64,000 nucleotides of DNA from Salpingoeca rosetta. Lineage: Eukaryota; Protista; Choanoflagellata. The notes beneath the pieces are model-generated. The model made no database searches. It was not told where the DNA came from and saw only the letters and a list, made by a program, of their open reading frames with translations. A program made the position numbers and the translations under genes. Shown here piece by piece: positions 1 to 64,000 of this stretch. Location of the stretch: positions 486,638-550,637 of the forward strand of contig JAWQFM010000025.1 in assembly GCA_033442325.1 (NCBI GenBank), read 5' to 3'. Each line of letters begins with the position of its first letter. The first letter of the stretch is position 1.

Positions 1-124
1 TGTCGTCAGCGTGGTGGTGGTGGTGGTGGTGGTGGTCGGGGTCGTTGTTGTCACCATTGTTGTCGTTGTCGTCAGCGTGGTGGTGGTGGTGATGGTGGTG
101 GTCGGGGTGGTCTCGGACGGCTGA

Positions 125-3483
<3,359 letters not shown>

Positions 3484-3751
3484 ACAAACCGCGTTCCAAA
3501 ACCAAAAAAAAAAAAAAAAAAAGGAAGAAGGCGCGGGCGTGACGCTCTGCGTGCGCGTGTTCCTTCTGTGTGGTTTTTGTGCTCTAGCCATGCTTCTCTT
3601 TTGTGCATGCTTGTTTGCCCTGTCTTTGTGTCCCTGTACTCTCTCTGCCCGACACACACCCTTCTCACGTTTTGCCTTGACTGTGAAGCAATAAAAACTC
3701 TACCCCACAACCTTGTTGATGATTTCCACCAAACTTCCGCAACGACGATGA

Positions 3752-5083
3752 ATGATGATGCGGGCGACCATCAGCATCATCATGCTTGCTTCAAGACCAA
3801 CCGCCTCCCCCACCCAGCATCACCACCGCTGCCACACCCACGCCCTCGCCTCGCTCGTCCTCTTCCTCCTGGCCCTCCTGTCTTTGCGGTGCGACGGTGC
3901 GGCGGTGATGGAGGAGGATGACGCGGGCGCGCTCCATATCAACACGAGCGACCCACTGCTGCAGCCCGTGTACCTCAACGGCATGGACGTGTCCGCCTTG
4001 CTAGCTGCACAGCAGGATGTGATTGAATCGCAGGCGAGCCAGCTGGCGGAGCTGCAGGACGAAAGTAAGGCGCTGCGTGCATTGCTGTGTCGCAGGTATC
4101 CACTGAGCGCCAGCTTGATTGCGGGTGCGGGCAGCGTCTCCAGCAAGTGGGCTGGCGGCGTCTTGGCTAATAACGGCCTCATCTACGGCATCCCGTTCTC
4201 GGCCGAGTTCGTCCTTATCATCGACCCAGCCACGAACACCATCGATCTCAGCACCATTCCAACCCTCTTTGGCGGAAGCAAGTGGTCCGGTGGGGTGCTT
4301 GCGGGCAACGGCTTGATATTCGGCATGCCACACGATGCCCGGTCCGCCTTCATCATTAACCCAGAAGCAAACACCGCTGACCCTGTCACCGTGCAAGGGT
4401 TCAGCCCCAACCAGGCCAAATGGGGCAGCGCCGTTCTCGGCAACAACGGCCTCATCTACGGCATCCCATTCACGGCACCCTCCGTCCTCATCATCAACCC
4501 GGACACCAAAGCCTCAGATACAGACGCGCTGTCTGGCCTGACCGGCTCGGGGCTGGGTGGGTTCAAGTGGTATGGCGGCGTCGTCCCCGACACCACGAGC
4601 ACCAAAATCTTCTGCATCCCGCGCGACGCAGAGGCCGTGCTCATCATCGACACGGCCACCAACAACACCGACGTCACCGTCATCGCCGGCCTCCCTCAAC
4701 AGAGCTTCAAGTGGCTGGGCGGCGTCCTCGCACCCTCGGGCCTCATCTACAGCATCCCTGCAGGCATCAAGAACGTGCTTATCATCGACCCCACAGCCAA
4801 CACCACCGACATCACCTCCATCGACGGCTTCTCTGGCAGCAACAAGTGGATTGGCGGCGTGCGCACCACAGACGGCCGCGTCATCGGCATTCCCTACTCT
4901 TCGTCCGCTCTTCTTGTCATCGACCCAGCAACCCAGTCGAGCGAACGCATCGCACTTGGCCAACTGGACGGCCTCGACCCGTCCGAATTCCGCTGGTGGG
5001 ACGGTGTCGTCGCCGACAACGGCGCCGTCTACGCCATCCCCTTTGACGCACAGCACGTGCTCGTCATCGACCCGGGCTGCTGA
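3752..5083 (+). CDS. Intronless, putatively secreted or membrane-anchored protein: hydrophobic segment, short coiled coil, 7 repeats of KWxGGVLxxNGxIYxIP...VLIIDP (predicted 7-bladed beta-propeller)
   Basis: 443-aa open frame. It contains the hydrophobic stretch LASLVLFLLALLSLRC, the heptad-like SALLAAQQDVIESQASQLAELQDESKALRALL, and seven clearly aligned ~45-aa repeats. The true start codon is uncertain. Confidence 0.85.
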   Translation: MMMRATISIIMLASRPTASPTQHHHRCHTHALASLVLFLLALLSLRCDGAAVMEEDDAGALHINTSDPLLQPVYLNGMDVSALLAAQQDVIESQASQLAELQDESKALRALLCRRYPLSASLIAGAGSVSSKWAGGVLANNGLIYGIPFSAEFVLIIDPATNTIDLSTIPTLFGGSKWSGGVLAGNGLIFGMPHDARSAFIINPEANTADPVTVQGFSPNQAKWGSAVLGNNGLIYGIPFTAPSVLIINPDTKASDTDALSGLTGSGLGGFKWYGGVVPDTTSTKIFCIPRDAEAVLIIDTATNNTDVTVIAGLPQQSFKWLGGVLAPSGLIYSIPAGIKNVLIIDPTANTTDITSIDGFSGSNKWIGGVRTTDGRVIGIPYSSSALLVIDPATQSSERIALGQLDGLDPSEFRWWDGVVADNGAVYAIPFDAQHVLVIDPGC

Positions 5084-5475
5084 CTGGAGAAGTGGGAGGC
5101 ATGGGGCGCGAGTAAATGGGGTGGGGCAGAGACAAGAGGCGCTGGAGGAGGCACAAGATATGAGGGGGATTGTGTTGTGTGTATGTGTATGCGTGTGTGT
5201 GTGTGTGTATTTCACAGATAGCGTGACTGGTTCTTTGCCACGCTTCTTCTGTTGATGTTCCTTAAGCATGTGAGTTGACAGCTTACGGTGCATTTTGGAT
5301 TGGGAGTGAACGAGAGATAGTAACGCGAACAGCAAAACGCAGGCATAGATGAAAGGAGAAGGAGGGGTAAGCCCATGAGAAATGTTAGCGAGGGAGGGGG
5401 GGGGGGGCAAAGCGAATGAAACGGAACGCAAGGAGGGTGTATACAAGCACAGGGACAAACATCCGAGCTCCACTA

Positions 5476-5512
<37 letters not shown>

Positions 5513-5563
5513 CCCCCTTCACACATCCCCCACCCCCACCACACACACACACACACACATCCA

Positions 5564-7855
5564 TCACCAACTCCAGTAGCGCGGCTCACATCTCTCCTTC
5601 CCCTGCATGAGGACGTGCGCCATCTCTGCTGGTGTGCGGCCAGTCATCACGACGTCTGGCCACCGCCACGCCTTGTCTTCCGTCGTGCACTCCCGCAGCA
5701 CCAGTGATCCAACAGACGGGAGGTCGTCCACGCTGTCAAAGGTACACCGCGACAGGATGAGCCGCTGCACGTGCTCGATGCACCCCGCAAACGCCTCGAT
5801 GCTGCAGTGCTGCAGCCGGCAGTGTGCAACGTCGCGCACGCCCGTCACTACAAGCTGCTCGCGTGCACGAGCCATGGTCTTGCGTCCAGCGCCACTCCCA
5901 TCCGCTGTCGCGCTGCATGATAAGCCCAGTATTGCCTTTTCGATGATCAGCGACTCGATGCGTGACACTGAGACGGATCCTGAGCACAAGGAGAGGTCGA
6001 GGCGATCACAGCGAGAGAGCTCGCCGGCAAAGTTGCACTCACTCAGGTGCAACAGCTTGCGCCCAGACAACAGATGCAGGTCATGCACGCGCCGGTGCTG
6101 CAGCAGACCAGGCAAGAGCAAGTTGGGCACATTGCTCATCCAAGCGCCGCGGTAGCCGTCAATCCCCTCCAGGTACACCTCCAAAGCATTGACGCACGTC
6201 GGCACGGGCCCGTCAACGCACACGCTCATCAGCTGCACATGGACATCGTCAGGGATGTCCTGCAAATCAGCCATGTGCGCAACAGTCGTGCCACGAAGCA
6301 CGAGGCTGTCGACGCGCCGGCCCAGGTCTGCGAGCTGCTCCCGTGTCAGCGGCGTGTTCAGATTGAGGTCCACCTTATGCGCGTGCTCAAACTCTGGAAT
6401 GGCTGGCGGCGTGTGTGAGAAATCGTCAATGATGAGCGTGTCGATGCGGGCTGGGCACGTGACGCGCTTCACACGGAAGGTCGACACCAACTCAATGTGG
6501 GTGGCGTTTGGGAGGTGCAGCACATCTGGCGCTGTTAGAAGGGAGTGCAGCTTGACGTTGGCGGCCTGCAGCGTGTCACATCTGAGCGCAACGCGTGAGA
6601 GCTTAAGTTGTTGTGCTGTTGCGAACGCTTGCTGCTCATTGGCAAACCGCACTCTGATGAGAGACAACTCCTTGATGCTCGACAGTGGCGAAAGGTCAAC
6701 GCCTGCTGGTGACGCCAGGTCCACAGGCTGATGAGGACAGCTGTACCACGACAAGGTGATGGCGGGGATGCCTGCAAGCACGCTAATGTCATTTACCGAT
6801 GCTGCATTGTTCAGGACAAGCCGTTCCACGCCCGCAAATGTGCCGCGTATGCTGCGTTGTGTCTCGTGCGTCATCCAGTTGACGTGGGCCACCTTCTCGA
6901 ACGAGACTTGGTCAACGGCAGCCTCGAGCGTGGAGAGGTACAGCTTGTTCACATCACGTGCGGCCAGCGAAGACAGGCCTGCGGTCACGGTAAGGTCCAC
7001 ACGGCTGCCCTGCACACCAGCCAAGGTTGTGTCGCGCAACGCACTCCACCGATCAACCTGCTGTTGATTGTGCAGTGTAGCCACCAGCGAGAACACTGCT
7101 GGCCTTCGTGGCTGCTGCTGGTGCTGCTGCTGGTACTGCTGCTCTTGCTGCTGGTGCTTGTGTTGTTCTGGTGGAGCTGTGTTCATATCGCGAGTGTCCT
7201 CCATCCCCTCCGCTGCTTGCCCCTCCTCCACGGCCTCTTCCTCCATCTGCTCATCGTGCGATGCAGTAGCCCATGCGTCCATGGCGGACAGCTTCGCGAA
7301 ATGCACGCGTCCGCACCGAGCAAACGTTGACCAGAATCCTCCTGCCGTGCGCGGAGTTGTCATCAGCTTGGCCTGCAGGAAGGGGCATCTGCTGTCCCAT
7401 GTGACGCCAAGCCAGGTGTACGCGAGAAAGCGGTTCTCCAGCCACACCTCGCGGGATACGGTTGTGGTTGAGGTGCCTCCGGCGGACGTGTCTTCGTCGT
7501 CGTCGTCCTCGTCCTCCTCCTCCTCTTCCTCCACGCGGACAAGGGCTGGCTGAAACGTGTCCATCCAGTCCACGATGAGCATGCGCTGGCAAGCGGCCCG
7601 TGAGATGAACGTGTTGTATGCAGTCTCTGTCAGCAGCACGTCTGACAGGCACCACTTGGGCATTGCCCACGGCAAGTCGAGGTACAGCTCGCGGCAGGTC
7701 ATCATCAGGTTGCAAAACGCCCGGACGCCGTCACGTCGCGTGCATCGTGCGTGCATCGCTGACATCAATGTCACAGCATCGCCTTGCACTGGCAACATTG
7801 CGAACAGCTGCTCCGCGATGAGGGCCCATTCGCTCACGCTCACAGTGTCGCTCAT
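5564..7855 (-). CDS. Intronless protein with divergent leucine-rich-repeat-like C-terminal half and possible F-box-like N-terminus
   Basis: 763-aa open frame with non-repetitive codons. LxxLxL-like motifs recur (VERLVLNN, IKELSLIR, IDTLIIDD, VDSLVLRG, VQRLILSRC, VGSLVLREC), along with acidic and Q-rich linkers. The family assignment is tentative. Confidence 0.7.
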   Translation of the reverse strand: MSDTVSVSEWALIAEQLFAMLPVQGDAVTLMSAMHARCTRRDGVRAFCNLMMTCRELYLDLPWAMPKWCLSDVLLTETAYNTFISRAACQRMLIVDWMDTFQPALVRVEEEEEEDEDDDDEDTSAGGTSTTTVSREVWLENRFLAYTWLGVTWDSRCPFLQAKLMTTPRTAGGFWSTFARCGRVHFAKLSAMDAWATASHDEQMEEEAVEEGQAAEGMEDTRDMNTAPPEQHKHQQQEQQYQQQHQQQPRRPAVFSLVATLHNQQQVDRWSALRDTTLAGVQGSRVDLTVTAGLSSLAARDVNKLYLSTLEAAVDQVSFEKVAHVNWMTHETQRSIRGTFAGVERLVLNNAASVNDISVLAGIPAITLSWYSCPHQPVDLASPAGVDLSPLSSIKELSLIRVRFANEQQAFATAQQLKLSRVALRCDTLQAANVKLHSLLTAPDVLHLPNATHIELVSTFRVKRVTCPARIDTLIIDDFSHTPPAIPEFEHAHKVDLNLNTPLTREQLADLGRRVDSLVLRGTTVAHMADLQDIPDDVHVQLMSVCVDGPVPTCVNALEVYLEGIDGYRGAWMSNVPNLLLPGLLQHRRVHDLHLLSGRKLLHLSECNFAGELSRCDRLDLSLCSGSVSVSRIESLIIEKAILGLSCSATADGSGAGRKTMARAREQLVVTGVRDVAHCRLQHCSIEAFAGCIEHVQRLILSRCTFDSVDDLPSVGSLVLRECTTEDKAWRWPDVVMTGRTPAEMAHVLMQGKERCEPRYWSW

Positions 7856-7867
7856 TGTGGCAACTGC

Positions 7868-7909
<42 letters not shown>

Positions 7910-8392
7910 TGTGTGTGTGTGTGCAGTGGGTTTGTTCCAACCCTTGAATGCGACAATTAATTGGCTGTTGTGTCAGAAATACAGCACACACCCTCCACTT
8001 CGCGCGTTCTCTTGTGTCACGCCCACAACAAGTCCTCCACGTCCACGTTCTCCTTTGCGTACTGCCTGCAGCAACGCTTTTCGAAGTGATGCGAGTGTGT
8101 GTTAGGGTGTGCGTGTGTAGTTGGTCTTGTTGGTGTCGTTGTGTAGATGTGCATGCGGTAATGCAATAAGCAGTCACATCATGTAATGTCGTCATGCAAG
8201 TGTTTTCTGGAGAGCGCCGAAGTTAACGAGAACAACTGACAACAACAAAGAACCATTGCAAAGAAGAAGAGTGCCATGACACGATGCACTGATGCAGGAC
8301 CAGGCAAAGTCTGAGAACGCAGAGCCAGCAATCGAGCAACACACGCTGAAACTGGGCGCGACCTGTGCTGTCAAACACAGGCTTTCTCGTTG

Positions 8393-10853
8393 TTACTCGT
8401 GCAACGAATCGAGCCACCGCACCCCCATCTTGGTGCGTGGGTGGTCCGGGCCAAGTGTGTCCATCCAGATGTCGACAGCTTGTTGAAACAGCTGTTTTGC
8501 ACGGTCATACTCGCCCTTGCTGTTGTACACCTGGCCCAGGTCATGGTATGTGGTTGCTGTGTCTGGATGCTTCTCCCCCAGCGTGTCCAGTGTAATCTTC
8601 AAATCTTTCTGGTAGCACTCCAGCGCGCGGCCATACTCACCCTGGTTCTTGTACACCTGGCCCAGGCTGTTATACGTGTTTGCTGTAGATGGATGCTCCT
8701 CCCCCAACGTGTCCAGGTCGATCTGCAGGCACTTCTGGTAGTACTCCAGAGCACGGTCATACTCACCCTTGCTGTTGTGCACTTGACCCAGGACGTTGAA
8801 TGTAGTTGCTGTGGATGGATGCTTCTCTCCCAACGTGCCAAGGTAAATCTGTAGACACTTGTGGTAGTGGTGGATGGCACGGTCGTACTCGCCCTTGCTG
8901 TAGTGCATCTGGCCCAAATTGTTGTAGGTGCCTGCTGTGGACGGATGCTCCTCCCCCAATGTGTCGAGCTTGATCTGCAGGCTCTGTTGGAAGTACTCCA
9001 CGGCGTGGTCATGCTCGCCTTTGCTCTTGTACACGAGGCCCAGGTTGTTGTATGCGGTTGCTGTGTACGGATGCTTCTTCCCCAGCGTCTCAAGGTAGGT
9101 CTGCAGGCACTTGTGGTAGTAGTGGATGGCGCGGTCATACTCGCCCTTGCTGCTGTACACCTGACCCAGGCCGTTGTATGTGGTTGCTATGTCGAGATGC
9201 TTCTCCCCCAGCGTGTCCAGCTGTATCTTCAGGCTCTTCTGGTAGTACTCGATGGCGCGGTCATATTCGCCGTTGCTCTCATACACTCCGCCAAGCTTGC
9301 CGTATGTGCCTGCTGTGGAAGGATGCTCCTCCCCCAACGTGTCCAGTGCAATCTGCAGGCTCTTTTGGAAGTACTCCTGGGCGCGGTCATGCTCGCCCTT
9401 GCTCTCATACACCTGAGCCATGGCGTCATATACGCCCGCAACGTTTGCGTGCTCTGGCCCGTGTCGCTCCAGGTAGATGTTCAGGGACCGCTCAAACAAA
9501 GACAATGCGTGGTCGTAACGACCAGCAGTTTTGAGAGACACACCAACGTTGTAGCAGAGGCGCGCAAACTGGGGCGTATCAACCTGCTCGTCATCAGCTG
9601 GCTCCACAAAGGAGAGCATCTCTGAGAAGCACCAGTTCCGCATCTGGTCCTTGACCACCTTGTTCAAGTGTAGGAAGCCAACGCCGTCCTCAATCGCCTT
9701 GAAGATCATCTCCTTGTCCTTGGGGTCCCAGGCGTCTGCCCGCTCGGCCTGCACGCGCACCATTGCGTCTGTTACGGCCTCGAAGGTCTCCAGCACAGCC
9801 TCCTTCAGCGCGTCTCGCTCTGCGTTCGGCAGCCGGATGGTGAGCTGCACGTCTTCCTGACTTGCGCTGCAGAAGATCTCCCACAGGCACCATGCCCGTG
9901 TCAGCGGCACGGGGTCGTGCCACGGTGTCAACACCAGCAGCACGTGGCCGATCGCAGCAATGGACTCCTTGAACGTCGTGCTCCACCTGCAGTGTGTGTG
10001 TGTGTGGGGGGGGGGGGCAAGGACGGGAGGTTGAGGGCATGGGTTGCAGAGGTGACAGGTGGAAGTGAACAACGAACACACACAGACACACATGTATACA
10101 CGCACACACGAACGCACACACACACACACACGTACACACACACACACACACACACAAACGCACACACACACACACAAACGCACACACACAGGTACAGACA
10201 CAAGCTCCATACCACTCTTGAGGAAGGTTGGCTGTGATGTCCGTATTCTGGTTGTTGATGAAGAGATCGAACCAGAAGAACACTTGCGCTTTGTCTTCGC
10301 CGTCGTCCTCGCCTTGCTCGCCTGCAAACTCCAGGAGGGTGCCAATCACGTCCACGATCTTGTAGCGCCACGCGTGCGACACAAACACGGTCGCCTTCCT
10401 GCCCACGTGCTGTGAATCCATGACGTCGACATACGCACACTGCTTCGCCTTGGTGCGTGGGATCACCACGCTGTCGCACGCCTCTTTGGTGGTCATCTTC
10501 TGGTACGTGTCTGGGTGTGCGGCCTTGAGATCGGCAAGGAACTGGCGCAGCCCAGCAGGCGACACGCCTTCCTTGCGGATCGCATGTTCGTCCTCGGCAG
10601 AAACAGTAGTCGAAGTGGTCGGTGCTGGGTGTGCTTGGTGTTGTGTCACGCCCTTTGCGTCTTCGCCATCGTCGCCTCGCTGTCCTTCTTCGCTGGTAGG
10701 CTGCTGTTGTGGCTTCGCGGTGCTTGATACTGGTGTCTCATTCACCACGTCAACAGCGGCCGTTGAAGCGGCGAGCTCGCCTCCTTTCTGTCGTGCTTCG
10801 GCTGGCTCTGGGTCGCGAGCGGTGGATGAGGAGCGGCGGCAGCAGGAGAACAT
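8393..10853 (-). CDS. HET/TIR-like domain + nine 42-aa kinesin-light-chain-type TPR repeats (exons 10853-10213 and 9986-8393)
   Basis: ATG at 10853 (MFSCCRR). A GT-AG intron at 10212-9987 joins in frame to give LPQEWWSTTFK. Motifs VFVSHAW, FWFDLFINNQ and LTRAWCLWE are followed by 9 repeats of the type AxTYxxLGxVYxxKGEYDRAxxYYxKxLxIxLxTLGExHPxT. An upstream exon inside the gap cannot be excluded. Confidence 0.88.
8420..9570 (-). repeat. Coding tandem repeat, about 126-bp unit x9 (TPR array)
   Basis: gcggtcatactcgcccttgct...ggatgcttctccccca recurs at about 126-nt spacing. Boundaries are approximate. Confidence 0.85.
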
Positions 10854-10864
10854 CGTTCGGCTTG

Positions 10865-10906
<42 letters not shown>

Positions 10907-11320
10907 NNNNNNNNNNNNNNNNNNNNNNNNNNNNNNNNNNNNNNNNNNNNNNNNNNNNNNNNNNNNNNNNNNNNNNNNNNNNNNNNNNNNNNNNNNNNNN
11001 NNNNNNNNNNNNNNNNNNNNNNNNNNNNNNNNNNNNNNNNNNNNNNNNNNNNNNNNNNNNNNNNNNNNNNNNNNNNNNNNNNNNNNNNNNNNNNNNNNNN
11101 NNNNNNNNNNNNNNNNNNNNNNNNNNNNNNNNNNNNNNNNNNNNNNNNNNNNNNNNNNNNNNNNNNNNNNNNNNNNNNNNNNNNNNNNNNNNNNNNNNNN
11201 NNNNNNNNNNNNNNNNNNNNNNNNNNNNNNNNNNNNNNNNNNNNNNNNNNNNNNNNNNNNNNNNNNNNNNNNNNNNNNNNNNNNNNNNNNNNNNNNNNNN
11301 NNNNNNNNNNNNNNNNNNNN
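10907..11320. other. Assembly gap (N run)
   Basis: Run of N. The 3' end of TEX261 runs into it. Confidence 1.
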
Positions 11321-12673
<1,353 letters not shown>

Positions 12674-13057
12674 CTCCGTCCGTCTGTCTGTGGAAAGCGT
12701 GTGTGTATCTGCTTTGCTTCCTGCTTCTTGCTTGCTCTTTGGTTGATCTTCTTGCTTGGCAGTTGTGTGTTAGTTGTGCATCAAATCAATGCCCACCATT
12801 TCCCCAATTTTATTATTTGAACTTCCACAATCGCTGACACCTTCTCGCTGCTGCTGTTTGGCGAATCAGAACCGCCACTCAACCTGCTGCCCGTGCTCAC
12901 TGCCAGAGGCAGTACCCACGCTTCAGAAACAGGCTTCGTGTGGCGCGTGTGTGTCGGCTTGCTGTGGTGTCGCACTGCCCGAGGGCTTCCTTCTTTGCTG
13001 CTTTGAGCCCCCCTGGCCTTCAGCAGAAAGCGCCATTTGTTGCAGACGGCCGCCACC
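12674..13057. promoter_or_regulatory. Probable compact bidirectional promoter between TEX261 and XPO7
   Basis: The two start codons are head-to-head about 385 bp apart, and the interval has no long microsatellite. The XPO7 ATG lies in a perfect GCCGCCACCATG context. Confidence 0.55.
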
Positions 13058-21927
<8,870 letters not shown>

Positions 21928-21976
21928 AGCGTCTCCACACATGCCACGCTGACACAATGACGCGGGCGTGTGAATG

Positions 21977-22063
<87 letters not shown>

Positions 22064-22215
22064 GCACGATTGCGGTGGCTGTTGTTGCTCCATGGCGTTG
22101 TTTGGGTTTGTTTGGGTGATGTGACTAGGACTATGTCGTACAATACAGTGGCCGCCTGATCTGCGTGACGAAACTCCCGATGGATGTGAAGCACATGCAC
22201 GATGAAGAAGCGCAC

Positions 22216-24622
22216 GCCCTGGGCCATCTGAATTGCCTGCTGCATGTGCTCAATTTTGCCCTGACAGCGACACAAAGTGAGGGGGGTGCGGGTGAGGGTT
22301 GTGGAGAAGTGATATAAGTATAGGACGACGCGTGAATTGAGTCAGAATGAGTGCATGCAAAGGTAAAGATGTGCGCGTGTTAGCATTGTCTGCGATATTG
22401 CGTTCCAACACAACCAAGGCGCACCGAGAAAAAATGAAATGAACGAAACAACCACAGTCGACACTGCACAACACAGCAAACCGCCAACGCATCCACGGCA
22501 CCACAACATGTCAGGAGTGTGCACCTCTGCAAGCTTGCGCGTGGTTGCATTGAGGTCTTCGACCACTGTGCGTGGAATCAGCAATGCGTTGTGGAACATG
22601 GGATCAAAGTCGTTCTCGTGTTGAATCTCAACCTGCCCGTTCTGCACAGTAATGAGCACTTCCACGTCCACATTCAGCGCAGCACGCTGCTGCTCAAGCT
22701 CAGTCAGCCGCTGGTGTTGTGTGTGTGTGTGTGCGTGTGTGCGTGTGTGTGTGTGTGTGTGTATGCATGTGTGTGCGTGTGTGTGTGTGTTTAGGTGTGT
22801 GTGTATGTTTAGGTGTGAGTATATAATAAAAATGAAGTTGTATCCGTGTCAAATCAGGGAAACGAGGAACAAACCAAGTACAAACAGTCAATGCTTCGAC
22901 AGCACAACACAGTAAATACAACCACCCAAAGCACAATCACGTACGTAGAGTGCGCTCTCAATGGCGTTGACGAGTTCCGTCTCCTGCTCCCGCCGCCGCG
23001 ACAAATACTCCTGAAACCATCAATGCGGCAGCGCAATGGGCGAGGAATTAGTGAGCACGCACGTAACGTGGGGCGTGTTGAGGTGTGTGTGTGTGGGGGG
23101 GGGGACTCAGGCTACTGCTGCAAATAGATTCTCATGGGCTTGACGTTCGCATCGTTGCCCCATTCATGCCCACCACCAACACCACCTCCTCCAAACACCA
23201 CCACCTCCAATAATGCCACATATTCCCCCCCCCCACTTCACACCATGACGGTTACCTCGGCCTCGGCAAGCTCAGCCATCTTCTCCCGCACGCGTATTTC
23301 ACTTTCAATCTTCTCGTCTCGGAGCTTCACCACCCTGCAGTCGCAGTGACGACATGCGTGCCATGGAGTGGTGCGTGACGGAGGTGGTGGAGATGATGTG
23401 GAAAGGGTGCTGGATGTGAGAAGAACGATCAGGGCACGGCAACGCTGTCGCATCACACCTGGCAAAGCGACCAAGTGACCTAGCAAACGTGTGACACTTG
23501 CACGCACACAAGTAGTCACATAGACACACACCCCCCATCTATACGACGACGACAACGACCACCACCACCACCACCACCATGCACGGCTGCGCTGGCCACC
23601 TTGCCCAGACGGCGTCTTCAATGTCCTGCGGGCGGTCGGCGTCTGTCAGCGGCGCCAGCGACGACCGGTGCTGTCCGCGCTTCGGACGGCGCTTGAACAA
23701 CCTGACACACATCACACGCTCAAATGGGTGAGGGGAAGGGTTCACACTGTGATGAGTCGAGTGTCCACTCAAGTAGGGCTTGCAAGCACACACACACATA
23801 CACGCATACACATACACACACACATACATGCGCGCACAAACACACACACACACATCTCAAGTCACATGGCTGTGCCACCTGAAGAGGAGGTCAACGGTGC
23901 CGGAGTCCAGGTCCGCAAACTCGCGACGGGAACGGAAGGACTTCTCTAGCTGCTTTTCGGCGTGCTGCGCCTCCCCAAGTTCCTCATTGATCTCAGCAAC
24001 GACCTGTTGGTGGCGGTGGTCGTGGGGGATGGTGGTGGCATTGTTGAGTGGACGCAGCGAAGGGGGAGGGGCACCAGCAGCAAATGCATCTTCGTCTGCC
24101 CACTGCACCACTGCACCACCCCTTGATCAAATCCTCTCATCTCACCCCCATCACCCCACAACCCCATCACCGCCCCCTTCTCTCTCTCAACCTGACCTGC
24201 TGTGCGGCCTGCACGGCGTGGGAGCGCGGCCCCTGCTGCTGGCGGTGCCGCTGCAGCTGCTCGCGAATGGCCATCGCCTCGTCCACAATGTCCTGTTCGT
24301 CCTGCAGCGATTTGGCGAGCTTGAGCACAGCGAGCTCCTCCCGTGCCACCGCCTGCTCGGCCTCAATCCGCTGCCGGAACAGGTCCTCAAGGCGCGAGTC
24401 AAAGTGGCGCCGGCTGAAGGGGGAGAGGTGAAGAAGTGGGGGGGGGGGTATTGGGAGAAAAATGAGGATGTGAACATAGCGTTTGACGCTTGACGTGTCA
24501 ATGCATCATCGCAAGGGATTGGATACGACGGGACGCAAACACATATACGCACACACACACAGACACACAGACACACACACACAGAAACACAAATACACAC
24601 ACACACAGACGCAAGACGCAAG

Positions 24623-24667
<45 letters not shown>

Positions 24668-27017
24668 GCGATACCACCACATGGCAATACGCACATGTCT
24701 CTGATTTGGCCATGCAGTGTGCGCAGCTGTCCGTCCAACGCCTTTCTGCGCTTGTCGCGTCGCTCAAGTAGCTCGGCATGCGCAGCCTCGTACGCCTGCA
24801 GTGAGCAGGGACCACGGCACAGCATGCATGAGGAAATGGACACAAACCACGTGAACGAAGCAAGTACACACACACGACACACACACACACACACGCACAC
24901 GACACGCTCACACACGCGCGCACGACACGCGCGCACACGACAAGACACACAACACACACTCACACAACTCACACACGACACGCACACATACACTCTCAAC
25001 ACAAGAACACACGAATACACAACCAATTCGACAATTAATCCATCCCGAATCGTCACCTGCGCCTCGCGCTTCTGCTCGTCGGTCCACTCTTCCTTGTGCA
25101 GTTGCGTCATGAACGAGGGCTGCGGAATGTCAATCCACACATCGTCCTCCGCCTTGCCCTCCAGTCGCCCATACATCATGTCGTGTACGCCGCGCTCGCG
25201 GGCGTTGTCATTGGCAGCGGCTGCCCTGCGCTCGGCTTCGAGTCTGTCCTCCTCCTCCTTCTTCCGTCGCTCCTCAGCCGTGAGCACCCGCTCAACCGTA
25301 ATCTCATCGTCACGCACCTGTCACGGTGAGTGGCGTTCGCGTGGATGGGATGTACGAGCGTGAGCATTTGGGGAAACAGAGCTGGAAACAGGAAGCATGA
25401 GGGCGATGACACACACACACACACACGCACGCCAGGGCTAACGCAGACGACACGAAACAGCTTTCACCTGCACTACACAACACGCAACACCACACACACA
25501 CACACACACAACACGCAACACCACACACACACACACAACCACAAACACAAATACAATAAAACACACGGCAACAACGACAGCGGCACTTACCGTGAGCAGA
25601 TCCTCTGGGTGCTCGAGCGTGTGTTTCTTTGGGGTGTAGAGGGTGGGCCGCTTGTTGAGCTCTCTGCAAATTTTCTTAATCTCCTCGTTCTTTGCGCCAA
25701 TCTTCTGCGCCTCCTCCCGCTTCAGCTCTAGGAACTGGACACAGCCGCACGGCAATGGTGGTGGTGGTGGTGGTGGTGGTGGTGATGGTGGTGGTGGTGA
25801 GTCACGCACGCTGCGACACAGCAACAAACGCAACTGTTTCACAACACAGACCATCACAACAAGGAGCACACGACACCATTCAAACCAAGCATCCCACCTC
25901 CTCAAACGTGACATTGAAGGCCTTCTTGAGCTGGCGCACGTATCGCTCCAGCAGGACAATCTGCATGCGCTTGCGCGGGGCCGTCTGAAGATTGAGCGGG
26001 TGGTACAGCAGCGGCCGCACATTCTCGGCAGCATCCTCCGTGTCCTCATCACCGCCACCATCGCCGCCATTCTTGCCCTTGTCGCCCTGGCCGCCGCTTC
26101 CATCACCACCACCGCCACTGTCTGCCTTGTTGTCACCATCACCATCACCTTCACCGCCATCACCATCGCCACTGGAGCTCTTGACAGCGGCAGCGCCGTC
26201 GCCTGTCAGCGGTGTGAGCGGCGTCATCGGCGTCATCGGCGTGGCAGGCGCCTCGTCCTGCACGTGGGCCGGTTGGGGCGGGGGCGTAGCAGAGGTGGTG
26301 ATTGGTGTGAGGTAATGTCAAGGAGTGGTGGTGGGAACAGTGGTACGAGGAGTACCAATGCACACGTTCACACGCACACACACACACACCTGCTTGTTGA
26401 GCTTCTCAATTGCGTTTTCGACGGCGATTTCGGTCCTGCGAATGGAAACGATGCGATCAAATGCGTTTTTTTCCGCCTCGCTCAGTTTCCGAAGGGGAAA
26501 GTTCATCACCTGGACAAGAAGAACACAGGACAGAGCGGGGGTGTGAGACAAGTTTGTGCACGTATGTGTGTGTGTGTGTGTGTGTCTGAGTGCACATACG
26601 TGCGCATACGCGTACATATGCGTATGTGCACGCGTTTGAATGCATCTTTGCTCCAACTGTTCCCTCTTAAGACACACACGCACACATCGCACACACATAA
26701 ATCGCACACGCGTACACCGCACACACACACACACGTGTCACGGAAACAATGCAAACTCTGGTTGTCGTACCTCGAGCTTGATGTCAAAGCCGTAGATGCG
26801 TTTACCGGGCACCGCCATTGCGTCCCAGCACTCCCGCTTGATGTTGTTGCGGTGGAACTGCTCCTTCAATATCTGGTGGAGGCAGCGACAGCGGTTGGCA
26901 TGGTGGCGCGCATGGATGATTGTGCACGGATGGATTGGTGGTTGGTTGGATTAAAGGGGTTGGCAGTGCTACGAACTTGCAATGAGCAATGAGCAAAGGG
27001 ACACACATACACACACC

Positions 27018-27063
<46 letters not shown>

Positions 27064-28053
27064 CACACGCGCACACAGACACACAGACACACCCTTCCAC
27101 CTCCTGCACCCCATGCACTCCCATGGCCACTTGCCTCCGTCTGGATGTCTGCGCGTCGGGCGTTGACGGCTTCGTCGAGTGAGGTCTGCAGTCGCGCCTT
27201 CTGCTCCAGATCAAGCACAAACTCGTCCTTGTCCAGCTGTTCTTCCGGCACCGCGGCGCTGTTAGCGGCAACCAGCGCTTCAAGCTGATGGCATGGGGAG
27301 GAGAGGGGGGAAGATATAAATGCACGCAAACAGGGTCACGCGCATGTAGAATACGTTCATGCACACACAACACGTGCGGGCATTCGAGGCAGGCGGGGGC
27401 GAGCATTTGTGAGCTTGCACGTTTGTAACATGAGCCGTGTTTGGCCGTGACAATGTGCGTTTGCAGACATTAAACTCCATGAAGCGGCCACCAGCTCCAC
27501 ATTCACCATCGTCACAACATAGCCACCACCACCACCACCACCTCCTCCTCCTCCTCCTCCTCGTCCTCCACCACCACCTTCGTCATTACCAAGCCACCAA
27601 GCCAGCATCACGAAGCCGTGTCACCTTTTCGCGGAGGGCGGTAATCTCGGCCTGCATGTCGCCATCACCACTCGTCGCCTGAGGTGCACACGAGCATCAA
27701 CGCAGCACACGTGAGGCAACGTGACGTAATATCGTTTGGTGTTGTGGGTTGTGCGACACACAAACACCAGCACGTCAGCGTGAATGCATGCCACATCATC
27801 CCCGTTCCTCGCACGCATCCTCCTCCTCATTCGCTCACGTCGACCACCACCACCACCACCAACGGCCAGTACCACCACCCTCATGGTTGTCACCTCCTGC
27901 AGTGCGCGGTCATGTGCGGCCTGCACGGCCTCCTCCACCGCAGTCATCCCAGCGCCAGTTCCGATTGAGCCGCGCTGCTGCTGCTCGGCAATCGCAGGCA
28001 GAGGGTCGGCCTGTGGTGCACGTGGTGTGTGTGTGTGTGCGTGGTGTGTGTGG

Positions 28054-28084
<31 letters not shown>

Positions 28085-29401
28085 TGGTGTGTGCATTGTG
28101 TGTGTGTGTGTGTGCGTTGTGATGTATTGTGTGTGTGTGTGTGTCATTTCTTGTGAGGACATGTGTGATGCGGTAATACGTACACGTAACAACTCGCATC
28201 CTCTGCATGCACCACCATCACAACCCACCCACCCGGCTCTCAAGCGTGGAAATCAGCGTGACACGCACCTGCGCCTGCATGAGTCGCTTTGTCGCTTCGG
28301 ACGCACTGTCCATCAGCTGCACCGAAATAAATTGCGTTGCCTGTTTCGCAATCCCAAGCATCTTGCCACGCCACTCCGTGTCTGAAGAGAATTCAAGTGC
28401 GGCGAGCGAGCCCGTCGTTGACGCAACCACAAGCTTGGAGGCGTCACGCGTCCACGCCACGTGTGAGACGGGCGTGGTTGTGGTCAGCGCGCGCGTGCGT
28501 GTGACGCTCACGGTGAGTGGTGATCCAATCCTGCCTGGCGGCGTGAGGGGGATGGTCACAATCTGGCCCGTGGACGAACACGCCGTGGCAAAGTGGCCTG
28601 AACACGTCATGGTGGTGTTGGTGGTAATGGACATGAAATCGCGCAAATGAAGGATGTGTGTGTGCGTGTTTGTTTGTTGAGTGCATGTGTGTGTGCGTGT
28701 TCGTGCATGTGTGTGCATGCACATACGACTGTCATCCAATGACACACACGCACACACACACACATAAGCAGTGCCCCTGCCCTCGCATCGATGCATATCA
28801 ACGCGACAATGATGACACGGACGATGATGGTGATGGTGGTGATGGTGGTGATGGTGTGACGATGGTGACGATGGTGATGGTTTGGCACAGCACCTGCGAC
28901 GGAGAGCGCAGCGCTGGACGACCGCCCGAAGATGCCCCTGAAGGACTCCAACACCTGCCGTCGAATAAAAAGATGTGGGGGAGGAGGGTCAGTTGGTTGG
29001 CCGGTTGCTGTCACATTGATTCTGGAGACACACAGATGTAGATACAGGCACACACATGCACAAACACGAACACACAAGCGCACACACAAGCACACACACA
29101 AGCGCACATACGCACATACACACGCACACACAAGCACACACACACACCTCCAGCTCTGGTGCGTTGTCGACGCGCTCTGCAAATGGGGGCGTGTCGCCGT
29201 GCGATGGGCGGAGGGATGGACTCGCACACGCGTAGAAGGAACCGGACCGAATGTCCCAGCACAACAAAACGCGTTCTGCAAGGAGGACCTTGTCCACATT
29301 TTGGGGCAGGCGCGTCACGTTAATGGGCGCCTTGTTGAAGTCAATCTTCAGCAGCGTGTCGGAGAAGAAGTTGTCCGCAAGCACGCTCTGATCTGTTGGT
29401 G

Positions 29402-29446
<45 letters not shown>

Positions 29447-32327
29447 CATGTGTGTAAGTGTGTGGCCATGTGATTGTATGGTTGCTGAGCCTTCATAGAT
29501 TGAGGCATGCAAATAAACCAATCTGCTGTCACCTCCAAAAGACACAAAACCACGTGTATCACGGCTGACCTTCGGGAACGGCGAATGTGAGGGCGCGCGT
29601 GTACGCGTCTGGATGCTGCAGGAGAACAACAATGACTGTCCTGCCTTGGTGGAACGAAACGCGCACGTTTAGAATGTCGTGCTCCACCTCACCCGCGCAC
29701 CGCACTTCCAAGCTGGGCATCTGGTGTGTGTGTGTGTGCGTGTGTGTGTGCGCGCGCGCGTGTGCGTGTGTGTAATCAAGTGTCGCGTGAGAGAGGTACC
29801 AAGTGTCACACCAAGCGTCAAGTGGCAGGGAATGTGCTGTGCATTGCTGTTGTGGTGCAGTGCAAAAACGTACACAAGACACTTCCCGAAGACACATGCA
29901 AGTGCACGCATGCGTACACCATAACAGACGAAACCGCAATGTCACCCCCCAACAACTTACCGCCAGCACAACAAAGTGGCGCTTTGAGGCGGACACGACC
30001 GTGGTTCCCGTCTCATCAACAGCAACAGCGTTCACGCGCTGTCCGTGCACCAACCGCTTGCACACGCGCTCGCACCCGCCGCTGGGGAGCAGGCGAAATG
30101 CCTGCAGGCAACCTTTGGAGGAGCCTGTGATGAGCGCAGGGGAGCAGGACGCACACGCGACGGCGGTGGTGGCGGCATCCACGCTGGCGATGCTGGCGCT
30201 GCCAACGAATGCACCGCCCGTGGTGTGCTGATGGACGAGCTCGCTGGCAGTGACAGTGACGACTCGCTCCTCGTGTTGTTGTTGGTCGTCGTCGGCGTGT
30301 GATGATGATGATGATGAAGACGATGATGATGATGGGACGACGGAGGTGAACACGGCGGTGCTTGGTGAGGCGGCGCCCTGCGAGAAGGAGACGCAGTTGA
30401 AAATGGTGTTGGAACGGTGAGATGGGGGGGGGGCGGAGGAGCAGATAACTAATACGCATGAGAACACACTCGCAAACACGCATGCACTCGCACGCACACG
30501 CACACACTCGCACACACGCGCACACACTCGCACACACGCGCACACACTCGCACACACGCGCGGCACTGGTTCGCACCTGCACGATTGTGTTGACTGTTGG
30601 CTCCGTAGCCGTCACATTGCTTGTCGCACCACCCTCACCACTATCATCATCATCATCACCATTGCTGGTTGTGATGAGCTGGTGGTTGGCGACAACCGAG
30701 ACGTGTTCCGGTCCAGCAATCGCCAGCACCCGGCCAACCCTGACAGTAGCGGCGGTGGTGATGATGGTGGTGGTGATGATGGTGGTGGAGGTGGTTGATC
30801 GTGGTGACGATGATGGTGGTGAGATGGTGAGATGGTGAGATGGTGAGATGGTGATGGCGAATCAGCAGACAAGGTTGACACGAATTTCGTTCAAACCATG
30901 CGCCACGCTCCTCACAAACACGTGCTTCAGTGCAGGGCTGCAGACCGCTACTCACGAGGCAATGGTGGCTGTTGTGAGGTTGGTTGTGAGTGTATGCATG
31001 AGCGTGGGTGCCGCCTCTGTCCACAGGAACCACCGCAGCACTCCGTCCCGTCCTGGGATTGATGTGATGTGTGTGTGCGTGTGGGATTGTGAGTGCGATT
31101 GTTAGTCAGTGTGTATGTTTGTGACTAAATGTGTGAGAGGGAGAGGGGGGGGGTTGAGAGGGCACAACAGATTCGCACACACACACACACACGTGTATGT
31201 ACACACACGTGTATGTACACACACACGCACACACACACACACACACAAACATACGCGTGTGCACGTGCACATGAGAGAGGAGGGCGTGGCGCACCTGCTG
31301 CGATAAGCGTGGACGAATCACCGTGCCAGTGCAGAGCATCAAATGCGCCCGCCCCAAACTTGGACGACGTCACAACCACGTGCGTTGCCCCAGTGTCAAA
31401 GTCAGCCTCAATCAACTGTGCACCACACATCATTGTGTGCGTGCGTGTGTGTGTGTGCATGTGTGTGTGTGCGTTTGTTAGAGTTGGATACAACTGGCAG
31501 GATGCACAGTCCGATTCAGGGACACACACGCGAGCAACAGCTGAACCCAGGCAAGACCACATCTTCCGCCCCCCGACCCCCCTTTTCACGTTCACACACT
31601 TCAGCACGTCCACTGTCACCCAAGACCAAAATACATCATCACCACCGCCACCACGTGGGACCACCCACCTCGCCGTCCGCGCAGCCGCACACGACACTCG
31701 TCTCGTCGGAGAAGAAGGCGTCTGTGATGGTGAGTGTTGTCTCCTCCTCAAACACCATCTGCAGGTTCAAGCTCTCCTCCAGAGAGGTGCGGCGAAGGAA
31801 GCGCGAGCCCTGTCGCTCCTTCGTCGTCAGTGACAGGTTTACGGCGCTGGTGGTGGGGGTGCACGGTGGCGTGTGTGGGCGGTGTGGTGTGTAAGGTCGA
31901 GCAGGTGGTGGTGTATTTCAATGAGTTGGAACAGCTGACTTGTACGCACGTACGCACGCACACGCACATACGCACGCACGCACACACATGTGCACACATA
32001 TGCACACACACGCGCGCACACACATCAGCGTGTGTTCGACAAGCGTACCGCGGTGTGACGACAGATGCGTCGCGAACAATTTCCACCTCCCACACGCACG
32101 CGTGCTCCTTGCTGTACACGAGACATTGCGTCCACAGCTGGGGGTTCACGCGAAGATGAAAGTGCCCGGGATCATCAACCTCCGCCCGCGCAACAACTGC
32201 ACGCACATGTGTGTGTATGCAAAAGTGAGCATATTTGTGTTGTTCGTGGGACTTGGGGGACAGCTATGGTCGCTAACACCAAGCCCTGTAATCACGAAAA
32301 CACCACATACACACCGAACGCACACAA

Positions 32328-32372
<45 letters not shown>

Positions 32373-33139
32373 GCGGGCAAAGCAAACGCACTTGACTGGT
32401 CGGCCCAGTTCCAGAGGACGAGGGAGCGGTGTGGAGGAGCGTCCATGGCGTACAGGAGGCTCCCGGACGCATCGAATGCAAGCGCACACGGCAGCGCATC
32501 TTCACCCTCTGGTATGGCATGGCATGGCATGGTATGACAGGCAGTGGGGGTGCGTGAATGAGGAAACCAGTTCTCGCAATGTGCCACCTCGCTACAGCGT
32601 ACAGCAATTGCAGCGCGGTGCAACAAGACGGCTTGAACCACGTGTGTTACCTCGCTCGAGGACGGCAAGCACTTCGTTTGTGGTGGCCGAGCGCACGGTG
32701 ATGACTGGATCCGGTTGCTCCAGCACGTACGCGTAGACGCGGCGCTGGGTGCTGGCGGCAAGCGCAAACACGGGCGCATCTGGATCCACGATTTGCGGCT
32801 GCAAAAGACATGGAACAGAACGGCATGGCAAAGATCAGACGACGGAGAGAGAGAAAAAGAAGTGGGAGCAGCAAAGGACCACACAGAGAACCGTGTTGCA
32901 TCACCACGACCACCAATGCCAACATCAACGCCAACGCCAACATCAGCGCTGACGCCAACGCTCGGCATCGACGTTGTTAGCACCAGCAGCAGGCAAGCAC
33001 ACATGCACAGAAAACGCACAGTGACTGTGTTGCTTTGCGTGTCCAGAGTGCACAGCAGCGAGTTGCATGTGTACACTGCAGTGGTGTCTGTCGTCGCGTG
33101 GACGCCACTGTCACAGCCAACCGCCCACACACCCTCCAT
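22216..33139 (-). CDS. CFAP43: Cilia- and flagella-associated protein 43 (WDR96): N-terminal WD40 region plus long coiled coil; expected C-terminal part not found
   Basis: First exon [34 protein letters not shown] resembles the CFAP43 N-terminus. Later exons give [56 protein letters not shown]...[31 protein letters not shown] and [14 protein letters not shown]...[11 protein letters not shown]. The last recognisable exon is 22260-22216. Confidence 0.88.
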
Positions 33140-33445
33140 CTCTGGCTGGTTGCTGTCGCGGGCTGATGGTGGTCTGTGAACTGATGTGACAAGCTGTGCT
33201 CTTGTGGTCTGTTTGCGTTGTTGTGTTGGTGTTGTTTCTGCCTGCACGTCGTTCGTTGTCTTCTTCGTCGTTGCCAACCAGTCGATTGTAGAGGATTGGC
33301 GAATATCTTTCAGAAACTGTTTGTAATTGTGCATGGAATCAAATTCGGAACTTCTATTTTCCGGGGAAAGGTCGATTATGGATGCGTGAACCAACGGAGA
33401 GGTGGAAGCAAAAGGGCGGGCGAAACGATGTAGCAAGCAACAAGG

Positions 33446-33494
<49 letters not shown>

Positions 33495-33579
33495 TGTGGG
33501 TGTGTGTGTGGGTGTGGGTGTGGGTGTGTGGATGTGTGGATGGGTGTGTGTGTGTGGGTGTGGGTGTGTGAGGTTGTGT

Positions 33580-34166
33580 TCACTTGCAGATGGATGCCCA
33601 GTCAATCTCGCCACGTTTCATCTTCTTCAGGTAGCTGTTGGCTTGGGAGAAGTGGCGGCACCCTGTTGTTGTGTGTGTATGCATTGCAGTGTGAGTTGAT
33701 GTGATGATGACACAAATGATACATGCACTGAATTGCAAGAGCGCAACACATGCAAAACCTAAAGACGCCAAACTGACCCCGGAACCGCGTGACAGAGAGC
33801 GGGGATGGGTGTGCACCCTCAAGCACCAGATGCTTTTGCTGTGAGGTGGAATTAAGGCAAGGGAAGCGAAGCGGGTGATGCGTGCGGTTTTGGAGTGGAA
33901 AAGAGAGGACATGTGGACAAGTGTGTGAGTCGGGCGTCAATGGTGTTCGCGCGCAGACACACACGAGATGCACATGCATGCAAGACAAATGCACACACCC
34001 GTGTAAGCAATACACACCCATGCACATACAGCAAGCGCACCTTGTTGATTTTCTTGCCCTTCTTCTTTGCGTAGTTGCCCCAGAGGATGAACACAACATT
34101 GGACATGTTCTTGTTGATCCAGTCCACAACTGCATCCGTAAACGTCTCCCAGCCCTGTTGTTGTCG

Positions 34167-34242
<76 letters not shown>

Positions 34243-35195
34243 NNNNNNNNNNNNNNNNNNNNNNNNNNNNNNNNNNNNNNNNNNNNNNNNNNNNNNNNNN
34301 NNNNNNNNNNNNNNNNNNNNNNNNNNNNNNNNNNNNNNNNNNNNNNNNNNNNNNNNNNNNNNNNNNNNNNNNNNNNNNNNNNNNNNNNNNNNNNNNNNNN
34401 NNNNNNNNNNNNNNNNNNNNNNNNNNNNNNNNNNNNNNNNNNNNNNNNNNNNNNNNNNNNNNNNNNNNNNNNNNNNNNNNNNNNNNNNNNNNNNNNNNNN
34501 NNNNNNNNNNNNNNNNNNNNNNNNNNNNNNNNNNNNNNNNNNNNNNNNNNNNNNNNNNNNNNNNNNNNNNNNNNNNNNNNNNNNNNNNNNNNNNNNNNNN
34601 NNNNNNNNNNNNNNNNNNNNNNNNNNNNNNNNNNNNNNNNNNNNNNNNNNNNNNNNNNNNNNNNNNNNNNNNNNNNNNNNNNNNNNNNNNNNNNNNNNNN
34701 NNNNNNNNNNNNNNNNNNNNNNNNNNNNNNNNNNNNNNNNNNNNNNNNNNNNNNNNNNNNNNNNNNNNNNNNNNNNNNNNNNNNNNNNNNNNNNNNNNNN
34801 NNNNNNNNNNNNNNNNNNNNNNNNNNNNNNNNNNNNNNNNNNNNNNNNNNNNNNNNNNNNNNNNNNNNNNNNNNNNNNNNNNNNNNNNNNNNNNNNNNNN
34901 NNNNNNNNNNNNNNNNNNNNNNNNNNNNNNNNNNNNNNNNNNNNNNNNNNNNNNNNNNNNNNNNNNNNNNNNNNNNNNNNNNNNNNNNNNNNNNNNNNNN
35001 NNNNNNNNNNNNNNNNNNNNNNNNNNNNNNNNNNNNNNNNNNNNNNNNNNNNNNNNNNNNNNNNNNNNNNNNNNNNNNNNNNNNNNNNNNNNNNNNNNNN
35101 NNNNNNNNNNNNNNNNNNNNNNNNNNNNNNNNNNNNNNNNNNNNNNNNNNNNNNNNNNNNNNNNNNGCAGAAAGACAATACCTCGCTCACTCCTT

Positions 35196-35246
<51 letters not shown>

Positions 35247-35475
35247 CATCTCCACCTTGCTCGGCCCAGGACATGAGGTGGCCGTGGTCCGGCTTCTTGA
35301 AACCGTCAATGTCTTCCTCCAGCTCCTTGTAAATGTTTTTCAAACTTGGCGGTGCTGTGACATGCGAGGGACATGTCGGGGCATGTGGTTGGTCAGCGGG
35401 AAGAGGCAACCATGAGAAACGAGGACGCAAGAATTGCACACACACACACATCTGCAAACGCATACACACGCACAT

Positions 35476-35507
<32 letters not shown>

Positions 35508-36066
35508 TCTACACACACGCTCACTCACACGAGCAAAGCAGTCGCACCTGAGACGCCTGGCTTGACGCTGAAGCAGAGGCCGTGGGCCTGACCAGGCCCG
35601 TGATAGGGATCCTGCCCCAGGATGACCACCTTGACGTCTCGGATGTGGCACGCACGCGACCACGAGTACACCTCGTCTGCCGGCGGGAAGATGGTCTTGC
35701 CGCCCTCCGCCTCCTTGGCCAAAAACGACATCAGCTGTGTTGGGGGGGGGTGTATTTGTTAAGAGTGTGAAGGACATATAAGTGACAGTGCATGCCTCAC
35801 ACACTCACTCACACACCCACACATACCCACGCATCCACACTCCTCTTCCCCCTACAACACACACACACATCAGCAAGGCTGACCTTTTCAAAGTACGACT
35901 GCTTGAATTCGCGACGCAGGGCGTGGCGCCAGGACTCGCCCATGGTGCCCGTGACCGGGACACCCTTTGTCAACGCGAGCTTTCGTGCTGCCTCAAACTT
36001 CTTTTGCTCAATCTCCTTGCGCTGCTCAGGTGTCAAGCCATCATCTGCCACAGTTGCGCTGGCACC
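33580..36066 (-). CDS. UNG: Family-1 uracil-DNA glycosylase (first exon and one internal exon in gaps)
   Basis: Motifs [70 protein letters not shown] and GCRHFSQAN...IDW are present. The N-terminal [16 protein letters not shown] resembles the UNG2 RPA-binding helix. Confidence 0.96.
34243..35166. other. Assembly gap (should contain the UNG GVLLLN exon)
   Basis: N run lying between the UNG exons that end WAEQ and begin GWETF. Confidence 1.
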
Positions 36067-36120
36067 TGCCAAATGTATGTGTTGGTGCGTGAGTGAGTGT
36101 GTGTGTGAGTGTGTGTGAGT

Positions 36121-36175
<55 letters not shown>

Positions 36176-36547
36176 NNNNNNNNNNNNNNNNNNNNNNNNN
36201 NNNNNNNNNNNNNNNNNNNNNNNNNNNNNNNNNNNNNNNNNNNNNNNNNNNNNNNNNNNNNNNNNNNNNNNNNNNNNNNNNNNNNNNNNNNNNNNNNNNN
36301 NNNNNNNNNNNNNNNNNNNNNNNNNNNNNNNNNNNNNNNNNNNNNNNNNNNNNNNNNNNNNNNNNNNNNNNNNNNNNNNNNNNNNNNNNNNNNNNNNNNN
36401 NNNNNNNNNNNNNNNNNNNNNNNNNNNNNNNNNNNNNNNNNNNNNNNNNNNNNNNNNNNNNNNNNNNNNNNNNNNNNNNNNNNNNNNNNNNNNNNNNNNN
36501 NNNNNNNNNNNNNNNNNNNNNNNNNNNNNNNNNNNNNNNNNNNNNNN
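36176..36547. other. Assembly gap (probably hides UNG start/promoter)
   Basis: N run flanked by TG/CA tracts. Confidence 1.
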
Positions 36548-36584
<37 letters not shown>

Positions 36585-36596
36585 ACACACGACACA

Positions 36597-39720
<3,124 letters not shown>

Positions 39721-40170
39721 GGTATTGTTCGTTGTTCGTGCTCGTTTGGTTGTTTTAGGGGGAAATGATCAAACCTACATGCGCTAGGCTGGGTTGTACA
39801 GTGGGATGCCATGATGAAACGCTGAAAGATGACACCTGTCAAAAATGACACACAAACACTGTCGTTGTTGAAGATTCTCAATGAAAACATCATCATCATC
39901 GCTTCCCCATTCTTTGCTCAATGTCAAACTTGTTTTTTATCTGCTGCCCAACGGGCTCAAAACCAACAACAGAAACACCAACGCAAGCACACCCACACAC
40001 CCACCCACCCACCCCCCCACACACACACACATGTGCCTTTCCAACACGGAATCAAGCGAGAACTTTGCTGCTGTTCGTCAATTATGCACTTGTCGTCAGA
40101 CAACGCCTGCTGTGCACCACTACACTGGTCATCACACTCCGCCCAGTGCCAACTGGGCCACCAAACACAC

Positions 40171-40233
<63 letters not shown>

Positions 40234-40412
40234 CACACACACACACACGACCGCGCCTCAAAACATTCAAATCGACTCCTACTCCTGCTATCTCTCTTTC
40301 TCTCTCGACACACACATACTCCCACCCCCCTCCCCATCCACGCAGACGCACACGCACACGCACACCCACGCACACATTACCCCCCCCCCCACACACACGA
40401 ATAAACCGTACA

Positions 40413-40774
40413 TCAGTTTGTGCCATGTTCGCCGCCCCCGCTGCCGCCCCCACTGCTGCCCCCACGCCCAGCAGTCTGTAGGCTGTTGCTACCATCATCA
40501 TCAGCATCATCGTCATCGTCGTCATTGTCACCACCACCACGATCACGATTGCGATCATGCGGGGTGTTGTCGCTGTCACGTTGATCAGCACCGCCGTCGT
40601 CGCCGCTGCATGTAGTTCTAACGACAGGAATCACATGCTCGCGAAACTCGGGCGATAGGCTGGCGCTCGTGCCGTGACCCCGCCTGACCACGCCGTCAGC
40701 GTTGCCTTCACGGCTGCCACGACGACCACGGCCAGTGGCACCGCGTCCGCCATGGGGGAGGCCACCGCCACCGC

Positions 40775-40808
<34 letters not shown>

Positions 40809-41280
40809 TTGTTGTTGTTGTTGCTGCTGAAGGTCGCCACCCTCGCAACCACCGTCACCGCTGCCGGCGCCTGCTTGCAGAGGGCGTATTGTCGATGCAG
40901 TGTCGGCTGCCATGGGCTGCTTCCCTCGCTGCTCTTGCTGTTGTTGTTGCGGTAGCCCTGCAGTGGTGGAGGAAGCAGCTGCACGGCCAGGCTGTGATGT
41001 CACGCACGACGTGGGAAGCGTGGACAACGACGACGACGACGATGATGATGACACTACCAGTGCTGATGCTGATGTTGATACGGAGGTCGACGGGGGAAGC
41101 AAAGGCGCAGCGTGTGTGGTCGGCGCGTAGGACATCGTTTCCGCTGCGCCTACAGGCCGCCCTGATGTTGGGGTGCTCGTGACCATAGCTGACGGCGGCT
41201 GGCGCTCCGTCAGCGGGGCAGCATCAGCGGCCCAAGCAACCTGTGCACTTGCACGGCGGCGCAAGGAGTGTTGGCGGTAA

Positions 41281-41359
<79 letters not shown>

Positions 41360-42153
41360 GCCCTTGGTTGTGACTGTGCTGATGAAGAAACGGCTGCACA
41401 TCGGGTGGCGGTGCCGAGGCCGTGTGCGGGCGCAGTGGTGACAGCAACATCATCGTGCCTTGTGGTGGCGACACCTGTTGCCCGTGAACCTGCTGCCGGT
41501 GTTGCCGTTGTTGTTGTTGTTGTTGTTGCTGCTGCTGGTGGTGGTGGTGGTGGTGGTGGTGGTGGTGGCGATCTTGGAGCCGCTGTGATGTGGGCGACTG
41601 GGATGACGCCAGGGACGACGACGACGGTGAGAGCGAAGTCGGAGACAGTGCCTGGTGCTGGTGAAGCGCCTGGGTCGCAAGCTGCGTAAACGCTCCGCGC
41701 GGCCGAAACTCACTGGAAGACGCCACCAGCTGCTGCTGCTGCCGCTGCTGCCGTTGCTGTCGTGGCTGTTGCTGCAACTGTTGTTGTTGTTGTTGTTGCT
41801 GCTGCTGTGTTCGTCGCGAGGGGGGTCCCAGCCGTCCGCCTGCACCTTCGGTATGCCCATAGGGGTGCTGCCCTGCCGCAACGGCACTTCCGTTATCAAC
41901 GCCAATGCTTCCGCCACTGCCCTGTACGCGCGTATCAGACTGTATGCCCATGCCTTGCAGCGTGCCAGCTTGCACGGGCGTGAGAAACCCTTCGCTGCCA
42001 AAGCCTGCAGGCACAACAGCCAGCACCTGCTGTCCGTTGGGCAGGAGCAGAGGGACCAGGTGGTGCGGCTTGTCAAGGACCTCCACGCCGCCGTACACAT
42101 ATGACGGCACCTCTTCTTGCTGTTGAAACTGCGGCAGTTGCTGTTGTTGCTGC

Positions 42154-42199
<46 letters not shown>

Positions 42200-42201
42200 G
42201 C

Positions 42202-42259
<58 letters not shown>

Positions 42260-44363
42260 GGGGCTGCTGCATGTGAGGGTGGTGCTGACTGCGCTCTTCG
42301 TCAACACCCCCAACAACATTACGGCCACGTCCTACACCAGCATCTTGGTCTCCGCTGTCCGGTGCAGCGCGCAAATCAAGCCGCTGAACAGCCCGCTGCC
42401 GTCCGTGCCGCAGCTGGGCAGAGGACACGCCAGCAGCACCAAGATCACCATCAACATCACCATCGTCATCATCATCATCATCACTGTCGCCGCCCCAATC
42501 ATCCCGACCACTGCGACGAACAGGCAACGCTGGCAGCTGACGTTGCTGTGGCTGGTGCTGGAAGCGGTCATCAGGGCACTGAAGCTGTGGTAGTGAATGG
42601 TGACCACGGGTGGGTCTCCTTACGTATCCATCACCACCGTCACCACCACCGTCTGCATCATCACCACCATGGTCATCCGTGCCATGGGCGGTGGCAGCTG
42701 CCGGCGTGGCCATGGAGGCGCCTGTGCGCAAGGCAGCGCGTCTCCCCGCCCGGCCCCGCAGCAGGTTGTGCTCGCGCACGAAGCCGCTGCCACCAGTACC
42801 ACCACCGCCACGCATCTCCACACCACTGCGAGGGGCAATGTTGGTGGTGGTGGTGGTGGTGGCGGTGGTGCTGCTGCTGGCACCTCGCCCTGTGGCAGCT
42901 CCTGCAAACACGCCACGAGCCGCCATGGGCTCGGCCTCCATCCCACCAGCATCTTCATCATCGTGCCCCAGATCGACGTGCTGCTGCTGCTCGTCATAGC
43001 CAAAGTCGTGGTCGTGGTCGAAGCTGTCCGTGGTGGTGCTGTCCCCACCGTCTCCAGCGCCGTGTTGTGGTGCAACTGCGTGTGCGTGGCGTGGAAGCAT
43101 GCCGGCATCACCACCACCACCGCGACCGCTGCTCCTGCTGCAGCCACCACCACCACCACCACGATGCCCACCAGCGTCAAGGGACGTGGCCGGGTGTTGC
43201 TGCTGCAGGGAGAGGTGGCTCTGCACCGTGCCGGCCTGTGTCGGAATCATCTCAATATCAGCGCCGCCACCACCACCGCCGCTACCACTACGGCTGATGG
43301 CACCTCCCCTCACGTCTGCATTGGACACGGACGACGTTTGCTGCAGACGTTGCTGCGCACCGAGCGGTTGTGCATCTCCCCGCTGCATCACCTGCGCTTG
43401 CTGTTGCTGCTGGTGCTGTTCAATGCCATACGAGTGGTGCATTGGTGCTGGCGTGACGTTGTGCGCCAACTCAGAGAGGCTAACATCATCATACGCATGC
43501 TGCTGCTGCTGCTGTCGTCGTTGTCGGTGCTGTGGTTGTTGGTGTTGAGGCTGCGGCTGAAATCGCGCCGTAGAAGCGTGGCGTTGTAATTGCTGCTGTT
43601 GTTGTTGTAATTGCTGCTGCTGCTGTTGTTGTTGTTGTAGTTGCTGCCGCTGTTGTTGTAGTTGTTGTGGCTGTGATGATTGGCGCAGTTCGGGCTGTGG
43701 CGGAATACAATGTGGCGGAAGCTGCTGAAATTGAGGAGCTACCTGCTGCATCATCTCTTGCGGCTGCATGGACTGCGGCTGTGGCTGTGGCTGCTGCTGC
43801 TGTTGTGGGGTTGCGGTGAACAACTGCGTGCGCGGGAACGCAGCCATATCTGAGCGGGATGCTGGTGACTCATCTGCGCTCAGCTTGCGGTAGTTGAGCC
43901 GCACCAGGTTGGCGCCAACAACGGGCAGCCTGTCCACGCACGCCATTACGCGGCAGCGCGTGCACTTGACCCGCGCGGGTGTGTTGTACGCAAACTGTTC
44001 GTCGGAGCAGTCCTCACGGCCGGTGCGGCACGCACGCGGGTTGAACCCTTTGAGCTGCTTCAGCGCGTGATGAAACGCAGCCATCACCTCCGTGTACGAG
44101 CGCAGCTTGTTCAGAGGCAGGGGGACGCCTTCCACAAGCATCTGTCGAATGGACGCCTTGATGTACTTGTACAGGATGCCGTAGCACGACTTGCAGTGGT
44201 CCTTGCCAAACTTGACCACGTCCTGGCACACCACACAGCGGTCCGCGCGACCATCCTGGGCATCATCACCAGCACCGCCGCTGCCGCTGCTGCCGCCCAT
44301 GTCATCGCCCAGATGCGCGCGTTTGTCCGCCACGCTTGTGGGCTGATGCCGTCGCTTGGACAT
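40413..44363 (-). CDS. PolyQ/low-complexity putative transcription factor with N-terminal nuclear-receptor-like C4 zinc-finger pair; no ligand-binding domain visible
   Basis: 1316-aa uninterrupted ORF with a basic N-terminus (MSKRR). Residues 43-142 read CVVCQD...FGKDHCKSC...CRTGREDC...RVKCTRCRVMAC. The rest is Q/H/G/S/D-rich. Confidence in the CDS is high; confidence in the family call is moderate. Confidence 0.8.
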
Positions 44364-45885
44364 GGGGAGAATGGGTGTGTGACGGGGCTGAGACGGAAGC
44401 GGGGGGGGGAAGCAGAGTTAACCAGACGTCTGCCCTTGATGTGGGAGGTGGGTGGTGGTGAACGGCGTGGAAGATGAGAGCGGCAGAGTGGCGTCAGCGC
44501 TTGGCGATGTTAGGAACCGATGGATGCAGAGCGTCGTGTGTGCGTGTGTGCGTTGAGTGATGGGGATGATGGGGATGATGGGGATGATGATTGCGCCCAC
44601 ACTATGTCATGGAATGCTGGCTGTCCAGTGGCGTTTTGTGCAATGGAATGCACAGTGACAAAGGGCGCGGTGCCGAGGTTGCTTGCTGTGCTTGTTGCTG
44701 CTTGCTGTGCTTGTTGCCGCTTGCTGTGCTTGCTGCTTCCTTTGAATGCCGGCAGACAGTGCGCAAGGGTTCCGAGGAGAAGGGAGCGGGGAGACTGGTA
44801 CAGTGTGGTATGCACACCTTGTCGAAGTCTCAAGGGCCTGTGTTGAGTGGAAGCGTCGAACACCGAAACAGAAAGAGAAACAGAAGCAGAGAGAGATGGT
44901 GAGTGTGAGAGACGTGCGACGCAAGAGGGTGTGTAGATGAACAGTAGGAGAAGAGGCAAATTAAGGGTGGGACGTATGGTTCAATTTGGGGGAGCGGAGA
45001 AATGCGTGCGAGTGGAAGGGTGCCATCACGAATACCTTTGCCACAGGCTTCTGTGCGGTGCGGCAGAAGACAAAAAAGGAGCGAGGCCAGGGTGCTTGGT
45101 CGCAAGCACGCCATTGTCCTTCTTGTTGCAAGCGAAGCAGAGTAAGCGCAGCAACGACGAGAGCAAGCGCAGCCTGCATGTACAGGAGCAAAAGGCGCTG
45201 CTACGGCAGTGGCATGGGACTGTGTTGGCGATGCCGCGCACTCCCTGCGAAATTTTCAAGCGAGACGGTCAGGACAAGCGCTGGCGTGTCTCGCCTGTGC
45301 TTCGCTGTTGACGAGGTGCGCACTGTCCTCATCGTCAGTGTTGGTGCAGATTTGCATCGCTTATGGAGGATTGATGGAAACTGTCAACAAGAACCGTGTG
45401 GACCCAAAACCGCTGACACTCTGCTGTAAAACTGCTGACGCGATTCCACGTGGGTGCCGATAATTGCGCGTAATTTCCACGATTTGTCGAAACAACAAAC
45501 CTGAAGCAAGAAGAAACGCAGCAAGCAAGCAAGGGAAAAGAGAAGCCACGACAAACAAACCTTTTCTCTTCCACAAACCCGCAAGCACGCCACGCGACTG
45601 ACGACCACCACCGCTTACGCGAGCACCTTGACTGTCGATTGAACGCATCCATCTCTTTGTTTCTCTCGCTCGCGTGCTCTCCCTGCTCTTGTTGCATTTG
45701 GAAGCTCCACTCTGCCTTGAGTGTCCCTTGTGCTTGTTGCCGTCTTGTGCAACGTTTTGCGACACCGTTATTGTCTGTGGAACAACCACCCACGGCCCGA
45801 CCGTTCAGCATTCTTGTCTCCACGCCAACGCGTAAGCGCCACAGAACACCGAGCTGTTCTGGAAAACGAAGGAGAAACCACGTTT

Positions 45886-45969
45886 ATGCCGGTTCTCATA
45901 GCCTCGCCATCCCCCACCCAAGTCGCCTTTGTGCCTATGATTCCCCAACGTCCTAACATCTCGTCCTAA
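45886..45969 (+). promoter_or_regulatory. Candidate poor-context uORF (27 codons) upstream of eIF5
   Basis: tttATGc at 45886 and in-frame cctATGa at 45937, with stop TAA at 45967-45969. The main ATG at 46082 is in strong gccaccATG context. It is a uORF only if the TSS lies upstream. Confidence 0.45.
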
Positions 45970-46081
45970 TCCCCACCCCTCCAAGACACCATCGCCACCC
46001 CTTTCATTGTTCCTTCCACGTTTCTCCCTCTTTTTCCTTCTTCTTTGCATCCTTCCTTCTCTTTTTGAGTCAACTGCCACC

Positions 46082-46248
46082 ATGACTGCTGTTCTCAACG
46101 TGAACCGGTACGTGCTTTTGTGTGTGTGTGCGTGTGTGCGTGTGTGTTTGTGATTGTTTGTTGCACGTACGCATGTTCTATGACTTTTTCTGTCGACTCG
46201 TTCATGCTTTCCGTCCCTCTCTCACTCACACTCACCACACACGCACAC

Positions 46249-46283
<35 letters not shown>

Positions 46284-47267
46284 TCACACACACACACACT
46301 CACACACTCACACACTCACACTCACATCACACACACACACACTCACACGCACACCACACACACACTCCCCTCGCGCCTTACTTCCTCTCAGGTCTATTGA
46401 TGACCCTTTCTACCGCTACAAGATGCCTGCCGTGATTGCCAAGGTTGAAGGCAAGGGCAATGGCATCAAGACCGTCATCCCCAACATGAGCGAAATTGCC
46501 AAGGCGCTCGACCGCCCACCTTCCTGTACGTCAAGTTGTTGGTCGCATGTGTGTGTATGCATGTGCGTGAGTGTGTGCCTGTATGTATCTGATTTTGGTT
46601 GTGTGTTCACCCTGTGGTGTTCCTGGCAGTGCTGTCGTGATGGTTTGTCTTTCACCTGTGCTGAAACTCACCTGCGTCTTCGACGCCTTGCGCCCCCCCC
46701 CCCTCTTTCTTCAACTTCGTTTTCTCGTCTCCCCCTTTTTCCATCTTCAACTTGCTTGCAGACCCGACCAAGTACTTTGGCATTGAGCTTGGCGCGCAGA
46801 CCAAGATGGACGAGAAGAACGACCGCTACATTGTCAACGGCGCGCACACGGCAGATGACCTGCAAAACACGCTCGACGGGTTTATCCAGAAGTTTGTGCT
46901 GTGTCCCAGCTGCGACAACCCGGAGACAGAGCTGCGTGTGTCGAAGAAGACAATCAAGCAGAAGTGCGCCGCATGCGGCTACTCTGGCCAGCTCAAGCAC
47001 GCCGGGCACCGCCTTTACAACTTCATCATCAACCACCCGCCCAAGACATCCGCCGTCAAGTAAGCCTGCCCCTGCAGCTGTGTGTGTGTGTGTCTGCGCG
47101 TCTGCGCGTCTGTGCGTCTGTGCGTCTGTGTGTGTGTGTGTGTGTGTTTGCTTTGTGTTTTGGGGGAGGGGGTGGAGTGTGTTGTTGGCTTGTTTCGTCG
47201 TGTCGTTGCACTCTTTGATTGTGTGGATCCGCATCTTTGTTGGTGGCTCGCTCGCACATTGACACCC

Positions 47268-47332
<65 letters not shown>

Positions 47333-48805
47333 TACAAACAACAGGAAGGCGAAGGCTGCAAAGAAGGCGAGCGAGGGCGAGAAGAAGGCCAGCAACGGGG
47401 ACGGCAAAGCGAAGCCTGCGGCCAAGGCAGACGACGACGACGCCGCGTTTGCCGGTGACATTGAGGCGCCCGAGCTCGACACAGAGCGCAACGACGATGA
47501 CGAGGAGTGGACGGAGGACACAAGCGCAGAGGCGGTGCGCCGGCGCGAGGAGAGCCAGCTGACGGGCGCCGTGTCCAAGCTCATGGCCTCTGCCGACGCC
47601 GACCTGCCCATGGACGAGCGCGTAAACCTGTTCCACGCGTTTTTGAAGGAGCGGGTTGACCAGGAGCCGTTTCCAACCAAGGAGGTGATTGACAAGGCGC
47701 TCGTGCTGGACGTGCTTGATGCCGCCGGCGTGGTGCTCGTGGAGGTCCTGCTCGAGGGCTCGAACATTCTCGCCCTCCTCAAGAAGTACGTCACATGCAG
47801 CGGAGACGGTGGTGGTGGCGAGCGATTTGGTGTGTGTGTACGTGTGTTGCATTTGATTGTGTGATGTTGGCGTTGTGTTTTGGGGCTATGTGCACATGCG
47901 CATGTAATCCACTCGCCTTGGTGGCGTGCATCACATCACGTCACATCACATCACATCACAACTTGTCTGCTTCTTGTTTGTGTTTGTGCACATTTTCTCA
48001 CGCGTATTCCTGTCCGCGTGTCTCCTTTTTTTTTTTTTTTCCGGCCAGGTATCAGGCTGTGCTGCAGCACTTTTGCCTGGACCGCCCAAAGGTGCAGCGC
48101 CGCCTCCTCAACGGCATTGAGATCAAGGTCAAGGCCGGCGACATTAGCATCAAGCAGGTGCGCCCAATGCAACTGCAGTGGGATTGGGAATGCGTTGCAT
48201 GTACGGGGTTGGGGTTTGTGTGTGTGTGTCTGTGTGTGCGTGCGTGTTTATGTGTGTGCGCGCGTGTATGTGTCTGTGTGTGCGTGCGTGTTTATGTGTG
48301 TGCGTGTGCGTGCGTGCGTGTGTGTGTGTGTGTGTGTGCGTCGCAATGTTTGTGCAATTTGTTTTACCAGTCGCTGCAATGCTTCCGTGAACGCACTCAA
48401 ACAGCCAAATGCACATCAAGCCTCACCCCTTTTCTCGCCGTTACCCCCTCCATACACGTGACCGCGTTGCTGCTGCTGCTGCAGATGCCGACGGTGCTGA
48501 ATGCGCTGTACCAGCTGGACATCATTGATGAGGAGAGCTTTTTTGGCTGGCACAAGAAGGTCTCAAAGCGTTATGTGGACAAGGCGCTCTCTGCTGACAT
48601 TCGCAAGCACGCGCAGCCGTTCATCGACTGGCTGCAGGAGGCGGATGAGGAGGAATCTGACTCGGACGAGGAGGAGGACGGTGGTGCCTCTGCTGCCGAC
48701 GACGACGACGATGTTGTGACGTTTGCTGCCACGGCCGACGCCGCCAACCCACCCGCCAAGGAGGAGGAGGAGGAGGACGACGATATTGACATTGACGCCA
48801 TCTGA
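46082..48805 (+). CDS. EIF5: Eukaryotic translation initiation factor 5
   Basis: Exons read [59 protein letters not shown] and [12 protein letters not shown]...CAACG (zinc finger), followed by [13 protein letters not shown] and the W2 domain [10 protein letters not shown]...W...[16 protein letters not shown]. Confidence 0.97.
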
Positions 48806-49596
48806 GCCAACGTTGGGCATTTGCTGCTGCTTCTGCCGCTCTCTTCTGTTGCTCTCTGTTGTTCTCTGTGCACGTGCGAATGTGACGGCGACTTTTGCAT
48901 GTCTTGCTCGCACTTGCTGCGCAGATGTTGTTGTTGTTGTTTTCTTTGTTCTGTGAGTTTTTGTGCGGTCCATTTCCCTACCTGTACGTGCACGGCATGA
49001 ATGCGTGCATGAATGTGTGTGTGTGTGTGTGTGTGTGTTTCTGTTCGCATACCGTGTGTACCCCTAACATGCTCTGTGCCACGAATGGCTGCACTGGTTG
49101 GTTTGTTCCGCTGCATGTTGGAGCGTTTGCGTCTCATGCGTCTGTCATGCTGTTCTTGTTTGATCAAATACACGTTGAAAGCACAACTCGCACGCTTCAG
49201 CGCACGCACAATAAGCATGGCACGGGGGGGGGGATAGGCAGGAGCAAACACGAGCGATCAAGCAAGGTGCGAGGCGAAGCAAGTAAGACATGGTGGTGGT
49301 TGATGATGTGGGCTGTTTTTCTGTGCTCTGTGGCATACACGCGCATGGGTCGAGAGTGAAGTGGGATGACGTGTGGGGCCGATTACAAATGGAGGGTTGG
49401 AGGCGGTCATCAATGACATGACCCTATTTCTAAAAGAGGGAGGGGAGTGGTGTGTGGGAGAGGAGTGGGGATGAGACGACATCAGGACAGCATGCAGGGA
49501 AAACCAAACCAAAACCAATTGAGTCAGGCCAATCTACAAGAGCGTGACAAGAGAAAAGTTTAGTTCACGCAACACTACACTACACACACACACACA

Positions 49597-49648
<52 letters not shown>

Positions 49649-49663
49649 GAGAAGCAGCCACGT

Positions 49664-50023
49664 ACTCTATCGTTGCCGACGTCAATGTGGGGTCTGTAGG
49701 TGAGCATGAGCTGGCTTGGCTTCCGCCAGCGGGTGCGCAGTACATATTCAATGGTGTATTCTTTGCCAAGTGCCTCCCCACGGCACAGCACGTCAACCTG
49801 GGAGAAGTGGTTGGGGGTGAAGCCCGATGTTGTCGTCGCTCACACATGTGCACACTGTCTCCCCTTTGCCCACTTGTCCCGAGGAGGGGAAGGGCATGTA
49901 GGGAACCGAGCGGAAATACGAACCACATGTGTATGCGAAGAGGAAGAACAAGACACAGGCTCAGAGGCACTGACACTGACACAAAGGCGCTGACGAAGAC
50001 CCGCACACACGCACGCACACACG

Positions 50024-50094
<71 letters not shown>

Positions 50095-52118
50095 ACACAC
50101 AGACAGACACACGCACGCGCGCACCTCTTCTGCGCCGGCGAGTTTGAGGCGGTGGGCAAGGAACTTCTTCAGGTGCATGATTGTCGCCTTGGCCGACGTG
50201 CGCACAAACGGCCGCTCAAGCTTTTATATGTGTATGTGTATGAGAGAGAGAGTGTGTGTGTGTGTGCGTAGCATTGTGTGCATTCATGTGTGTACATTGA
50301 CAAGGCACGTGTTGTTGCAGCGGCTGGCACGTCTCACCTTCTCCTTGGCGCCGTGGTTGCGCGGCGTCATCTTCTCAATGTCTTCACTGCAAAACCGTGC
50401 ACGACCACACAGACACACACACACACACATACACACGCAGGAACACGCATGTGTTTCAGTGTGCATGATCACAGATGCATGTGTGTCTGTGTGTTGTGTT
50501 CATGCCCATGTGTGCACGTGTGTGTTTTTATCCATGTGTGTGTGTGTTTATCCATGTGTGTGTGTGTTCTTATCCATATGTCCATGTGTGCGTACCTGAG
50601 TTCTTCGGGTTCGAGCATGAACGAGACCTGCAGTTCGGGGTTCTTCTTCAGCCGTGCCTCCGCCTGGTGTACCCACAACCCGTGTGGTACGCGGTGTGTC
50701 ATATCAATGGCAATGATGACGGCGAAAATGGTGGTGGGAGGAGGTGTGTTGTGAAGGCGGCGGTGGCAGTCGCGGGTGTGGTCGTAGTAGTCATTGTGGT
50801 GGTGTGGCGACGTCGTGGTGGTGGTGGGGCGCACAGTGCATGAAGCGAGACGCAGAAGCAACTGGGAGCAAACACGTGTGCACACAACGCGTGTGCCAGG
50901 GTGAACAGGCACGCAATTAACTTCAACACATGCCAGTGAACCAGAAACAAATAAACGAACCTCCTTCCTTGCTTCCTCGTCGTCTGCATCATGGCAACAC
51001 AAGAGCGAGAAATCACGTGGGTGGTGGTGCGTGGTGGTGCGTGGTTGAAAGAACAAGTATATGCTTCAAACGATTCCAGCCCAGCCGCGGACACAGCCGG
51101 ACAGCCAAATACGCGCAGTAATGACGTCGAGACACGTGCACTGAAAGCCAAACACAAAGGCGCTCAGCTGTCATTTATCTCGACAGCATCAGCACCACCA
51201 CCACAGTAGCGTGGTCTTACCTGTCTCGTGCGCGCTGTTGCTTTCGTCATCACCGGCAGCGGTATCGTGTGTCGGTGACGGGAGCTCTTCGCCATTGAGC
51301 TCGGCCTCAAACACACGCCGCCGATGCGTCTCATCTGCGCACACACACATGAACATGGATGAGCATGTGTGAGCGTGCGCGCATGAATGTATGTGTTGAT
51401 ATGGGCGAGCATGCACACATGAACAAGCACATGCATGCACACACTCAAAAACACATACACACGCACACACACACATACATATGCACACACGCACACATGT
51501 ACATACCTTCAAGGAGGCCTGGCACAAGCTTGTACACAATCGTCTGCATGGTACGGTCTTGCCTGCAGGCAACAGTCAGTCGCACGCAAACCAGAACAGA
51601 TGCAAATGCACGAGCGAGACAAAACAATGCGTTTTGTCCGTGTGTGAGGTGCATTCGCAAGGGGCATCTCACAAGCGCATCACAACAGCATCAACCTGAG
51701 AAAGGAAAACCAGAGAGAACAAGAAGCGAACAAGCGCAAAGTGTCGCACCTGAGCGTGTCGTGTGGGTTGATCTCGTGTGCGAGGGTGCCGCAGACGGGG
51801 CAGGAGTTGTTGCTCTCAAAAAAGTTGACAATGCACGACTTGCAGACTGCCATGTGTGTGTGTGTGTGTATGTGTGTGTGTGTGTGTGTGTGTATGTGTG
51901 TGTGTTTGGAGGGGGCGCAGCGTGAGGTGGACTGATTGATGACGCAAGTGACCAAGCGGGATCAAGAAGCGTATGGGAATGGAAGAAAAGCATGCAGACA
52001 CAAAAACAGACAGACAGCCGGACAGAAAGACACAAACTTGCACAAACAGTCACAGACAAACGCACAGACACACTCAGACACAAACACAGACACACACACA
52101 CAGACACACAGACAGACA

Positions 52119-52154
<36 letters not shown>

Positions 52155-52185
52155 GACAGACAGACAGACACACGCACACACACAC

Positions 52186-52216
<31 letters not shown>

Positions 52217-52505
52217 CACGCACACACACATTCTCTCTCTCTCTCTCTCTCTTCCGAGCTGGGCGCATGCCGCCATGTGTGCTGCACGTACATGTGTGGA
52301 GGCATTCAGAGAGGGTGGTGGCGTCGATGAGGTAGCCGTCGCAGAGGCGGCACATGAGATACGGGTTGAGCCGCTCAAGGTTGTAGCGCATCTGGGGACG
52401 ACGGGGGAGGTGGCCGTTGCACGTTGGCACCGTGAAAGGGGGTGGGAAGGTTTGGGAGATAGCGGTGTGGTGTCACGGATTGGCAGAGTCGACAAAAATG
52501 CACGT

Positions 52506-52586
<81 letters not shown>

Positions 52587-53513
52587 AGCACAGCCACACA
52601 TGAACACCCAGCCCCCTTCCAAACACACAACCACACACACACACATTTACACACAACCACACACATGCACATTTACACATCCAGACATGCCCGTACCGTT
52701 TGGCCGCTGATGGGAGTTCACGGGTTTGGCCGTGTCGTGTAAGCAAGCAAAGTCACAACCCCGGGAAACAGCGTCAGCACACGTGCAACACAAAACGAAG
52801 GTAGTGGCAGCACCCGCAACTGCACCTCATTCGCTTCAACCCCCACGCAACCCCTGAACAAGCACACACAGGTACCATGCAACCACCATCAGCACCACCC
52901 CCACCACTACCATCACTATTCTCATCACCATCATCACCTACTGCTGTCGCACCTGATGACGGTGGCGGTGGGATCGTCTTCTTCGCTGCTTGAACCGCTG
53001 CCGCTCTCGTCATCACTGCTGCCGTCGCCACTGCCGTCGCCACTTCCTTCATCGCCATCATCGTCATCATCACCCTCATCGTCACCGTCAGCATTATCAT
53101 CATCATCATCATCATCGCCACTGTTGTTTCCATCGCCCTCACGCTCGTTGCCACCATCCTCAACACCACCACGATCACCATTATCATCGTTACTGTCATC
53201 ACCATCAGCGCCTGGGTCATTGTTGCTGTTGTTGGTGGTGATTGCGGCGCCAGGTGCCGTGGCGCCGGCGTCATGCGCGTGCTGTGATGCTGTGTCAACG
53301 TCTCCTCCCACATGTTCTTCTCCCTTTTCCTGGCTAATGGCATTTCCTTCGTCATCGCGGGTGGTATCCATGGCAGCCTTTGCGCGCTTGCTTGGCGATG
53401 ATGCGGCACTGCCGCTGCTGCGCTTGCCCTCGCGGGCTGTGTCGGTCTTTGTGGCGCCGCTGGGGTCAATTGCCACCAGTGACACCTTGTCTTGATCCTC
53501 CTCTTCATCATCA

Positions 53514-53545
<32 letters not shown>

Positions 53546-53911
53546 TTGATCGTCTTGATCGAGGTTGTGGTTGTCATTGTCTTCGTCATCGTCTCCATTG
53601 TTGTCGTCGTTTGCGCCGCCACCACCACCGCCACTTGGGCTGTTGTCGTTGTGGTCGTGCTCGTCGCCCTGTCCTCCACTTCTGTCGTTCGAATAGTGCT
53701 GATCATCACCGTCAGATCCGTCATCGTGCGAGGATGAGTTGTTGCCGGTGCTGTGGGCGCCATGGTTGCTGTCACCAGCAGCCGTTACTGTGTGCGTGGT
53801 GAACGTGGGTGACAGCATATCGAGTGTCGACACGGCGTTCCAGGTGTCCACCGGGGCACGCACCGCATCAGGGAAGGCGAAAGCCGCCTGCGGCATCACC
53901 ACGGTTCCCAT
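49664..53911 (-). CDS. PCGF: Polycomb group RING finger protein (PCGF3/5-like; C3HC4 RING + RAWUL) with long acidic N-terminal extension; exact 3' end uncertain
   Basis: Spliced RING reads [33 protein letters not shown]...CPVC...P...[23 protein letters not shown] reads [18 protein letters not shown]...[15 protein letters not shown]...TRWRK...LTYRP. The acidic exon 53911-52953 links in frame through a 10-nt exon (inferred). Confidence 0.9.
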
Positions 53912-54366
53912 TTTGCTATCTTCTACACGCACGCAGCCACGCTGGTTGTGAGTGAATGAACAAGTGTGGTGGAAAAAATGGCGCGCATGGGTTGTGTTTG
54001 TCATTGGGGGTGGGGTTGATATGGGTCATGTCATTGTGCGCCACAAAGACAACAAGCCAAACAATCAACCAGATTGCACACGACAGCAGCACTCACAGAA
54101 AGTAACATGCACCTAACTCCACATCATATGTCAAGTACTCACCCCACTTTGTGCTTGCTTGGTGGGGGGTGGTGGTGTGTGTTGTGTGGTGTTGGTTGTC
54201 TCTTTTGGTGGCTTTGGCTGCACGCGTCGTTTTGTTCGCTCTTTTTGCTGCTTGCCTCGAATTTCAGATATTTGGCCATATTTCCATCCACTTTTCTACA
54301 AGTGGGGGTGTTTGCATCAGTGGAGCGAACCAGCAAGCAAGCGAAGCACACACACACCCACACACC

Positions 54367-54401
<35 letters not shown>

Positions 54402-54410
54402 GACACACAC

Positions 54411-54451
<41 letters not shown>

Positions 54452-54454
54452 CAC

Positions 54455-54660
54455 TTAAACCGACCGCAGTAGGTCTGCGCGTGACGGGTGCTACTCTCTA
54501 CCAGAAAAGGGGGTCGGAATCTTGCCCTACTGATGTCCCTAGATAACGGAAGGCACCTTCCTTACACCAGGACTCCGAGTGGCATAGTGTCACGGTTGGT
54601 AGTTCATGGTCCGACAGGCCCGGCGTATCTAACGAGCTCAAATGGGGACGGTTGAGCATA
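54455..54660 (+). other. Unique ~200-nt island with dense potential RNA secondary structure, unidentified
   Basis: Several hairpins and long-range complementary segments lie between two CA tracts, and there is no convincing coding frame. Strand is uncertain. Confidence 0.3.
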
Positions 54661-54936
54661 GCAGCACACACCCACGCACACCCACGCACACACACACACA
54701 CGCACGCACACACACACACACGCACACACACACCCACGCACACCCACGCACACACACACACACACGCACGCACACACAAGTAAAGGATGTCAAACCCAAC
54801 GGAGATCATTCGAGGACCACAAGTACGCTGCGGTGGAAGGACGTTGTGCGTAGATGCGAAGCAGCTGGAACATGTATCTTTGTCTTGTTGCTAACTATGC
54901 TACTCTCACTGTGTGTGGGGGGATTAGGATGGCGAT

Positions 54937-55574
54937 ATGTCGCCACTGCGAGTGGTTGCTGCTGCGGCTGCGATTGGCGTGTCCGTGTACGCCATGTGTC
55001 GCATTGCCAAGTCCCTCTGCTGCTCCAAGTTGGACGGACCCAAGTGCGTCATCATCCTCTCAGGCAAGCGCAAATGCGGCAAGGACTACCTCTCCAGCTT
55101 CCTTCATGAGCGGTGAGCGTGCGTGTGTGTGAATGTGTGTGAATGTGTGTGTGTGATTGTGTGATTGTGTGATCGTGTGTGCATGTTTGTGTAAGCGCAA
55201 GTGTGCATGTTTGTGTAAGCGCAAGTGTGCATATTTGTGTAAGCGCAAGCGTGTACGTGCGTGCAGTGCGTGTTCATGTTGACGTGCGTGCATAAACCCT
55301 GCTGCTACCAGCGCCGGTTCTGTCCCTCATACAAGTGTTGTGTCTCGCCTGCTTCGCGACCCAGGCTCGGGACATTCTCGTCCGTAGTGCGCCTCTCCGG
55401 CCCTCTGAAGGAGCAGTTTGCCAAAGACCATGGTCTGGACTATGAAGAGCTGCTCTCAGATTCCGGATACAAGGAGAAGTGAGTGCACGCGCAAGAGTGC
55501 TCGTGCGTGCCCGCTAATCGTCCTTGCGTGTGCTCATTGCGTTGGATTGTCTGTTTAAGGACGCGTACCAGCGC

Positions 55575-55611
<37 letters not shown>

Positions 55612-55948
55612 TTGTTTGTTTTGTGGGCCGTGTGTCCCACAACCACCCGTTTCGGCCTCCCCTCTTCGCTTTCCCGCCTCCCTCCCTCCTCCATTTCTCC
55701 GGGTCTGTTTACTCGCCAGTCACAACTGCACACGTGCGTGCGCCGCTGCGCCAGGTACCGCAAGGACATGATTGCATGGGGCGAGAAGATGCGCAACGCA
55801 GACCCAGGGTTCTTCTGCCGCCTGGCAACCGCCACAGCGACCGCCCCAATCTGGATTGTCACTGACGCCCGCAGGCCCTCCGATATCGAGTACTTCAAGG
55901 TCGCGGGGGTTTTTTGTGTATATGTGTGTTCATGTGTGTGTGTGCGTT

Positions 55949-56017
<69 letters not shown>

Positions 56018-56366
56018 TGTGTGTGTGTGTAGGGAAGATACCCGTGCCTTATTCACATTCACAATGGGCAGTGTTTGTCATCCATCAAGACAGCACATGG
56101 CTGCCAGCGCTGTCACTCACGGGTGATGCTGTTGCCCGTCCCTTCATTTTGACTGTGTGCAGGCACGCTACCCTGTTGTGACAGTGCGGATATCCTCGAC
56201 AGATGCAACGCGGAAGCAACGAGGGTGGGTGGTGACATGGTGCTGCGAGTTTCATTGGGACTGTGATCCATGAACCTTTCGGACCTCACAGCTGCTACCG
56301 ATGCTCGACATGGTTCCCATGCCATCACGTGAGCTCACACACATGTTCACCCTCATCACACCACAT

Positions 56367-56432
<66 letters not shown>

Positions 56433-56692
56433 TCACACACACACACACGCACACACGCACATGCACACACACACATCGCACACATCACAATGCACCCCAT
56501 GGCTGCCTTTTGTCCCCTATGTATGCCCTCAGGTGGGTGTTTACGCCCGACGTGGATGATGCCGAATCAGAGTGTGCGCTGGACAACTATGGCTTTGACC
56601 AGACGATTGAGAACAACAGCACGGGCGGTCTCACCCCAGCCCTCGACCGCGCCCTGCAACGCGTCATCAACGCAGCCGTCAAGCACCTCTGA
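54937..56692 (+). CDS. PMVK: Phosphomevalonate kinase, animal (NMP-kinase fold) type, with hydrophobic N-terminal extension
   Basis: Motifs [75 protein letters not shown] and RGWVFTPDVDDAESECALD are present. Stop is at 56690-56692. A short upstream exon near 54787-54822 is possible. Confidence 0.93.
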
Positions 56693-57024
56693 TGCCGCAG
56701 TGATCCACCGCCATATGGAGCGGACCGTTTGTGGGTCAGCCATTCTCGCTCTGCTGATCGCACCATTGACTTTCTCTTTTTGCTTGTTGCCATGCACGTA
56801 TCTTCTGCTCGCTTGTTGATTGTTTCGCCTGTCTGCCGCTTTTCCCTTAGTTTGGAGTGTTGATTCAGTGTGAATGTTCCTTCCTCTCTTGCTTGCTTGC
56901 TTACTTGTTTGCTTCGTTGCTACTGCCTGTTACACTCAACCACAACTCAGAGCAACACCAAGACACACGAGTTGGGAGAGAGAGAGCGCACGCCAGGACG
57001 GGAGCTCTGCCGCGAACACACACA

Positions 57025-57141
<117 letters not shown>

Positions 57142-57281
57142 CACACTCAGTTTTTCTATTCTGTGTTATGATTCGAAGCGGTTTTAGCGAAATCCAACAG
57201 CGCAGAAAGGACAACAAGAGAAGAAGCCAAACAAACAACCGAGCCAAACCTCTCTCCATCAGCGTCACGGCGCATGCGAAG

Positions 57282-64000
<6,719 letters not shown>

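Follow-up and report, generated by a model that had tools for sequence, protein, structure and literature searches.

A putative choanoflagellate two-zinc domain with a predicted fold nearest to the nuclear-receptor DNA-binding domain

Introduction

To our knowledge, the origin of the DNA-binding domain (DBD) of nuclear receptors (NRs) is not known. Here, we consider a 1316-aa open reading frame (ORF) in a 64,000-nucleotide stretch (the window) of a contig from Salpingoeca rosetta, a member of the choanoflagellates, which form the sister group of animals. A preliminary description of this ORF had pointed to a Cys-rich block resembling the NR DBD in an apparently non-animal genome. Choanoflagellates are without whole NRs (Bridgham et al. 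2010, PMC2950128). Is this block a relative of the NR DBD, a zinc domain of another kind or a chance pattern in a repetitive region?

Results and Discussion

A conserved candidate zinc domain in a transcribed ORF

The Cys residues of the block are located at positions 43, 46, 57, 60, 112, 119, 134, 137 and 142 (spacings of 2, 10, 2, 51, 6, 14, 2 and 4 residues) and residues 43-142 correspond to window positions 43938-44237, both as initially described. The motifs that had been put forward as NR-like (CVVCQD, FGKDHC, CKSCYGILYKYI and RVKCTRCRVMAC) are likewise all found in the ORF. Nine of the 15 Cys residues of the protein lie inside 100 of its 1316 residues (binomial 2.8e-7 per fixed window), a clustering beyond chance. 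The features of the ORF are given in Table 1.

Table 1. Features of the 1316-aa ORF, with window coordinates.
Feature	Residues	Position	Strand	Basis or remark
Whole ORF, 1316 aa + stop		40413..44363	-	ORF call; RNA-seq depth and strand
Basic N-terminal stretch, KRRHQPTSVADKRAHL	3-18	44310..44357	-	Candidate nuclear localisation signal
Zinc module 1, C43-x2-C46-x10-C57-x2-C60		44184..44237	-	Cys spacing and alignment
Helix 1, from third Cys, CKSCYGILYKYIKASIRQ	58-78	44130..44192	-	AlphaFold H21-41, pLDDT >90; conservation
Inter-finger segment, 51 residues (rest of helix 1, loop, helix residues 90-102, loop)		44031..44183	-	Model and alignments
Zinc module 2, C112-x6-C119-x14-C134-x2-C137, then non-conserved C142		43938..44030	-	Cys spacing, model
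C-terminal domain helix, PVVGANLVRLNYRKLSAD	147-164	43872..43925	-	Model H110-127; alignments
Low-complexity tail	166-1316	40416..43868	-	Composition, Pfam scan
Short motif LVPLLLPNGQQVLAVVP	769-785	42009..42059	-	Common to Barroeca as FIPLLLPDGRRVLAVV
Short motif EFREHVIPV	1239-1247	40623..40649	-	Barroeca counterpart DFSEHVIPV

In the Barroeca monosierra orthologue, the zinc block is 67% identical, and the remainder of both proteins is almost unalignable. The first eight Cys are retained in Barroeca, Choanoeca, the environmental relative P0003, the Monosiga locus and a second S. rosetta gene; the environmental gene model P0006 has only three Cys in finger 2. In Monosiga, finger 2 is encoded in the genome and skipped by the annotated gene model. 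Within module 1, C46, C57 and C60 are unchanged across every aligned row, and C43 is kept wherever the row extends that far. Conservation of the full set of nine Cys, on which the initial proposal depended, was found for the eight candidate ligands (in Barroeca, Choanoeca and Monosiga) but not for the ninth, which is replaced by Ser or Ala in some members. HMMER, run exhaustively against 1.84 billion representatives, returned eight proteins, the named ones all from choanoflagellates (Barroeca, Choanoeca, Monosiga). As every named relative is a choanoflagellate, the gene belongs to the sister group of animals and the source is not an animal, as had been supposed.

Stranded RNA-seq yields minus-strand reads over the zinc domain at low depth (1-7x), among which no splice joints or intron were seen inside the domain. 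The transcribed 5' leader of the ORF extends to approximately position 44967. CAG-type low complexity dominates the ORF and long ORFs overlap it on the opposite strand. This repeat-rich setting might suggest that the Cys pattern arose by chance and that the ORF is spurious or non-coding, but such an origin is refuted because the domain is conserved, with 67% identity across species and eight Cys in four genera. The strand-specific RNA reads and the collinear, conserved motifs downstream add to this, leaving the chance explanation with a negligible probability. The domain is real and conserved. Elsewhere in the window, a GC dip at 34-36 kb consists of a run of N, and a biological cause was rejected.

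A divergent member of a choanoflagellate eight-Cys family

The gene is a divergent, intronless member, with its domain at the N-terminus, of an unnamed choanoflagellate eight-Cys family of which we found no description in the literature. This family counts around 13 loci in the S. rosetta genome (e.g., C13:1454027-1454383). A finger-2 profile search of the genome returned loci on contigs C18, C34, C3, C33 and C13, while the C13 domain as a query gave 12 loci, with the studied locus among them at E 0.295; together, these searches provide about 12 further loci. The family alignment is collinear, and the link in searches between the studied subfamily and the rest of the family runs through finger 2 only (E 0.295). 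The domain of the C13 member, used as the query in a word-indexed protein search, gave no match, a null weakened by the word filter. The studied gene carries the family signature, i.e., C-x2-C-x10-12-C-x2-C-Y-x-G-h-[YF]-x2-[IV]-x-K, a 39-51-aa linker and [RK]-G-C-x4-6-C-x12-14-C-T-R-C-R.

A helical inter-finger linker of 39-51 aa is present in all family members, so that the "insertion" of around 35 aa between the fingers in the preliminary description turns out to be a constant family feature rather than a peculiarity of this gene. Most of the other members seen carry the domain at the C-terminus, encoded by two to four exons, whereas here it is N-terminal and in one exon, and the first loop lacks their CPVC-x-G-x-GR signature. 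Q-rich partner regions are shared with the other members. The subfamily consists of the studied gene and a paralogue on contig C34 that has the same two fingers, a C-terminal domain and one intron. Unambiguous relatives of this subfamily occur in Barroeca, Choanoeca and Monosiga, the Barroeca protein being the clear orthologue.

Predicted structure

AlphaFold models of two family domains were obtained, from S. rosetta (pLDDT 83.2, pTM 0.79) and Choanoeca (pLDDT 80.2, pTM 0.76). Against 48,161 PDB representatives, NR DBDs account for 10 of the best 17 matches of the S. rosetta model and for 11 of the best 20 of the Choanoeca model; in Foldseek, the best 25 rows of the latter are all NR DBDs. 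The structural comparison initially proposed as a check thus places NR DBDs nearest to both models, leading four independent searches, with all similarity scores sub-threshold. Structurally aligned NR pairs are 13-25% identical compared to 5-10% for other rows. Both observations favor a true homology with the NR DBD. Comparable scores on the helical part were obtained for the Cascade small subunit, the MCM8/9 N-terminus, FF domains and Ron13. In an Atlas shape search, NRs (TM 0.46) stand beside bacterial ComF double zinc ribbons (TM 0.41), along with small archaeal proteins.

Like the NR DBD, the domain has eight Cys in two C4 modules, each with a predicted helix from its third Cys. In module 2, this helix begins at C134 (CTRCRVMACVDRL), and the model is of low confidence in the C5-C6 loop (pLDDT 52-58). 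The non-Cys features C-x-V-C-x-D, C-x2-C-x-G-h-h and C-x2-C-R-h-x2-C-h around the Cys are shared as well, which also speaks for homology. An extra C-terminal helix (PVVGANLVRLNYRKLSAD), of which the length is kept within the subfamily, may be compared to the CTE/T-box helix of some NRs.

Other properties set the domain apart from the NR DBD; among them, the spacings, the P-box and the ninth Cys count against homology. Four out of seven Cys spacings deviate from the NR pattern C-x2-C-x13-C-x2-C-x15-17-C-x5-C-x9-C-x2-C: the first loop has 10 residues (10-12 in the family) instead of 13, the linker 51 (39-51) instead of 15-17, and the second finger x6/x14 (x2-6/x12-14) instead of x5/x9. The P-box equivalent, CKSCYG, is invariant in the subfamily and departs from both CEGCKG and the general pattern C-E/G-G/S-C-K-G/A/V. 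The three-residue shortening of the first loop and the atypical P-box had indeed been recognized from the start. A five-residue D-box is lacking, given a C5-C6 loop of 2-6 residues across the family, and conservation does not extend to the ninth Cys. Unlike NRs, the protein has no ligand-binding domain (LBD), and it is from a choanoflagellate and not an animal.

Sequence and profile tests of common descent

The Pfam zf-C4 profile (PF00105; curated cut-off of 21.1 bits) gave no match at E<=10, whether run on the domain, on the full-length protein, on nine relatives or on isolated fingers, so membership of zf-C4, for which this search had been suggested, did not hold. A six-frame PF00105 scan of the whole genome did not return the studied locus either. 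It gave two loci elsewhere, both read as spurious: C31:210311-210472 (24.1 bits), which is without CxxC pairs, and C23:207872-208033 (16.8 bits). With an HMM constructed locally from 27 NR DBDs, the domain scores 7.3 bits. PDB sequence and profile searches at E<=10 with the whole domain and each finger retrieved no NR; weak rows comprise Cas3, Prp2, NPR4, FYVE and MDM2, and the single-finger profiles return FYVE and RING. The missing PF00105 matches, the low score of the local HMM and the PDB results argue against homology, as does the general tendency of small Cys-rich domains to give spurious profile matches.

Profile-profile alignment is more favorable. With hhalign, both fingers align collinearly to the NR DBD across 59-62 columns (2-65/66 of 74 on the NR side). 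The probability is 3% for a five-sequence alignment with the linker intact, 23% (P 8.8e-4) for a 21-row alignment with the linker intact and 57-60% (P ~1e-4) with the linker trimmed, the trimmed version giving the best scores having been picked by the analyst among 72-90 variants. The collinearity and the 23-60% range support homology; the 3% value and the choice among variants weaken it. A null obtained by shuffling columns globally in the fragment-rich alignment (z >11) was judged too easy because it scrambles the gap structure, and within-segment shuffles with fixed Cys were relied on instead. The observed score was equalled or exceeded by 5/200 shuffles for the five sequences with trimmed linker, by 16/143 for the larger alignment intact and by 1/150 for the larger alignment trimmed (p ~0.01-0.1). 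The two trimmed-linker results are in favor of homology and the intact one is against it. The match of non-Cys residues emphasized in the preliminary description is therefore marginal once the Cys are fixed.

A true remote homology would mean that the choanoflagellate family and animal zf-C4 derive from one ancestral two-zinc domain, of which animals shortened the linker and to which they fused the LBD. The position of choanoflagellates as the sister group of animals agrees with it. So does the reported presence of Pfam zf-C4 without LBD in some choanoflagellate data, in proteins left unspecified and with no zf-C4 entry in the supplement (Lopez-Escardo et al. 2019, PMC6792448), which is the only pre-animal zf-C4 claim found in the literature. 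Because the sequence tests are negative or at best marginal, a shared ancestry with the NR DBD stays a hypothesis, which we regard as possible though short of probable. The notion of a divergent, LBD-less NR-DBD relative stands as far as the nearest predicted structure and the missing LBD are concerned; it did not stand in the zf-C4 and PDB profile searches. The domain is a candidate, not a proven, relative of this "animal-only" domain.

Alternatively, the fingers may be a convergent pair of zinc modules that do not read DNA, such as a double zinc ribbon or treble clef that binds protein or RNA and organizes the Q-rich protein in a complex. DZR_2 (PF18912), DZR (PF12773) and the ComF N-terminus share C-x2-C-x10-C-x2-C in finger 1 and two consecutive four-Cys sites with the domain. 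DZR_2 is the sole near Pfam match, scoring 13.7 bits for the domain, a value that rises to 19.1 bits (E 0.0012) for finger 1 alone; all other Pfam rows are sub-threshold too (DZR, Lentivirus_VIF and similar). The ComF ribbons beside NRs in the Atlas, the sub-threshold structural scores and a language-model feature search, in which the neighbors are small zinc-ribbon-like proteins (all <0.9, uninformative), can be added on this side. Yet, the DZR_2 scores remain under the cut-off of 27 bits and concern one finger, as isolated finger 2 gives no match to DZR_2. Double zinc ribbons are also without long helices from the third Cys, unlike the domain studied here. Moreover, the domain is strongly basic (net charge of +8 to +16; pI 9.4, and 9.1-9.8 across four family members), its most conserved surface is the helix equivalent to the NR recognition helix, and a basic motif, a zinc domain and a Q-rich tail together form the usual layout of a transcription factor. 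We consider this convergent origin rather unlikely.

A family missed by Pfam, yet with a predicted fold nearest to the NR DBD, is thus found in the sister group of animals. These organisms are amenable to genetics, so that the origin of the NR DBD can be addressed by direct tests. The studied gene is the easiest entry point, with an N-terminal one-exon domain that is kept in at least four choanoflagellate genera. Speculatively, the family could be the surviving sister lineage of the NR DBD, descended from a free-standing two-zinc DNA reader in the choanoflagellate-animal ancestor, of which the hairpin was shortened and fused to an LBD in animals; we find this doubtful. Should the resemblance be merely convergent, the family would still comprise around 13 S. 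rosetta genes for probable transcription factors that are lineage-specific and unannotated.

A probable nuclear regulator with a Q-rich tail

The most likely identity of the protein is that of a nuclear transcription factor that binds DNA and has a Q-rich tail. More specifically, it is probably a nuclear regulator of a choanoflagellate-only family, with a two-zinc NR-DBD-like fold of which helix 1 reads DNA. In the basic domain (residues ~38-165), the eight conserved Cys would bind two zinc ions, and the predicted helices from the third Cys of both four-Cys sites would pack as in the NR DBD. A conserved helical hairpin of approximately 35-50 aa would lie between the fingers, with one further helix after them. 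Helix 1, where conservation in the family is highest, is a candidate DNA-recognition helix; its invariant part (CKSCYG-h-LYK-x-IK) may enter the major groove and read a short site. The basic N-terminal stretch KRRHQPTSVADKRAHL is a putative nuclear localisation signal, and in most relatives a (D/E/A)KR(A/P)xL motif occurs 20-35 aa before the zinc domain (upstream sequences P0001, P0002, P0007 and P0008).

The tail had been described as polyQ/His-rich and without LBD, which is borne out by its composition: 21.5% Gln, polyQ runs of up to 41 residues, a His10 run and Gly- and Asp-rich stretches. A Pfam scan of the whole 1316-aa protein detected no domain in the tail and no LBD (Hormone_recep, PF00104). 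This Gln/His-rich region and its two short conserved motifs may recruit partners or drive activation, and LVPLLLPNGQQVLAVVP, to which a stretch in Choanoeca and Monosiga, LVPQ(Y/F)VNT.SGP..VLMP, is similar, is a putative partner-binding motif.

Domain Architecture and Conservation

The first nine Cys residues of the 1316-aa ORF (residues 43, 46, 57, 60, 112, 119, 134, 137 and 142) are spaced C-x2-C-x10-C-x2-C-x51-C-x6-C-x14-C-x2-C-x4-C. Re-translation and re-mapping reproduced the arrangement of the preliminary description, residues 43-142 falling exactly at window 43938-44237. This segment of 100 residues holds nine of the 15 Cys of the whole protein (binomial probability 2.8e-7 per fixed window). 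The remainder is the polyQ/His-rich tail that had been described: it is 21.5% Gln, with polyQ runs of up to 41 residues and one His10 run, and a Pfam search found no domain in it. Depth in stranded RNA-seq from the same species is 1-7x over 43680-44967 and zero past 44968. Over this interval, first mates map to the plus strand only, and the RNA therefore comes from the minus strand; at this coverage no splice joint was observed within the domain.

A word-indexed search with the domain returned one relative, a Barroeca monosierra protein with 67% identity over the domain. Elsewhere, the two proteins have only two short motifs in common (Table), which are candidate partner-binding peptides; the tail outside them is unalignable. 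When 1.84 billion cluster representatives were searched exhaustively with HMMER, eight proteins matched; those named belong to Barroeca, Choanoeca flexa and Monosiga brevicollis, and environmental assemblies supplied the others. Since all named relatives are choanoflagellates, the presumption of a non-animal host holds: it belongs to the sister group of animals. Conservation of the Cys residues holds for the first eight, which are retained in the alignment in Barroeca, Choanoeca, the environmental relative P0003 and a second S. rosetta gene (the C34 paralogue), but not for the ninth, which is Ser in P0003 and P0009 and Ala in the environmental P0006. In the P0006 gene model, finger 2 has three Cys instead of four, possibly through an error of the model. 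The Monosiga database protein lacks half of the domain because its gene model skips a small exon, HCDPYAFHFETPAQHKCARCRVLSCIEHLP, which encodes finger 2 and sits between ...KQRLRRPCSG and LTLQLLRMHL in frame-shifted sequence treated as an 'intron'. The domain is thus real, expressed and conserved.

Coordinates of the ORF, its conserved tail motifs and related eight-Cys sequences
Feature	Location	Strand	Remark
ORF, 1316 aa	window 40413..44363	minus	
Short motif LVPLLLPNGQQVLAVVP	window 42009-42059	minus	kept in Barroeca; similar stretch in Choanoeca and Monosiga, LVPQ(Y/F)VNT.SGP..VLMP
Short motif EFREHVIPV	window 40623-40649	minus	kept in Barroeca
Skipped finger-2 exon HCDPYAFHFETPAQHKCARCRVLSCIEHLP	L039:6200-6600, Monosiga brevicollis CH991554.1		gene of XP_001746650
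Whole-domain paralogue	C34:205108-205874		
Related eight-Cys piece	G000:C13:1454027-1454383		S. rosetta genome (G000)
Related eight-Cys piece	C18:787908-788408		
Related eight-Cys piece	C28:580811-580966		
Related eight-Cys piece	C7:1625263-1625427		
Related eight-Cys piece	C3:557136-558143		
Related eight-Cys pieces, three	C33:235283/318477/391227		
Related eight-Cys piece	C36:199804-199911		
Related eight-Cys pieces, two	C30:460401 and 485141		identical across matched exon
Related eight-Cys piece	C13:1015437		

An Eight-Cys Family in S. rosetta

Across the S. rosetta genome (55.4 Mb, 68 contigs), a whole-domain search recovered one paralogue, on contig C34, which carries the domain C-terminally with one intron inside it. 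A finger-2-only profile matches C18, C3, C33 and C13 plus other loci. The C13 gene has its domain in a single exon, and this domain as query matches 12 loci, the window locus among them at E 0.295. All family pieces align collinearly: C-x2-C-x10-12-C-x2-C-Y-x-G-h-[YF]-x2-[IV]-x-K comes first, followed by a linker of 39-51 aa and [RK]-G-C-x4-6-C-x12-14-C-T-R-C-R. Because these searches connect the loci and the pieces are collinear, the window gene, with its N-terminal, intronless domain, is on sequence comparison a divergent subfamily of this family. What had been read as an insertion of about 35 aa between the fingers is instead a constant part of the family domain, the linker being present throughout the alignment. 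Besides the window gene, about a dozen loci of the genome (Table) contain pieces of a related eight-Cys domain with the signature CPVC-x-G-x-GR...C-x2-C-Y-x-G-V-Y-N-D-I...MPRGC...KCTRCRS, most of them broken into several short exons with TG/CA-repeat introns in between.

Comparison with the Nuclear Receptor DNA-Binding Domain

The profile search proposed in the preliminary description was negative: Pfam zf-C4 matched neither the domain, the whole protein, nine relatives nor each finger alone at E<=10. The closest Pfam family is Double zinc ribbon, for finger 1 only (19.1 bits versus a cut-off of 27), and no nuclear receptor (NR) was found among 177,635 PDB sequences at E<=10 with whole-domain or single-finger profiles. 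By every defining sequence criterion, the domain falls outside zf-C4. NR fragments were also gathered with an RXR DNA-binding domain (DBD) as bait, whose best match shows 96% identity where the two align and has the same 61-residue Cys core; every match carries PF00105. The 27 fragments containing a complete DBD were built into a local profile, which scored 7.3 bits against the domain in two collinear pieces (hmmsearch, all filters off). With the linker intact, hhalign gave probabilities of 3% (five sequences; P 0.015, 18 columns) and 23% (21 rows; P 8.8e-4, 61 columns). With the linker trimmed to about 15 residues, a choice picked from 72-90 variants, these became 57% (P about 1e-4, 62 columns) and 60% (P about 1e-4, 59 columns), in alignments covering both fingers (NR columns 2-65/66 of 74). 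When Cys columns were kept fixed and the remaining columns permuted between neighbouring Cys, 5/200 (five sequences, trimmed), 16/143 (21 rows, intact) and 1/150 (21 rows, trimmed) shuffles attained the observed score; the bulk of the hhalign score hence stems from the Cys scaffold. The resemblance that had been claimed for non-Cys residues survives as a signal only marginally above chance.

AlphaFold2 with a nine-sequence alignment modelled the window domain at pLDDT 83.2 and pTM 0.79. In this model, one helix of 21 residues starts at Cys3 and another lies in the linker; beyond the C5-C6 loop, which is modelled poorly, a further helix starts at Cys7 and a last one follows. The Choanoeca domain (pLDDT 80.2, pTM 0.76) yielded the same elements. 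In exhaustive structural alignment against 48,161 PDB representatives, NR DBDs are the top family (HNF4a, RXR/LXR, PPARg-RXR, ERRg, Nurr1, RAR-RXR, TR4, VDR, GR and ROR). They occupy 10 of the 17 top rows for the S. rosetta model (scores 3.9-5.0; 66-82 residues at 3.1-4.2 Å, 17-22% identity) and ranks 2-7, 10-12, 14 and 20 for the Choanoeca model (4.7-5.9; mostly 68-77 residues at 2.8-3.9 Å, 13-25% identity). For the latter, 8ifo_A aligns 72/76 residues at 2.9 Å, and 4nqa_I is an outlier (95 residues, 9.8 Å). The remaining rows are helical proteins that align to nothing but the helical part of the models, with identities of about 3-14%. Foldseek gives a similar ranking, with NR DBDs forming most top rows in one search and the top 25 in another, but without significance (E 0.8-3, TM by target 0.43-0.59). 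An ESM Atlas shape search returned RAR, zf-C4 and RXR clusters at TM 0.46, along with small archaeal proteins and double zinc ribbons of the ComF type (0.41). The NR DBD is thus reproducibly the closest known fold of the models, a match that is suggestive, not decisive.

NRs are reported to be absent from choanoflagellates (PMC2950128), and Pfam zf-C4 without a ligand-binding domain (LBD) is reported from some of them (PMC6792448; cited in PMC8942334). The eight-Cys family is probably distinct from the latter report, as the Pfam zf-C4 model does not detect it, and literature searches found no published description of it. We rate the domain as a putative variant of the two-zinc, GR-like-fold DNA-binding modules. 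Common ancestry with the NR DBD, put forward earlier in the form of a divergent, LBD-less relative, appears rather doubtful.

The protein likely works like a zinc-finger transcription factor. The domain is basic (pI 9.1-9.8 in four members; net charge +8 to +16) and is preceded by a basic KR-rich motif. It would hold two zinc ions and may read DNA through its invariant first helix, following nuclear import, while the Q/H-rich tail could activate or recruit partners.

Other Observations in the Genome and Window

PF00105 matches C31:210311-210472 (L003) at 24.1 bits, versus a cut-off of 21.1 bits. The translated stretch is devoid of CxxC pairs and looks like a chance match, as does a second PF00105 match at C23:207872-208033 (L004). 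A zf-C4 survey relying on the cut-off alone would call the domain 'present' in the S. rosetta genome. In the window, 34243 to about 35199 is a run of N, either a gap in the assembly or withheld sequence, between GT/AC dinucleotide repeats. It accounts for the GC dip to 0.29 in the bin at 34-36 kb, as well as for long 'ORFs' there. On the plus strand, the neighbouring gene at 46400-48800 resembles translation initiation factor eIF5, judged from six-frame translations alone, with two N-terminal exons, a C-terminal acidic W2-like end and CA/TG-repeat introns between them.
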